Shown here one piece after another: positions 1 to 64,000 of a stretch of DNA of 64,000 nucleotides; within the stretch, counting starts at the first letter, position 1; every line of letters begins with the position of its first letter. The stretch comes from an uncultured virus (IMG/VR IMGVR_UViG_3300028833_000148) (lineage: Duplodnaviria > Heunggongvirae > Uroviricota > Caudoviricetes). The position numbers and the translations under genes were made by a program. The stretch spans positions 1 to 64,000 of IMG/VR virus record IMGVR_UViG_3300028833_000148, one strand, 5' to 3'. The notes under the pieces were generated by a model that did no database searches, was not told where the DNA came from, and saw only the letters and a list, made by a program, of their open reading frames with translations.

Positions 1-21
1 TATGTTGTAGTTTTTAATGAT

Positions 22-384
22 ATGAAAGACGCTGATGGTCTCACCTATCATCTTGAAGTCGAATACCATAAGGACGAGGATAAGATTACATATACAAGGG
101 TATATAGTTTTGACATCGTTGAGGCTTACCAGTTTGTTTCTCCGTACTTTAGAAAGCAGATTGAGGAATATGTGTTGCAGCAAGTAGGGGTGTTGCGAAA
201 GGGAAGTTTCGTCACAGAGGAACCAGTTAGTATATGGCTGAAACTTGATGTTCCCCAAGACACATCTGTAGGAGGGTTGCGTGAGTTCCTTAATTCATTG
301 AAGTTTGAAGTGGTGCATACAAAGACACCGAGAGAAGAGAAGATTAGGGTCATATCCATTGAAACTGCAACAAGACGAGTATAA
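22..384 (+). CDS. hypothetical early protein
   Basis: 120-aa ORF in the + strand early gene run; followed by a GC-rich hairpin at about 404-441. Confidence 0.6.
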   Translation: MKDADGLTYHLEVEYHKDEDKITYTRVYSFDIVEAYQFVSPYFRKQIEEYVLQQVGVLRKGSFVTEEPVSIWLKLDVPQDTSVGGLREFLNSLKFEVVHTKTPREEKIRVISIETATRRV

Positions 385-457
385 TCAATTAAAATATTAA
401 CATGGGGCGAGTACAAAATAATGTTTGAGTACCGCTCCCCCAAATTGGAATAAAACT

Positions 458-730
458 ATGGCAAAGGAATTAGAGAAGATGCGTGAAATTCGCATTCAGC
501 AGAAGAACATTCGTGTTTCACTACAGAAGCGTGAAGAGCGTAACAAGCAGTTGCGTGAGCAGATTACACCCATCTGGGCTGACCCTTGCAAGGAGTATGA
601 TGTATTTATGCTCAACAAGGAACTTATCAAGGGTCGTGAAAAGGTGCGTGGCTATCAGAAGACACTGCGTGAGTTCAAGGTTAATCTGCGAGAGACCAAT
701 CGGTCTTATGACCTTAATGCAAAGGGTTAA
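458..730 (+). CDS. hypothetical basic coiled-coil protein
   Basis: ATG at 458 in A-rich context (taaaactATG); K/R/E-rich helical sequence. Confidence 0.6.
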   Translation: MAKELEKMREIRIQQKNIRVSLQKREERNKQLREQITPIWADPCKEYDVFMLNKELIKGREKVRGYQKTLREFKVNLRETNRSYDLNAKG

Positions 731-757
731 ATGTTAAATATTGTAAAAAACTGGAAG

Positions 758-806
758 AAATTGGGTTAATCATTTGGTTAATCCAATTTTTTTTCGTACC
801 TTTGCA
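758..806 (+). promoter_or_regulatory. Bacteroidota sigma-A-type promoter embedded in a terminator-like hairpin
   Basis: TTTG at 773-776 and TACCTTTG at 797-804 match the -33/-7 (TTTG / TAnnTTTG) consensus; inverted repeat AAATTGGGTTAATC/GGTTAATCCAATTT followed by a T-run. Confidence 0.85.
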
Positions 807-845
807 TCAACAAAAGAAATAACAATTAAAAGGAGATAAAGATAT

Positions 846-1034
846 ATGGACGAAAAACTTTCATGGCTACTCGAAAGCCACTACAATTTATTCCATGCCG
901 ACATGATTCAGAGGGCATTGGGCGATGATACAATTTCTCTCAAAGACTTTATCGCTGGGTGTGTTGCAATACACATGAGTGAGAAAGATACAGAAAACGA
1001 CGAATTTACACCAAACGAATTTAAAAACGTATAG
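846..1034 (+). CDS. hypothetical early protein
   Basis: ORF directly downstream of promoter. Confidence 0.6.
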   Translation: MDEKLSWLLESHYNLFHADMIQRALGDDTISLKDFIAGCVAIHMSEKDTENDEFTPNEFKNV

Positions 1035-1037
1035 ATT

Positions 1038-1322
1038 ATGGGAAATGTATTTGCGTTGACCGTTCATGAGTGTTGGGATTGGAATGACTCAACCGACACG
1101 CTGATAGACATCTTCTTTAACTTGGAGGATGCGAAGAAAGCGATGAAAAAATATTTCAAGAAAGCAACCGAGAAGATTGATTTGGACGAGGTGGCGAAAA
1201 ACGGACAGAAAGTTTATACTTTAAAAAAAGACACAGACCGCTGCATAGAGTTGGTGAACGAGCATGATGGATGGTCTTGCGAACACATCTGTCTGCTTAT
1301 AGTAGAGAAAAACATAAAGTAA
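1038..1322 (+). CDS. hypothetical early protein
   Basis: ORF tightly coupled to the previous gene. Confidence 0.65.
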   Translation: MGNVFALTVHECWDWNDSTDTLIDIFFNLEDAKKAMKKYFKKATEKIDLDEVAKNGQKVYTLKKDTDRCIELVNEHDGWSCEHICLLIVEKNIK

Positions 1323-1333
1323 ACAATAAGAAT

Positions 1334-1561
1334 ATGGTTAAGATTTCAATGTTTAAAAGAGACGATGGCGCATTGCTTGTCATTTGGAAAACACCAAAGG
1401 GAAACCTTGTGGGAGAGGTTTTCAATAATGGTGTCGAGAAGCGTGGAAAGTGGGATAAAAGAGCCACATTCTATGCGAAAGGCAACGATGCGACGCAGCA
1501 CCGAGTTCGTGAACATTTTAGCTTCCTTGGTGCAGAAGCATATTGGAGACGTTGGGCATGA
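1334..1561 (+). CDS. hypothetical early protein
   Basis: ATG at 1334 (aagaatATG); ATGA overlap with next gene. Confidence 0.6.
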   Translation: MVKISMFKRDDGALLVIWKTPKGNLVGEVFNNGVEKRGKWDKRATFYAKGNDATQHRVREHFSFLGAEAYWRRWA

Positions 1562-1815
1562 AAGATAAAATAACCGCAGAAGCATTAAAACAAAGTTTTA
1601 GGGAATATGCCAAAAAGCATTTGGATAACACTCTAAGGCTTACTATTGAAAATGCAAGAGATTATAAACATCTTGATGTTGATGCTTGCATTGATGATTT
1701 CTTGGAAACAATTTCAAAGGTTGCGCTTGTAAAAACACCTACTAATAAGTTGTTTAGGTCATTCTATGTACTCTATTCAGAGAAGTTTAGGTATGAACGT
1801 TTTTTAACAAAATAG
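1558..1815 (+). CDS. hypothetical early protein
   Basis: ATGA overlap with upstream ORF. Confidence 0.6.
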   Translation: MKDKITAEALKQSFREYAKKHLDNTLRLTIENARDYKHLDVDACIDDFLETISKVALVKTPTNKLFRSFYVLYSEKFRYERFLTK

Positions 1816-1818
1816 ATT

Positions 1819-2142
1819 ATGGAAGCGTGGAAACAGATTACCTTTGCGCCCAAGTATGAGGTATCAAATATGGGTAGAATTAGGAACATTAGGACTAAAA
1901 AAGTTCTTAAACCGAGAGCACCGAGATTGTGTCATAACCAGTTGACTATATTCCTATGCTGCGGAATATGGGGTAAGGAACAACACACCATTTCACAGAT
2001 TGTTTACAACCATTGGTGTCTCAAAAAGGGAGAAAAACCCACTTATTATGGATATAATGGGTTTAAGGTCAAAGGCAACAGAATTGGTCACTATGATGGA
2101 GATAACACCAATAACAGAATGGAAAATCTTTATAGATACTAA
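1819..2142 (+). CDS. NUMOD4-motif / HNH-like endonuclease
   Basis: N-terminal EAWKQI..APKYEVSNMGRIRN (NUMOD4) and C-terminal GHYDGDNTNNRMENL (HNH-type). Confidence 0.75.
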   Translation: MEAWKQITFAPKYEVSNMGRIRNIRTKKVLKPRAPRLCHNQLTIFLCCGIWGKEQHTISQIVYNHWCLKKGEKPTYYGYNGFKVKGNRIGHYDGDNTNNRMENLYRY

Positions 2143-2270
2143 ATAATATATTATGGTAGTAGCGTATTTTTTTGCAGAGCCATTGATTGATTACACAAAG
2201 TTAATCGAGCACCAATCGAAAGTAAAATCAATTGATATGTTTGCAAGAGCGATTAAAAAACATTAATGAT

Positions 2271-2322
2271 AAAAAAGTTGGGTTGATATTTGGTCAATCC
2301 AATTTTTTTTCGTACCTTTGCA
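2271..2322 (+). promoter_or_regulatory. sigma-A-type promoter/terminator hairpin
   Basis: TTTG 2289-2292, TACCTTTG 2313-2320, hairpin AAGTTGGGTTGA/TCAATCCAATTT plus T-run. Confidence 0.85.
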
Positions 2323-2347
2323 TTGTAAAACAAAAAGAGATAAAAAT

Positions 2348-2554
2348 ATGGCAAAATTAACGAGAGTAGGAACAAAAGGTCTTGAACTGACGAGAGAAGA
2401 GGTGATAGACCTTGCGCACAACGTACAAGGCATTATCCGTAAAGCGCAGTGCCGTGAAGTGAATTGTGAGATTCTTTGTAGGCTTGATAAGGTATCAAGT
2501 GAACTTAGTGGAATTGACGCTGATATTACAGACATTTTAGACAGAAATGAATAA
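2348..2554 (+). CDS. hypothetical early protein
   Basis: ATG at 2348 downstream of promoter. Confidence 0.6.
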   Translation: MAKLTRVGTKGLELTREEVIDLAHNVQGIIRKAQCREVNCEILCRLDKVSSELSGIDADITDILDRNE

Positions 2555-2873
2555 GGCAGAAAAAAACATCAGAATGACAGAAGTTCTCTGTTCGATTGCG
2601 GTGATTGCATTTGGCGAGTATAACGGCACTGCATTTGAGATAACTCCTAAGTTGCCATCCATTTTCACCAATGGTCTTGACATTGATGGCATAGGATATA
2701 ATGTGGAGTTTTTAAAGATAGAGACAAGCGACAAGGGTCTTGTATGTTGGTTTATAGACGAAGAGGATGATACATTCTTTGTCACCTTGCATAGCCTATT
2801 GGAGAGCAATCCTCTTCTATATTCTGCAATCGTCTCTCACATATTCACGTTGATTGAGTATATAGAATTGTAA
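2547..2873 (+). CDS. hypothetical early protein
   Basis: ORF overlapping the previous stop. Confidence 0.6.
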   Translation: MNKAEKNIRMTEVLCSIAVIAFGEYNGTAFEITPKLPSIFTNGLDIDGIGYNVEFLKIETSDKGLVCWFIDEEDDTFFVTLHSLLESNPLLYSAIVSHIFTLIEYIEL

Positions 2874-2969
2874 TATAATGATTGAATTGATATTATTGTG
2901 CTATCTATTTCTTTTAGTACTGTTTTGGAGAGATTAATTTCTAAAAAATTGTTAAAATGCGCAAGTTTG

Positions 2970-3003
2970 TTTGGTAGTTTCAGATTTTTTTCATATCTTT
3001 GCA
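2970..3003 (+). promoter_or_regulatory. sigma-A-type promoter driving a non-coding RNA operon
   Basis: TTTGG 2970-2974 and TATCTTTG 2994-3001; no credible ORF downstream before 3578. Confidence 0.8.
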
Positions 3004-3137
3004 TTGTCTTTGAAACGATAGACATTGAGACATTAGGTAAGGTTCAGAGGTTGAAACAAAACCTAAAACTTATAGCGATAAGTGCCTTACTTATAAGATA
3101 TAGGGTTGCGGTGGACAACTCATTAAAAACCACCTTT

Positions 3138-3251
3138 TGGAAGATACCAGAGGAGAACTATCCGCAAGGGTAGATGTAGACAAATGGGCATTAAGTTCGT
3201 GCTTAATGTGTCACTTCGGTGGCTTCGAAAGTGCAAATCTTTCTCTTCCAA
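3138..3251 (+). ncRNA. class-II tRNA-like RNA with expanded D-arm and non-canonical anticodon arm
   Basis: acceptor TGGAAGA/TCTTCCA, U8A9, D-stem CCA/TGG enclosing a CTATCC-GCAA-GGGTAG hairpin, 7-bp stem with 6-nt loop TTCGTG, V-arm GTCAC-TTCG-GTGGC, T-arm GAAAG-TGCAAAT-CTTTC. Confidence 0.6.
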
Positions 3252-3254
3252 CTA

Positions 3255-3334
3255 TGATAGGTAATCGCAGTAATGTCTTGTGCGGAGCACCCATCTAAGG
3301 TGCAAAGTGAGTGGTTCGATTCCATGCCTATCAA
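3255..3334 (+). ncRNA. tRNA-like RNA copy 1 (loop CATCTAA, nominal Arg-TCT, A33)
   Basis: acceptor (T)GATAGGT/GCCTATC(A), D-stem TCGC/GCGG, anticodon stem GCACC/GGTGC, T-loop TTCGATT with a 4-bp stem. Confidence 0.65.
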
Positions 3335-3336
3335 AT

Positions 3337-3415
3337 TGGTAAGTAATCGCAGTAATGACTTGTGCGGAGCACCCTCTAAGGTGCAAAGTGAGTGGTTCGA
3401 TTCCATGCTTACCAA
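3337..3415 (+). ncRNA. tRNA-like RNA copy 2 (6-nt loop CTCTAA)
   Basis: near-identical tandem duplicate of copy 1, with compensatory acceptor-stem changes (GGTAAGT/GCTTACC). Confidence 0.65.
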
Positions 3416-3449
3416 CTACTGCTTTTAATTGTTAGTGATTTGTTGACGA

Positions 3450-3494
3450 GGGGTGCTAGCCTAGAAGATGTGGCTAGTGCCCCAGAGGTTTTTT
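3450..3494 (+). terminator. intrinsic terminator-like hairpin closing the ncRNA operon
   Basis: GGGGTGCTAGCC/GGCTAGTGCCCC stem followed shortly by a T-run. Confidence 0.55.
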
Positions 3495-3513
3495 GTTAAA
3501 ATTCGTTAATAAA

Positions 3514-3547
3514 TTTGGTTAACTCGTTTTTTTTTCGTACCTTTGCA
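3514..3547 (+). promoter_or_regulatory. sigma-A-type promoter
   Basis: TTTGG 3514-3518, TACCTTTG 3538-3545. Confidence 0.85.
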
Positions 3548-3577
3548 ATATCAAATAATAATTAAAAATAGAATAGC

Positions 3578-3952
3578 ATGGTTGAGATTTACAATAGTGA
3601 GTTATTGGAAGAAGCAGGTTTGGTTGCCATCTGTGATGATAATAGTGTTACTATCCACACCCTTGCTGAATTGACTAATGGTTTTAAAGAGGGCGATATT
3701 ATTGTCAAGAAAGAGGAACATCTTAATGTTCTTAGCGCAGAGTGTATTATGTGCCGCTATTGTGGCTTCAATGGCGAAGCGTTGGAGACTGATGCGTTTT
3801 ATATCAGACGTAAAAATGGAGAAGTTGAAAAATATAAACGTCCTTATCCTATGACTGGTTTGGGTTATACTAAAGAGTATCGTTTGGCAACAGAAGAAGA
3901 AAAAGAGTTTTTCAATAAAGAAATTGAAAAAGCCAGTTATGTTGAATGGTAA
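3578..3952 (+). CDS. hypothetical protein (C-terminal RLATEEEK motif)
   Basis: ORF after promoter; C-terminal YRLATEEEKEFF resembles ORFs at 12132 and 12490. Confidence 0.65.
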   Translation: MVEIYNSELLEEAGLVAICDDNSVTIHTLAELTNGFKEGDIIVKKEEHLNVLSAECIMCRYCGFNGEALETDAFYIRRKNGEVEKYKRPYPMTGLGYTKEYRLATEEEKEFFNKEIEKASYVEW

Positions 3953-3977
3953 ACATGATTAATGGCTTAAATAAGGC

Positions 3978-4307
3978 ATGAACATCACGAAAGAAACAAC
4001 AGATTGGGGTATAGTTTACTATTACAAGAATGATTGCTGTAGATTTGCTCTATATGCTTATAATGATGATAAGAATACTATGTATCTATCAAATGTAAAT
4101 GTAGAACAATCAGCAAGAGGTCGTGGACTTGGTAATAAAATACTTGAACTTGCTGATAAAGAAGCCAAGAAGTACAATTATTCTGTAATCTGTCTGAAGG
4201 TGATAACATCATCTTGGGTACACGATTGGTATGCTAATCACGGATATAGTGATTTCTGTAACGATGGTGAAGATAGTGATTACATATGGATGAAACATAC
4301 TTTATAA
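3978..4307 (+). CDS. GNAT-family acetyltransferase
   Basis: acetyl-CoA binding motif VNVEQSARGRGLG and C-terminal WYANHGY. Confidence 0.8.
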   Translation: MNITKETTDWGIVYYYKNDCCRFALYAYNDDKNTMYLSNVNVEQSARGRGLGNKILELADKEAKKYNYSVICLKVITSSWVHDWYANHGYSDFCNDGEDSDYIWMKHTL

Positions 4308-4326
4308 CGAATAAATTAAAAAGATT

Positions 4327-4506
4327 ATGAACGCATTAGAAAGTTTAATTGCAGTATTGTCCACACCAGTGGCAAAAAGACAAGGTGTTACAATATCAGC
4401 AGACGATTGCAAGATATGGGTTGAAGAACTGAAAAAATACGAAGAACACGTGAGAAAAGAATTAAAAGAGTATTATAATAATTTGGCAAAAAATAAGTTG
4501 GGATAG
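4327..4506 (+). CDS. small hypothetical protein (59 aa, not in ORF track)
   Basis: aagattATG start, open to TAG at 4504-4506 (MNALESLIAVLSTPVAKR...). Confidence 0.5.
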   Translation: MNALESLIAVLSTPVAKRQGVTISADDCKIWVEELKKYEEHVRKELKEYYNNLAKNKLG

Positions 4507-4542
4507 CATTTGGTTATTCCAATTTTTTTTCGTACCTTTGCA
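4495..4542 (+). promoter_or_regulatory. sigma-A-type promoter/terminator hairpin
   Basis: TTTG 4509-4512, TACCTTTG 4533-4540, hairpin plus T-run. Confidence 0.85.
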
Positions 4543-4574
4543 TTAAGTTAAACCAATTAATAACAATTTAAATT

Positions 4575-4886
4575 ATGGCACGTATTAGTAAACACGAAAA
4601 ATTGCGTAGGAAAATCTCATCATTCTGTTCTGCATTATATGCGTCAGAGAAAACACCAATCAAGTGTGAACGAGAAAATTGCGCAATTCTCACCATTGGG
4701 CATGATGAGGCTATGGGGTTGAGTGAATTAGAACTCCCACAAATAACAAAAATCTTCCATGACAACGAAGCAATCGTATGGGTCAAAATATTAGGCGAAA
4801 ATGAGCCAAGAGAACTAGACGATTTAACAACGTCTGATTTAGAAGATATTGTGGAATGGTTTGAAGAAGAATTACATATATCATAA
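4575..4886 (+). CDS. hypothetical early protein
   Basis: single-gene cassette between two promoters. Confidence 0.65.
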   Translation: MARISKHEKLRRKISSFCSALYASEKTPIKCERENCAILTIGHDEAMGLSELELPQITKIFHDNEAIVWVKILGENEPRELDDLTTSDLEDIVEWFEEELHIS

Positions 4887-4890
4887 ATTC

Positions 4891-4942
4891 AAAAAAGTTG
4901 GGATTCCGTTTGGTAGTCTCACTTTTTTTTCGTACCTTTGCA
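4891..4942 (+). promoter_or_regulatory. sigma-A-type promoter/terminator hairpin
   Basis: TTTG 4909-4912, TACCTTTG 4933-4940. Confidence 0.85.
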
Positions 4943-4964
4943 TCGAAATTAAAATAGATTGATT

Positions 4965-5276
4965 ATGGCAAAAACAACAACAAAGGGTTTGTATCAAGAA
5001 CTCATTAAGCAGACACTCATTGATAATAATGTGAGAACAATGACATTCAAGGGTGATGGCAACTTTGCCAAGAAATACAGTCATGTGTATATTACAAAAG
5101 ATGCACACGACTATTCGATGTTGGTATTCCTCAATGACCTTGAAACACCATTAGGAAACTTCTATTTCGATTTCACATTGGACTATGCAAGGCTGATGGA
5201 TATGATTGAAACTGACTTATTCAATATCTCTCATGGAGTAGAAACACAATACTTTGAGTTCAGAATGTATTATTAA
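4965..5276 (+). CDS. hypothetical early protein
   Basis: gattATG start after promoter. Confidence 0.6.
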   Translation: MAKTTTKGLYQELIKQTLIDNNVRTMTFKGDGNFAKKYSHVYITKDAHDYSMLVFLNDLETPLGNFYFDFTLDYARLMDMIETDLFNISHGVETQYFEFRMYY

Positions 5277-5299
5277 TGGGCGATTAAAACAAATTGATT

Positions 5300-5548
5300 A
5301 TGCACAACGTTAATACGGAAAATAAAAATGTTCAAGTTGGTTATGAAAAAGGCAAGGTTAAATACTACCTTACAAAATCAACAGATGATTTGAAAATACC
5401 ATCACTTGGATTCGACACACAAGAAGAAGCAGAACTTGCTGTGGCAGTCGCAAAAACCCTTAAAGCATATGGGAAAGATATAAGTAATCTCCATAAGGAT
5501 ATGGTTTATGTGCTTCGTACACTTGGAATCAGAAATGGATGGACTTAA
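5300..5548 (+). CDS. hypothetical early protein
   Basis: gattATG start. Confidence 0.55.
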   Translation: MHNVNTENKNVQVGYEKGKVKYYLTKSTDDLKIPSLGFDTQEEAELAVAVAKTLKAYGKDISNLHKDMVYVLRTLGIRNGWT

Positions 5549-5556
5549 ATAAGTAC
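5541..5556. repeat. 16-bp palindrome ACTT-N4-AAGTAC (copy 1 of 5; others at 5748-5763, 9241-9256, 9724-9739, 9836-9851)
   Basis: GGACTTAAATAAGTAC; all copies lie at gene ends or in intergenic DNA. Confidence 0.7.
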
Positions 5557-5615
5557 AATAAGGGGTGCAAATCAATCCATCCCTTTTATTATGCACATAC
5601 AATTAAAAAGGTGGC

Positions 5616-5741
5616 TCAGAAAACCACCTTAATATTTTTCTTCTTAATAATCCTCTCCAATCTCTTCAATGTTCTATCCGCATTGGGTAAACGTTGCTTA
5701 CCATCGACTATGAAATCAGGTTGTATATCAATTATTCTCAT
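5616..5741 (-). CDS. small hypothetical protein (41 aa)
   Basis: MRIIDIQPDFIVDGKQRLPNADR...; continues the minus-strand operon. Confidence 0.4.
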   Translation of the reverse strand: MRIIDIQPDFIVDGKQRLPNADRTLKRLERIIKKKNIKVVF

Positions 5742-5768
5742 ATAATAAAACTTAATTAAGTACAAATA

Positions 5769-6047
5769 TCATTCATATCCTATATACTGCCACTTCCCAT
5801 TACACTTAATATAACGTTTGTCACGCTTTTCAATCCAATTATATGCTGAACGCAAGCACACATTGAATGTTAGCTTTTTGCTATTCCAATTGCCATCAAA
5901 ACCAACCATATATGATTTTCTTACAGATTTATCATAGATAAAGATGCAGAAATCACCCATATTGGTTGTATGATTACGGAATCTTATCTCTAAACCATTC
6001 TCTTTGGCAACGGCTTTTAACTTGTTAATCTCTGTCGTAATGTCCAT
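5769..6047 (-). CDS. hypothetical protein
   Basis: minus-strand operon from the promoter at about 6335-6366. Confidence 0.6.
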   Translation of the reverse strand: MDITTEINKLKAVAKENGLEIRFRNHTTNMGDFCIFIYDKSVRKSYMVGFDGNWNSKKLTFNVCLRSAYNWIEKRDKRYIKCNGKWQYIGYE

Positions 6048-6077
6048 AATTTCCTTTACTGAAAAAAAGTGGAGTTC

Positions 6078-6305
6078 TTAGCGAACTCCAGTCTGGTGTA
6101 TGTTTATTTTAATACAGATGCTTTCTGTGAAATCCTCTGCAATCCACTCCAACTTCCACTTTGGTGCTTTACCCTTGTAGGTTTCCATGAGGTCAGCGAG
6201 AAGCCACTCATAAACTTGCTTCTGTGTCTTCATACCTGCTTTCTTGCAGAAATCAGCGCACTCGTTGATGTATTTCTGAACTTTCTTGTCTTCCTTGTTA
6301 ATCAT
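6078..6305 (-). CDS. hypothetical protein
   Basis: first gene after the minus-strand promoter. Confidence 0.6.
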   Translation of the reverse strand: MINKEDKKVQKYINECADFCKKAGMKTQKQVYEWLLADLMETYKGKAPKWKLEWIAEDFTESICIKINIHQTGVR

Positions 6306-6332
6306 ATTGCTATAAATTTAATTGTTTCGTGG

Positions 6333-6476
6333 TGCAAATGTACGAAATTAAATTGATATAGCCAAATTTTTAATCTATTTTTTAATACTTTTTTATATTT
6401 GGCGATGCCAAATATTAATATATGTTAAATAACTCTGGATTTTTTGGTCAGTTCAAAGTTTTTTCGTACCTTTGCA
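6333..6476. promoter_or_regulatory. divergent pair of sigma-A-type promoters
   Basis: minus: TACATTTG (6335-6342) with TTTGG (6362-6366); plus: TTTGG 6443-6447 with TACCTTTG 6467-6474. Confidence 0.8.
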
Positions 6477-6498
6477 GAGTTAAACATTAATAATATAT

Positions 6499-8055
6499 AT
6501 GGCTTTAGCAAAATTACAACTTTCAAAATATCAGACAGACATCTTTGACGAGGTGGAAAATGGTATGGAAAACATTGCCATTAATGCCGTTGCTGGTAGC
6601 GGTAAAACCACAACTATCGTTATGGCTTGTAAGCGTCTGCATCTGCATGAGAGTGAAGTAAAGTTTCTTGCTTTCAACAAGTTAATCGCTGACGAGTTGA
6701 AAGAGAAATTAAAAGGGTATGCTGACGTTTCAACGCTTCATGCTTTTGGTTTTAGCATACTGAAAAGACTTTACAACTTTCCCCAATATCGTATGTATGT
6801 TAAGGTAGATAGTTGGAAGTATCAGAAGTATGTGAGACAGAACGTTTATTCTTTGTCAACGATTATTACCCCAGACACATCGGCTGCAAAGGTGTGGGGT
6901 TTCTGCTGCAACGTTCAGAAGTTGTTTGACCTTGCAAGGGTTAATCTCATTCAGCATGGAGAAATCAAGAAGTTAGAGAAGTTGTGTGATGAACACAATT
7001 TGGTAACTTTATTTGACGAAGTTAAGGTTTGCAATATCTTGTTGGAAGATGCATACGTCATGCCAAAAGACCTTGTAATTGATTACGTTGACATGATTGT
7101 GCTGCCTTTGTTCCACAAAAATGCAATACCAACATACAAATACGTTTTCATTGACGAGTGCCAAGACCTTAACACTGCCCAAAGAGAATTAATGCTTTGT
7201 GCTGCGAGAGGTGGACGTTTTGTTGCCGTTGGTGATAGAAATCAAGCCATTAATGGTTTCGCTGGTGCTGATTGCAATTCATTTGATAAGATTGCTAATT
7301 TAGAGAATACCATTGAACTGCCTTTGTCAGTAAACTATAGGTGTGGTAAGAACATGATTAAATTAGCGCAAGGACTTGTGCCACAAATACAAGCGCATAA
7401 GGGTGCTATTGATGGAGAAATCAATCATGTAAATAAACTTTCCTACAATCTGTTTAAGGAAAATGACATGGTTCTTTGCCGTACATCTTCCCCTTTGGTC
7501 GGTCTGTGTATGAAGTTAATTCAAAATGGTATTACTGCCGTTGTTAAGGGTAAGGACATAGCGCAAGACCTTAAAGTGCTGATAGAGAACGCAAATACAA
7601 AGAACATTCAGCAAGTTCTTGATTACCTTGAAAGCGAAAAGAAAAAACTGATTGCTACCATTAGAAGCGATAGAAAATGCACAGAAGCGGAAGCAAAGCA
7701 AGCACAGAAGTATCTCAACCTTGAAGATAGGTGCAAGTGTATTGAAAACATTTGTCTCTATAGCATTAAAGACGTTGCAGAACTTAAAACCTATATTGAT
7801 AGGCTATTCACGGACGAGAAAGTTGAAAACGCAGTCATGCTTTCAACTGCCCATAAGAGCAAAGGACTTGAAGCAAATAGGGTGCTTATTCTGCTTCCCA
7901 ACAAACTGCCATTGAAGTGGCCGCATCAGTTAAAATGGCAACTGCAACAAGAAATGAACTTGAAGTATGTTGCTTTAACGAGAGCACGTAAAGAACTGAT
8001 ATTTGTTGACATGGAAGAACAAGACTTGCTGAAAGCAAACATCGAGAAGTGTTAA
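6499..8055 (+). CDS. UvrD/Rep-like superfamily 1 helicase
   Basis: Walker A AVAGSGKT, DECQD, VGDRNQAINGFAGAD, NYRC, STAHKSKGLE, YVALTRA. Confidence 0.92.
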   Translation: MALAKLQLSKYQTDIFDEVENGMENIAINAVAGSGKTTTIVMACKRLHLHESEVKFLAFNKLIADELKEKLKGYADVSTLHAFGFSILKRLYNFPQYRMYVKVDSWKYQKYVRQNVYSLSTIITPDTSAAKVWGFCCNVQKLFDLARVNLIQHGEIKKLEKLCDEHNLVTLFDEVKVCNILLEDAYVMPKDLVIDYVDMIVLPLFHKNAIPTYKYVFIDECQDLNTAQRELMLCAARGGRFVAVGDRNQAINGFAGADCNSFDKIANLENTIELPLSVNYRCGKNMIKLAQGLVPQIQAHKGAIDGEINHVNKLSYNLFKENDMVLCRTSSPLVGLCMKLIQNGITAVVKGKDIAQDLKVLIENANTKNIQQVLDYLESEKKKLIATIRSDRKCTEAEAKQAQKYLNLEDRCKCIENICLYSIKDVAELKTYIDRLFTDEKVENAVMLSTAHKSKGLEANRVLILLPNKLPLKWPHQLKWQLQQEMNLKYVALTRARKELIFVDMEEQDLLKANIEKC

Positions 8056-8065
8056 ATAAGTGTTA

Positions 8066-8113
8066 AAAATCTGAATTGGTTTGGCTAATTCAGATTTTTT
8101 TCGTACCTTTGCA
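8066..8113 (+). promoter_or_regulatory. sigma-A-type promoter/terminator hairpin
   Basis: AAAAATCTGAATTGG/CTAATTCAGATTTTT hairpin, TTTGG 8080-8084, TACCTTTG 8104-8111. Confidence 0.85.
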
Positions 8114-8150
8114 TCACGAAACAAGTTAAACAATTAAATTCATAACAATT

Positions 8151-8417
8151 ATGGCAACAAAGAAAATTGAGAAAGTTCAGAATCGTCCTCTCTACGAGAT
8201 TGCACGTGACATCCGCAAGGACTGGGGTTCAAAGGTATATTTCGGTGCAAAGCCTTACCTCGATGCTATGGCATCACTTGACTCCATCAACGACAACTAT
8301 GGTTGGGATTCTGCCGACAGCATTGTGCGCTATTTCCTTGCCAACGCATCCACTTGGAGAGGTGAGACCGCCAAAACAATCAAGAAAGAACTGAAAGCAA
8401 TGGTAGGGCTGAAATAA
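8151..8417 (+). CDS. conserved-looking phage hypothetical protein
   Basis: RPLYEIARDIRKDW..VYFGAKPYLDAM..YFLANASTWRGE pattern; own promoter and downstream hairpin. Confidence 0.75.
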   Translation: MATKKIEKVQNRPLYEIARDIRKDWGSKVYFGAKPYLDAMASLDSINDNYGWDSADSIVRYFLANASTWRGETAKTIKKELKAMVGLK

Positions 8418-8496
8418 GCCTACCTTGCTCCTTGGAATAGGTTACATATTACTTTATTTAATTGAACGTTGTTGTGCTGACTGCTTGGGAAAGTGG

Positions 8497-8760
8497 TCAG
8501 CATATTTTTTTAATTTTTCCATAAGAAAACATATTATTGCTAACCCATTTTATTTCTTCATTGGTTAATTCTTTCCTATGATGTTTTTCTTCGACACCAT
8601 CATAAAAAACTTCTTGGGAAACTTTATTTTTATCATTCAAATAAAAACGTATGTTTTTGCCCTTATTACCACATACACAATGATAAATAATTATTGGATA
8701 AAAATCATTAGAATCCAATTCAAATAAAATCTCTCTAATCTCCTTTTTTAATTCTTTCAT
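8497..8760 (-). CDS. hypothetical protein
   Basis: minus-strand promoter TATATTTG at 8784-8791. Confidence 0.6.
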   Translation of the reverse strand: MKELKKEIREILFELDSNDFYPIIIYHCVCGNKGKNIRFYLNDKNKVSQEVFYDGVEEKHHRKELTNEEIKWVSNNMFSYGKIKKIC

Positions 8761-8930
8761 TTTTATTATTTTTGGTAATAATGCAAATATACGAAATCAA
8801 ACACACTTTTTCCAAATTTTTTTAGTTTTTTTAAGAAAATATTTTTTATTATAAATTGAAAATAATTTCATTTTTATTTGGTTAGTTCAGATTTTTTTCG
8901 TACCTTTGCACCAACAAAAGGAATTAAGAT

Positions 8931-9233
8931 ATGATAGACATTAGAGAAACATTTGAGCAAAATCGTACTGAAGCCTTGGAACTGATTACCAAAAATGGGA
9001 AAAAGGACATCAGTGGGCAGTTTATGTTGAAACTTAAAACACCCATCCGTGTGTGCTACAATGTTGTTGAAGAATGTGACATCACTGCGGTAAGGTGCTT
9101 TAGCAAAGATGACGCTTTAGAAGTCATGTGCGAAAACACAACCGATGATGATGATGGTTGGGAACTTGAATCAATACTATGCTATGCAGAAAACAATGAA
9201 GTTTATTTGGAGATTGAAAGAACTTGCAAGTGA
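8931..9233 (+). CDS. hypothetical protein
   Basis: promoter TACCTTTG at 8901-8908; terminator hairpin at about 9263-9288. Confidence 0.65.
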   Translation: MIDIRETFEQNRTEALELITKNGKKDISGQFMLKLKTPIRVCYNVVEECDITAVRCFSKDDALEVMCENTTDDDDGWELESILCYAENNEVYLEIERTCK

Positions 9234-9313
9234 ACTCTTCGGACTTAAATAAGTACATCTATACCCCTATCTGAATAAGGTAGGGGCATTTGTATTTTAA
9301 TCTATAATAATAC

Positions 9314-9349
9314 AAAAAAATGACTCACGTTTCACAACGTAAGCCATTT
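9314..9349 (-). terminator. intrinsic terminator of the minus-strand ncRNA operon
   Basis: minus strand AAATGGCTTACGTTGTGAAACGTGAGTCATTTTTTT. Confidence 0.6.
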
Positions 9350-9370
9350 ACAGATTCTTGATTAAAATAG

Positions 9371-9479
9371 ACAAGGTGGTTGGATTCGAACCAACGTAAG
9401 TAAGTTACCCCGTTCAGAAAACGCTTACCAGACACCACGTCCATAGTGGTCGCATGAAACCAGACTCTGCTACACCTTG
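9371..9479 (-). tRNA. atypical tRNA-Pro(TGG)-like RNA with a 38-nt variable region
   Basis: acceptor CAAGGTG/CACCTTG, TA, D-arm GCAGAGTCTGGTTTCATGC, anticodon arm ACCAC-TATGGAC-GTGGT, T-arm GTTGG-TTCGAAT-CCAAC; A33 and A37 are non-canonical; no encoded CCA. Confidence 0.7.
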
Positions 9480-9761
9480 AAAAATGTGGAATAGTATCAT
9501 CACCACTGAATAGGTTACTTTCAAACCCTTGTAGGCATTATTCTCTGTGCTGCCATTCTACTATTAAAATACTCTTCTTGCACTTTAGAGAGAGGTAGGA
9601 TTATAGGGTGTGCTTACTGGTCACTTCAGCAGCCCTATTACTTTTATTGCACCTACTGACTATATTTTTCCCCTAAATTACCAATTCAACTTACGCATAA
9701 TTATTTTCCTTTATTTAATTATTAGACTTATTTAAGTACGTCTCCCATCCTTGGTTGACGA

Positions 9762-9795
9762 TGCAAATGTACGAAATTATTTTGAATTAACCAAA
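9762..9795 (-). promoter_or_regulatory. sigma-A-type promoter for a non-coding operon
   Basis: TACATTTG (9764-9771) and TTTGG (9791-9795) on the minus strand. Confidence 0.8.
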
Positions 9796-9865
9796 CCAAT
9801 CAGCAATTATTTTTGTTAAAAAGTGTTTAACATTTGTACTTAATCAAGTACACCATAGGGCAAAG

Positions 9866-9890
9866 AAAAAGGGGTCTTTCGACCCCTTTT
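9866..9890. terminator. bidirectional intrinsic terminator
   Basis: AAAAGGGGTC-TTTC-GACCCCTTTT. Confidence 0.75.
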
Positions 9891-9891
9891 C

Positions 9892-10515
9892 TTACTCAAT
9901 GCTTCCCCAAATTTCCTCAATCTGCGGTGTCTGTCCGACTGCGATGATGTTGGAGAACTTGTAGTTGCGAACCATCAGAATATCCTCGTCTGCGATGCCA
10001 CTCTCTGTCTGTTTCACAGACTTGTTGGGGGCTTTGTAGAGGTGTTCTGTGATGAAGTTCAGTTCGTCAGCCGTAGCGAAGTGGTCAGCCACAATGTAGA
10101 ATGTCTCGAACTTGGTGCGGTCATTCTCCTTGAACGTTACGCACATCTGCAAAGACCCATCCTTTTCGGCTCTCTTGATGATGTTGGGAACTACCCACTC
10201 GTAGCCGTTCATGCTACTAGACTTGAAATCAGTTGCATCACCTTGCTTGGCTAACTGACGATTGATTGCCTTGGCGTAGTCGTAAGCCCTTGCGTTTGTC
10301 ACCTTGGTTACTTTCACGATGTTGGGCATTTCGTTTCCGAAATCTGCTGCCCACTCTGCTGCCGTAGCCTTGGGAGCACGAAACTTGGGGGTTGAACGAG
10401 CGATGAAGCCGTAGCCAAACTTGCATGATGCGAAATCCTTACAAGCAGCGATGGTGTCAAAAACGTTCACGACTGCGGTTAACAACTCACTTACAGAAAA
10501 ATTACTCTTCTTCAT
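9892..10515 (-). CDS. hypothetical protein (207 aa)
   Basis: own promoter (TACCTTTG 10597-10604, minus) and terminator; comparatively GC-rich codons. Confidence 0.75.
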   Translation of the reverse strand: MKKSNFSVSELLTAVVNVFDTIAACKDFASCKFGYGFIARSTPKFRAPKATAAEWAADFGNEMPNIVKVTKVTNARAYDYAKAINRQLAKQGDATDFKSSSMNGYEWVVPNIIKRAEKDGSLQMCVTFKENDRTKFETFYIVADHFATADELNFITEHLYKAPNKSVKQTESGIADEDILMVRNYKFSNIIAVGQTPQIEEIWGSIE

Positions 10516-11116
10516 TTTACTAAAGATTTAATTGTTATGTGGCAATATTGCCGATTGTTTCAATATCTCAAAAAACGCTTTGTCTGATTGACGATGCAAA
10601 GGTACGAAATAAATTTGAACTAACCAAATTTTAGGCGATTTTTTAAGGCTTTTTTGCAATTCCAGAACTCATTTAACATTCGTTTACAAAAAAATCACGT
10701 TTTCTGCACATTTTTCCATTTTTGCGCATCATGTTTCAGCCTACAATAAAATGATATAGGAATAACACACATATACGCACGTATGTGGGCAAAGAAATAC
10801 GAATGAAGCCAAATAAAGCCATTTGCAAGCGTTTTAAAAGCGTTTCACCTATATGGCTGATAACTTTTATATCTGACTGCCTAAAAACGTCTCAGAGAGC
10901 CTTAAAATAGGGTGTTTCATTTTCCTTGTATCAAATATGATGTTGAAATGAATAAAATATGAATAATTGCATAAAACTCGCATCATTATGCAGATTTCCT
11001 TAAAAAACGTTAACAAAACGCATTTTTTTCGCTAAAAATTTGTGTAATTCAGAAAAAAGTTCTAACTTTGCACTCGCAAACAAGAAACAACAAGTTTAAC
11101 AATTAAAAGTAATAAT

Positions 11117-11827
11117 ATGAAGACAATAAATTTCAAGGAGAATCAGAATGTTGTGCGCAACGAGGGTTTGAACATCTACTTGTCCGAAATGAACCGCAAC
11201 AAGACGCTTTCAGATAGCGAGGTGCGTGACCTTATTACCAAGGCACAGAACGGCTCACAGAGAGCACGTAACAAGGTGATAGAGGCAAATTTGCGTATCG
11301 TTTGGAGTATCGCTGCATCGTATCAAGGTATGGACGTTTTTGAGGATATTTTGCAGAACGGCAATTATGGCTTGTGTATAGCGGTTGACACCTTTGATGT
11401 TTCACGTGGAACAATGTTCAGCACATGGGCATTGGAGCAAGTGAGAAAGTATATCGGTATCGGTCTGACTGACGAGAGCAGAGTAGTTCGCCAAGGCGCA
11501 CACATGGTCAAAGCGAAAGCCGCCTATCACGCTGCAAGCATGGACGCACCCCTTGCATCCGACGAGGATGGAGAAAAAACTTTACTCGACACCTTTGCAA
11601 GCAGCAGCAGAGCCGACAATCTCACTGACGAGAACGATATGGTTGTCAAAATAAATTACCTTATGCGAGGTCTTGACGAGCGTGAAAAAGCCATTATTTG
11701 CGGTTTGTTTGGTATCGGTTGCAACGAGGTGAGCGAGTACACATTGTCAAGAAAATTCAAACTCACAGAAGAGCGCATCCGACAACTGAAGTGGGAAACG
11801 TTAAAAAAGATGAAAGAAATGGCATAG
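11117..11827 (+). CDS. sigma-70 family RNA polymerase sigma factor
   Basis: region 1.2 (LNIYLSEM), region 2 (NLRIVWSIA, DILQNGNYGL, FD..RG..FSTWA), region 4 HTH (LSRKFKLTEERIRQL); promoter TAACTTTG 11063-11070. Confidence 0.9.
   Translation: MKTINFKENQNVVRNEGLNIYLSEMNRNKTLSDSEVRDLITKAQNGSQRARNKVIEANLRIVWSIAASYQGMDVFEDILQNGNYGLCIAVDTFDVSRGTMFSTWALEQVRKYIGIGLTDESRVVRQGAHMVKAKAAYHAASMDAPLASDEDGEKTLLDTFASSSRADNLTDENDMVVKINYLMRGLDEREKAIICGLFGIGCNEVSEYTLSRKFKLTEERIRQLKWETLKKMKEMA
11398..11413. promoter_or_regulatory. parS-like centromere site (inside the sigma gene)
   Basis: TGTTTCACGTGGAACA; its reverse complement TGTTCCACGTGAAACA is an exact match to the bacterial parS consensus TGTTNCACGTGAAACA. 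Confidence 0.65.
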
Positions 11828-11839
11828 AAAAATCTTTAC

Positions 11840-11869
11840 AAAAGGTGGGGAGAAATCTTCACCTTTTTT
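11840..11869 (+). terminator. intrinsic terminator after the sigma gene
   Basis: AAAAGGTGGG-AGAAAT-CTTCACCTTTTTTT. Confidence 0.65.
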
Positions 11870-11900
11870 TACATTTTGTTACATGAAAAATCTTTACTCA

Positions 11901-11916
11901 TGTTTTACGTGAAACA
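11901..11916. promoter_or_regulatory. second parS-like site (intergenic)
   Basis: TGTTTTACGTGAAACA, one mismatch from TGTTTCACGTGAAACA. Confidence 0.65.
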
Positions 11917-12131
11917 TTATGGGGAATATGGTGTGGGGATGCACCCCCACCTATGTAACCCCCACCCCCAAGGGGAGTTTTTAACACTCTTTAAGGCTGG
12001 ACAGTTTGCTAAATAAATTCCTGGAAAAAAAATTCGTTTTCTCCAAGGTCCACCCCCTCTTTTTTTTCATTATGCGTTATCAAAAAAAATTCTGGAAAAA
12101 ATTTTAGAATTAATGCTAACGGATGAAATGA

Positions 12132-12488
12132 CTACCTATAATATTTTTGGTAGATTAGTTTTCTCCAGTAGTTTTTGTATTCTTTAATTTCTTCTTGTGT
12201 TGGGTCTCTGGCGTATCTAATGAAAATTGCGTATGACTCGCAATTTTTATCTGCCATATATGGTATAAATGGGTTAAGTTTTGCTGCATATTTGCCATAT
12301 ATTTTCCACCCTAGAAGTTCTGAACTCTCACCACTCATAAATGCGGAATGCCTAATCCAACAATCTTCTATTTTTGTGAGCAGTTTCATTGAAGAGTGTT
12401 TGTCTCTGCATTTTTCATCGTAGTCTGATGTAATGATGAATTTTCCTATTCGTTGTTTGAGTTCTTCTATTGTTTTGATGTATTTCAT
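12132..12488 (-). CDS. hypothetical protein, paralog of 12490-12849
   Basis: shared T(I/V)E(E/D)L.Q.I.K(F/Y)II.S, KIYG.Y and T..EIK....YW.K motifs. Confidence 0.65.
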   Translation of the reverse strand: MKYIKTIEELKQRIGKFIITSDYDEKCRDKHSSMKLLTKIEDCWIRHSAFMSGESSELLGWKIYGKYAAKLNPFIPYMADKNCESYAIFIRYARDPTQEEIKEYKNYWRKLIYQKYYR

Positions 12489-12489
12489 T

Positions 12490-12849
12490 TTATTTTGTTA
12501 TTCTGAACTTGCTCCAATATTGATGTAATTGTTTAATTTCATCATTTGTTGCTAGTCTAAAAGATTGTTGCGCATTGCAATAGAACTTATTTTCTCCTTC
12601 TTTTTTTTTCATTGTTGGTCTATGAAATGCACGAAAACTTGGATAAATGCCGCACAGATAGAGACCATAAATTTTGGTATTAAACAGTTTACCTCTTGGT
12701 GAGCGTTCTATTTTCTTAGGTACAACAATCCATAGTTCCTTACTAGATTGTGGATTGTCTTGTATGTATGAGCATATTATATACTTATTTATACATTGTT
12801 CAAGGTCTTCGACCGTATCGTACCATTTATCATATTGTAATTTTTCCAT
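12490..12849 (-). CDS. hypothetical protein, paralog of 12132-12488
   Basis: likely start MEKLQYDK at 12849. Confidence 0.65.
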   Translation of the reverse strand: MEKLQYDKWYDTVEDLEQCINKYIICSYIQDNPQSSKELWIVVPKKIERSPRGKLFNTKIYGLYLCGIYPSFRAFHRPTMKKKEGENKFYCNAQQSFRLATNDEIKQLHQYWSKFRITK

Positions 12850-12854
12850 ATTAT

Positions 12855-13316
12855 TTATTCTCCGTGTCTTATGTAGAGATATTTTGGGTATCTTCCTAGT
12901 ACGAACAGTGTTACTGGGCAAATCCACATCCTCACTTCATGTCCATCATTTGCGTCAATGTGTGTATAGTTTCTTCCCCAGATGAGTTTATCTTTCCATG
13001 ATGTCCATTCTTTTGGGAGTGGTTCTGCTATGAATTCATCGCATAGGTTTGTGTAATGGCTTCTTGGTTTTTCTGATGCTGTGATGTTTATTGTGAGTTC
13101 ATTTTTTCCTCTTGCATAGTATTCGCAGAGTGTATCTGCTCCAGCGACCATTTCGAGGTTAGCATGGTCGAATCCCCAATGTTTGAAATCATAGTACCAT
13201 CTTTTTATTGGTGGGTTATTTTCTGCCACAAAGTGTAGTGTATATTTTTTCTTCCTAATTAATACATTTTTAATTAGGACAAGAATTGTATATATTTTTT
13301 TCAGTATTTGTTTCAT
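12855..13316 (-). CDS. conserved hypothetical protein (DUF6717-like)
   Basis: WYYD...LEMVAGAD...WICPVTLFVLGRYP pattern; family name from recall only. Confidence 0.55.
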   Translation of the reverse strand: MKQILKKIYTILVLIKNVLIRKKKYTLHFVAENNPPIKRWYYDFKHWGFDHANLEMVAGADTLCEYYARGKNELTINITASEKPRSHYTNLCDEFIAEPLPKEWTSWKDKLIWGRNYTHIDANDGHEVRMWICPVTLFVLGRYPKYLYIRHGE

Positions 13317-13319
13317 AGT

Positions 13320-13781
13320 TTATGGGAATTTATAGAATATTCTTTCTCTAGGATAGAATGTTTTTGTTATTATCATTTTTTTTCCGATTTTTGTTTGAAA
13401 CTCATCCACTTGATTACAAGAAAACAGTTCAGAAACGTCTTCATTTCGTATTATATTAAGTGTTACGTTATTTCTTTTTTCTTGTTTTTTTGTTTTTATA
13501 ATTACTTGGTCTGGGCTATGTTCAGCTTTTACTAATATTCCTTCATATAGTATTTTATTTTGTGGGTATTTGTATATGGCTGAATCCATTGATGTGTCAA
13601 AAAACTTAAAAGATTTATTGACGGTAGCCTTTGGAGTATATTTTTTAACGAAAATATTTGTATCGTTTTGTTTTACGATAATATTATCTTTATCAATTAA
13701 AGTTATTTGTGTAATAAATGCTGCAACAAATATACTAGCTGCTATCATAAGAATTGCTAATAATGTTTTTAAATTATCCAT
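13320..13781 (-). CDS. membrane-anchored hypothetical protein
   Basis: N-terminal hydrophobic helix. Confidence 0.6.
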   Translation of the reverse strand: MDNLKTLLAILMIAASIFVAAFITQITLIDKDNIIVKQNDTNIFVKKYTPKATVNKSFKFFDTSMDSAIYKYPQNKILYEGILVKAEHSPDQVIIKTKKQEKRNNVTLNIIRNEDVSELFSCNQVDEFQTKIGKKMIITKTFYPRERIFYKFP

Positions 13782-13787
13782 TTTACG

Positions 13788-14126
13788 TTAACTTATATTA
13801 TTGTTGTTTTTTGTCAATTTTTCTGCTACAATTTTAGTGCCTTCCATTTTAAGATACCATTTTCTATCCAATTCAGCCCAAAATCCATGTCCTTCTTCGG
13901 TATAAACCCAAGTGAATGACCTATCAATCAGATAGCATATCATATCGTTTTTAAAACATGTTTTGAGAGGATAAATTGTAAGGACGTTGATATAATTTTC
14001 CAAATTTTTAAATTCTTCTTTTTTTTGTCGTTTTATTGCTTTTATGTATTTTTTATATGCATTTTCTTTTTTCAAAAAAAATAAGAATTCCCTAATGGCT
14101 TCTCTATATGTAAGTTCTCGTGTCAT
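13788..14126 (-). CDS. hypothetical protein (F..FLK family)
   Basis: REFLFFLKKENAY...FTW..TEEGHGFW. Confidence 0.65.
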   Translation of the reverse strand: MTRELTYREAIREFLFFLKKENAYKKYIKAIKRQKKEEFKNLENYINVLTIYPLKTCFKNDMICYLIDRSFTWVYTEEGHGFWAELDRKWYLKMEGTKIVAEKLTKNNNNIS

Positions 14127-14362
14127 TTGTTATTTTGTTCTAATTTCTTTTTATACTCATATAGATTAATGATACCATCAATGAGATTGGAGTTTGAGTT
14201 TTCCAATGTTGCATCATTGATGATAGACTCCCTAGCTTCTTTCAGAGTCCACGTGTTTTTGCCTAGTTGTGGGGCCATCATGAAAACATAATCTTCTCCA
14301 TGTGTTTCTATTTCTTTGTTGATTGCATCTAGTGCAATTTTTTTAGCTTCTTCTCTATCCAT
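14123..14362 (-). CDS. hypothetical protein
   Basis: minus-strand promoter TATATTTG 14387-14394. Confidence 0.6.
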   Translation of the reverse strand: MDREEAKKIALDAINKEIETHGEDYVFMMAPQLGKNTWTLKEARESIINDATLENSNSNLIDGIINLYEYKKKLEQNNK

Positions 14363-14464
14363 TTTTAAATACTATTTTGTCGTTAGCAAATATATGAAAA
14401 AAAATAGAGATAACCAAATGTTTTAGGTTAATTTAACTATTTACTTTTATATGGAAAAAATATT

Positions 14465-15709
14465 ATGATGGAAATTGTTGATAGAAAAAAAATATACATT
14501 AATCCCAAGCAGTATGGTATGTTGAAGGAATCTGAATGGAATTTTCATGTTGGAAAGGAGCATAATGGCAAGCCTTACTATAGCGATAGTAAATATCAGA
14601 TGGCTGGTCGTGAAACTGGTCATTTTGGTAGTGGCACATATTTCTCAACTTATAGGAATATGAAAGACATTGACAATTATGGTGAATTTAACAGAAATCA
14701 GAATCCTAATTTCATTGAGATAAAAGACCATTTATATCGTGTTGATTTTGACCTTTATAAGAATTTGTATAGGGTTAGGAGTAAAAAGCAAGGTGACGTA
14801 TTATATACGATGATGGCAGATTTGAACCATATGTATTATAAAATCACCAATATGGGCACATTTAACCCAAAAACTGCTAGTTATGACAACAGTGTTCTTT
14901 ATCAAAGGATTAAATCTAACGCTGATGGGTTAGGGTTAAGATGCCCTTCTTATTATGAGTTAATTAGGATGGCTCAAAGGCATGAGGGGAGCCAGAGTTT
15001 TTCAACATTGTTTATGGAGTATAACGGTTATAATGGGGTTAATGTTAGTGGTATTGATGGCTATGACAATACAAAGCACGGCTCTGTTATCTATGACTTG
15101 TCAAAAGTTAACGGTGATATGGAAGAGGTGAGTCCTAGAAATCTTTTTAGTGGGTTTAAGAATTCATCATACAATGATACAGTTGTACAAGGTTTTTCTG
15201 ATGATGCAAACATTGAGGCTTTGAAAGGAGAATATATTGGATGGATTTACGAGTTGAACAAAATGCCGTTAAGTAAGGCAATGAGAGTGTTGAAAAACTA
15301 TACGGAGAGTGGCAATTTATTGGATTATTTCAATATTGAGAAACTGAATCCAGAGTTAATAAAAAGATATTTAAGGCTTATTTTTGCGAAAAATCCAAAA
15401 AGTTATTGGGGTGATTCGCTTATTGATGATAATATAGTAAACGGCAGAAATTCTAGATATTTTGCCAAGTTAATTGATAGTTATAATGCATATTACTGGG
15501 TTAATTACATTAGTAAATCTAACAGCAGTAGTGTGTTAATTGCTTTATTGGAGAATTTTTCTAGGGAGTTGGATTGGGATTTAACAACTGAAGAGGAAAA
15601 CGTCAAGAAAGAGGAATATCTTAACAAACTTATGAGTTATATGCAGCGTGATTTAACTCCTTGGGAAAAAGAGTTTATCAATGAATACTATTATTACAAA
15701 GAAGATTAA
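14465..15709 (+). CDS. putative ADP-ribosyltransferase-fold virion protein
   Basis: leader KKIYINPKQYGMLKE then NFHVG...GHFGSGTYFS...GYNGV...SVIYD, resembling ART-fold domains of polyvalent proteins. Confidence 0.5.
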   Translation: MMEIVDRKKIYINPKQYGMLKESEWNFHVGKEHNGKPYYSDSKYQMAGRETGHFGSGTYFSTYRNMKDIDNYGEFNRNQNPNFIEIKDHLYRVDFDLYKNLYRVRSKKQGDVLYTMMADLNHMYYKITNMGTFNPKTASYDNSVLYQRIKSNADGLGLRCPSYYELIRMAQRHEGSQSFSTLFMEYNGYNGVNVSGIDGYDNTKHGSVIYDLSKVNGDMEEVSPRNLFSGFKNSSYNDTVVQGFSDDANIEALKGEYIGWIYELNKMPLSKAMRVLKNYTESGNLLDYFNIEKLNPELIKRYLRLIFAKNPKSYWGDSLIDDNIVNGRNSRYFAKLIDSYNAYYWVNYISKSNSSSVLIALLENFSRELDWDLTTEEENVKKEEYLNKLMSYMQRDLTPWEKEFINEYYYYKED

Positions 15710-16170
15710 ATTGTTAGAAGTGTTTTACATTTTTCCATAAGGTACGAATACAGTTTTGGTGTTCGTACCTTATTTAATTGCGATATTTTTGAATTAAAAA
15801 TTCCTCCTATTGGAAATATTATTTTTTCGTATTTCTTACAATTCTGATATATATTTTCAAAATCGTCATCAATTACTTTTTTAAATTCTTCAAAATCTTC
15901 ATCATTCCAACGTCCAGTTATTCCTTTATGCTGTGCATTGTACCAATGTTGTGTTGTTATTGGATATGCATTATCTAATCCTCTTATAAGTGCGGTTGTC
16001 ATTGATGGATAATGTTTGCCTTCGCCATATTTCTGTGAATACCATGAGGAATTGGGGATAACAGATTTTCCGCTATCCCTATCAGTATTATCGGTGAAGA
16101 TATACATTAGGTTCTTGTTTTCCTTAACTAGTTTTCTTGTATACGGTTCAATGCTTCTTTCTACTATCAT
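15706..16170 (-). CDS. conserved phage hypothetical protein
   Basis: YIFTDN.DRDSG...ALIRGLDNAYPITT...IIFP.GG pattern. Confidence 0.65.
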   Translation of the reverse strand: MIVERSIEPYTRKLVKENKNLMYIFTDNTDRDSGKSVIPNSSWYSQKYGEGKHYPSMTTALIRGLDNAYPITTQHWYNAQHKGITGRWNDEDFEEFKKVIDDDFENIYQNCKKYEKIIFPIGGIFNSKISQLNKVRTPKLYSYLMEKCKTLLTI

Positions 16171-16176
16171 ATCATT

Positions 16177-16485
16177 TTAATTAACGTGAAATTTTTTGCA
16201 GATATATTGTTTCCATTCTAGATAGGCATTATATAATGTTTCGTTATTCCAATATTGTGTATCTATTATATGGCTATTTGCACGTATGTTGCCAATCAAT
16301 CCAATATAACACCTCGCAATTTCATTATTTGTGTTTGCATATTCTAATTTTTTGAATATATTTTTTACCTCATTCATATTATATTCATGGTTATAAATGG
16401 TATAAGTATATGTGGCAACTATCTTTTTTTTCTTTAAAAACCGTAATAGTTCCTTTTTAGCTTGTAATACATTTTTGTGCTCCAT
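16177..16485 (-). CDS. hypothetical protein (F..FLK family)
   Basis: likely start MEHKNV at 16485, after promoter TATATTTG 16499-16506. Confidence 0.55.
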   Translation of the reverse strand: MEHKNVLQAKKELLRFLKKKKIVATYTYTIYNHEYNMNEVKNIFKKLEYANTNNEIARCYIGLIGNIRANSHIIDTQYWNNETLYNAYLEWKQYICKKFHVN

Positions 16486-16560
16486 ATATTTTTTAATGCA
16501 AATATATCTTTTATTTAGTGTAAATACAAATATTTTAAGCATTTTTAATATTTATATAAT

Positions 16561-16971
16561 ATGAGTATAATAAGAAACATAAAAGAGTCAATTGATGACA
16601 AATCATCAATGAGTGTCAATAGTATAACATTATTGGCATCTGCATTAATTGGTGTTATTGTTGGTTTGGTTATGTGTTTCGTGCTGATATATGATGTCAC
16701 TTATGATGGTAAAATAGATACTGATATGGGTGACATGGCAATGTTATTAATGGCAAGTGGGGCATACATTCTAGGAAGTGGTGTGCCAAAGGCTTATGTT
16801 GATTCGAGGATGAAAACTCGTTCTTGGGTTGAAAACGAGAAGATGCAGATTGAGGCTGAAGAGGACATTGAGGACTATAAGGCTGAAAGAAGAAGGAGAA
16901 GAAAGAAAAAAGACCAGATAGTTGATATGGAAGGCGATGGTTCTTTGGATGATAATTTAGAAAATGAATAA
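16561..16971 (+). CDS. two-TM membrane protein, holin-like candidate
   Basis: two hydrophobic helices, highly charged C-tail, TATTTATA motif at 16549-16556. Confidence 0.45.
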   Translation: MSIIRNIKESIDDKSSMSVNSITLLASALIGVIVGLVMCFVLIYDVTYDGKIDTDMGDMAMLLMASGAYILGSGVPKAYVDSRMKTRSWVENEKMQIEAEEDIEDYKAERRRRRKKKDQIVDMEGDGSLDDNLENE

Positions 16972-16985
16972 ATATAATTTAAGTT

Positions 16986-18728
16986 ATGGATAAAACAGTA
17001 TTGGCTTTTGTTGAAAAACTTGAGATATTTAAGACTAAAATCAAAGCATTACACTGGGACGCTAACTCTCTATCCCAGCATGAATTGTGTGATGATATAG
17101 CTGAAAGGATTGCAGATTTTCAAGACCAAGTATCTGAAGTCGAACAATCAATAAGTGGCAAGTTACCAAAAGAAATGTTCAAGCCAACGAATCAAGAATT
17201 TGGAGAAGTTGGCACGTTAAAGGAATTTGTGGAATCTGTAATTGATTGCACCAATGATTTTTATAAAAAACTTGGAGAAAAGGGTGATAAATATATTGGC
17301 ATGAGAAGTGACTGCGAAAGTTTTTTAAGTGACATGCAGCGAAAGTTATATCTTGTTAATTTTACTCTGAAAGAGGAATTGAAAATGAGGTTAAGAGACA
17401 AGATTAATGAATCTAGACCTAAGAATTTATCAAACACTGTTGATGTTGAGAAATTTATTGGCAGAAGACCTAAATCAATCAAAGCTAGAATTAACCAGAT
17501 ATATAGAATTGTTAAGAAATACGGTATTGATTCTAGAAAATATAGTGATGAGAATTGGCAAGCAATTGAAGACTATTATAGAGCAATTACATCTTTAGGG
17601 TGCGAGGTTGAAATGAAGCCTTGCGCTAGTTTAAACAATGCTGACAGCATAGAATCTGATGGCGGTTATACTGATTATGACGAATACGACCACATGCCAC
17701 GTTCAAAGCAGTATGCGATAAAAATTATGTTTGATGATGGTATGGCTATTAGCGGATACATTAAATGTATGGCAGCTGGCACTGTCTCTGACCCATTTTC
17801 AAGCTATGATACTTGTATGGTTTTATGGCCTAAACAGAATAATGTATTAGAAAGCAAAAACATGAACAAACAAATGAGTTTGACAGAAGCAGAACTTAAA
17901 CAAGTAGTTAAAGAGGCTGCGATGAAGATATTATCTGAAACCCCATTAAATTATGATATTGATAATTTCAGTGGAAGATGGAACAAAAGTGAACCTAGTG
18001 ATGAAGAATTGGCATTAGCTGATTCTGCGGCAAATGGCGATTATTTAGACAATCCATTTAATCCACCAAACAGTTGGGACGATGATGAATGGATGGATGG
18101 GGATAAAGACATGGAGAATGATTATTCTTGGGGTTTGTATCATAGAATGAATAATGTTGGAAAATCTCCAGTTGACCGTCAGCATGATATAATGGATGCT
18201 GCTCAGAATCGAAGAGACCATGCAGCTTATTGGACTGACAGAGATAACGAGAGGGGAAATCGTTTAATGAACAAATGGGTTGATGGCAAAAGAGATTTGG
18301 ATGATTTGGAAGATGCTGATTTTTCATACGACCCATATAAGTTTAATGAATCTAAAATTCTAAAACTTTCTGAAAGCGAACTTAAACAAGCGGTTAAAGA
18401 GGCTGCAATCAGTTTGATACAAGAGTATACTCAAAAACAAGCCAGCACTAAAGGTTTCATAAAATCTACTTATGGGCATAGAAGTCAGCCAATACGTAAA
18501 CAGAAACCAGCAAAAGGCAGTTTTGGAGAAAGGGAGAAAAAACTTTTGAAACAAATGGGAAAAGAGGTTGATGAGTCGATTGATATTGACCCTAAAAACA
18601 AAGGAAAGTTTACTGCAACCAAAAAAGCGACGGGTAAATCAACCGAAGAGCTTACACATTCTAAAAATCCACTAACAAGGAAAAGGGCCATATTTGCTCA
18701 AAATGCAAAGAAGTGGTCAAAAAATTAA
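16986..18728 (+). CDS. multidomain putative virion protein with N-terminal ferritin/Dps-like domain
   Basis: K.LHW....SQHELCD...D...E ferritin-like motif; two internal L(T/S)E.ELKQ.VKEAA repeats; basic C-terminal KNKGKFT...RKRAIFAQNAKKW motif. Confidence 0.65.
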   Translation: MDKTVLAFVEKLEIFKTKIKALHWDANSLSQHELCDDIAERIADFQDQVSEVEQSISGKLPKEMFKPTNQEFGEVGTLKEFVESVIDCTNDFYKKLGEKGDKYIGMRSDCESFLSDMQRKLYLVNFTLKEELKMRLRDKINESRPKNLSNTVDVEKFIGRRPKSIKARINQIYRIVKKYGIDSRKYSDENWQAIEDYYRAITSLGCEVEMKPCASLNNADSIESDGGYTDYDEYDHMPRSKQYAIKIMFDDGMAISGYIKCMAAGTVSDPFSSYDTCMVLWPKQNNVLESKNMNKQMSLTEAELKQVVKEAAMKILSETPLNYDIDNFSGRWNKSEPSDEELALADSAANGDYLDNPFNPPNSWDDDEWMDGDKDMENDYSWGLYHRMNNVGKSPVDRQHDIMDAAQNRRDHAAYWTDRDNERGNRLMNKWVDGKRDLDDLEDADFSYDPYKFNESKILKLSESELKQAVKEAAISLIQEYTQKQASTKGFIKSTYGHRSQPIRKQKPAKGSFGEREKKLLKQMGKEVDESIDIDPKNKGKFTATKKATGKSTEELTHSKNPLTRKRAIFAQNAKKWSKN

Positions 18729-18918
18729 AAAAATAAGAGTTGAGATTGTTTCTCAACTCTTTCTTTTTGTCATTTCTGTTATATTTACTTTTGTCTTTAT
18801 AGACACGGTTCATTGAAACAAACTGACCGCCACCGTTTCTTTCAAACTGGTCATTTCTACTAAGCATTCTCAGAATTTTATATTGTTCTGTGCTCTTTGT
18901 TGGCTTTGACATCTTCAT
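18661..18918 (-). CDS. small basic hypothetical protein
   Basis: end of minus-strand operon; bidirectional hairpin at about 18735-18761. Confidence 0.4.
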   Translation of the reverse strand: MKMSKPTKSTEQYKILRMLSRNDQFERNGGGQFVSMNRVYKDKSKYNRNDKKKELRNNLNSYFFNFLTTSLHFEQIWPFSLLVDF

Positions 18919-19099
18919 TTTTGTGTACTTTTATAAAGGTTAAGTTACATTTAATTTTATTCCTTATATCTTTTTTCAATTCTCGATAGAATTTTTCTTG
19001 TTTTTCATTAAGACCATGTGCATTTTTTAATTCTTCCATCATTGCAAGCGCATATTCACCTTCAATGATGATAGGTTCATCGTCATCAATTCCTAGCAT
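18878..19099 (-). CDS. hypothetical protein
   Basis: ORF in operon. Confidence 0.5.
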   Translation of the reverse strand: MLGIDDDEPIIIEGEYALAMMEELKNAHGLNEKQEKFYRELKKDIRNKIKCNLTFIKVHKNEDVKANKEHRTI

Positions 19100-19101
19100 A
19101 A

Positions 19102-19890
19102 TTATTCCGTTTTATCAATGTGAGAATTTTGTATTTCCTTATCTATCTCTCTTAGAACGCCATCATCGTCAAGAATAAAAGCTTTTCTACAATCTAAACA
19201 AGCCCAGTTATCTGTTATAATTGGCTTTTCGTTTTGCTGTGTATGCCCAAATATTTGATAATCATATCCTTCAACAATAGCGTCAGTATTGGAGATTATA
19301 TCATTCTCATCTGATGTATTCATATCTATTTTCTCTCTAACGTCTGACCATACGATGCTACCACTTTTTTCTCCAAACCAAGACCTATAACTAGAAACAT
19401 CTGTTAATATTCTAATTCCAAGTGGGATTTCCAACAAATGATTTATGCTTGCGACTGTTATATCACCTATGACATTTTCATTCCTTTTAATCCACGAATT
19501 CATAAGCCCAGAGTGAGAAAACAAGAATTTCTTTCCATTGATGTCTTCTTCATGCGCAAGTTTAAATAGGCTTCTGTGCGTTTTGAAGTCATTTGCAATA
19601 TGCCAAGCATTGCTTGAGTCATATCTTGACCTAGTATGAAATTCTTTTGAGAAATATTGCATATCATGGTTTCCTAGCAATAGAACAACTTTATCTTTAT
19701 TGTTTATTTTATAAGCAATTATTTCTTCAAAGTTGTTTATTGCCTCTTTCCTTGTTATGCCCTCATATTCGTATGGGTCTAGGTAATCGCCTAAGAATAT
19801 AATTTTTGCTACTTTATTTTCAAATTCTGAAACCGCATTCTTCCAAAATGACCTCCCATGAACATCTGGTATTACCAATATATTTTTCAT
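19102..19890 (-). CDS. calcineurin-like metallophosphoesterase
   Basis: DVHG, GDYLD, GNHD, SH, GHTQ motifs. Confidence 0.9.
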   Translation of the reverse strand: MKNILVIPDVHGRSFWKNAVSEFENKVAKIIFLGDYLDPYEYEGITRKEAINNFEEIIAYKINNKDKVVLLLGNHDMQYFSKEFHTRSRYDSSNAWHIANDFKTHRSLFKLAHEEDINGKKFLFSHSGLMNSWIKRNENVIGDITVASINHLLEIPLGIRILTDVSSYRSWFGEKSGSIVWSDVREKIDMNTSDENDIISNTDAIVEGYDYQIFGHTQQNEKPIITDNWACLDCRKAFILDDDGVLREIDKEIQNSHIDKTE

Positions 19891-20332
19891 CGTTTTCCTT
19901 CTTATCTACTAAAATTATTGAATCAGTTATTTTATTTTCTTGGCAATAAAGATACCAAAATTCTTTTAAGTACATAATCCTAGCATAAGATATACAGTAT
20001 GGTATAAAAACGCCTTTATCATTATATGCGAAAGGGAACAGAAGAAAGGTATCTTCAAACCAGTTGTATACACATTTTCCACGAAAACATCTGTGACTAT
20101 TGTCAGAATATGATTGGTAATGGACGATTCTTTTCAAAAAATATTTTTTATAATATTGTGAGAAACTTCCATATTTTTGATTCAAATAGTAGTGAAAAGT
20201 TCCAATAAATTTAAATTCTCTCAAGAACTTCATAAACACTTCAAAAGCTTCAAGTGGAGCTATATCATAGTTTCCAATCATTCTGCGGTAATGCATGTCA
20301 TAATGTACAAAACGTGAGTCAATACTTGCCAT
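19820..20332 (-). CDS. hypothetical protein (F..FL family)
   Basis: EVFMKFLREFK. Confidence 0.55.
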   Translation of the reverse strand: MASIDSRFVHYDMHYRRMIGNYDIAPLEAFEVFMKFLREFKFIGTFHYYLNQKYGSFSQYYKKYFLKRIVHYQSYSDNSHRCFRGKCVYNWFEDTFLLFPFAYNDKGVFIPYCISYARIMYLKEFWYLYCQENKITDSIILVDKKENDEKYIGNTRCSWEVILEECGFRI

Positions 20333-20334
20333 TT

Positions 20335-20745
20335 TTAATTTATTAAAATTGACATATCATAACCTTTATCACACAAATAGAGCCAGAAGAGTTCTTTGTA
20401 TAGTTTTATTTTTGATATGTTATAGTCTTTTCCATTATCATATATTTCCACCCATCTGAAAAAAACAACATCAATTGTCTCTTTATACAATTTATTATAA
20501 TGTAGTAATTCATAATAAAATTCTCTTAAAATGGAACGTTTACAGTTTCTATCTTTGCGTGTTTTCATCAAATAAACTGGATTTCCCCAAAAATAATAGA
20601 ATTTATCAATTTGTGGAAACTCTTTATCTATGTTTTTAGCAAAAAAATACCTATAACTTCCATATATGTTCATCATTTTAAGGAATTTTACAAACTCTAG
20701 GCATATGGTTTGTCTTCTAACTCTTTTTGCGTGAATTTTTTTCAT
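20335..20745 (-). CDS. hypothetical protein (F..FLK family)
   Basis: LEFVKFLKMM. Confidence 0.55.
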   Translation of the reverse strand: MKKIHAKRVRRQTICLEFVKFLKMMNIYGSYRYFFAKNIDKEFPQIDKFYYFWGNPVYLMKTRKDRNCKRSILREFYYELLHYNKLYKETIDVVFFRWVEIYDNGKDYNISKIKLYKELFWLYLCDKGYDMSILIN

Positions 20746-21370
20746 TTACTATACTTACTTTTCAATAGTTGCTTGCCTATTTTCTCTTCTACTTCATGCC
20801 AAGAAATTGGAGTATAATCATTGTTATCGACCCCTACATCATACTGTGTCGGGAATAGATATTTTAATCTAACTAGGTCTTCTCCTTTTTTTCCAGGACC
20901 AGAGTGTACGTGACCAAAAAGTTGATATACTAAACCTTTGGGGTCACGGTATGTTCCACCATAACAAAGAAAAGGTACATGATTAAGGTAGATTTTTCTA
21001 CCTTCAATTTCTATTAATAGTTGCTGGGTTGTGAACTCAAACAGTTCATTATATTGCGCTTCCGACTGACAACCATTTTTAAAATCATGATTTCCTTTAA
21101 TCAGTATGATTTTACCGTTCAATTGCTCTCTTATTTTTTTATATTCTTGATACCCACCCCATCCAAAATCTCCAAGGTGAAATACTAACCCATCAGTAGG
21201 AACTTTATTATTCCAATTTTCGATTAGTGCTCTATCCATTTCCTCTGCGTCTTTGAAAGGACGGTCACAAAATTTAATTATGTTTGAATGTCCGAAATGA
21301 GTACCTAGGTGTCGGAGGTGAAAAACACCTCCGACCCATCATTATATTTAAAGTCTACCTTTTTTGACAT
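20742..21370 (-). CDS. calcineurin-like metallophosphoesterase interrupted by an 8-nt stop-containing element
   Basis: 21370-21308 encodes MSKKVDFKYNDGSEVFFTSDT then TAG; the other frame resumes (T)HFGHSNIIKFCDRPF..HLGD..GNHD..NH..GHVH..DVGVD. Confidence 0.85.
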
Positions 21371-21391
21371 AATTTTTATTATTATTTATTT

Positions 21392-22252
21392 TTATAGATA
21401 TATTTTTAAATCTTCAATTATAAGTGGATGGTCTACCATTTCAACGCTCCCATCAATATATTTTATAAATACGCTTTTATCTTCATTCATAGTAATTGAA
21501 TCTACGCTGTTTTTCTCAATGTCTTTTGGACAGTAATCAAATAATGACGGAGATAACATCAATACGCTCAAAACAGATAAAGAAGCTATGTCTTCATTAA
21601 GTCCATTTTCCAATATTTTATTAAATTCCTCATCCCTAATTGCGCAAGAGCGTGTATAGTTATCCATGAATATTTCCCATTTGAAAAGCAATTCATTCAA
21701 TGTTGAATTGTTAACAATGACCTTGTTCATACAATCTTTCCAAGTGATTGACGTTTCTGACTCGTGATTAGATACATTATCTAAAGTTGTTCGTGTTACG
21801 AACCAGCAATCCCCACCTAGTTCTTCAATCATTCGTTTTTCATTTGGGAACCTGACATCATCTATGACATAATTAACATCATTTTTAATCATTTCTCTGA
21901 TTCTATTGACATGCCAATCAGAATTATATTTGCGTATATAATCAGTTCCTATGAATTGTAGCATATCTCTCACGGTGTGCAGATATTTTCCATCGCATAT
22001 CTCAGTTGTTGTTTCAATTGGTATGTTTGTTTCTTCAGATAAAATTTCACAAACGTCTTTACCAATTGTAATTTCTATTGGTATGTTTTCATTTTTTGCT
22101 CGATTTAATTCATCAATTGAAATATCTAGTATATCAGCACAAAGTTGTTTTAGTGGAAGAGCAAAAGATAAACGTTGATACCCATATTTCTCGCACACTT
22201 CAGATAAAACAGTTTTTCCACTCCTACATCTTCCAGCGAAACCAATTATCAT
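21392..22252 (-). CDS. deoxynucleoside monophosphate kinase
   Basis: IIGFAGRCRSGK, SFA.PLK, R..LQ.IGTD..R, DDVRFPNE, HESE motifs (T4 gp1-like). Confidence 0.85.
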   Translation of the reverse strand: MIIGFAGRCRSGKTVLSEVCEKYGYQRLSFALPLKQLCADILDISIDELNRAKNENIPIEITIGKDVCEILSEETNIPIETTTEICDGKYLHTVRDMLQFIGTDYIRKYNSDWHVNRIREMIKNDVNYVIDDVRFPNEKRMIEELGGDCWFVTRTTLDNVSNHESETSITWKDCMNKVIVNNSTLNELLFKWEIFMDNYTRSCAIRDEEFNKILENGLNEDIASLSVLSVLMLSPSLFDYCPKDIEKNSVDSITMNEDKSVFIKYIDGSVEMVDHPLIIEDLKIYL

Positions 22253-22253
22253 A

Positions 22254-22556
22254 TTATCTATCTTTTAACGCCTCATTTATTATATTTGTTAACTCATTTA
22301 ATGGAATGTTACCCATTACTTTGTATATAAGTTCATCGTTTTCATCTAATAGAATCGTTGTTGGTACTGACCTAATCTGATATTTTTCTGCTAGTACATC
22401 ACCATTTTCATCATTTTCAATATCAATTTCTTTAAATTCAATATCTTTAAACTCATCCATATCTTTAACTTTATGGAATGTTGGCGCATATGCCCTACAA
22501 GGACCACACCAAGTGGTGCTCATTTTGATTATTTTTTTTACTTTGTTTGTGTTCAT
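22254..22556 (-). CDS. thioredoxin
   Basis: WCGPC active site and SVPT cis-Pro loop. Confidence 0.9.
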   Translation of the reverse strand: MNTNKVKKIIKMSTTWCGPCRAYAPTFHKVKDMDEFKDIEFKEIDIENDENGDVLAEKYQIRSVPTTILLDENDELIYKVMGNIPLNELTNIINEALKDR

Positions 22557-22559
22557 GAT

Positions 22560-24344
22560 TTATTTTTTAGATTTTTTAGTTTTTAGTAATTCAGAAAAAG
22601 AGTTTATCTTTCTTCTTCCTACCGAATTCATATTAATTGTTGCACTAGTAAATATGTTTTTATCTATTTTTTTCGCATTACTAACTATCGCTCTAGCGTT
22701 TGTTTCATTAATAATAATCCTAGTTGATTTATTCAAAACTTTATTCACTTGTATTTCGATTCTATTAAGCACCGCAATACTGTTTGGGTTTGATGTATTA
22801 AATTTTTCAAAATCTTTCTCATCTATGAAACCAAGTGTTTTTTTTGCTCTAGTATATGCAACATACATTAGATTGTACTCTTGCTTAATTTCCCAGTCTT
22901 TTTTCGCAGATTTGCTAGGCATTAAAGACTCACAAGCTATGTATACGTTCTCTGCTTCAAGACCTTTTGCCTTATGGATTGTTGACAATGAAATTCCACT
23001 TTTTTTATCTCTCTTGGGAAATATTTCATCAATCTTGGCTATAATTTCCTCTGACGTGTTAATCCCTTCAGATAAAATTTCAAGCGCATTTATCATATCT
23101 AGTTTGTTTTGTATTTGTGGAGAATTAATTGCTGTTTCAGCATCAATGCCAAATTTCTCCATTAATTTATTTCTAGATGTGAATAAATCGTCATAAAGTC
23201 TAACAAACACGCCATCTTTTTGGCAATCGGCATTTAGTTCATCTTGTTTTGTGTTTTTGACAAGTAATTTAAGATTCGAACCGATTTCTTTGCCTCTAAT
23301 GAAACACTTTTTCCCTAATTTCAAAAATTCATTATATATCTGGACTAATGGTGCATTATTCCTGCACAATATCATGTCACCATCTTGGACATCTTCTAGA
23401 GACACATTTCGTAAAATCTGACCATCAATTGCGCCATCTGCTGCCTCAATATTTTTAACTATTTTGTGTGCAAAATCCACAATTTTTTTACCACAGCGAT
23501 ATGAGATACTAAGTGGCAAACAAGTCGTATTGGGCATTGATTTAAGTATCTTGAACGAGTCTGAATCTGCTCCAGCAAATGAATAAAGGCACTGTTTTTC
23601 ATCACCAACTGACATCATTCTAGTTCCCATTTTAAAACATTTTAGAACCAATTCTCTTTCGGCTTTGTTCATGTCTTGAACCTCATCAATCATTATAAAG
23701 TCATATAAGAGTCCTAGAGGCTTTAAAAACAATGCATTGGGCAACCATACCATGTCGGTATAATCAATCGTTTCTAGGGCATTTTTGCCCCATTCCATGA
23801 CATTTATTGCAATCTCTTTCTCATCTGCAATTGTATCAATATTATATCTATCTTCTATAAAATCTAAATCTTTAACTGTTTGACACAAATAGAATCTACC
23901 AAAATCAACATATTTTTTAATGTTTTCGATATACCTAAAGTATTTACCACCTTTCAAAGTATAAGTATTCAAAGAAGACAGTTCTTTCAGATTGTTTTTT
24001 ATGTATGAATCATATTTAAATGGTTCAGGAATTGCACTAACTTGTGGCAAATTTCTTTTGATAAATTGTAATCCCAATCCATGCAATGTTTTTATGTCTA
24101 TGTTATCTTTACCATTAGTTTTTTTCTTTAACTCGTTTACAATATCAGTGTTAAACGCAGTCAATAAAATTTTATCATTTGATGGTATAAAATCTAAGCA
24201 TTTAATTAATGTTGTAGATTTTCCACTACCAGCACAAGCTTCTACAACCAAGTGACCTTGCTCATGTTCTATGAATGAGAAAATTTTTTTTTGGTATTCT
24301 GACCAAATATACTGTTTATTCTCTGTTTTCTTTTTTCTTGGCAT
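22560..24344 (-). CDS. UvrD/Rep-like SF1 helicase (paralog of 6499-8055)
   Basis: ACAGSGKS, DEVQD, VGDEKQCLYSFAGAD, SYRC, STIHKAKGLE, YVAYTRA; likely start MPRKK at 24344. Confidence 0.92.
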   Translation of the reverse strand: MPRKKKTENKQYIWSEYQKKIFSFIEHEQGHLVVEACAGSGKSTTLIKCLDFIPSNDKILLTAFNTDIVNELKKKTNGKDNIDIKTLHGLGLQFIKRNLPQVSAIPEPFKYDSYIKNNLKELSSLNTYTLKGGKYFRYIENIKKYVDFGRFYLCQTVKDLDFIEDRYNIDTIADEKEIAINVMEWGKNALETIDYTDMVWLPNALFLKPLGLLYDFIMIDEVQDMNKAERELVLKCFKMGTRMMSVGDEKQCLYSFAGADSDSFKILKSMPNTTCLPLSISYRCGKKIVDFAHKIVKNIEAADGAIDGQILRNVSLEDVQDGDMILCRNNAPLVQIYNEFLKLGKKCFIRGKEIGSNLKLLVKNTKQDELNADCQKDGVFVRLYDDLFTSRNKLMEKFGIDAETAINSPQIQNKLDMINALEILSEGINTSEEIIAKIDEIFPKRDKKSGISLSTIHKAKGLEAENVYIACESLMPSKSAKKDWEIKQEYNLMYVAYTRAKKTLGFIDEKDFEKFNTSNPNSIAVLNRIEIQVNKVLNKSTRIIINETNARAIVSNAKKIDKNIFTSATINMNSVGRRKINSFSELLKTKKSKK

Positions 24345-24442
24345 TTTAACATTTTTTTGCAAATATATGTAAAAAATGTTAAAAAACAAAAAAATAGGGG
24401 TAGTATTTTTACACCACCCCTATTAATTATATAGATTTTAAT

Positions 24443-25297
24443 TTACTCAGTGTCCTCACCGAGAATTTTTTTAACCCAATCACGCAAATGTGGATTGTTT
24501 TTAAAAGTGGTCTTCATACGACCAATGAATTCATTCACCTTTGGGTCATTTTCAAGAGCCTTCATTCTCTTGAACTCAGCCATTCTCTTGTTCTTCTCGT
24601 CAAGGAATTTAACCAAATCGTTTTTACTTGCAGTGGCAAGATTAATCTCAGAATCCCAAAGTCTTTCTCTGATGATTTTTACAAGTTCATCAGTTCCCAT
24701 CGAAGCAAATGGAGACGATGGGGTCTCGTGACGAGGTGCTTCCTCTTGTCTTGGCTGACGAGGTGCAAAACGACCATGTTCATCACGTGGCTGTCTTACC
24801 TCATGGTTAGGCTCTTCAACATTCCGATTCGGTTTGTTAAACCTTCTCTCAAATACCTCACGAAGACTTTCTGGCATCGGTGGAATAAAATCGTTTTCTC
24901 GCTCTTCCCCAATTGGACGAGTAAAATTAGGTCTTGTGAACTGAGGATGATTCATCTGAGGTCTTGGACGCTCAAAGATGTTTGGACGTGGCAATGGACG
25001 CTCAAATTCCTCCTCGCTAGGAAGATTCTCGTAATTACCAATTGGTGTTTCGTCAATAGGTTTAATCTCTAAAGCGTTTCCAGTTGCAATAAGCAGTTTG
25101 GCGAATGTTGAGAGTGAAATCTCTCCATTACCCTCAAGAATTTGATTCAGCTCTCCGTCAGAAATTGCTAGGACGTAAGCAAGTTCTCTCTCGCTGGCAT
25201 CAACCTCTCTCATAAAAGAGATAACCTTGTTTCTAATGTCATTTTTAGCCATGCGAGTCCACTCGCTTGCTAATCTTTGTAACTGTTCTCTATTCAT
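24443..25297 (-). CDS. XRE-like HTH protein with a disordered Pro/Arg-rich linker
   Basis: SERELAYVLAISDGELNQILEG...ISLSTFAKL; promoter TATCTTTG 25326-25333. Confidence 0.6.
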   Translation of the reverse strand: MNREQLQRLASEWTRMAKNDIRNKVISFMREVDASERELAYVLAISDGELNQILEGNGEISLSTFAKLLIATGNALEIKPIDETPIGNYENLPSEEEFERPLPRPNIFERPRPQMNHPQFTRPNFTRPIGEERENDFIPPMPESLREVFERRFNKPNRNVEEPNHEVRQPRDEHGRFAPRQPRQEEAPRHETPSSPFASMGTDELVKIIRERLWDSEINLATASKNDLVKFLDEKNKRMAEFKRMKALENDPKVNEFIGRMKTTFKNNPHLRDWVKKILGEDTE

Positions 25298-25399
25298 TTT
25301 CTAAAATTTAAAATAATTTTCAATGCAAAGATATAAAAAAAATGTTATAAAACCAAATATTTTAACGTTTTTTAGCATTAACTAGTCTCATCATATTTA

Positions 25400-26677
25400 T
25401 TAAAGCAACCCATACGCTTTTTTTCTAATATCAATTAACAAGTTATTTACCAAATCAACATCAATGCTTTCTCTAATCGTAGAGTTTTTGATGGCTTCAT
25501 CGAGTTTTAGTTTGTCTTCGTCAACAATAGCCATAAGTTCGTCATACTCATACTTATGGTTGCGAATGTTCATCAAAAACTCTTTATCCCAAGTTCTTTC
25601 AAGATTAATTCCTTTACCTTCAGCGATTTCTTGACCCATATGCATAAGTCTTACACAATGCATCATGTTTTTGGAATCATAGTTTTTGTCTAGATTCGAT
25701 TCGTAGCGTTTTGGATTACGGAATTTTTCCCAGTCTTTATATTCTTTATATTTTTTGCAATGGTCTTTGAAACCACTCTCGTTATATACCATCCAACAGA
25801 TAGGCGTTTCTCCCTTTGACACAGAAGACCCTCTCATGTCCGTTGAATTATCAAGGCACATTCCACGATAATGGATTACCTCTTGGTTTTTATCATACCA
25901 CTCTTTAAGTTCTTTTTTTGTATTGATGCCATAAAAGTTTTTGATGAACTTGGCGAATTTCTGCGTCTCTTCATCCACACGTCCATAACCAAACCATCCA
26001 AAAAACAGCAAACCAAAAGGATTTGCGCCAAAAGCGGCCAACTCCAAGTCCTCATATTTGATTAAATTATGGTGGATATGAGCACCCCAATCATAATATA
26101 CACCATATGTATCATGCATATTCGGAATATGCACTAGACCACAGAAATTTTTATCCAAACCTCTATTATTCAGCCAATTAGATATTTTAGTGCTTCCTTG
26201 GTTATAGAAGGTATACGCAAAATCAAAAGGAGTGAGTCTTTGCGTTACTGGGTTAACAATTTTTTTATTCAATCCTCTTGCTTTATGGATTTGTTCAATA
26301 GCGTATTGAACGAATGGCTTAAAACATTTTTTAGTGATGAATTGGTCTCTATTCTCAAACAGAGGCATAATAAGTTCACTAGGTGGTGTTATGATTTTAT
26401 TCTCTGGAACAAACAATGCCTCTAAAACCGTTGGGTTGGATTTGAGAATTAAGTTAGCAAAATTGCCTATTTCATACCACGTGGTATCGTGACGTTCATC
26501 AGAAATTTGGTCTTGATAATCCGCACCTAACCCCATGAACGCCTCTTTAGTTGCAATATAAAGTCCGCTTGTATCTACGTCCGAATCTTCATTATTTAGT
26601 CCATATAAATGTGAACCCCTGACATATTCGTAAAGTAGTCTTTTATCGTCAGTAATTGTTTGGAAAGTATCTTTCAT
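25400..26677 (-). CDS. Pol-beta superfamily nucleotidyltransferase (RlaP-like)
   Basis: RGSHLYGL...SDVD, SNP..LE.LF, YDSKNMMH..RL motifs. Confidence 0.8.
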   Translation of the reverse strand: MKDTFQTITDDKRLLYEYVRGSHLYGLNNEDSDVDTSGLYIATKEAFMGLGADYQDQISDERHDTTWYEIGNFANLILKSNPTVLEALFVPENKIITPPSELIMPLFENRDQFITKKCFKPFVQYAIEQIHKARGLNKKIVNPVTQRLTPFDFAYTFYNQGSTKISNWLNNRGLDKNFCGLVHIPNMHDTYGVYYDWGAHIHHNLIKYEDLELAAFGANPFGLLFFGWFGYGRVDEETQKFAKFIKNFYGINTKKELKEWYDKNQEVIHYRGMCLDNSTDMRGSSVSKGETPICWMVYNESGFKDHCKKYKEYKDWEKFRNPKRYESNLDKNYDSKNMMHCVRLMHMGQEIAEGKGINLERTWDKEFLMNIRNHKYEYDELMAIVDEDKLKLDEAIKNSTIRESIDVDLVNNLLIDIRKKAYGLL

Positions 26678-26679
26678 AT

Positions 26680-27150
26680 TTATTTTATTTGTCTATTTTT
26701 AAAAATTTTTCTGTCGTTTATAATTCTACTATCATGTTCCTTTAAGAACTCCCTAGTTTCTTCATCGGAGAATTTAATTATATTTTCCCTCAAATACTCA
26801 GCATCTTCGCTTAAGGAACAATATGTAGATACTGCTTCTTCCAATGCATCTTTTTTGTTTGTATAATACCTCCAAAAATGTATGTCATCCGATGAAAACC
26901 TATTTCCATTCAGTTCTACATCTGAAAGCCAAGTTTCAATTATCTTAGTGTAGCCGTTGTTAGTATTTGTTAATAAAATTTTATAATTTTTACTAATAGC
27001 ACTAGGAAATAAATGACCCAATATATGTTTAATAGGTACAATTAGACATTCATATTCCCTAATTAAACTTTTCTTATTTATTAGCCCATATACTTTATTG
27101 GTTTTTCCTTTTTTGCTATCTTCAATTATGTTCTTAATCGTTTTTTCCAT
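26680..27150 (-). CDS. hypothetical protein
   Basis: first gene after promoter TATATTTG 27176-27183. Confidence 0.6.
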   Translation of the reverse strand: MEKTIKNIIEDSKKGKTNKVYGLINKKSLIREYECLIVPIKHILGHLFPSAISKNYKILLTNTNNGYTKIIETWLSDVELNGNRFSSDDIHFWRYYTNKKDALEEAVSTYCSLSEDAEYLRENIIKFSDEETREFLKEHDSRIINDRKIFKNRQIK

Positions 27151-27231
27151 ATATATAGTGTTTTATCGTTTGATGCAAATATACGAAAAAAAATTGGAAT
27201 AGCCAAATAACTACTCCAATTTTAATATTAT

Positions 27232-28059
27232 TTAACCTTCTTCCTCAAAATGTATTCTAGATTCTAGGTATTCCCTACCTTCACCTCTTAGTATTGGCAT
27301 TTCCTCATCAACTACCCAATCACCTTCACCATTCTTAATAATTGCAGTACCCCTCTTCTCTGGAATTGACAAGTTATTCCAATTGATACTGTATTTCTCC
27401 ATCATCATATCTTGCATTTGGCTACTGTTTTTACCATGCAATTCTTTTGGTGAAAAATATGCTTGGGCTAATGAAGATACAGAGTTTCTTGTTGCGTCAT
27501 TCTGTCTCCAAAGTACGCAATTTGTGACTTCTCCCTCTGGAACGTTGAACACTCTAGCATCGAACAACCCGCCATTTTTGATTCCCCTCATATATGCTTT
27601 CAGAACCCTATCAACTTGGCATGCTACATCACCAAGATTCTTTTTATCTTTTGCATTTGAAGCATGTTCTTTAATAAAATCTCCACAAATTCTAGCGAAA
27701 ATTCTATTAAAATATAACGTACACATAGATGCTGCCACTGAGCACATTTTTTCAACACTATAGTCAAACCATGCGTCAGTATCAAGTGCATTATAATCAA
27801 CTAACACAAGAGTAATCTCGTCAGATTGCGTGTAGCCGAATACACATCCTTGGATGTTTCTGCAAAGCTCTAATGTTGTTTCTTGCATTACACGCATAAG
27901 TCTTGCATCAAAAGGTTTCACAAAACCTCTTGTAAATGTGTGGAATGCTTTACCATCTAGCCTAATAATTACTGGTGTTCTTCTCAATAAATATGTCTTG
28001 GCTCTGTTCTCATAGTTATTTTTCATTCTATCTCCAAGACCGTCTCTTTTATTACCCAT
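27232..28059 (-). CDS. tRNA(His) guanylyltransferase Thg1-like protein
   Basis: RLDGKAFHTFT, YTQSDEI, FDARV, WRQ.DA.RNS motifs. Confidence 0.92.
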   Translation of the reverse strand: MGNKRDGLGDRMKNNYENRAKTYLLRRTPVIIRLDGKAFHTFTRGFVKPFDARLMRVMQETTLELCRNIQGCVFGYTQSDEITLVLVDYNALDTDAWFDYSVEKMCSVAASMCTLYFNRIFARICGDFIKEHASNAKDKKNLGDVACQVDRVLKAYMRGIKNGGLFDARVFNVPEGEVTNCVLWRQNDATRNSVSSLAQAYFSPKELHGKNSSQMQDMMMEKYSINWNNLSIPEKRGTAIIKNGEGDWVVDEEMPILRGEGREYLESRIHFEEEG

Positions 28060-28273
28060 TTATTATAATGTTTTTAATTTCGTTAATACAATCAGTATAT
28101 CTACGATGTTGATTTAATTCACTTGTTACTCTTTCTCCATTTTTAAAACCCACAAATTCATGATGCCATACAACAGAATAATTTGTTGAAAATGATTGTT
28201 CCCAATACTCTATTATAAAGCCTTTGTATTTATAAGTTTTTAAAACTATAGGTTTACTCCATTGATTTTTCAT
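28052..28273 (-). CDS. hypothetical protein
   Basis: ORF overlapping the Thg1 start. Confidence 0.5.
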   Translation of the reverse strand: MKNQWSKPIVLKTYKYKGFIIEYWEQSFSTNYSVVWHHEFVGFKNGERVTSELNQHRRYTDCINEIKNIIING

Positions 28274-28524
28274 TTTTAATTATTTGTTTATCCGATACGA
28301 AATCTTTGGTTATATTCTCGAATTCAAATTTTCGTATAATCATATATTCCCAACTTTTTAGCTAGTTTATGCTTCCTAATACATAGTTTTTTCCACAGTT
28401 TAACGGATATAAAAAACTCCAAGGTAAAAGAGGGCTATCTAATAAAAAATACTCTAATTTTTTACTCATATTGCAAAAATATAAAAAAACGTGAAAGATT
28501 CAAAATCTTTCACGTTAAATTAGG

Positions 28525-29037
28525 TTAAAAATCAAAATCTTCAAAAGTCTCCCACCAATGTGTCTCTCCAATCAAGTCCAAATTCATTGGAGGTGCTTCA
28601 TTCAACTTTTTACGTACTGCATTGCATCTGTGCGCTGTAACGCCTTCTGGTCTTGCAAGACCTCTTGCAACACAATCCTCACCAGCCTCTACAAAGCGGT
28701 CGAATGCTTCGTGGTCACTTTCAAACTGCCAACGCTTGTCATAGTCTTCACAGCGTGGTTCATCTACAGCAAATTCAGCCCCGAAACGAAGGTCATCGTT
28801 TGCCTCTTCTCCGCAAACACCCCATTGTGGAATTGGTGCTGGTGGCATAAAACTGTGATTCTTAAATCTTGGTGGCGTAAAGTCACGCTCACAACACTTA
28901 GGCTTGCAAGCCTCTTTTTCCTTACACTTCTCAGCCTTTTTTGGCTTTACGTTAAAAGCCTCATCAAGTGCTGAACTAATTTTCTCCACAACTGTTTCCA
29001 TAGTTGGGAAAGCGATAACAAAAATTTTTGCTTCCAT
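28525..29037 (-). CDS. hypothetical protein
   Basis: promoter TATATTTG 29088-29095. Confidence 0.65.
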   Translation of the reverse strand: MEAKIFVIAFPTMETVVEKISSALDEAFNVKPKKAEKCKEKEACKPKCCERDFTPPRFKNHSFMPPAPIPQWGVCGEEANDDLRFGAEFAVDEPRCEDYDKRWQFESDHEAFDRFVEAGEDCVARGLARPEGVTAHRCNAVRKKLNEAPPMNLDLIGETHWWETFEDFDF

Positions 29038-29153
29038 AATCTAAATTAAATTTGTAACGTTAATATCTTTTTCTAAGTTTGATATTGCAAATATATAAGT
29101 TTTTTCCCAAACTTCCAAATTTTACAGAATTTTTTTTTAATATTTTTTAATAT

Positions 29154-29633
29154 TTACCTCCTTCCACCGAATCTGCCGCCATTTCTAGGTTGAGTTTTAT
29201 GCATTTGTTGTCTTCCAAAGTTCCCATTACCATACCTATGATTACCTATATTTGGTCTGTGATTAAAATTTGACCTAATATGGTATGTACTTCTGTTAGG
29301 AGGTGTTACATAGTATCTATGTGGTGGTCTATGCCTATAAAAATCTCTTGGGATTGGTCTATACCTATTCATCCTAGATGGAGGTAATGGTCTATGATAC
29401 CTATGAAAATAATACCTATTATTGTAATAGAATGGATAATAATAATAATCACGGTATATATAGTATAGTAAAAGACCGCTACTATTATAATAAGGAGTTC
29501 CATTTGAGATAACTATACTGATGTCAACGTTATCACCATAAACCCCATCATCTTGTGCTTGCGCTGTTGTGATACAAGATGATAATGACACACACATTAC
29601 TAGCGCAATTAAAATACTAATAATCTTTTTCAT
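29154..29633 (-). CDS. putative lipoprotein with Tyr/Arg/His-rich tail
   Basis: MKKIISILIALVMCVSLSSC lipobox; likely start 29633; promoter TATCTTTG 29657-29664. Confidence 0.65.
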   Translation of the reverse strand: MKKIISILIALVMCVSLSSCITTAQAQDDGVYGDNVDISIVISNGTPYYNSSGLLLYYIYRDYYYYPFYYNNRYYFHRYHRPLPPSRMNRYRPIPRDFYRHRPPHRYYVTPPNRSTYHIRSNFNHRPNIGNHRYGNGNFGRQQMHKTQPRNGGRFGGRR

Positions 29634-29756
29634 AATCACTTTTTTTATAACTATTGCAAAGATATTTAATTTTTTTATGAAAAACAAGGTATTTATGTAA
29701 AAATAGGGATTTTCCAATAAAGAATAGGAAATACCCTATTAAAAAAATTAGTTACT

Positions 29757-30209
29757 ATGAGAAAAATTATTAGATTAACAGAGTCGGATTTAAAAAATAT
29801 AATAGAAAAATCAGTTAAAAGAATCATTAGAGAGGGTGCATATAGCAAATATCAAGATGACATTATGGATATTGAGCTAGATGGCAACCAAAACATAAAT
29901 GACTTGGGGCTTTCTAGCGCATATTCACAAATGAATGACCCAATGATTCGCAATATAACTGGTTCAACCATGCGTGATATGATGTCTGATAGAATGGGTA
30001 ACAGCGTTGATAATGATTCAGAAAATTTTGATAGTATTGATGGTTTAAACCAAAAAAACACGACAGATAGATGGCTTAATACACCAAATGCCGCTAGAAA
30101 CTTCAAAGAGTTCCCAAGACAATCAAAGGCAAACAGTGGCGTAAAAAATTACGATAACTTGGCTTTTGGTAGTAAAAAAATAAATCAATATAAAATGGGG
30201 AAAAGATAG
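29757..30209 (+). CDS. IRLTESDL-leader protein (putative head-packaged)
   Basis: MRKIIRLTESDLKNIIEKSVKRIIRE; TATTTAT at 29690. Confidence 0.7.
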   Translation: MRKIIRLTESDLKNIIEKSVKRIIREGAYSKYQDDIMDIELDGNQNINDLGLSSAYSQMNDPMIRNITGSTMRDMMSDRMGNSVDNDSENFDSIDGLNQKNTTDRWLNTPNAARNFKEFPRQSKANSGVKNYDNLAFGSKKINQYKMGKR

Positions 30210-30215
30210 TTTTCC

Positions 30216-30536
30216 TCATTTTTTTATTTCCAATTGAAACTTCTTTTTGTTATATATCTTTTTTTTTAGCCTCAACAGATTTGAAACTTTGAAATAGTGT
30301 ATTATATCAATTTTTTCAGCATCTTTATCGTATGATAAAATTCTAGATTCACCCCAAGTAGAATCATATATTCTTCCTTCTTTTAGGTTTACAACCAAAG
30401 GATAATGGCGTTTTAATTTTATACTCCTTTCAATATCTCTATCACGATTATCCACTAAAATCCAATCTTTCAAAATTTTCATTTTAGTGACTAATTGTGG
30501 CTTCTCATCAAATAATTCTAATTGTTTTGCTTCCAT
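30216..30536 (-). CDS. hypothetical protein
   Basis: promoter TACATTTG 30541-30548. Confidence 0.55.
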   Translation of the reverse strand: MEAKQLELFDEKPQLVTKMKILKDWILVDNRDRDIERSIKLKRHYPLVVNLKEGRIYDSTWGESRILSYDKDAEKIDIIHYFKVSNLLRLKKKIYNKKKFQLEIKK

Positions 30537-30604
30537 AATGCAAATGTATAAATATTACTTTGAAAATACAAATATTGAATGTTAAAAAAAAACAAAAATG
30601 GGAG

Positions 30605-31039
30605 CTAGTTGCTCCCATTATAATATTTCATAACTTTCTTATAGTAACCGTTAGTTCCTTTAATTGTGTAACTAGGTCCTCCATTCCAAAGTCTTATCGC
30701 TTTTTCAACACTATGTGAAGGATTATAATGTTCTTGTATCATGATAAACATTTCCTTCGATTTTTCAACGTCATACCTATCTTGCAAAGTATATCGTTTC
30801 TGAGATTTTTGGTTTTTCAACCAAATGTTGCACTGTTTCACTAGTATTGGCGTAATTTGCAAAATTCCAGCACAGTCACCATTTGCATTGTACGCTTTAC
30901 TATTTCCTTTACTTTCTACTTGTATGATGGCATTCATTATTTTTGTCCAATCATACATTTTTTTTGTTTGCGCATTTACTGTCAACACAAGAATCGACAT
31001 TAAGCACGTTAAAATTAATTTTTTTACTATTCTCATCAT
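30605..31039 (-). CDS. secreted lysozyme-fold / lytic transglycosylase (endolysin candidate)
   Basis: signal peptide, AIIQVES (catalytic Glu), GILQI, WNGG motifs. Confidence 0.75.
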   Translation of the reverse strand: MMRIVKKLILTCLMSILVLTVNAQTKKMYDWTKIMNAIIQVESKGNSKAYNANGDCAGILQITPILVKQCNIWLKNQKSQKRYTLQDRYDVEKSKEMFIMIQEHYNPSHSVEKAIRLWNGGPSYTIKGTNGYYKKVMKYYNGSN

Positions 31040-31126
31040 TCTAAATTTTATGTGAGGCTCAACCAATAATGGTTGATTGGGTAGCGATATGTGAGAGCGA
31101 GTTACGTTACCACATCCTCTTAGTTA

Positions 31127-31477
31127 TTAAAAATTGTATGCTGACAGACTTCCGTACTTACTAATTTTGTTATTATACCAATCATCTAGTAATTGGCTTA
31201 GAAATCCGTCTCTTTCTTTTTTATCAGTTATTGTATTATTAAATTCTTTGTCTAATATATCTAATACATCTTGTTTCCAATAAGATTTCTCAGTTGGAAG
31301 ATGATTACTCAATTTCACGAAGATTCCTACATTTTCTCCATCTTTCTCAAAAGTGGCCCTCATAAAATTGTTATCTAGATATTTTTTAACTAGTTCAATT
31401 TTATCACTGTAGGACTCTTCGATTATTGTGTTATTTATTTTTCTAAATCCATTTTCAGACAATATAATTGTTTTCAT
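31127..31477 (-). CDS. hypothetical late protein with leader-like N-terminus
   Basis: MKTIILSENGFRKINNTIIEE; TATTTATA on the minus strand at 31495-31502. Confidence 0.6.
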   Translation of the reverse strand: MKTIILSENGFRKINNTIIEESYSDKIELVKKYLDNNFMRATFEKDGENVGIFVKLSNHLPTEKSYWKQDVLDILDKEFNNTITDKKERDGFLSQLLDDWYNNKISKYGSLSAYNF

Positions 31478-31493
31478 AACGAATATACATTTA

Positions 31494-32066
31494 TTATAAA
31501 TATTCGTTAATCATTTTTTTGCTTAATGGCATAATATAAAAACTTGCTTCTGGTATTGTGAAGATTTCTACAAACCCTAGTCTTTTCCAATAGGATTTCG
31601 ACCTCAAAGATTCTTCAATACCAATCCAGATGAAATCATAGTTTTCGATTAAAAAATCCGCATTGAAATGTAACATTTTTTTATCTAGCCCACTGTTTCT
31701 TAGGCGTTCATCTATAATGAATGAATGCCCGTTTACTTGTTTATAATCACTTAAATATTGTGTGATGCCACTTTCTACCATTCGTATAGGAGAACCCTTA
31801 TCAATTGGATATTCAGTGAAAATCAACAAGCCATATATATCGTCTGTTTCTTTATCTACTAGTTTTATTGATTCATTTAATATTGCCTTTGAGTTTTCTA
31901 ATTGAAATAATGCTTCAAATTCTGAACTAAGATTAAATGACTTTGCCAAGGTCTTACAAATCTGTTCTAAATCTTTTTCCGATGTTTTGCGTATTTCTAC
32001 ACGTTCCAACAACTCTTTTCTCGTTAAATCATTGTCTATGAGTTTGTTGCATAAATCTATCATCAT
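31494..32066 (-). CDS. GNAT-like acetyltransferase
   Basis: IDERLRNSGL and YWKRLGF motifs. Confidence 0.55.
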   Translation of the reverse strand: MMIDLCNKLIDNDLTRKELLERVEIRKTSEKDLEQICKTLAKSFNLSSEFEALFQLENSKAILNESIKLVDKETDDIYGLLIFTEYPIDKGSPIRMVESGITQYLSDYKQVNGHSFIIDERLRNSGLDKKMLHFNADFLIENYDFIWIGIEESLRSKSYWKRLGFVEIFTIPEASFYIMPLSKKMINEYL

Positions 32067-32231
32067 AAGAGATTACGATTTACGGATGCAAATATATGAA
32101 AAAAAATTGAAATATCCAAAATTTTTAATATATTTTGCTTATTTTTAAAAAAAATTAGGGGAAGTTATTGTTTTGATAAATCGCTTCCCCCTTCAGTTTA
32201 ACTATAAAATATTTGAATTATGAGAGAAATG

Positions 32232-34739
32232 TCATTTAATTACAATTTCATCATTTTCGCAAGAAGCATGGAACACATATTTCGGTTCATAATCGTTTGT
32301 GAGCATAAGTTCTGTGATTTTATCTTCAATGTTTGTTTGTATTAGCCTTATAATTGGTCTTGCTCCCAAATCCTTTTTCTTGATTGCTTCTGCATGTATA
32401 TAGTTTACTACATCATCAGTATACTCTATATTATATTCTATATTATTTAATCTATTATTGAATTTATTTATTTCTAATTTAACTATATTTTTTAAATTAT
32501 CATCTGTTAAATTATTAAAATATACTATTTGGTCAATTCTATTTATAAATTCTGGAGTAAATTTCTTTTTCAGTTCTTTATCAATAATCGACTTTTTATT
32601 TGAGTCTTCGTTGCTGACAAACCCCAACCCATTTCCTAATTCAGCGGCTTTTCTAGCACCTATGTTAGATGTCATAAGGACAATAACGTTTTTGAAATTA
32701 ACAATCTGTCCAGCACTATCAGTTAGTCTGCCTTCATCGAATAGTTGTAAGAATACGTTATAAACCTCTTGGTCAGCCTTTTCAATCTCATCTAGAAGAA
32801 GAACACAATGCTGCTTATGCTTGATGGCTTCTGTGAGTTGTCCACCATTTTCATAACCGACATATCCTGGGGCTGCTCCCGTAAGTTTAGAAACAGAATT
32901 TTTCTCTGAATATTCTGACATATCTATTCTAATCAATGCTTTTTCATCGCCAAATATTTCTTCCGCTAGTTTTTTAGCAATAAGTGTTTTACCACTTCCA
33001 GTTGGACCAACCATAAGGATGTTTGCCATTGTTTTAGTTTTATCCCCAAGACCGACTTTATTCCTTTTAATTACCCTACATACGCTATCAATTGCCTCAT
33101 CTTGACCAATGATACTCTTTTTCAATGTGTCATCAATATGTGCGATTTTACTTTTTTCTGATGAAGACAATTTTGATACAGGTATCTTAGTTATTTCTGA
33201 GACAACATTAGATATTGTATCTTCATTAATTACGATTTGTTCAATTGAATCTTTATGATTACTTCTTCTATAATCGGCAACATCTGCATTCAATACATTT
33301 TCTTCAGCATTCAAAACATCAATCTTTTCAAAATCTCCGTTGTTTAATGAATTCTCCTTTTCATTTTGTATTTCTTTGATTCTTTTTTTGATGTTTTGTA
33401 TTTCTATTGGTTCTCTGTCAATCAAAGAGGTATTTGCTCCAGCCAAGTCAATAATATCAAATGCTGAATCTGGCAGTGTCCTATCTGTAATATACCTTTC
33501 TGCTAGGTCAACAGCCTTTTTTATTGCTTTTTCAGTATATTGCACATTATGATACTCTTCGTAATATTTTTTGTTATTGGTCAATATTTTGACTGCTTCT
33601 GCATTACTAACTGGGTCGATAATAATTTTTTGGAACTTCCTAGATAGAGACGAATTACTTTCAATTGAATTCCTATAATCTTTGAATGTTGTTGCGCCAA
33701 TTATTTTAATTGAACCCTCGGATAATGCCTCTCCAATCATTCCACTAATATCTGTATCCCTTTCTTTACTCCCGTTTTTCAGCACAGTGTGTATATCATC
33801 AATGAACAAAATATATTTACTGCTTTTTTTAAGTTCAGTAAACAAGCCGTTAATTCTTTCCTCAAACATTCCCCTAAAATGAGTTCCGCTGACCAATGCC
33901 ATAGGATTAAGCATTACTATCTCTTTTCCATCCAAGATTTCAGGAACATCACCGTTAACAATCATATTGGCTATACCATACACAATTGCTGTTTTTCCAC
34001 AACCGCCTTCTCCTACTAATACAGCATTATTTTTCTTTCTTCTAGACAAAACCTTTATTATTTCGTTGATTTCTTGTTCTCTTCCAACGATTTCATCAAT
34101 TTTGCCATCCAATGCCAATTTATTTAGACTAGTTGTATATTGTTCAACAAATTCATTTGAAGAATTTGTAGATATAATTTTTGTATTCACCTCACTTTTT
34201 AATGGCATATTATTTTTTTTATTGGAAATTTTTTTTGTTTGTAATTTTTTCGGTTTTGTTTCTTTTATTTGTTTTTTATTATCCATTGATATATGGCATT
34301 TATTGAAAATGAAATCATACTCCAATCTAAATTTATCAAAAACTTCTGTTTCTGAAAAACCATTTTCCTTGTTTAAAATCGCCAATAGCAAATGTTCAGT
34401 TCCTATAATCGGTGACCCAAGTTTTTCTGCCTCATTTTTTGATTCTTCGATTGCTTTAATTAACTCGTCATTAAATTGAGCGTTATCCATTTTAAGCTGG
34501 GGCTTCATATGCTTATCGAGCACAGATACATATATTTTCCTAAGTTCCTCAATGTTATCCGACATTAAACAATTATCTAGAATCATGTTTGCATGACTAT
34601 TCCTATTGTCTAGAATGGAAAGAATCAAGTATTCTAATGTTATAGTGTCGGTAGGAAATTCATTGTACAAGGTGTTTGACATATAATTCATCACCTCGTT
34701 AAACTCTTTTGTGTAATCTTCTTCTCTAAATCTACTCAT
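32232..34739 (-). CDS. ClpC/ClpB-family AAA+ chaperone (Clp protease ATP-binding subunit)
   Basis: Clp N-domain (EHLLLAIL), NBD1 GEGGCGKT, NBD2 GPTGSGKT, DMSEY, LLDEIEKA, LGF loop, GARP. Confidence 0.93.
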   Translation of the reverse strand: MSRFREEDYTKEFNEVMNYMSNTLYNEFPTDTITLEYLILSILDNRNSHANMILDNCLMSDNIEELRKIYVSVLDKHMKPQLKMDNAQFNDELIKAIEESKNEAEKLGSPIIGTEHLLLAILNKENGFSETEVFDKFRLEYDFIFNKCHISMDNKKQIKETKPKKLQTKKISNKKNNMPLKSEVNTKIISTNSSNEFVEQYTTSLNKLALDGKIDEIVGREQEINEIIKVLSRRKKNNAVLVGEGGCGKTAIVYGIANMIVNGDVPEILDGKEIVMLNPMALVSGTHFRGMFEERINGLFTELKKSSKYILFIDDIHTVLKNGSKERDTDISGMIGEALSEGSIKIIGATTFKDYRNSIESNSSLSRKFQKIIIDPVSNAEAVKILTNNKKYYEEYHNVQYTEKAIKKAVDLAERYITDRTLPDSAFDIIDLAGANTSLIDREPIEIQNIKKRIKEIQNEKENSLNNGDFEKIDVLNAEENVLNADVADYRRSNHKDSIEQIVINEDTISNVVSEITKIPVSKLSSSEKSKIAHIDDTLKKSIIGQDEAIDSVCRVIKRNKVGLGDKTKTMANILMVGPTGSGKTLIAKKLAEEIFGDEKALIRIDMSEYSEKNSVSKLTGAAPGYVGYENGGQLTEAIKHKQHCVLLLDEIEKADQEVYNVFLQLFDEGRLTDSAGQIVNFKNVIVLMTSNIGARKAAELGNGLGFVSNEDSNKKSIIDKELKKKFTPEFINRIDQIVYFNNLTDDNLKNIVKLEINKFNNRLNNIEYNIEYTDDVVNYIHAEAIKKKDLGARPIIRLIQTNIEDKITELMLTNDYEPKYVFHASCENDEIVIK

Positions 34740-34842
34740 AATTTTTTAATAGTTACATTTAAAATATAACGCAATTTTATGCTTTTTAAACAGGATTACT
34801 TGTTTTTTTAATTTTTTTTACATATCTTTGCAATAAAAAAAT

Positions 34843-35952
34843 ATGGAATTTCCGACTTTGTACAAACAAACAGCCACTGGTGCAATAAACAAATGGAGTA
34901 TATTTGTGGAAAACAATTATTATTGGACTGAGTTTGGCAACATTAATGGCGTAAATCAAATATCAGATAAAGTTTATTGCGAAGCTAAGAATATTGGGCG
35001 TTCAAACGAGACAAACAATGAGCAGCAAGCGGTTCTTGAGGCTTCATCACTGTGGAAAAAGAAAAGAGACCGTGAAGGTTTTGTTCTTTCTATTGAAGAT
35101 ATATATAATGTAACATTCAATCCACCAATGTTAGCGAAAAAATATGATGGGAACTATAAGAAAGAAATGAAATTCATTCAGCCAAAATTAGATGGAATAA
35201 GATGCAATATATCTTGTAATACTGGTGAAATTCAATCTTTGAGTAGGCATAATATGTTATTTGAAACAACACAACACATCGAAAAAGATGTCAAAGAATT
35301 ACTAGAAAGCAACAAAAACATACATTTGGATGGTGAGTTGTATAACCATGAATTACATGATGATTTCAATAAAATTGTTTCTTTAGTGAGAAAGAAGAAA
35401 CTTACTGAAAATGACAAAAAAGAAATTGAATCAAAAGTAAAATATTATGTGTATGATGTTTGGTTTGATGATAACGAAGAAATAAGTTTTTCAGAAAGGT
35501 CAGAATTCATAAAAAATAATTTATCGAACATGAAAAATGTTGTGGTTGTACCAACATTTGAAATTAAATCTAGAGAGGATGCTGACAAATATTTCGATGA
35601 ATTTAGAAAAGATGGGTATGAAGGAGCAATAATAAGGACTGATGCGCCTTATGAGCATAAAAGAAGTAAAAATTTATTAAAATATAAAGAATTCCTAGAT
35701 GATGAATTTGAAATAATTGACGTGAATATTGGCAAAAATCAAACAATTGCTGAAAGTTTTACAATAAAATTGAAAAATGATAAAATTTGTAATGCAACGT
35801 TAGCATTCACGGATGAAAAATGTAAAGAAATATTAGAAAATAAGGAAAAGTATATGGGTAAAATGGCAACAGTTTGTTATTTTGGGGTGACAAATGACGG
35901 TTTACTTAGATTTCCAGTAGTAAAAGCAATAGACAGACAAAGTTATGAGTAA
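34843..35952 (+). CDS. ATP-dependent DNA ligase
   Basis: PMLA, QPKLDGIRC, LDGELY, GYEGAIIR, KRS..LLKYK, LRFP; promoter TATCTTTG 34823-34830. Confidence 0.92.
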   Translation: MEFPTLYKQTATGAINKWSIFVENNYYWTEFGNINGVNQISDKVYCEAKNIGRSNETNNEQQAVLEASSLWKKKRDREGFVLSIEDIYNVTFNPPMLAKKYDGNYKKEMKFIQPKLDGIRCNISCNTGEIQSLSRHNMLFETTQHIEKDVKELLESNKNIHLDGELYNHELHDDFNKIVSLVRKKKLTENDKKEIESKVKYYVYDVWFDDNEEISFSERSEFIKNNLSNMKNVVVVPTFEIKSREDADKYFDEFRKDGYEGAIIRTDAPYEHKRSKNLLKYKEFLDDEFEIIDVNIGKNQTIAESFTIKLKNDKICNATLAFTDEKCKEILENKEKYMGKMATVCYFGVTNDGLLRFPVVKAIDRQSYE

Positions 35953-36433
35953 AATTTTTAATTTTTACGCAAATGATACTGACAAAACTTGGTATCAAAG
36001 TAGCAATATTAGGTATTCTGAATGTATAGACCATGACAATGAATTGAAGACATTAAAGGTCGTATTCAATAATGGCACACAATACCAGTATGATAAAGTG
36101 GACGTAAGAGATTACCTTTTATTCCGTGATGCATCCTCCCAAGGCAAAGCACTGAATGAGTACGTTAAATCTAAGGGATATGAATATGAAAAGCTAGAAA
36201 ATGCTGACCTTGCAACTCTAGATGGGGAGTTGACATTCCGCATGGAAGATGGCATTTTTGTTTTTTATGACAATGGAAAGTTTACAATGAAAGATAATAA
36301 AGATAAGATAATCTGTGAGAAAGACGTTACATTATCTGAGGCTAGTTTCAATACAATATGCTCTGCATTGGAAGCGGTTGGTAAACAACTTTACACAGAA
36401 GGCAAAAATTTTATAAGTGATGGAGAAAGATAA
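35945..36433 (+). CDS. KTSC-domain protein
   Basis: SSNI...L.V.F.NG..Y.Y..V....Y..F..ASSQGK..N..VK pattern. Confidence 0.7.
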   Translation: MSKIFNFYANDTDKTWYQSSNIRYSECIDHDNELKTLKVVFNNGTQYQYDKVDVRDYLLFRDASSQGKALNEYVKSKGYEYEKLENADLATLDGELTFRMEDGIFVFYDNGKFTMKDNKDKIICEKDVTLSEASFNTICSALEAVGKQLYTEGKNFISDGER

Positions 36434-36722
36434 GAGGATAGAACTTTATCAGAAAGCCCTTTCTAAATGGGGCGAAGAAGCGCAAGTTAATATGGTTTAT
36501 GAGGAAGTTGGAGAATTGCTGACTGCTTTAAGTAGATTCAAAAGAGGTAGGGCTAGCCATTATGACGTGATGACTGAACTTGCAGATGTCTCTATTATGG
36601 TAGAACAGATTGCAACATTAATGAATTATGAGGACTTTGAAACAGAAAAAGATTATAAACTAACTAGATTAAAAGAAAGGTTAGAAAAAAATGGACAAGA
36701 CGAAAAAGGAAATGCAACTTGA
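36420..36722 (+). CDS. MazG-like NTP pyrophosphohydrolase
   Basis: EEVGEL and ELADV motifs. Confidence 0.75.
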   Translation: MEKDKRIELYQKALSKWGEEAQVNMVYEEVGELLTALSRFKRGRASHYDVMTELADVSIMVEQIATLMNYEDFETEKDYKLTRLKERLEKNGQDEKGNAT

Positions 36723-36849
36723 AATGCAAAAGGAAATATTTAACAGAATTAAGAGAGAAAAATCAAATTCTAGCATTGAAAATAATTTGGAGGGTTTATT
36801 TGAAGACCATTCTAAAATGAAAGATTTTGACTACAGTGTATGGGAATAA
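36691..36849 (+). CDS. small hypothetical protein (52 aa, not in ORF track)
   Basis: MDKTKKEMQLEMQ...; fills the gap in the operon. Confidence 0.4.
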   Translation: MDKTKKEMQLEMQKEIFNRIKREKSNSSIENNLEGLFEDHSKMKDFDYSVWE

Positions 36850-37343
36850 TAATTAGCAGTTTTATTGGATGCGGTAAATCATTTTTAAACAACACTTATG
36901 GCGATAAAGCGAAAATATTTGATGCTAGCAGCGTAAATTTAGATAGTATCGTTAATGAAGTAATGGGTGTGGTTGACGATTATGATATTGTTTTTATTCC
37001 AGCATCTGAAAATGTCAGGGAATTGTTCAATGAACAAAATATTGATTATGACGTTTTCTACCCAAGTAAAAAAAGAAGGGGAGAATTTATTGAAAATCAA
37101 GTTAGGAAAAGGGCTAAACCAAATATAATTAGAGACTTGGATAAAAATTTTGAAAAATGGGTACAAGAAATTGATGACGATGAATCTTCTAATTGTTATA
37201 AACATAAACTTTCAAATATGGGCGAATTTATTGGCAACAGTCCAATAATTATGCAATACATTGATAGTTTAAAAAATCAGCCACAGAATCAAGGAAATAC
37301 GCCAAATAATAACGAAGAAAAAATAGAGGATAAAAATGACTGA
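36840..37343 (+). CDS. P-loop kinase-like protein
   Basis: N-terminal IISSFIGCGKS. Confidence 0.55.
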   Translation: MGIIISSFIGCGKSFLNNTYGDKAKIFDASSVNLDSIVNEVMGVVDDYDIVFIPASENVRELFNEQNIDYDVFYPSKKRRGEFIENQVRKRAKPNIIRDLDKNFEKWVQEIDDDESSNCYKHKLSNMGEFIGNSPIIMQYIDSLKNQPQNQGNTPNNNEEKIEDKND

Positions 37344-38532
37344 AACTGATAAACAATATTTGAACTTATTGAAAGACATTCTTAACAATGGGGTTGAAAA
37401 AGATACTAGAGCTGGTCGTGTTAAATCCGTTTTTGGTAGGCAATTAAGATTCAATTTAAAAAAAGGTTTACCATTGCTTACAACAAAAAAAGTTTTTACA
37501 AAGGGCATTATACACGAATTATTGTGGTTTTTACAAAGACCATATAACTCTCACGGAGCTATGAATATCGAATATCTTGTACGGAACAAAGTTCATATTT
37601 GGGACGATGACGCATATCGTTGGTTTAAAACCAATATAGCAAACACAATCAAACCAAAACAATATATGATATGCCTAGATGAAGATGACTCATATATATT
37701 TAATACAGTTAGGGGTAGAGTTAATTATGAATATTGGATTGAAAATGAAAATAAAATAAATGACCAAAACTGGCTCCAAAACATAACAAAAGAGGAATTC
37801 TTAGACCTAACGTTGCAAAAAGTCGAAATATGGCAAGACTTTGGAAATAAATACAGATTTGGCGACTTAGGACCAATATATGGGGCACAATGGAGACATT
37901 TTGGTGATACTTCTATCGACCAGATATATAATGTTATTAAAACATTGAAAGAAAATCCAAATGATAGAAGAATGCTCTGTGTGGCATATAACCCAGCTAA
38001 ATTGGAGGATATGGCATTGCCACCTTGTCATACGATGTTTCAGTTCTATACAAGGGAATTGACCAAATATGAAAGGTGGGAACTTTATAAAGAAAAAACA
38101 AACGACATTGAAACTTATGAATTGATTACTAATCCTTGGGCATCAATAAAGTCTAAACTTGAATTAGAGGCAAAACTAGAAGAAAATGGCATCCCAAAAT
38201 ATGGGCTTTCTTGTATGTTTAATATGCGCAGCAATGATTATATGTGTGGGACTCCATTCAATTGGTCACAATATGCCCTACTTACGCACATAATTGCAAA
38301 GTTGGTGAATATGATTCCAGATGAATTGGTTTATAGTGTTGGCGATTGTCACATTTATCTAAATCACATGGGTGGAATTAATGAACAATTATCAAGGAAA
38401 GGTTCTGATATTGTTCCAAAGCTGATTATACATGGTAATCAAAAATCTATTGAAGATTTCAAATATGAAGATTTTGAAATTGTTGATTATTATCCAGATT
38501 CTGTAATTAAATTTCCTTTAAATGTTGGTTAA
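37336..38532 (+). CDS. thyA: thymidylate synthase (with insertions)
   Basis: PLLTTKK, ELLWF, LGPIYGAQWR, DRR, ALPPCH, RSND, PFN, GDCHIY motifs. Confidence 0.93.
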   Translation: MTETDKQYLNLLKDILNNGVEKDTRAGRVKSVFGRQLRFNLKKGLPLLTTKKVFTKGIIHELLWFLQRPYNSHGAMNIEYLVRNKVHIWDDDAYRWFKTNIANTIKPKQYMICLDEDDSYIFNTVRGRVNYEYWIENENKINDQNWLQNITKEEFLDLTLQKVEIWQDFGNKYRFGDLGPIYGAQWRHFGDTSIDQIYNVIKTLKENPNDRRMLCVAYNPAKLEDMALPPCHTMFQFYTRELTKYERWELYKEKTNDIETYELITNPWASIKSKLELEAKLEENGIPKYGLSCMFNMRSNDYMCGTPFNWSQYALLTHIIAKLVNMIPDELVYSVGDCHIYLNHMGGINEQLSRKGSDIVPKLIIHGNQKSIEDFKYEDFEIVDYYPDSVIKFPLNVG

Positions 38533-38615
38533 AAAATAACAAAAATACTTGAAAATTCCTTTCATATGGGTTATATTTTAATTATACTAACTATTTATAT
38601 TAAAACGAAGTTCAT

Positions 38616-39770
38616 ATGAAAGGATTTATTTATAAAATTACAAACAAAGAAAATGGCAAGTTCTATATAGGTTCTACTATAGATATTGCTAAGAGAAAGA
38701 GAGCACATTTTAGACAGTTAAAAAAAGGAGAACATCATTGTTTTCATCTTCAGAGAGCATATGAGAAATATGGGAAAGAAAGCTTTGAACTAACATATAA
38801 AGAAATAGAAGTTGATAACGAGGATAAATTAAGACTTTTAGAAGAAAGATATATTAATTATTGTTGGAACAGTGGTAAACTTTATAATGTTTCTAAAAAA
38901 GGATGTGGTGGAGATTTGATTAGTTATCATCCTAAAAATAAAGAATTTAGAGAACTTCAAAGCAAAATATCTAAAGAAAGATATACCAACCTATCTGATG
39001 AAGAAAAAATTGCTTTATCAGAGAGAATAAAAGGCGAAAAAAACCCGAATTATGGGCATAGATGGTCAAAGGAGTTAAGGGAAAAAGTTTCTAAACACTG
39101 GAAAGATTATTATTTAACCCATGAAAGTTATATAAAAGGTAAAACATTTGAAGAGGTTTTTGGAGAAGAAAAATCTAAAGAATTACGACAAAAAATATCT
39201 GAAAATGTTAGTAAAAGAATTGGGGAGAAAAACCCTTTCTATGGGAGACATCATTCTGAAAAAACCAAAGAAATTTTAAGAAAAATAAATTTAGGAAAAA
39301 AGAATGTAGCATGTTCAAAGAAAATATTAGTTGATAACGTAATATATGAGTCAGTTGATGATTGTGCGACAAAATTAGGCATTAACTTTAGTACTGTTGC
39401 ATATAGGTGCAGAAAACATATTTATGGCTTTTCATATATAGGTGAGAACGATAATCTACCACAAAGAGAGACAAAAAAAATGTGGACTTTTGAAGAGTGT
39501 GAAAAATTAGCTTCAGAATGTAAAACAATTAAAGAATTGAAGGAAAAATATCCAAAAGTTTTATATTATTTCAGGAATCATAAAAATGAATTTGAAAAAA
39601 TAAAAAACAAATATTTTACATATATAAGAACATATTGGACTCTTGATGAGGTTATAGAACTTGCAAAAAAATATAATTCATATAAAGAGTTTAGAAAAAA
39701 TGAATCTACAGCATACTCTTCAGCAGTAAGACACGGATGGGTGGATAAAGTAAAAGAAATTTTTTACTAA
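38616..39770 (+). CDS. free-standing GIY-YIG homing endonuclease with NUMOD3 repeats
   Basis: GFIYKITN..NGKFYIGST..R; two GEKNP(N/F)YG repeats; TATTTATA at 38592-38599. Confidence 0.88.
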   Translation: MKGFIYKITNKENGKFYIGSTIDIAKRKRAHFRQLKKGEHHCFHLQRAYEKYGKESFELTYKEIEVDNEDKLRLLEERYINYCWNSGKLYNVSKKGCGGDLISYHPKNKEFRELQSKISKERYTNLSDEEKIALSERIKGEKNPNYGHRWSKELREKVSKHWKDYYLTHESYIKGKTFEEVFGEEKSKELRQKISENVSKRIGEKNPFYGRHHSEKTKEILRKINLGKKNVACSKKILVDNVIYESVDDCATKLGINFSTVAYRCRKHIYGFSYIGENDNLPQRETKKMWTFEECEKLASECKTIKELKEKYPKVLYYFRNHKNEFEKIKNKYFTYIRTYWTLDEVIELAKKYNSYKEFRKNESTAYSSAVRHGWVDKVKEIFY

Positions 39771-40297
39771 TGGTTATAAAAAAATTAGATGAAGATTTTA
39801 AAAAATATTATGAACTTGGGAAAATAGATGAAGAGTTCGTAATGGGTGCTGTTTCTAAAACATTAGGCGGTGAATGTTGGAGGTCAACTAGGAACGAAGA
39901 TATTTTTAAGCATATTGATTTCTGGTGGAAAAGCCCTAAAAAAGGTGTGATAGGTATAGACGTTAAGGGATTGAATAAATCTTCTAGAGGCGATAAGAAT
40001 TTTGATGATACAATACATTGGTTAGAAATTCAAAATGTAAGAGGAAAAAATGGTTGGTTAAAAGGGGAGGCAGAATACATTGCATTTAGAACTTTAACTG
40101 ACATAATTTTCATTAAACGAGAAAAACTTCTTAATTTCGCACTAGAAAAAATAGAAGGTAAAGAAATTGTCTATGATACTCCAAAAGAATGCTACGTACC
40201 ATATAAACGTTTAAAGTGGGGTAGGGATGATTTATCGTTAAAAGCCCTTAACAGCGATTTGAGAAATTTAGCCGATTTTTGTATAGACTGTGAATAA
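39770..40297 (+). CDS. PD-(D/E)xK-like nuclease
   Basis: D...HIDF...IDVKG...WLE..NV.G..GWL pattern; terminator at 40297-40325. Confidence 0.55.
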   Translation: MVIKKLDEDFKKYYELGKIDEEFVMGAVSKTLGGECWRSTRNEDIFKHIDFWWKSPKKGVIGIDVKGLNKSSRGDKNFDDTIHWLEIQNVRGKNGWLKGEAEYIAFRTLTDIIFIKREKLLNFALEKIEGKEIVYDTPKECYVPYKRLKWGRDDLSLKALNSDLRNLADFCIDCE

Positions 40298-40375
40298 GGT
40301 ATCAAATGTTTGATACCTTTTTTTTATTGGTTAATATTTATAGAATAAATAATTAAATATAAAATATTTGGAACT

Positions 40376-40693
40376 ATGGTAACTAACATTTTAGATTATA
40401 TGTATGAGGGATATGGTTATGATATGGATAATCAGATGCTTTATACAGATGTGGAGAAATATAATGAATCTTTGGATAAGGACGGATATTCTGATAATGG
40501 AATGAAGACATTTTCTTCCAATGATTGGAAAATCACTGGATATGAAGACCGTCTTCCAACTGAAAACGATAATGAATACAAAGAGGTTCAGCAATTCGTT
40601 TCTGAAAATGGTGCTAATTACACAGACATTAGGCAGCAGATTTGCAAATGTGGCGGTAATGGTAAGAGCCAGTGGGCATATGGCAAAGGATAA
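40376..40693 (+). CDS. hypothetical late protein
   Basis: TATTTATA at 40335-40342. Confidence 0.55.
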   Translation: MVTNILDYMYEGYGYDMDNQMLYTDVEKYNESLDKDGYSDNGMKTFSSNDWKITGYEDRLPTENDNEYKEVQQFVSENGANYTDIRQQICKCGGNGKSQWAYGKG

Positions 40694-40699
40694 GTTTTT

Positions 40700-41896
40700 A
40701 TGAAAAAAATTATACGTTTAACTGAAAACGAACTTAATACTTTAATTAAAGAATCAGTTAATAGGGTTCTTAAAAATAATGTTATTAATCTCAGCGAATC
40801 TGCTGGGGTTAATAACACTATGTTTATTGTTTCTGACAAAATAGCAAGACAAATTGCTTTTAAAGACGTTTATGAGATTTTCAGTGACATTAGATTGATT
40901 GAATGCTGGCATGATGACTACGGAAATACCTATGAAAATGAAATAGAGTATGAAGGAGAAATATATTCTTATGAACTATTCTACGAACCAAGTAGGAACG
41001 GTGGAGTTTATCATGGTGAAACTGATGGAGATTCCATTTCTATCAATTTTTATTTGATAGAAAAAATTGTTGCAGAATATAACGATATGAAACGAATTTG
41101 TGACGGAAACAATTACTATGATGAAGAAGATGAAGACGATTTTGATGCATACGAATACAGCAAGCAAGCGTTAGAAGGGTGTGTTGGAATCGAATACGAT
41201 ATATACAAAGAAATACAACCAATTGTACTCCATGAGCTTACACATACGTTAAATAAGAGTGATGATGTGATGGGTAGAAATTGGATTAAAAACGTAAATA
41301 GTTATAACGAAAGTGATGTTAGAGATTTCATGTATTTGTTTTCCACAAGTGAAATGAATTCAAGGATTGCTTCTGCATCTGCTTTATTAATTAATTTCAT
41401 TAAACTTGAAACCTCTGGAAAAGATATTGACTATATAAAAAACAGTGGTAGCGAAATCGATTATTTTAAATACGAATTAATGCCGAAAATTCTCAAGCAT
41501 AACGAAATAAAATACGAATACATGCAAACAATGGTTAATCTATTGGCGAACAATGCTAAAGATTTTCCTTGTAGTCAAGAGTATCTTAGGGGTTGTATGT
41601 TGAAACCAGTTTCTTCGGTATATAGTTTACCTTTCCAACTAGCAATAAACGAAGATAAACTATATAAAAGGAGTAATCCTAAACAAGTATTGAAACTATA
41701 TGCATCAAATCCACAGAGTTTTGAAGAAAAAGTTGTTTTGTTCTATAAAAATTTATTGGAGCAATATAAATCTAGACTATATAAAGTATGTTGGCACACA
41801 TATACAAATTATTCTTGGAATGTTGATGATTTAGATAGTGAATACGAGAATTCAACTAAATCTTGGCATAATAAAATTTGGGGAGAGGAAAATTGA
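40700..41896 (+). CDS. IRLTE-leader protein with a zincin-like metallopeptidase motif
   Basis: MKKIIRLTENELNTLIKESVNRVL; HELTH (HExxH) with a downstream E (SEMNSR). Confidence 0.6.
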   Translation: MKKIIRLTENELNTLIKESVNRVLKNNVINLSESAGVNNTMFIVSDKIARQIAFKDVYEIFSDIRLIECWHDDYGNTYENEIEYEGEIYSYELFYEPSRNGGVYHGETDGDSISINFYLIEKIVAEYNDMKRICDGNNYYDEEDEDDFDAYEYSKQALEGCVGIEYDIYKEIQPIVLHELTHTLNKSDDVMGRNWIKNVNSYNESDVRDFMYLFSTSEMNSRIASASALLINFIKLETSGKDIDYIKNSGSEIDYFKYELMPKILKHNEIKYEYMQTMVNLLANNAKDFPCSQEYLRGCMLKPVSSVYSLPFQLAINEDKLYKRSNPKQVLKLYASNPQSFEEKVVLFYKNLLEQYKSRLYKVCWHTYTNYSWNVDDLDSEYENSTKSWHNKIWGEEN

Positions 41897-41897
41897 T

Positions 41898-44800
41898 ATG
41901 AGTAAAAATGTTATAATAAATCAAGATAAACTAGTTGTATTAAAAGAAGCATTGGATGAATTTATGGTTGACAAGAACTCAAAGGTTGCCGACCATGATT
42001 ATGTCTGGTTTATTCTTTATCGTGGTGATTTATTGTTTTTTGATGATAAAAATAAGAATTTGCTAGATGATTTTTTTCATAGACATCAAGATGAACTAGG
42101 CGATTTTGTCTATTCATATGAGAATAGCAAATATAAGGCTGGGATGAATTTTGATGGTTTTGTTGATTTCCTAGGCTCTTCTATACCATATCTTATTACT
42201 GGGTACGTTTCTCGTGGAAATGAAGTGTACATCAACAAGAACGAAAATTATGATGTGTTAAATTCAAATGAGTTGTTTCAATTTGTTAAGGACATGCCAA
42301 ATAGTAAATTCTATTTTGATGGCAAAGAGTTGGATAGGAATGACATATTACATAATAAAGGTAAAAAAATTCCTACAGTGTGGTATCATGGAACAACATT
42401 TGAATATGCATTAGATATATTGGGCAATGGGTTAAGGGCGAAACCAGAAAAAAGTTTGTATAAGATAAAACATGATAAAACCGTGTTCATGTCTAGTGAT
42501 TTTAGACAAGCTAAATGGTATGCCGAGCATAAGAGTCGAAGAAGCTATGGTTCTTGGGCTAATAAGCCATGTGTACTAAAAATAGATGGTAGCAAAATAG
42601 ATAACAATAAAATAGTATATGATTATGATGTTTACAACGCCCATGCAATTGATAGAAATGACTCTGTTTACAATGACAGAATGGGTGAATTGGGTTTGAC
42701 ATATGATAGAATATCTCAAACCATTACTAAGCCCACTGACCCTAGGAAATATATGAAAGTTGGCTATAGAGGCATCATAATGCCAAACGCTATAACAAGC
42801 GTCTATTTAGTATCATATAATGGTGATACAGAGATGACACCAACTGATTTTGTGAAATATATCAATGACACATATGTTGGTTTTGATAAGGATGACATGA
42901 AACTGCTTAATATGAATGAGGCAGCACCAGAAGTGGATGAATATGAAATTGGTGCTGAGAGTGATAATCCACCAGTAGGTGGTAACGGTTATCATATCAA
43001 TGAATCTGCTAGTTTCGATTCGTCTGAAAAAGGTATAAAACCACAAGGAAATGAATATTATGAATCAAAAAACTCTAAAAAACAAATTGTAGAAAATAAA
43101 TATGACGATTTGTTTAATAAGGCAAATTACGACCTACAATATTTTTTGAAGCAAGGAAAAGAAAAATATGGACTTGATGGGTGGTATAGAAGCTCTTGGA
43201 TGGAAAAGACACACCCAGAAATAAGTGTAGACCCAAAAGATATTAAGATATATACAGCATTGAATGATAAACTCCATAAAATTACTAAACTTTGGACTGA
43301 CGAAGATAACAAAGAAGAAAGAGAAAAAGGTTTAGAACAACCAAAAGAAAATTATGATATTATTTCTTTGGCTATCGAAGAGTTTGGCTTAACTAGCAGA
43401 TTAAGCCAAGCTGGATATATTCTTCCAGATGGTAAATTGTTGAATTTGGGAAGTGATGGCTATAGAGAAACAGACCATAGGCAAATAGCAGCTGTTTATA
43501 AACAGAATGGGATAAAAATATGGAATGACGAGTATCGCTATAACTACGTTGTTGATTTTATGAATCATGGAGCAATTAGATGTGATGTCAATAGCGGAAT
43601 ACTTGATATGACGAAAGAGCCTACAAATGAACAATTCTACGCAATAAAGGATTTTGTCAGAAAGGCTGTTGACGTTGACATAGATTTTACCGATGACAAA
43701 GGAAATACCTTGCATTCAGTTTCATATTCCGATGCTAAACCCCAAGCTGTTGTTGCGGATATAATGAGATATTATGAGGATGGAATAAAACCAATGGGAA
43801 ACGTGCAGTATGAAGCAAATAATAATGAGAAACATATAGTTGAAAATTTTGATTTTGAGGTAGATAGTTCTGAAATAGATTTGTCTTCATTCAAGAAAAA
43901 ACATGAATTAGTTCCAAATATATGGAAACCAGATGGTAAACTAGATTCAAGAATTAGGCTTAAGCTATTAGACATTGCAGACGATTTTTGGAAATATGTA
44001 AACTTGACTTGGGTTGAGCCTAGCGGCATAATATTAACTGGTTCAATCTGTAATTTCAATTGGTCTCAGTATTCTGACATTGACCTACATCTTATCGTAG
44101 ATTTTGATGAGATTGATGAGAAGACAGAGTTTGTCCGTGATTATTTAGATGCAAAGAAAAATGAATGGAATAGTGAGCACAGTGGCTTGCAAATAATGGG
44201 ATACCAAGTGGAATTATATGTTCAGAATTTAGGAGAAATGCCAGAATCAAATGGTATTTACGACCTTGAGGAAAATGATTGGATAAAAGAACCAAATCCA
44301 GATGACATTAAATCAATTGGTCTTAATAAATTTTCCATAAAAGACAAAGCAGCCAAAATTATGACCATTATTGACGATATGTATAATGCTCTTAATGCTA
44401 CAGACGATTCACATAAGATTGAGACAATCGGTGATGATGCTCAGTACCTTTGGAAGAAGGTTAAGGCGATGCGCAAGGCAAGTCTTGAGAGCAATGGTGA
44501 GAGTGGAGCTGGAAATATCGTCTATAAGATTCTACGTAGGACACAATATCTTGATAAGTTATTCAGATTATTCTCAGTCGTATATGACAGAAATAACTCA
44601 ATAGTTGAATCAGTAGAGAGTAATAACAATGTTGATGTGTTTGCGTTGGCTAAAGAGAGATTCGGTGTCACCAATGATATAAGAGAATGTGGTTATATAC
44701 TTCCAGATGGTAGCATGCTTGATTTTAGTGGAAGACACATGGTAACTGGAAATACTGATACCTCTCACCTTAGAGGTAGAAGGGGTGTTGACCACAGAGA

Positions 44801-46598
44801 CATTGGAGACCTTAATTGGGATGCCGATATGACCACTAAAAGCGGTTTAAACATCAATATGGCAGACTTCATTAGAATGGGCGCAATAAGAATCCATTGT
44901 TCAAACACTTGGAGTTCTATAAATCTATTTAAGAAGCCTACTAGGGAGCAAGTTAACCCAATGTTAAGGTTAATACAATATAGCAAGGGTAATGTAACTG
45001 TAGAAATTGGTGATGGCGATAATTCATATGAATATGCTGAATGGGATGAAGCCAATTCAAGAAGGGTAGTGAATGACATTATAAGATATTTTGATGGTGA
45101 AACAATTAACCTAGTAGGAAACGTTACAGAATCAAAGGTATATGATAAGTCAAATTCAATCACGGAATCCAAAAGCAAAAAGAAAAAATATACTGTATAT
45201 ATTGACGGTAAAAAAGATGATACATTTTCTGATATGAATTGGAAACGTAAACCAAAAGTTGGTAAAGGGTTTTATTACGGAGGAGCAGTTTTCAAAATAA
45301 AAAAAGTTACAGATGATTCAATATATGCGATAGAAGAGTCTAAATTCAATGATAAAGAAATTATAAAAGAATATTTAGAGAAAGATTACAATTTGCCATT
45401 GTACAAATATTTCAAATGGGCATCTACGGCATCTTCTTGCGAAAAAGCAAGAGATTTAGCATATTCTTGTTCTTGTTATATAGACGAATATATTAAAAAA
45501 ATTTATTTTAGGTATTCGGAATTTGAAAATTTGTTAAATGATGGTGAGTTTTATTATGAAGATGAATCATTGGTTGAAATGTTTTTAAATATGCTTGAAG
45601 AAAACAAACTATGTGACCATTTTATAAGCATAATGCAAGATATTGTGAATTATTATGAATTACCTTCGTGGTGTACTATGAATTTTAATAGAATAGTAAA
45701 AAATGAATGGTGTATCCATTTTGGTTCTGATTCAGAATCAATTGCAAAAGAAGGATTTACTGGAGGAACACCAGAAATTGAACATCTTGCTTATACAAAT
45801 GCTGGAGTACAAAAATCAAGTGCTGGCTATGATTTTGCATTTTTAATTGATGATAGAAATGTAGATTATAACGGATATGGTGATGAAGCAGTTATTTTTA
45901 GGACAAGCGGTGTAGAAATATACCATTATGGTGACAATCAGAATCAAGTAATATTCTGGGGACCTAATGTAAAAAGCTTTATTCCAATTCATCAAGATAA
46001 TGGCGATTGGGTTGTTTATGGACAAAATGGTCAAGTTCTTGTAAGATGTGGTAGACCTAGCGAGATTGCTCTTTGGGCAACAGAAAATCTACCGCAATAT
46101 AGGAAACAGATAATGACTGGTAAAAATGGATACATACCAAAACAATGGGTTTATAATAAAGAATTAGGAAAAAGCAAAGCAATACCATACCCAATCTATA
46201 GAAATGAATCTATAAAAAAATATCTTACATTACTTAAAGAGAATTTTATAAACGAAGAATGGGTTGGTGATGGCAACAGTGAGCATAATCCGTATAAAAA
46301 GCGTTGGGATGCGGAAAGAAAAGCATTAAAAGATTTCCTTTCTAATTATGGTAAATTAATGCAGTCAAGAGAAAACGGAAAATTGTATAAATGTTATTAT
46401 GATAAAATATTGTCACAATTAATCGGATATAATTATTGTATTTGCATACAATGGGATAACATTAACATGAAGCCAAAAAGTGTTCTATACATAAGGGCAT
46501 TGGATAAATTTACACCAAACATTAAACAAGTCAATTTCGACGCTAGAGGTCATGATAATGTTATGGGTAGTTATGATGATTTATCTTATCAGCAGTAA
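41898..46598 (+). CDS. large polyvalent putative virion protein (ART-like, duplicated GYILPDG domain, nucleotidyltransferase)
   Basis: WYHGT...GL...VFMSSD (ART-like); two AGYILPDG/CGYILPDG..DHR..GAIR domains; LTGS.CNFNWS.YSDIDLH (NTase); likely start 41898. Confidence 0.75.
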   Translation: MSKNVIINQDKLVVLKEALDEFMVDKNSKVADHDYVWFILYRGDLLFFDDKNKNLLDDFFHRHQDELGDFVYSYENSKYKAGMNFDGFVDFLGSSIPYLITGYVSRGNEVYINKNENYDVLNSNELFQFVKDMPNSKFYFDGKELDRNDILHNKGKKIPTVWYHGTTFEYALDILGNGLRAKPEKSLYKIKHDKTVFMSSDFRQAKWYAEHKSRRSYGSWANKPCVLKIDGSKIDNNKIVYDYDVYNAHAIDRNDSVYNDRMGELGLTYDRISQTITKPTDPRKYMKVGYRGIIMPNAITSVYLVSYNGDTEMTPTDFVKYINDTYVGFDKDDMKLLNMNEAAPEVDEYEIGAESDNPPVGGNGYHINESASFDSSEKGIKPQGNEYYESKNSKKQIVENKYDDLFNKANYDLQYFLKQGKEKYGLDGWYRSSWMEKTHPEISVDPKDIKIYTALNDKLHKITKLWTDEDNKEEREKGLEQPKENYDIISLAIEEFGLTSRLSQAGYILPDGKLLNLGSDGYRETDHRQIAAVYKQNGIKIWNDEYRYNYVVDFMNHGAIRCDVNSGILDMTKEPTNEQFYAIKDFVRKAVDVDIDFTDDKGNTLHSVSYSDAKPQAVVADIMRYYEDGIKPMGNVQYEANNNEKHIVENFDFEVDSSEIDLSSFKKKHELVPNIWKPDGKLDSRIRLKLLDIADDFWKYVNLTWVEPSGIILTGSICNFNWSQYSDIDLHLIVDFDEIDEKTEFVRDYLDAKKNEWNSEHSGLQIMGYQVELYVQNLGEMPESNGIYDLEENDWIKEPNPDDIKSIGLNKFSIKDKAAKIMTIIDDMYNALNATDDSHKIETIGDDAQYLWKKVKAMRKASLESNGESGAGNIVYKILRRTQYLDKLFRLFSVVYDRNNSIVESVESNNNVDVFALAKERFGVTNDIRECGYILPDGSMLDFSGRHMVTGNTDTSHLRGRRGVDHRDIGDLNWDADMTTKSGLNINMADFIRMGAIRIHCSNTWSSINLFKKPTREQVNPMLRLIQYSKGNVTVEIGDGDNSYEYAEWDEANSRRVVNDIIRYFDGETINLVGNVTESKVYDKSNSITESKSKKKKYTVYIDGKKDDTFSDMNWKRKPKVGKGFYYGGAVFKIKKVTDDSIYAIEESKFNDKEIIKEYLEKDYNLPLYKYFKWASTASSCEKARDLAYSCSCYIDEYIKKIYFRYSEFENLLNDGEFYYEDESLVEMFLNMLEENKLCDHFISIMQDIVNYYELPSWCTMNFNRIVKNEWCIHFGSDSESIAKEGFTGGTPEIEHLAYTNAGVQKSSAGYDFAFLIDDRNVDYNGYGDEAVIFRTSGVEIYHYGDNQNQVIFWGPNVKSFIPIHQDNGDWVVYGQNGQVLVRCGRPSEIALWATENLPQYRKQIMTGKNGYIPKQWVYNKELGKSKAIPYPIYRNESIKKYLTLLKENFINEEWVGDGNSEHNPYKKRWDAERKALKDFLSNYGKLMQSRENGKLYKCYYDKILSQLIGYNYCICIQWDNINMKPKSVLYIRALDKFTPNIKQVNFDARGHDNVMGSYDDLSYQQ

Positions 46599-46678
46599 TA
46601 ATAATGCATAAAGTGATATTTTTTAATACTTTAAAATATTTATATTTAAAATAAGACTGAAAAATTAATATATTAATT

Positions 46679-48403
46679 ATGGATAGTAAAAATTACACAA
46701 GTGAGCAGTTAAATACCATGAACAGGATGAAGTCATTGATGAATTATGGCTTAAAGACTGAAAACAAGCAAGCATATAGCACTGTTGAGTACCAGAAAGT
46801 TGGTGCTGATGGAAAAGTATATGGAATTGTGCGTGAGGGTACTAAATACTATATTAAATCTGCTCCTAACAAATCAAATCTCATTAAAGAAGATTTTTCT
46901 TACATCGGTGGATTTAGAAACAGAAAGGAAAATGAATATAATTCTTTCGCAAACGCTCAGAAACAGTTTGATTTAAAGATGATGTCTTTAAAGGAGGCTG
47001 CTAATAAAAATGATTTCAAGGTTAGTTCTTGGAATCTAGAGGGCAAAGAAAATGTAGTTGCTGAATCTTCTGAGAAAATGCAGAAAGAAATTTTACGTGA
47101 ACGCCAGATTATGAAGAATGCAATGGCTATCAATGAAAAGAAAGCTGTTTGCTGTGATGTTCCTAGCACTCCAAAAGATAATATCGGAAAGAGTGAGAAA
47201 CCTCAAACTGGTAATGCTGAAAATGCAGTAGACCACGAAAAGGCTGAACTTCCAAAAGAAATGACTGAAGGTAAGACTTGTCCTAAATGTGGTAAAAACC
47301 CATGTCAGTGCGAATCTGTAAATGAGGAAGAGGTACTTGGCTGGAATCGTGGAAACGATGACTATATGGACAAATCTCATGGAACTGAGATTGGCGATAG
47401 TGCTCCATTCGATGATGCAACCGCAAGAAACATTGATGATGGAGATAAGAAAGTATCTAAAACTGGCGAAATGAAAAATGGCGTAGTTGAGAATCACGGA
47501 ACTTCAATGCATGATGCTGATAACCAGAACAGTCCAAGTGTTGGTGTTGGCGAAGGACCATCTGATGACAATAATAAACCATTTGATGATGAAAAAGGTA
47601 AACAAATTGACGAGGCTATTGATGATTTCGGTGCTGAAGGCGAAGAAGACCCAATGGGTGATGACTTAGGTGCTGAAAGTGGTGAAGAACTTGGCGATGA
47701 TGACTTTGGTGGAGACCCAATAGGTGATGACTTGGGTGCTGAAAATGGCGAAGATGGCGAAGAACTTGGCGATGATGACCTTGGTGATGAAGATGACGTA
47801 TATGAGGACGATACAGAGTCTCGTCTTGACGCAATGGAAGAGCTTTTGAACCAGATTGCTGCTAAACTCGGAGTTGATGCTGGACCAGTCGATGATGATG
47901 CATATGGCGATGATGAACTTTTCGATGACGAAGGTGGCGACGATTTTGGGGCAGAAGATGACTTCGGAGGCGAAGATGATTTTGGTGCAGAGGACGATGA
48001 AATGCCAATGGAAAGCAGAAGACGCAGAGGTGGCGTACAGATTTATGAGACTAGGGCATTTAGAAATGCAATGCGTAGAGAGAGAATGAATGAAGCACGT
48101 AGAAGAAGAATCAACGAGGATGGAATGACACCTTTTAAGGATGCTGGACGTGTTCCTAGTGGTAATATGAACAAGTTGGATGACTTCGGTAAACACCCAG
48201 CATATCAGAAGAAAGTGATGGAATTGCCTCCAAAGGATTTGCAAGAATTCCCTGGATACTATGACATGAATGATGATTCAGTAAGAAATGATAATCCTTA
48301 TGGTGAAAAGATTGGTGACGGTGCTCCATTCGAGATTGACCCACAATCAATTGATAACGCAATTGCTGAAGCATTCAATCGTCTAAAAAAAAACAAAAGG
48401 TAA
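46679..48403 (+). CDS. acidic, low-complexity head-associated protein
   Basis: TATTTATA 46637-46644; D/E/G repeats; ends at an A9C slippery run. Confidence 0.7.
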   Translation: MDSKNYTSEQLNTMNRMKSLMNYGLKTENKQAYSTVEYQKVGADGKVYGIVREGTKYYIKSAPNKSNLIKEDFSYIGGFRNRKENEYNSFANAQKQFDLKMMSLKEAANKNDFKVSSWNLEGKENVVAESSEKMQKEILRERQIMKNAMAINEKKAVCCDVPSTPKDNIGKSEKPQTGNAENAVDHEKAELPKEMTEGKTCPKCGKNPCQCESVNEEEVLGWNRGNDDYMDKSHGTEIGDSAPFDDATARNIDDGDKKVSKTGEMKNGVVENHGTSMHDADNQNSPSVGVGEGPSDDNNKPFDDEKGKQIDEAIDDFGAEGEEDPMGDDLGAESGEELGDDDFGGDPIGDDLGAENGEDGEELGDDDLGDEDDVYEDDTESRLDAMEELLNQIAAKLGVDAGPVDDDAYGDDELFDDEGGDDFGAEDDFGGEDDFGAEDDEMPMESRRRRGGVQIYETRAFRNAMRRERMNEARRRRINEDGMTPFKDAGRVPSGNMNKLDDFGKHPAYQKKVMELPPKDLQEFPGYYDMNDDSVRNDNPYGEKIGDGAPFEIDPQSIDNAIAEAFNRLKKNKR

Positions 48404-48897
48404 ACGAAGGGGTTTTTGAAGAAAGACCTACTAAGTTAGAAATACCAAACAGTGACCCTATGGGTGGCGATATGGATGGCATGGGTGATTTAGATAATGC
48501 TCCAATGCCACCAATGGGTCCTGATGATATGGGAATGGATGACCCTAATGCTATGGGCGGTGCTGACCCTATGGGAGAAGACCCAAACGGCATGGGTGGA
48601 CAAGACCCTAATGCTATGGGTGGTGATGATGAGCTAATGAATATTATCAATGGTTTATCAATCGAAGACAAGGCAGCAGTAACAAAATACGCTAAAAGTA
48701 TGGCTGATGATTCCAATGGGGAGGAAACACCAGATATGGGTGGAGAAATGCCAATGGAATCTAGACGAAATGTAATGAATCTTATAGATGAAGTCATAAA
48801 TGATGTTTTGGACAATAGAGAAGGAACTAAAAGACCAGAGAAGAAATTGCCAAAACAATATAGAAATGTTGAAATGCCGTTTAAATCTCCATTCTAA
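48385..48897 (+). CDS. probable -1 frameshift extension of the upstream protein (ORF track start 48460)
   Basis: -1 frame opens at 48370 and reads KKKQKVNEGVFEERPTKLEIPNSDPMGG...; shares EMPMESRR with the upstream ORF; terminator at 48905-48933. Confidence 0.6.
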   Translation, partial: KKKQKVNEGVFEERPTKLEIPNSDPMGGDMDGMGDLDNAPMPPMGPDDMGMDDPNAMGGADPMGEDPNGMGGQDPNAMGGDDELMNIINGLSIEDKAAVTKYAKSMADDSNGEETPDMGGEMPMESRRNVMNLIDEVINDVLDNREGTKRPEKKLPKQYRNVEMPFKSPF

Positions 48898-48969
48898 ATA
48901 AATAAAAAGGATACCAATGAGGTATCCTTTTTTTTGTTATAAATAGATATTTATATAAAAATTGTTATT

Positions 48970-49422
48970 ATGAAAATACTAGTAAAAAGAAACAATAACT
49001 TAATAAATTTAGGTGAAGGAAGAATCTATTCAAAAAGCCAACTAAGACTTAATGAATTGGATGCCAATATTGGTATGGCAAACGGAATTCAGCAAGCCCA
49101 AATGAAAGCAAAACAGTTAATGAACCAAAACGCTGGAGTTGATAGTGCTTCTGTGGAAGCTGGTAAGGCAGATGGACAAAATGACGCAAACAGCGGTGAA
49201 GGGCTAAAACTAGAGGTGCCAGTTAACGCCACTGGGAAACAACTTGCGCAAGCCCAGCGAATGACAAAAGACCAAAGTGCTGATGACGCTCAGATTACAT
49301 TTACGAAGCCTCAAACATCTTCTTCATCAATGAATACAAATGAGTCAAGAATTGTAGAAATGAGAAAAAATTCAATCCCATTCACTAAAAAAGAGTTGCA
49401 CAAATTTTTAAGAGAGATATAA
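48970..49422 (+). CDS. hypothetical late protein
   Basis: TATTTATA 48948-48955. Confidence 0.65.
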   Translation: MKILVKRNNNLINLGEGRIYSKSQLRLNELDANIGMANGIQQAQMKAKQLMNQNAGVDSASVEAGKADGQNDANSGEGLKLEVPVNATGKQLAQAQRMTKDQSADDAQITFTKPQTSSSSMNTNESRIVEMRKNSIPFTKKELHKFLREI

Positions 49423-49423
49423 G

Positions 49424-51112
49424 ATGAAAAAAATATATATCAGCGAGAATACAATATCGAATGTGGTTAATGGAAGACTTTTGCCACAGTTTTTATTTAA
49501 ATTGGTTAAAACACATACGACATCACTAGGAGATAATGAAGCGTTTCCCTCTAGTGACGATTATCCTTTTGATTATGTCTTGCTGAAAAAAAGATATAAC
49601 GAAGTTTGTGATGCGATAGATGATATTGGTTTAGTGTCATTAAACGAAGACGATTTAGTTAGCGAACTAAGTTCGTTGGTAACAGAATGTAAAAGATTAG
49701 AAGAACCAGTGAGAGACGCATTAGAGAAAATATGTGAGAATGCGTTAAACAGATTGTTTGCAATTCCAGAAGAATCAATTAATATGTCTTTTAAATTGGT
49801 AGATAAAATCAAATTTAAAAGTGCTATTAGAATGAGACCAGAGTCTAATGATGATGCGAAATATACATTCAAAGATATTGCTGATATTGATTTGTCTAAT
49901 AAGGCTGTTGGAAAAAGAAGATTCATCAATGCCCTTATACAAGGTGCTGCATACTTATATAGCGGAATAGAAGGATTATATATTGATGATATAGATAAAA
50001 TAAATCCGAAACTCCCTAGATTATATAGAAAGATTAGAATAATTAACGATTACTTGCTTTTTACTAAGAAAGAAGAAATGTCTGATGATAAACCAATGCA
50101 AGGTTCGTATGTTGAGACACACCTAGGAATTGCAGATGCAAAAACAACAATAAAAGTACAAGGTCTTGTTTTCCCGTTGCTGTTCCAAGAGTCCATTAAG
50201 GGTTTATTTGAACTATTTTCAGCGCATGGCTTACCACAAGATAGGGATAAAGCACAGTATATCGTTAAAAAGGCTGATTTCGTTCTTGCAGAGCCTTGGG
50301 ATTTAAGGCTTGGTGTTGGCTTATGGGAAATGATTTTCGGTGGCGTAGAGGACACGAATATGATTCCTTATATGTTTACATCTTTCGTTAAAATTCCAAC
50401 AAACGAGTTCAACTTGTCAGTTAAAGAAATATTGTCTAATACTGAAAAGGGTAATGAAATTGTCAACAATTTAATGAAAGACGCTGAATATGACAATGGA
50501 TACCAACAGTTTACCAACAGAATAAACGCCAAAAATGTAGACAAATCATTAATTAAAGATTCGTATTTCACTGGAGCTGAAACCAACGGGTATGAATTGG
50601 ATTCTGACGTAGAGGAAGGTGATGTAATTGAAGAAAATGGAGAAGAACAAAATTCTGAAATCATGGCTATTATAGCCAATGCAACTGTTGATAACATTGA
50701 TTTTATTGAAGGTGAATCAGATGAGTATGGGGAAAAAGTTTATCTTTCAGTTGATGGCATCGAAATACCTAGTGAATTGGTTAACCTAGATTTTAGAGTT
50801 GTTTATAAACGTTTTCCTACTGGCAAACAGCAGTTATTGAATATTGATATTATTTTAGACCCACAACTTAGAGGCTACGGATTAGGAACTAAAATATATG
50901 CAAAGGCTGTTCGTGAGTTTGGCGCAATATGCAGTAGGCACTCAACAAGACATAATGATGACGGTATTAGGGGTATATTTGGAAAACTTAATTCGTTTAA
51001 CGACATCGCTGTATTTCAAGACACATACAACAATTTCGAAAATGAAACGATATGTGATTATTATGCAATATTGAAATCAGAATTACCAAAATACATTGAT
51101 AATGAAGAGTAA
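49424..51112 (+). CDS. putative virion protein with C-terminal GNAT-like domain
   Basis: KRRFINALIQGAA core; C-terminal LDPQLRGYGLGTKIY. Confidence 0.6.
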   Translation: MKKIYISENTISNVVNGRLLPQFLFKLVKTHTTSLGDNEAFPSSDDYPFDYVLLKKRYNEVCDAIDDIGLVSLNEDDLVSELSSLVTECKRLEEPVRDALEKICENALNRLFAIPEESINMSFKLVDKIKFKSAIRMRPESNDDAKYTFKDIADIDLSNKAVGKRRFINALIQGAAYLYSGIEGLYIDDIDKINPKLPRLYRKIRIINDYLLFTKKEEMSDDKPMQGSYVETHLGIADAKTTIKVQGLVFPLLFQESIKGLFELFSAHGLPQDRDKAQYIVKKADFVLAEPWDLRLGVGLWEMIFGGVEDTNMIPYMFTSFVKIPTNEFNLSVKEILSNTEKGNEIVNNLMKDAEYDNGYQQFTNRINAKNVDKSLIKDSYFTGAETNGYELDSDVEEGDVIEENGEEQNSEIMAIIANATVDNIDFIEGESDEYGEKVYLSVDGIEIPSELVNLDFRVVYKRFPTGKQQLLNIDIILDPQLRGYGLGTKIYAKAVREFGAICSRHSTRHNDDGIRGIFGKLNSFNDIAVFQDTYNNFENETICDYYAILKSELPKYIDNEE

Positions 51113-51209
51113 CTGTAGTAGTTACTCTTTTTTTATTTTGTAAATATTTATCAAAAAAATAACTTTTGAAAGTTACGTAATATTTATTAAAATTTAGACA
51201 GTTACAATT

Positions 51210-53087
51210 ATGATATACGATTTCGCTCAAATGCAAAGGGATTACGCATTATGTTATGCGGACAAATCTCGAATAAAATTCATCGAAACATACCTTAGTA
51301 CGTTTAATGCGACTAAGGGTAAAAAAACACAATTTCATTGTTTCCCAAGACAAAGGGCATTTCTGAAAGCCCTTTCAGAAAACAGAAATGTTGTTGCAAT
51401 TAAGCCTAGACAGTGTGGTATTACAACTTTATCTAGCGCATGGGTTACTGGACAATGCGTTTTTGCCTCAAAAGATGCGCCAGAAACTGTTTTGTGTATT
51501 GCAAACAAACTTGAGCAAGCACAAGAAATTATTATTAAAATCCGTGATTTCTTAGAGCAAGTACCTCGTTGGATGTGGGGAAACGATTATTTTTCGCCAG
51601 ACCCAAATTCTGAGAAAAACACGAAATCCATATTCTTAAAAGACGCAAAAGGTGAGTTAAAATTATTCAATGGTTGTAGAGTTATTGCTCGTGCTTCTGG
51701 TCCTAATGCCTCTCGTGGTATTTCTGCTGTATCTGTATTGATTCTTGATGAGGCTGCATTTATTGAGGAAGGTGTTGCTGCATTTACTACTGCTGCTGCA
51801 ACAATGGCATCAAACCCAAACTCCAAAACTGTGATGGTATCTACGCCTAATGGTAGAGACGAGTTGTATTATAATACTTACAGACAAGCACTTAGTAAAG
51901 AAAATAACTTTGTCGCTGTACAGTTCCGTTGGTATCAAGACCCTCGTTTTAACAAATATCTTGTTTGGAAAAAGAAAAACGAAGATACAGGCGAATGGAT
52001 GTATGACCAAGACCCGATTGTTGATGGAGAAGGTGGCATTGCATATAACGAGGAAAGATGGGCTAGACTAGAGCATAGTGGTTGGAAACCATCCGCACCT
52101 TGGTACGATGAAATGTGTAAACAGTTCAACAATGACTCAATGAAAATTGCGCAAGAGCTTGATGTGTCATTCATGGGTTCTGCTGATAACGTTGTTGCCC
52201 CAGAGTTTATTGAAATGCAAGAGAAATTAAATACTAGAGAACCTTTATCTGATTTTGTTGACCCGTTGGTTGAGGAAACTTGGTTTTGGAAAAAACCGAT
52301 TGATGGACACCGTTATATTTTGGCTTGCGACCCGTCTAGGGGTGTTTCAGCCGATAGAACTGCCATTGAAATCATTGATATGGACGGTAGGGATGAAAAT
52401 GGAATGCCAATAATTGAACAAGTTGCGGAATATGTGGGCAAAAAACTTGGTGATGATATTGGCGCATTGTGCTATCAATATGCCACGATGTATAATGATG
52501 CGTTTGTTGTTGTTGACTGTACTGGCGGTCAAGGAGACGCTTGCATTTTAACAATGCTTCAGATGGGTTATAAGAATTTGTATTATGAGGACTCTAATCA
52601 AAAGACTTATACTGTACAAAGGTCAACCAAAAACTATGATGGATACACGGATAAGTTACCTGGTTTCCATTTCCAAGGAAACCGTTATCCAGTATTAGCA
52701 AATTTTGCTGGTTTGGTTCGTAATGATGAATTTAAGATACGTTCTGCTAGAGTTATCAATGAACTTGAAACTTGGATATTCAAGGGAGAGAACGCTAGAA
52801 TTGACCACCAAGACGGTGCTCACGATGATACTTTGACATCACTAGCAATGGGATTATTTGTTATGCAGTTTACTGTTAACAGAATACAAAATACCGTTAA
52901 CAAAGACAAATCAATATTAAATGCATATATGATGTCCAATGCCATTAATATGAATAAGCCTAAAATCAACTATGGCAACCCGATAACGCCACAAAATGGT
53001 CTACCCTTTTATAACAGTAAAAATATCAATAAATTTGACCATATACCTAATGGAAGCTGCATGTGGGTATTCGGAATGCAACGTTAA
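51210..53087 (+). CDS. terL: terminase large subunit (T4 gp17-like)
   Basis: KPRQCGITT Walker A, LILDEAAF Walker B, STPNG, nuclease DPSRG..D and HDD. Confidence 0.93.
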   Translation: MIYDFAQMQRDYALCYADKSRIKFIETYLSTFNATKGKKTQFHCFPRQRAFLKALSENRNVVAIKPRQCGITTLSSAWVTGQCVFASKDAPETVLCIANKLEQAQEIIIKIRDFLEQVPRWMWGNDYFSPDPNSEKNTKSIFLKDAKGELKLFNGCRVIARASGPNASRGISAVSVLILDEAAFIEEGVAAFTTAAATMASNPNSKTVMVSTPNGRDELYYNTYRQALSKENNFVAVQFRWYQDPRFNKYLVWKKKNEDTGEWMYDQDPIVDGEGGIAYNEERWARLEHSGWKPSAPWYDEMCKQFNNDSMKIAQELDVSFMGSADNVVAPEFIEMQEKLNTREPLSDFVDPLVEETWFWKKPIDGHRYILACDPSRGVSADRTAIEIIDMDGRDENGMPIIEQVAEYVGKKLGDDIGALCYQYATMYNDAFVVVDCTGGQGDACILTMLQMGYKNLYYEDSNQKTYTVQRSTKNYDGYTDKLPGFHFQGNRYPVLANFAGLVRNDEFKIRSARVINELETWIFKGENARIDHQDGAHDDTLTSLAMGLFVMQFTVNRIQNTVNKDKSILNAYMMSNAINMNKPKINYGNPITPQNGLPFYNSKNINKFDHIPNGSCMWVFGMQR

Positions 53088-53143
53088 CTTAATTTATATT
53101 TATATTTATAGAAGAATAATTATTTTTTATATAAAAAATTGTC

Positions 53144-55165
53144 ATGGCTAAGAAAAATGGAACTGTGTTTCAAGCCCTAGATAAAGCGATTACTGGTAAT
53201 TGGAATCCTCAAGATAATGCTATGCCACATGTCAACACATATGACATGACTAGCAACGGTGGTAAAATATTATATAAAACCGATAGCAAGGAAGACTATA
53301 CCACTAAAAAACTAGAGCTTCAACAAAATAAATATTTAAAGGATAGGTGGATTAAAGCCAATGTAAATCTGTCTGTTACGGCATATGCTGGACTTAACAA
53401 TGTTAAGCTTATGTATCGTGACGCTGATTTGATGGATGCATTTCCAGAGATTGGTGCTGCATTGGATATTGTATCAGAGGAAAGTACCATTACGAATGAT
53501 AAAGGGATGATTGTAAATGTATATTCAAAATCTGACCGTATTAAAAGTATACTAGAAGATTTGTTCGTAAATAGATTGAATATACAGTTAACTGGGCAAA
53601 TGATAATTCGTGCAATGTGTAAGTATGGAAACCAATTTATGCTTTTGGATATTGATAACAAAAATGGCGTAAAGGGGTGGAAACAAATGCCAGTTTTCAA
53701 TATGGAAAGAATTGAAAACGGAATACAAAATCCATATGGTGCTGGTGCGTCAATTGCGGTAAATGGAATCACCAAGGATAATGCTGATATGTCAACACAA
53801 TTTATTTGGCTAGATGATAACAACTCCCAAATACCATTCCGTGATTGGCAAATAGCGCATTTCAGATTACTTACCAATTCATTATATTTACCTTACGGAG
53901 TTAGTTATCTTAATGCAGCACGTAGGCATTGGCGTATGCTTTCTCTTATGGAAGACATGATGCTTATATATCGTTTGGAACGCTCAATTGAAAGACGTGT
54001 GTATAAAATATTCGTTGGCGCAATTGATGATGCAGATGTTCAAGCATATGTTGAGAGAATCGCAAATGAATTTAAAAGGACACCAATTGTTGACCCAATG
54101 ACTGGGCAAATTGACCTTCGTAAAAATATATTATCAGTTGACCAAGATATTTTTATTCCTGTTCGTGATGAGAATGCGCCAACACCAATTGATACATTGT
54201 CTGCTGCACAGAACATGACCGCATTGGATGACATCAAGTTTGTACAGAACAAAGTACTGACAGCACTTAGAATACCTAAGTCATTCTTGAATTTTGAAGA
54301 GACTGCTGGTGATGGTAAAAACCTAGCGTTAATGGATATTCGTTTTACTAGAACAGTAAATAGAATTCAGCAAGCATTTTTGATGGAATTAACGAAAGTT
54401 GCATCAATACATTTATTTTTGCTTGGCTTTAACGATGAGTTAAATAATTTCACTTTGTCGATGAACAATCCATCAACTCAAGCAGAAGGTTTGGAGATAG
54501 AAAATATGCAGAAGAAGATTGATGCTGTTAGGGATGCTGTTAGTGACCCAGGTAATGGTCTTCCAGTTATGTCTCAGACTCGTGCATTAAAACAGATAAT
54601 GAAATGGTCTGAAAAAGAAATTAAAGAGAATCTTGAAGAAATACGTCTTGAAAAAGGTATTGCTGCTGAACTTGAGAAAACAACTCAAATCATCAAGAAA
54701 ACTGGTATATTCGATACTGTTGACAGAATATACGGTGAGCCTGGTGCCGAATATATGGATGACCAACAAGGTCAAGGAGGCATGGGTAATAATGGAGGCA
54801 TGGGAGGCGGTGGCGCACCACCTCCAGCACCTATGGGTGGAGAAGGTGACATGGGAGGAGACCTAGACGGACTCGGAGCACCTGGTGATGATGGAAGCGG
54901 TGGAGACATTGCTGGAGCAGAAGGCTCTATGCCAACAGCCGACATGGGTTCTGACCCAAATGCACCAATGGAATCATTCAATACCAAAAAACCATTAATA
55001 GTTGAAAGCATGTTTGATAAATACATGAATATGCTTGATGAACATTCTGTAAAGCCACAAGAGGCATCATATAAACGTGCAGATGTATATGATAGTGAAA
55101 GTGTTATGATTAATGAGGAATTTGATAAGATGATTAAAGCACTTAACAAATATGTTGATGAATAA
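53144..55165 (+). CDS. portal protein (T4 gp20-like)
   Basis: YR...M...PEI..ALD, IAHFRL, YGVSYL..AR..WR.L.LMED.MLIYR..R..ERR; Gly/Met/Pro-rich tail. Confidence 0.92.
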   Translation: MAKKNGTVFQALDKAITGNWNPQDNAMPHVNTYDMTSNGGKILYKTDSKEDYTTKKLELQQNKYLKDRWIKANVNLSVTAYAGLNNVKLMYRDADLMDAFPEIGAALDIVSEESTITNDKGMIVNVYSKSDRIKSILEDLFVNRLNIQLTGQMIIRAMCKYGNQFMLLDIDNKNGVKGWKQMPVFNMERIENGIQNPYGAGASIAVNGITKDNADMSTQFIWLDDNNSQIPFRDWQIAHFRLLTNSLYLPYGVSYLNAARRHWRMLSLMEDMMLIYRLERSIERRVYKIFVGAIDDADVQAYVERIANEFKRTPIVDPMTGQIDLRKNILSVDQDIFIPVRDENAPTPIDTLSAAQNMTALDDIKFVQNKVLTALRIPKSFLNFEETAGDGKNLALMDIRFTRTVNRIQQAFLMELTKVASIHLFLLGFNDELNNFTLSMNNPSTQAEGLEIENMQKKIDAVRDAVSDPGNGLPVMSQTRALKQIMKWSEKEIKENLEEIRLEKGIAAELEKTTQIIKKTGIFDTVDRIYGEPGAEYMDDQQGQGGMGNNGGMGGGGAPPPAPMGGEGDMGGDLDGLGAPGDDGSGGDIAGAEGSMPTADMGSDPNAPMESFNTKKPLIVESMFDKYMNMLDEHSVKPQEASYKRADVYDSESVMINEEFDKMIKALNKYVDE

Positions 55166-55230
55166 ATAAAGAGCGTGGCAATGGTCACGCTTTTTATTTT
55201 ACGATGATATTTATAAGAAATAATGTTTCA

Positions 55231-56892
55231 ATGAAAAAAATTATATTAGAATATTTTCAAGGAAACCCTGATACAATGTCGGAGTATGATGATTCCACTG
55301 ATAAATACATGAGGTCTTGGTATTTTGACGGAGATAAGGGAATCTCATTCGGGTGGTTTCAAACATCATTAGACGGAGAAAAGGAATTTGTTTCCGAAGC
55401 GGATACTTGCCATTACCATTTGTCTCAAAAAATTGGTTATGAAATACTTGGTAAAGCAATATCTAGTGAAGATATAGAAGATGATGACATAGAAGGTATT
55501 GGACGTGCTGTTAACGACACAGCAGCATTTAAAGGAAGAACGTTTGACGAGCCGAAAATTATTACAACTTGGCATAAAGTATCTTCAGAAAAATTATATG
55601 AAATACTTGAAAATCTAGGTGGGGTAGAAAAATTCCAAGATTATAGTTATGTTTATCCAGAGGAACAAAAATGGGGTGGTAATGATGAAGTAAAGGCTGG
55701 AGATGCCAATGTCATTTGGTATATTAACTCAAACGACCAATATGTTAGTCCAACAGATATTAGATTAATGGGAATGAATATAAAAGGGTCATATTCATTT
55801 CCAGAATGGATGGTTGACATTGTAAGGAAATATAATACGCCTAATTCTAAATTAGCCGACAAAACCGCCAAATTGGGCAACATGACAATAGCGCAATACA
55901 ATTCATTGATACACCAAGAAGAAAAAGAACCTAAAAACACAATAAAAGAAAACGATATGAAAGAGAATAAATATCAAAAAGAGTTTTCAAACTATATTGA
56001 AATAATGAATGAGGCACTTAAAAGAAATGATTTCGGTGCTTATAATGCAGCAAAACGTATGCTAGATGAAACCATTGAAGATAATAAACATGAGAATGAA
56101 TTATCGTCTGAAATGAAAACTAATAATTTCGGTATCTTAAATCATATATTTGAACAGCAATTGCCTACGTTATTTAAGACGAACAAAAAGGCTGTCAGAG
56201 ACGTTGTAAAATTAATAAAGGAAGATAGTAACCTCAAGAACGAATTTGCCTTCTACAATGCGATTAAAACGCAATATAAGGGCAAGGCTGCAACTATTGC
56301 CGAAGCAAAAGAAGTGCTAGAGAAATTGGCTGATATTTCTGTTAAGGGAATAAACCAGAAAACAGTTAGGGAGTCAAATAAAAAACTTAGAAAAGTGATG
56401 CTTGAAAACAATATAATTCCTAGTGATTTCATCGATGATGAAAGTAGAAAACTATATGAATCAGGCCATATTATTCTAACACATAAGAAAACAACTGCAA
56501 ATATGATACCACTCATCGAAAGTTATCATACGGTTTGCCAATATATGGAAAATCATAAAAACGATGTGATTAAAGAAAGCAAAAATATTGACGATTTGAT
56601 AAGTGAGTTTGAGGACAAGATGAAAACAAACCTTAATGAATCTGAAATGTCATTTGTGCAGCAAATTACAGATTTTAGAAGCCCAATTGCAGAGCAGAGA
56701 AAAGAGAAACTGTTTAATAAACTTAAAGAGGATTGTCTAACAGCCATCACATCAATGCTTAAAGAAGATTCAAACAACGAAGAATTAAAAGGCTTGAGTA
56801 GCCAATTAAACGAAATGACATTTGACAAAAATAATATTGTTAAAGATATTGCAAAATTGTTGGAGATAAGAGATATATTAATGGATGATTAA
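55231..56892 (+). CDS. hypothetical head-module protein
   Basis: TATTTATA 55208-55215; helical C-terminal half beginning near NNFGIL. Confidence 0.65.
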   Translation: MKKIILEYFQGNPDTMSEYDDSTDKYMRSWYFDGDKGISFGWFQTSLDGEKEFVSEADTCHYHLSQKIGYEILGKAISSEDIEDDDIEGIGRAVNDTAAFKGRTFDEPKIITTWHKVSSEKLYEILENLGGVEKFQDYSYVYPEEQKWGGNDEVKAGDANVIWYINSNDQYVSPTDIRLMGMNIKGSYSFPEWMVDIVRKYNTPNSKLADKTAKLGNMTIAQYNSLIHQEEKEPKNTIKENDMKENKYQKEFSNYIEIMNEALKRNDFGAYNAAKRMLDETIEDNKHENELSSEMKTNNFGILNHIFEQQLPTLFKTNKKAVRDVVKLIKEDSNLKNEFAFYNAIKTQYKGKAATIAEAKEVLEKLADISVKGINQKTVRESNKKLRKVMLENNIIPSDFIDDESRKLYESGHIILTHKKTTANMIPLIESYHTVCQYMENHKNDVIKESKNIDDLISEFEDKMKTNLNESEMSFVQQITDFRSPIAEQRKEKLFNKLKEDCLTAITSMLKEDSNNEELKGLSSQLNEMTFDKNNIVKDIAKLLEIRDILMDD

Positions 56893-56897
56893 GTGTT

Positions 56898-57122
56898 ATG
56901 AAAGATATTATAACGGAAATAATAAATGATTATCTAAAAAGTAAGTGCATGATTAATGAAAATTTTTATTGGGGGGAGGGTGATTTGATAGCAATGAGAA
57001 ACTGTAAGAAAACACTTTCCGAAATTTATGATAGAATGCTTAAAAACGGCTTAACTAAAAACGTGTTTGTCGTTCAACAGCTTGGGGATATAATAAGCAG
57101 ACTTGATAAGTTATCAAGATGA
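56898..57122 (+). CDS. small hypothetical late protein
   Basis: coupled to upstream gene; terminator at 57122-57156. Confidence 0.5.
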   Translation: MKDIITEIINDYLKSKCMINENFYWGEGDLIAMRNCKKTLSEIYDRMLKNGLTKNVFVVQQLGDIISRLDKLSR

Positions 57123-57261
57123 AAAAATGGCTGAGATTCGTTTCTCAGCCATTTTGTTTTTATAATCATATATTATTCGGTTGTGCAAATATACGAAAAA
57201 TAATTCATTTGACCAAATATTTTAAATGCTTTTAATACTATTTATTGATAAAATATAAGTT

Positions 57262-58587
57262 ATGCTAATACAGCCAAAACCATATATGGATAAATTGAAA
57301 CTCAGACACCATGCATTTGGTGTTGAGCGCAGACGTAATATGTCAAAAATGATATTGGAAAAAGGAACTCCATTTCCCTTACCAATTGAATATTCTGACA
57401 TAGATGAAGCAATGTTTAGGTGGGTGGAAGAACACATACAGATAACGTATGATGGAAAAAGGCTTCCTACATATAAACTATACAGTACGCAAAGACTTAG
57501 TGAATACATTCAAGAATGGGATAAACAAGACGAAACTGGTAACCCAATTATAAATTTCAAAACTGTTACACGTGAGAATAACCCTCAGAAAGGTGAAAGC
57601 CAAGGAAACTATTTCAATATTCCTGGGCATAAGGATTTTGCAATGTTTTATGTTCCAGTATTACAAGAAAATGGAACAGAGGCTTACGACAAATACACGA
57701 TGAAACAGCCGTTTCAAGTAAATTTCATTTATTCGATTTCCATTGTTGCTAACAAAATGGAGATAATAAATGAAATGAACGAGCTTATGCACTATGAATT
57801 TAGTGCAATTGATTGCTATATATCTCCTAATGGTCATCCAATGTCAATGACGCTTGAGGACGTTTCCGATAATTCTGAGTATGCAATTGATGACCGTAAA
57901 TACTATTCACAGACATATAAGGTCAAAGTAAGGGGTTATATAATAAGAAAAGAAGACTACAAGGTAGAAAGAATTCCATCTAGGTTTTTAATGCCTTGGC
58001 GTGATTCAGATGCTACTGGTATCATTCATCGCAGAGGTAAGAACAGAAGGGATGAAGAAAAAGTTACATTTATGACGTTCAAACTAGATGAGGAACAGAA
58101 ATTCAAAATTGAGTCATTGGTGAATGATGATGAAAACTGCCCAGTGCCAGATATGATACCAACAGACAAACCTTCAGAAATATTTGAGGAAACGAGTGAC
58201 GCTGACGATTGCTGCGAAAAGAAACCCGACAGATATTATAACAAAATAATGAAGGTTATAATGAATTTCGATTGTGTGACAGAACTTGAATTTGAAATAG
58301 ACAAAGATATGGTTCTTGAATCAGTAGAAACAAAAAATGTATTCGATTTCAAACTGTTGGTGAACGGTGAGTTAATGAATTTGGAAAACGATATAAAATT
58401 CATTAATGGCGATAATATAATGGTTAGAATCAGTAGGGATGACATTGAAAAAGCATCCGAGGTGACGTTGGTTGGATACGACCCAGAGGTAGCAATTGAT
58501 AGCGTACTACCAGAGGTGGCAATTGATGAACCAATTGATGAGGAACATATTTTGATTAACCCTAGAGAAGAAAACGAAAATGAATGA
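57262..58587 (+). CDS. putative neck/tail-completion structural protein
   Basis: position in the head module; P..V...YS..I...KM...N pattern reminiscent of T4 gp15-like proteins. Confidence 0.4.
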   Translation: MLIQPKPYMDKLKLRHHAFGVERRRNMSKMILEKGTPFPLPIEYSDIDEAMFRWVEEHIQITYDGKRLPTYKLYSTQRLSEYIQEWDKQDETGNPIINFKTVTRENNPQKGESQGNYFNIPGHKDFAMFYVPVLQENGTEAYDKYTMKQPFQVNFIYSISIVANKMEIINEMNELMHYEFSAIDCYISPNGHPMSMTLEDVSDNSEYAIDDRKYYSQTYKVKVRGYIIRKEDYKVERIPSRFLMPWRDSDATGIIHRRGKNRRDEEKVTFMTFKLDEEQKFKIESLVNDDENCPVPDMIPTDKPSEIFEETSDADDCCEKKPDRYYNKIMKVIMNFDCVTELEFEIDKDMVLESVETKNVFDFKLLVNGELMNLENDIKFINGDNIMVRISRDDIEKASEVTLVGYDPEVAIDSVLPEVAIDEPIDEEHILINPREENENE

Positions 58588-58615
58588 TATTTATTTAGAA
58601 AATACGTATAGAAAT

Positions 58616-58996
58616 ATGAATAAAAAACTTATAAGGCTTACAGAATCAGACCTTCATAAGATTGTGAAAGAGTCTGTGAATAGAATTTTGAATGAAATCG
58701 GCAACACAGAAGGAGGACAAAGAAGATTAGGGGCATTACAAGCAAGAAAAGTAATTAATGCAAATGGTGGCACAATTGATGACTTGTTTAAGAGTCAATC
58801 AGACAATGGAGGAAAAATATATAACTATGCAAAACAAAAGCGTTCATCTTTGGGAAATGACACAGATGAACACGGAATGATTACAAATCCTCTATATAAA
58901 GAATATGCTAATGGATACACAGAATATTTAAACTCTCATCCAGAAGAGCGTTCAAGAAGAACTGAAAGATTGAGAAAATTGGGGTACTATGGTTAA
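58616..58996 (+). CDS. IRLTESDL-leader protein
   Basis: MNKKLIRLTESDLHKIVKESVNRILNE; TATTTAT at 58588. Confidence 0.7.
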   Translation: MNKKLIRLTESDLHKIVKESVNRILNEIGNTEGGQRRLGALQARKVINANGGTIDDLFKSQSDNGGKIYNYAKQKRSSLGNDTDEHGMITNPLYKEYANGYTEYLNSHPEERSRRTERLRKLGYYG

Positions 58997-59182
58997 AGCA
59001 CAAAAAATTATATATAAAGAGCAGCTATCAATCTGCCTCTAATCTCAAGCTACTTTTAACAAATCCAATTGACTTGTCAAATATATGAGCGAATAATTCC
59101 GATTCGCTCATTTTATTTAATACCGCCTATTGATTTTTATCAAAAAATTGTTATATTTTATATGTACTAAACAATATAACAA

Positions 59183-59617
59183 ATGAAGCGTTTAAATAAG
59201 GAATATAAGTTAGATGTATGCAACCATGTAATTGTAAAATATGGTAGTGTCAACAAGGACAATCCACAAGTTATTTATGTAAGTGGAAAATGTTGGGTAT
59301 CCCCCAAAACTCAAATGGATTATGGATATGTCATATCGAGGATTGAGAAAGAAATGAAAAAAAGTATAAAGTTATTCTTGATTGACGAAATAAATTTTAC
59401 TAATAGGTTTATATTGGATTTTGACATCAACACAGATAAATTCAATATTGGCGATAAAAAGTTTCTATCCTTTGATTTCTATCTGAGGCAGAATGATTCT
59501 GATGTGAAGAAACTAAAGGATTTGAAAGAAATGCTTTCTAATAAAGTAAGCACGGTTGTCAACAACTTAGTTTATCTTTTCAAGGAAAATGGCTTTACTG
59601 TGGAGAAAAGAAAGTAA
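59183..59617 (+). CDS. hypothetical protein
   Basis: 144-aa ORF; KYGSVNKDNP..IY. Confidence 0.65.
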   Translation: MKRLNKEYKLDVCNHVIVKYGSVNKDNPQVIYVSGKCWVSPKTQMDYGYVISRIEKEMKKSIKLFLIDEINFTNRFILDFDINTDKFNIGDKKFLSFDFYLRQNDSDVKKLKDLKEMLSNKVSTVVNNLVYLFKENGFTVEKRK

Positions 59618-59653
59618 TCTTATGTTATATTTATATTAAAATATACATTAAAT

Positions 59654-60031
59654 ATGAAAAGGATTATAAGGTTAACAGAATCTGACTTACATAGGATTAT
59701 TAGGAATTCAGTATCTAGGATATTAAAAGAAGATGTTCTAGGAAATGACTGGCGTCAAGGTGATGATAATTCAGTCATGAACAACTATGAGCCATTTGAA
59801 GACCAGATTGATAGATACGAGGCTGAGAATGAATTCAGAAATCAGCATGATTGGGGTGCTCAAGGCGAAGAGGATATTGACCCAACACATTATAACCAAG
59901 ACAGCAATGTACTAGGTTGGAATGATGATGAAGCAGAAGGGTATAAGGAAGACCCAGATTGGTATAGGGATGATGTAAACCAAGTTAACGATAGTCCGTC
60001 AGACGGAGATTTATATCGTGGCAGTTGGTAA
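59654..60031 (+). CDS. IRLTESDL-leader acidic protein
   Basis: MKRIIRLTESDLHRIIRNSVSRILKE; TATTTATA 59628-59635. Confidence 0.7.
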   Translation: MKRIIRLTESDLHRIIRNSVSRILKEDVLGNDWRQGDDNSVMNNYEPFEDQIDRYEAENEFRNQHDWGAQGEEDIDPTHYNQDSNVLGWNDDEAEGYKEDPDWYRDDVNQVNDSPSDGDLYRGSW

Positions 60032-60061
60032 TAAAATAAAAACTATTGTTTATTTAAAATT

Positions 60062-60460
60062 ATGGTAAGAATAATAAGGTTAACTGAAAATGACTTACAT
60101 AGGATAGTTGGCAATTCTGTTAAAAGAATCATAAAAGAAATTGGTGGGGTTTACCCAGATGGGCAAATGGATATGTTTCTTGACCAAGATGGGGTTGATG
60201 AGTATAGAAGCCAATCAAATAATGGAATGATTCAAGGATTGCTAAAAGCAGAGAAACTATGCGGATGGGGTCATTCAGCAACAAAAGATATGGGAAATTA
60301 TACTGTTTATACTTGCTACCCTAAAAACGGAATGCATAAAAGCAGACAAGAATTTATGGACGCAATAATAAATTTCTCTCCTAGGAAAAACAGTGTACAT
60401 TTTGTATCTAACAGAGGTGGTGTGACAGATGCATTTATGGTCAGAATTGACAATATATGA
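60062..60460 (+). CDS. IRLTENDL-leader protein
   Basis: MVRIIRLTENDLHRIVGNSVKRIIKE; terminator at 60468-60500. Confidence 0.7.
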   Translation: MVRIIRLTENDLHRIVGNSVKRIIKEIGGVYPDGQMDMFLDQDGVDEYRSQSNNGMIQGLLKAEKLCGWGHSATKDMGNYTVYTCYPKNGMHKSRQEFMDAIINFSPRKNSVHFVSNRGGVTDAFMVRIDNI

Positions 60461-60658
60461 GAAAGATAAAGCGAAGCCTTTAAATGAGACTTCGCTTTTT
60501 TATTTCGTTTAATAGAATGTTGTTATCTTCAATTATATCCTCAATAAACAAGGCATCGTCATACATATGATTGAAATGCTCATCGAGTCTATGCAAAGAA
60601 TGGAATTTATTGAAAATATATATTATTGGAATATTGTGTTCTTTTATATAAAAAAACA

Positions 60659-61369
60659 TTAAGAATTCAAAATATTTTTAATTTTATTTATTTTTTCGTT
60701 AATAGGTGTTTTATTATTATTTACCACATTTTTTTCAATCCAAAGACCCATTTCTTCCTCGCCATTCATTGATATAAAGGCATTATTTGTACTAGGGTCA
60801 CTGACAACATCCCAACATATTAATTCAAAGTCATCACCAACAATGTATTGTCCTAGTTTTTGTTCTACTGACCCAACACCTCTTGATGATACACCAATTT
60901 TATATCCATTGATGAGAAGGTTCGCCATCTGGTCTCCGCGTGTTGTCACCATACCATATTTTCTGAAACCATATGATGTGTTAATTTCTAGTTTTCCGAC
61001 AAGGGTTCTTCCTTCCCAGTGTAATTCTACTATATTTATTGCAATTCTATCTAGGTCAATGGTACTTTCTGCTGGGTGATTTAATTCGCCCAATGCCCTT
61101 CTTTCGTCAATTTTCTGCTGATATAATTCAACTTGTTTTTTTAATACTTCCTCTGGATATATTCTACCATTAGCATTTTTAATGCCGAATTTTTGGAAAA
61201 CAGCGTCTACGACAAATGGGTATGGGATATTCCATTCACCATTTTCTATTCCTTCCCTAATCATTTGGTTTTCTTTTGTGTTTTTCAAAAACATAAATCC
61301 ATCGTTTTCAATTAGAATACCATGACCAGTTTTACCCTCTTTAATTATATCTAATTCATTTTTTTTCAT
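60659..61369 (-). CDS. prohead core protease (T4 gp21-like)
   Basis: NANGRIYP, ALGELNHP, GVSSRGVGS, DVVSDPS motifs. Confidence 0.93.
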   Translation of the reverse strand: MKKNELDIIKEGKTGHGILIENDGFMFLKNTKENQMIREGIENGEWNIPYPFVVDAVFQKFGIKNANGRIYPEEVLKKQVELYQQKIDERRALGELNHPAESTIDLDRIAINIVELHWEGRTLVGKLEINTSYGFRKYGMVTTRGDQMANLLINGYKIGVSSRGVGSVEQKLGQYIVGDDFELICWDVVSDPSTNNAFISMNGEEEMGLWIEKNVVNNNKTPINEKINKIKNILNS

Positions 61370-61520
61370 TTTTATTAATTTTTATTATAAATATTTATCA
61401 CAAACCAAATATTTATAATATACAAAGCATAATTACAACGAATTAAAAAACATTAAGTGATATTTTTTTGTTATTATGTAATATTTATATTTAAAATAAT
61501 GTATTAAATCTATTTTCTAA

Positions 61521-63068
61521 ATGAATAAAAATATTAGAAGCAAAGTAGTGAAAGAATCTTTATTGGATTACAATACACTCGCTAATTCTTTGAGGGAAAA
61601 TACTGAAAGTGCAGTCAAGACTCTTTTAGATGAGGCTGTACGTGATACATATGCCAAGTTATTGTCTGAGGACGATGACAAGGACTACGAAGAAGAGGAA
61701 GTGGAAGATACTAGTTCTGATATTACAAATGATGCTGATTCAGTAGATGCCTCTACGGATGGCGTAGAGGACGCTGACACTGGTAAGGAAGCAGATGAGC
61801 CAACTGACGATGCAGTAATTGATGGTGGTGATGACACTAATAGTGATGACACTAGCATTGATGATGCAAGCGTAGAGGGTGACGAATCAAGCGAAGATGG
61901 TGACGGATGGGCAGAGTTTGATAAATATAAAATATCAGACGATGAGTATGACTTTTCAAATGCGGAAGACGAGGAAATCGTAAAGGTTTACAAGCTAATG
62001 AAGAATGATGACCAGATACTCGTTCATAAGGACGATAATGGCAACGTAAACATTCAAGACAATGAAACTGGAGCTGAGTACCTAATCAATCTTGGTGATA
62101 ATGGAGAAGCGACAGATGTTGCTGCATCCAACTCAAGTGATGATGATGTAATTACAGATGATGAAGGTGCTGATGATTTCGGTGCAGAAGATGATTATGA
62201 AAATGATTATGACGATATGAATGAATCAACAGAAAGAATGTTTGAATTAGTATTAGAGTACGATTCAAATGTAGGATACACTGACAATTATCAGAAAAAA
62301 GATGTAATGACAAATCCAGGCATGTCAGAGCCAGGTAAAAATGTAAACGACTGGGACGCTGGTGTTCCTCACGGAACTGAGAAACCTTGGAGTGGATACC
62401 CAGGCAAGAAAAGTAAAGCAGACAAACCATTCAATGCTGAAAAAGGAAAGCAGATTGAAGAGGGTGAGGATGTAGAAGGTTCAATGGAAGAATGTGGCAA
62501 CGTTGATGCGCCAGTTGAGGAAGCAACAAACGTTGGTGGATTCGTACAGCAGAACAGCACATCTAAGTCTCACGTTCCAAACTCAAACGGACGTAATGCT
62601 CGTTCAATGAGTAAGGGTGGTAAGAGAGTTAAGGGTACTGTAACACCACGTTATAGCGGTGGAGAGGAAGATTCAGTATCAGAGAGCTTTATGAAGAGAG
62701 CGAATAAAGCACTTAGCGAAAACAAGGAATTAAAATCTACTTTAACTGACGTAATGAAGTCATTGAAGGAGGCTGCCGTTACAAACCACAATCTTGGTAT
62801 GATAATCAAGTTGATTTCTGAAAACTCAACAACACAAGATGAGAAGAAAGAGATTATTTCAAGATTCTCAAAAGAGGCTAAGACAGTAGATGCATCTAAA
62901 ACACTCTATGAGTCAATTAGCAGAGACCTTCAGAAATCAAAGAAAATGAACATCACTGAAGACAAGTCTCTTACAGTTGAAGGTTCAAAGAAAATCAATG
63001 AGACAAAAATCTACCAGTCAAAAGATGTGTTAGATTCTCTTGATTTAATGCACAGAATGATGAAATAA
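61521..63068 (+). CDS. prohead scaffolding/core protein candidate
   Basis: lies between protease and major capsid genes; acidic linker and coiled-coil C-terminus; TATTTATA 61482-61489. Confidence 0.7.
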   Translation: MNKNIRSKVVKESLLDYNTLANSLRENTESAVKTLLDEAVRDTYAKLLSEDDDKDYEEEEVEDTSSDITNDADSVDASTDGVEDADTGKEADEPTDDAVIDGGDDTNSDDTSIDDASVEGDESSEDGDGWAEFDKYKISDDEYDFSNAEDEEIVKVYKLMKNDDQILVHKDDNGNVNIQDNETGAEYLINLGDNGEATDVAASNSSDDDVITDDEGADDFGAEDDYENDYDDMNESTERMFELVLEYDSNVGYTDNYQKKDVMTNPGMSEPGKNVNDWDAGVPHGTEKPWSGYPGKKSKADKPFNAEKGKQIEEGEDVEGSMEECGNVDAPVEEATNVGGFVQQNSTSKSHVPNSNGRNARSMSKGGKRVKGTVTPRYSGGEEDSVSESFMKRANKALSENKELKSTLTDVMKSLKEAAVTNHNLGMIIKLISENSTTQDEKKEIISRFSKEAKTVDASKTLYESISRDLQKSKKMNITEDKSLTVEGSKKINETKIYQSKDVLDSLDLMHRMMK

Positions 63069-63137
63069 TCGCACTTTTTAATTCTTGTGTATATTTATAT
63101 TAAAAAATAATAAGTTAAATAAACTTCATTTATCTAT

Positions 63138-64000
63138 ATGAAAGAATTTTTATCAAGTGGTGTAGTTGGTAATATCGAGTACAACGCACAAAAACAGATA
63201 CGTGAGAGCATTCAGCACCGTTGGGATGAACTTGGATTCACCGAGGGTCTTCCAGAGGGTATTAAGGAGAATGTTGCTACATTGTATGAAAATGAGGCAA
63301 AGCACTTGATTTACGAGGCTACTGCTTCAGATAATAGCGGTTCATTCGAGACCGTTGTATTCCCTATCATTCGTAGGGTATTTAGCAAGCTTCTTGCTAA
63401 TGATATTGTATCAGTTCAAGCAATGAACCTTCCAGTTGGTAAGTTGTTCTTCATTCTTCCTGTTACTTCAGAGAGAGAGTGGGAACTTCCAGAAGGTGCT
63501 GCTGGTGAACCAGGTGACATCTATGATGGAACTACTGGTCGTCATAAGGGTCTTATGGGCTATGACAGAGTTAACCGTAATAAGGAAGGTCGTGTTGAGC
63601 CAAGATACTATCTCCCAGATGAGACAATTAATGAACTTAACAAAAATCAGTGGTACGTACCACAGTTGAATCAGACCGTAGCAGACGCAAAGGATTATGA
63701 TGCAGCTCTTGCAGATGCTCAAGCCGCTGGTCTTGGTGTAACAGCACTTCGTCAAGCTGGTCCTGAGGTAACTCAGTATTTCCAGAAGAGTTTGTATGAC
63801 TTATTCTACAATGACTTCTTGTATGACAACTCTAAGGGTAAAGTTACCATTAAAGTTGGTGAAGCTATTCCAGCATTTTTGACACCTGGTGGTGTTCGTC
63901 CATTCGGAGCTGACAACCTTAATAAGTATTTCAAGAGTGGTTTTGACGGAACTATTCGTAACTTAATCCTTGAGATTGATGGTTTCTCTTCATTCAATGC
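63138..64000 (+). CDS. major capsid protein (T4 gp23-like), truncated by window end
   Basis: MKEFLSSG...RWDELGF.EGL...LYEN...FPIIRRVFSKLLANDIVSVQAMNLPVGKLFF; TATTTATA 63092-63099. Confidence 0.92.
   Translation, partial: MKEFLSSGVVGNIEYNAQKQIRESIQHRWDELGFTEGLPEGIKENVATLYENEAKHLIYEATASDNSGSFETVVFPIIRRVFSKLLANDIVSVQAMNLPVGKLFFILPVTSEREWELPEGAAGEPGDIYDGTTGRHKGLMGYDRVNRNKEGRVEPRYYLPDETINELNKNQWYVPQLNQTVADAKDYDAALADAQAAGLGVTALRQAGPEVTQYFQKSLYDLFYNDFLYDNSKGKVTIKVGEAIPAFLTPGGVRPFGADNLNKYFKSGFDGTIRNLILEIDGFSSFN

Follow-up and report, generated by a model that had tools for sequence, protein, structure and literature searches.

A putative programmed short ribosomal bypass of mobile-element origin in a phage metallophosphoesterase gene

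Bypassing systems and the interrupted phosphoesterase locus

The described system closest to the element reported here is that of T4 gene 60/MobA. As set out in portions of the published account, a free-standing homing endonuclease is there combined with a replacement N-terminal segment and a bypass cassette at a metal-binding motif, the take-off and landing codons match or are related by wobble, a stop follows the take-off codon, the position of take-off varies by one codon, and endonuclease families interchange and are lost and the bypass stays (bioRxiv 2022.08.31.505936). The same portions describe the MobA element as a replacement segment with a bypass insert that blocks nicking (bioRxiv 2022.08.31.505936). 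The combination of features given in the first of these descriptions recurs, at the level of sequence, in the phage genes examined here. The host gene differs, however, being a metallophosphoesterase here and the topoisomerase II large subunit with CTE/NTE tails there, and the skip covers 5–14 nt here as against 20–50 nt. Our endonucleases belong to the LAGLIDADG, HNH and GIY-YIG families, and the likeness to MobA is one of layout, the cassette here being much smaller. In comparison with gene 60, we found one hairpin lying wholly 5' of the take-off codon and no A-site take-off stem-loop inside the gap, saw by eye neither a conserved nascent peptide nor a mini-SD, and noted that all three stops are common and that a third of the gaps are in frame. 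The element would work like gene 60/MobA yet is outside that family on account of its other gene, its much shorter gap and its lack of a gap stem-loop.

Among other systems, the byps of Magnusiomyces mitochondria are scattered over many genes and use an unused codon, whereas here a single site in one gene family is affected. Both comprise short inserts rendered harmless, here putatively, through hopping, as part of one report describes for the byps (PMC5009743). The nearest short case is the terminase bypass of Streptomyces phage Hau3, which has a skip of 7–10 nt and a proposed 5' stem-loop; in the relevant part of its report the trigger is a hungry UUA codon, a developmental sensor is proposed, and 3 of 100 genes are concerned (PMC10732093), whereas here we find a stop codon, 74 contexts and a link to endonucleases. 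A synthetic E. coli stop-hop, in which a stop sits between codons that match and 9 nt give one residue, has the form of the 22 alleles with six-nt skips described below (PMC5009743), but these are natural, conserved and hairpin-bearing. According to part of that source, no natural in-frame stop-hop was known in 2016 and counterparts of gene 60 had long been presumed (PMC5009743). Our search of open-access and bioRxiv main text found no published description of the present element.

The window, by which we mean the whole 64,000-nt stretch analyzed, comes from a 73-kb virus contig whose record is 25% complete; four relative genomes are represented by records of 273–413 kb. On the minus strand of the window, the D-x-H motif of a phosphoesterase gene is split by the stretch ACC-TAG-GT-ACT, preceded by a hairpin. 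The first reading frame, ORF1 (21308..21370; MSKKVDFKYNDGSEVFFTSDT), has 21 codons, starts at the ATG at 21370-21368 and ends in FFTSDT. Judging from its sequence, it probably represents the cassette-borne 5' end of the phosphoesterase gene and would supply the Asp of D-x-H. Its last codon, ACC (Thr, 21308..21310), is the putative take-off codon and would occupy the P site, as sequence and codon covariation suggest; the in-frame stop TAG (21305..21307) would cause a pause in the A site. A 2-nt spacer, GT (21303..21304), completes the bases lying before the putative landing codon ACT (Thr, 21300..21302), the skip being 8 nt in all. By wobble rules ACC and ACT are both readable by one tRNA-Thr with the anticodon GGU. 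Decoding would resume at CAT, the His of D-x-H (21299-21297), the first of 185 codons of ORF2 (20742..21299; PF00149, PF12850), which stops at 20744-20742. ORF2 opens HFGHSNII and bears the motifs GD, GNHD, H and GHxH, and we found no start codon between its last in-frame stop and the resume His.

Removal of the window gap rejoins the two frames and restores D-x-H together with a conserved protein of 21 + 185 = 206 amino acids, equal in length to its uninterrupted relative L001 (98% identical). The preliminary description of this DNA had proposed this same anatomy, and the coordinates and the length shared with L001 bear it out. It had also held that neither read-through nor a -1 shift can restore the D-x-H spacing, and this too proved correct: read-through of the TAG meets a TAA 8 codons on, and a -1 shift gives ...HLRHLGTHFGH, from which the Asp is missing. 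The product is a calcineurin-like metallophosphoesterase (PF00149/PF12850; PHROG 547 and PDB 1xm7 via L001). D-x-H, GD, GNH, H and GHxH are motifs with established roles in such enzymes; the window gene would have D-x-H only after the hop and keeps the others intact. Upstream of ORF1 lies a deoxynucleotide monophosphate (dNMP) kinase gene (21392..22252, minus strand), and more widely (19102-28059) the gene is surrounded by a second metallophosphoesterase, the dNMP kinase, a thioredoxin, a UvrD-like helicase, an RlaP nucleotidyltransferase and Thg1. With these neighbors and part of a published account (PMC7824862), a role of the phosphoesterase in nucleotide or RNA-end processing is plausible.

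The identical 11-nt stretch ACC-TAG-GT-ACT occurs in 7 other distinct contexts (L551, L331, L335, L340, L351, L361 and L379), which argues that the window gap is not an assembly error. A strict filter, tuned on the window element (anchored stem of at least 8 bp, at most -14 kcal/mol, a stop, a matched triplet 5–14 nt on and at least 60 open codons), passed one of the 8,292 stop triplets of the phage's own genome, namely the window site. We consider it probable, from comparison of the sequences, that the locus carries a programmed short ribosomal bypass of mobile-element origin which hides an endonuclease target.

Interrupted alleles and their homing endonucleases

A first protein search returned 42 loci, 6 of them interrupted at the window's position. 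Pattern scans and a second protein search brought the collection to 74 distinct, HMM-confirmed interrupted contexts in phage and metagenome contigs, which share ancestry and hence are not independent samples; by protein identity they fall into 56 clusters at 85% and 36 at 70%. We left out L094, two duplicate L194/L197 rows and the false pattern hits L185, L193, L396, L435 and L459, and kept L423 separate. After the take-off codon we found TAG in 38 contexts, TAA in 25 and TGA in 11, most contexts having come from patterns that demanded a stop and one pattern having also demanded TCCGAC. For this reading of the stop we also draw on two stop-unbiased scans, which gave 101 loci, 42 of them homologous, reducing to 38 distinct contexts: 31 had a stop after the usual take-off codon and 3 after a His one codon later, where a His take-off is paired with a His landing; 3 were uninterrupted and one (L423) was stopless. 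A stop thus stood at take-off in 34 of the 35 truly interrupted contexts from these scans. No gaps of 1–4 nt were seen in the 38 homologous stop-unbiased contexts. In L423 the motif holds, near position 812, an 11-nt insert resembling a duplication; the hairpin is weak, no stop follows the take-off codon, and the allele could be either a pseudogene or a sense-codon hop. Two further observations were made in passing. About 40 loci (L409-L485) hold a recurrent sequence in viral contigs that fits the relaxed pattern and is not phosphoesterase, and the plain allele at L006:3400-3660 has ~100 extra nt near its 3' end, apparently a C-terminal segment duplicated through recombination.

Beyond this locus, cross-genome tblastn of the four genomes detected no other hop genes, the positive control being recovered in 3/3 genomes, and motif scans of the same four genomes gave none that convinced, the strict scan adding two weak extras in G003 and G004. 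Of 15 pattern hits in prokaryote genomes, none proved to be an interrupted homolog (the HMM rejected 11, and 4 with TGG were removed before it), an absence that carries little weight because the scan covered just the AAT-ATN half of the pattern. No cultured phage with the gap was found in 6 regions examined, 4 of them at base level. We rejected genome-wide stop reassignment (code 15 or 4): opening TAG or TGA raises ORF coverage slightly and similarly in the four genomes, whose long ORFs end in all three stops, and code 11 fits. A CUA-anticodon (amber-suppressor-like) tRNA is present in three related jumbo-phage records (L492:16577-16653 in G001, and in G003 and G004).

With 13 of the 14 endonuclease queries taken from interrupted loci, we found an endonuclease-like gene just upstream of 24 of the 59 assessable interrupted alleles as against 3 of 60 plain ones; by clusters the figures were 21/46 versus 3/30 (p 0.001) and 16/26 versus 1/17, and within the protein-search subset 6/10 versus 3/58. 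As a control, Pfam analysis of 49 further upstream ORFs of plain loci yielded one endonuclease. The genes are of the three families named above, 19 of the 24 being firm, 2 being short HNH fragments and 3 belonging to a family without a Pfam nuclease hit. The upstream ORFs of L163, L167 and L194 form an uncharacterised NUMOD3-bearing family with an HNH-like C-terminus in the endonucleases' position, for which the Atlas pointed solely to HNH clusters. Of the 24 endonuclease-like genes, 12 are preceded by a dead remnant of the original 5' end that stops at F-T-S-D(-x-H). The L028 remnant matches plain L027 at 106 of 108 positions, and identity returns ~120 nt beyond the gap.

The linked endonuclease and replacement segment are thus found in the window's relatives but not in the window itself. 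A LAGLIDADG gene lies between the dNMP kinase gene and the cassette in L002, L009, L550 (=L100) and L330 and is absent from the window; we found no homolog of the L002 endonuclease in the window's own 73-kb contig, a quarter-complete record. One allele, L358, is the same as L009 save for the loss of 889 nt of endonuclease and may serve as a model of the window's state, in which the cassette was kept and the endonuclease lost. The first 60 nt of the window gene match endonuclease-bearing L002 at 58 positions and plain L001 at 37, and its body matches L001 (97–98% identical) at 333 of 340 positions and L002 at 268 of 340; a 5' end like that of L002 on a body like that of L001 indicates that the 5' cassette moves as a unit. 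A quick tree built from the C-terminal part (61 interrupted, 92 plain and 1 other) requires 29 changes of the interrupted/plain label, at least 11 of them forced by well-supported branches, and near-identical phages may differ, some carrying plain and others interrupted alleles. Uninterrupted genes with an endonuclease upstream also exist (L004, L005 and L554, and the cultured phages 16Q and Karp, with an HNH gene). In L005 and L554 the site is recoded to F-V/I-S-D, perhaps as another means of escape. At L002:2060-2995 the LAGLIDADG ORF continues in frame into the N-terminus of the phosphoesterase and closes at the TAG of the hop; a hop at this locus could thus yield an endonuclease-phosphoesterase fusion as well.

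These data bear on what the hop is for. It could be real but retained mainly for regulation, with release factor, suppressor tRNA and hopping competing to set the level of the enzyme, and the preliminary description had indeed called the element a switch controlling the enzyme. That the cassette persists in 35 of 59 interrupted alleles, the window among them, which have no upstream endonuclease would be compatible with this, as would the CUA-anticodon tRNA in each of three related jumbo genomes. However, all three stops are used, the CUA tRNA also occurs in the uninterrupted relative G004, plain alleles exist in near-identical phages and the cassette maps to the endonuclease insertion site. 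We therefore found no support here for a switch; since the element accompanies homing endonuclease genes and occupies the place where they insert, protective-insertion repair is the better-supported purpose, and a mainly regulatory role appears unlikely.

Codons, hairpin and downstream reading frame

Skip lengths in the 74 contexts were 5 nt (22), 6 (22), 7 (3), 8 (18), 9 (1), 10 (4), 11 (1), 12 (1) and 14 (2). The gap shifts the frame one way in 43 contexts and the other way in 7, and is in frame in 24, and hence a single mechanism must serve every frame. Take-off and landing codons agree in their first two bases in 68 of the 74 contexts and are fully identical in 29, the matched pairs spanning Thr, Leu, Ile, Gln and His. 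An ACC take-off, as in the window, is followed by an ACC or ACT landing in 29 of 30 contexts and never by ACA, a codon that makes up 27 of the 83 Thr codons at the site in plain alleles. The ACY landings, the avoidance of ACA and the modest proportion of identical pairs fit anticodon re-pairing better than a direct repeat in DNA or RNA. Six landings differ in base 1 or 2 (ACT/GCT three times, TCC/GCT, ACC/ATT and ACG/ATG), and G-U pairing could rescue five of them. Some of the amino-acid matching may be historical, since both codons descend from one conserved position, possibly by duplication. In L028, however, both take-off and landing are CTG, whereas its own dead 5' copy has TTA.

The hairpin of the window (21311..21335, minus strand) has arms at 21335-21326 and 21320-21311 and a 5-U loop, and its 3' arm ends on the base directly preceding the take-off codon. 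All 10 pairs are Watson-Crick; a 56-nt segment folds with an MFE of -22.3 kcal/mol (z -3.87), a value that none of 200 shuffles equals. An anchored stem of 8 bp or more, ending on the base that precedes take-off, was present in 56 of 69 interrupted but only 1 of 123 uninterrupted alleles, and the last 6 nt before take-off were highly paired in 68 of 69 versus 8 of 123. Mean pairing over the 69 alleles was 0.85–0.99 at positions -10 to -1 and no more than 0.56 from the take-off codon onward; in the three alleles with a His take-off, the predicted stem reaches to that later take-off. Among the 40 short-loop alleles (26 distinct), 98.5% of cells were paired, a statistic that is partly circular as these 40 rows were chosen for at least 8 of 10 pairs; three pairs were changed on both sides and G-U was common, occurring at one stem pair in 10 of the 26 distinct rows. 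Loop length ranges from 3 nt up to several tens of nt, and alleles differ in the frame in which the 5' arm is read, which indicates that selection acts on the structure. The comparison of homologs from related phages that the preliminary description had proposed thus reveals a covarying hairpin as well as take-off and landing codons that change together. One uninterrupted allele, at L035:2950-3000, carries a 10-bp anchored hairpin; it may be a revertant, as its tree sister L190 is interrupted.

Two other readings of the sequence were rejected: an internal Shine-Dalgarno signal, since the GGAGGTG of the window's 5' arm lacks conservation among arms, and a DNA palindrome reading of ACCTAGGT or of the inverted repeat, since G-U pairs occur in the stems and the sequence of the gap differs among alleles. 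Compared by eye for a nascent-peptide signal and a mini-SD, the N-termini differ in length and sequence apart from F-T-S-D, and the GGAGG of the window's 5' arm is missing from many others.

The form of the gaps also speaks to whether they are removed from the RNA, as a micro-intron cut out and resealed by RNA-repair enzymes of the phage, or passed over by RNA polymerase. Genes for RNA ligase and PNKP adjoin some alleles (L346, L186 and L376), and RlaP and Thg1 are present in the window, as such removal might lead one to expect. Against it, no junction sequence is common to the gaps apart from an in-frame stop of any of the three kinds, their flanks obey tRNA wobble rather than identity (29/74 identical), and gaps down to 5 nt lie outside the stem; we regard removal at the RNA level as very unlikely.

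Upstream of the gap, an ATG in the take-off frame was found in 72 of 74 contexts, the other 2 lying at contig edges. Downstream, 62 of 68 assessable ORFs keep their length and motifs; the six exceptions are 2 full-length GNH-C variants, 1 with a second LAGLIDADG-like insertion and 3 that have decayed (L161, L170 and L181). In L016 (= L180) a second LAGLIDADG-like ORF, recognised by eye, splits the same phosphoesterase at the GNH motif and is possibly an intron or a split gene. Of 68 pairs, 28 allowed dS to be estimated and gave dN/dS values of 0.03–0.30; the remaining 40 were saturated. On these estimates the downstream ORF is under purifying selection, a signal that recombination with plain alleles could inflate. 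An extreme form of this concern is that the insertion kills a dispensable gene whose 3' part looks conserved only through such recombination. The gene is mosaic, the label is scattered on the tree and 3 of 68 ORFs are decayed, all as a dead gene would have it. Yet clades sampled only as interrupted stay at low dN/dS (L334/L360 0.020/0.412; L178/L189 0.069/0.573), length changes among interrupted alleles are restricted to the gap and the hairpin covaries. The cassette's fresh start and F-T-S-D strand, moreover, would be useless unless joined to the rest, and a dead gene seems to us a distinctly remote prospect.

Finally, a split enzyme, in which a re-initiated ORF2 would join up with the 21-aa peptide, is scarcely credible, and so are simple read-through and a -1 frameshift. 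An ATG, GTG or TTG in the resume frame within 30 codons is present in 13 of 74 contexts, 24 of the 74 gaps are in frame and split genes made by MobE are reported. However, 61 of the 74 contexts, the window among them, have no such start, and neither read-through nor one shift could accommodate all three frame classes or leave D-x-H unaltered.

The proposed hop and its significance

The bypass reading of the preliminary description therefore has strong comparative support, from covariation of hairpin and codons, free gap length and frame, and purifying selection, from which we infer the hopping itself. In the course of events that we propose, a free-standing homing endonuclease gene would insert into the conserved F-T-S-D-x-H-F coding site, leaving a dead old 5' copy upstream and supplying a new start, N-terminus, hairpin, take-off codon, stop and a few non-coding bases. 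The small insert would break the endonuclease's own target and, to judge from its position, protect it from cleavage. In the window's lineage the endonuclease would since have gone and the cassette remained.

On the mRNA, the ribosome would stall when ACC occupies the P site and the stop the A site. The hairpin, freshly unwound and presumably with its 3' arm inside the ribosome at take-off, may refold at the mRNA exit/E site and so favor forward movement. Peptidyl-tRNA-Thr would then let go of ACC, slide 8 nt and re-pair on ACT, and decoding would restart at His. A successful hop would restore D-T-H in a 206-aa enzyme, the remaining ribosomes releasing a 21-aa peptide. Precedents for the forward push come from parts of two reports: a refolding hairpin upstream, next to the E site, stimulates forward shifting of 70S ribosomes (PMC6321510), and pairing of the exiting mRNA has been proposed as the forward driver in gene 60 (bioRxiv 2024.12.09.627546).

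Natural bypassing is known from very few systems, and the present alleles add 74 natural variants of a ~35-nt cassette, 22 of which have the form of a natural in-frame stop-hop. They provide a natural series in gap length, stop, codon pair and stem, which makes the forward-pushing model of exiting-mRNA pairing directly testable. They would also constitute a second case, independent of the first, in which bypassing is tied to homing endonucleases, and a class of genes that get mis-called as truncated. On balance we favor the broader view that minimal hops of this kind (hairpin, codon, stop and matching codon, with a gap of 5–14 nt) are widespread, evolved independently, include natural in-frame stop-hops and have been used repeatedly by unrelated endonucleases (LAGLIDADG, HNH and GIY-YIG) to make a target in a phage gene uncuttable. 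If so, bypassing would be a general and easily evolved means of self-protection for mobile elements, and not an oddity of T4.
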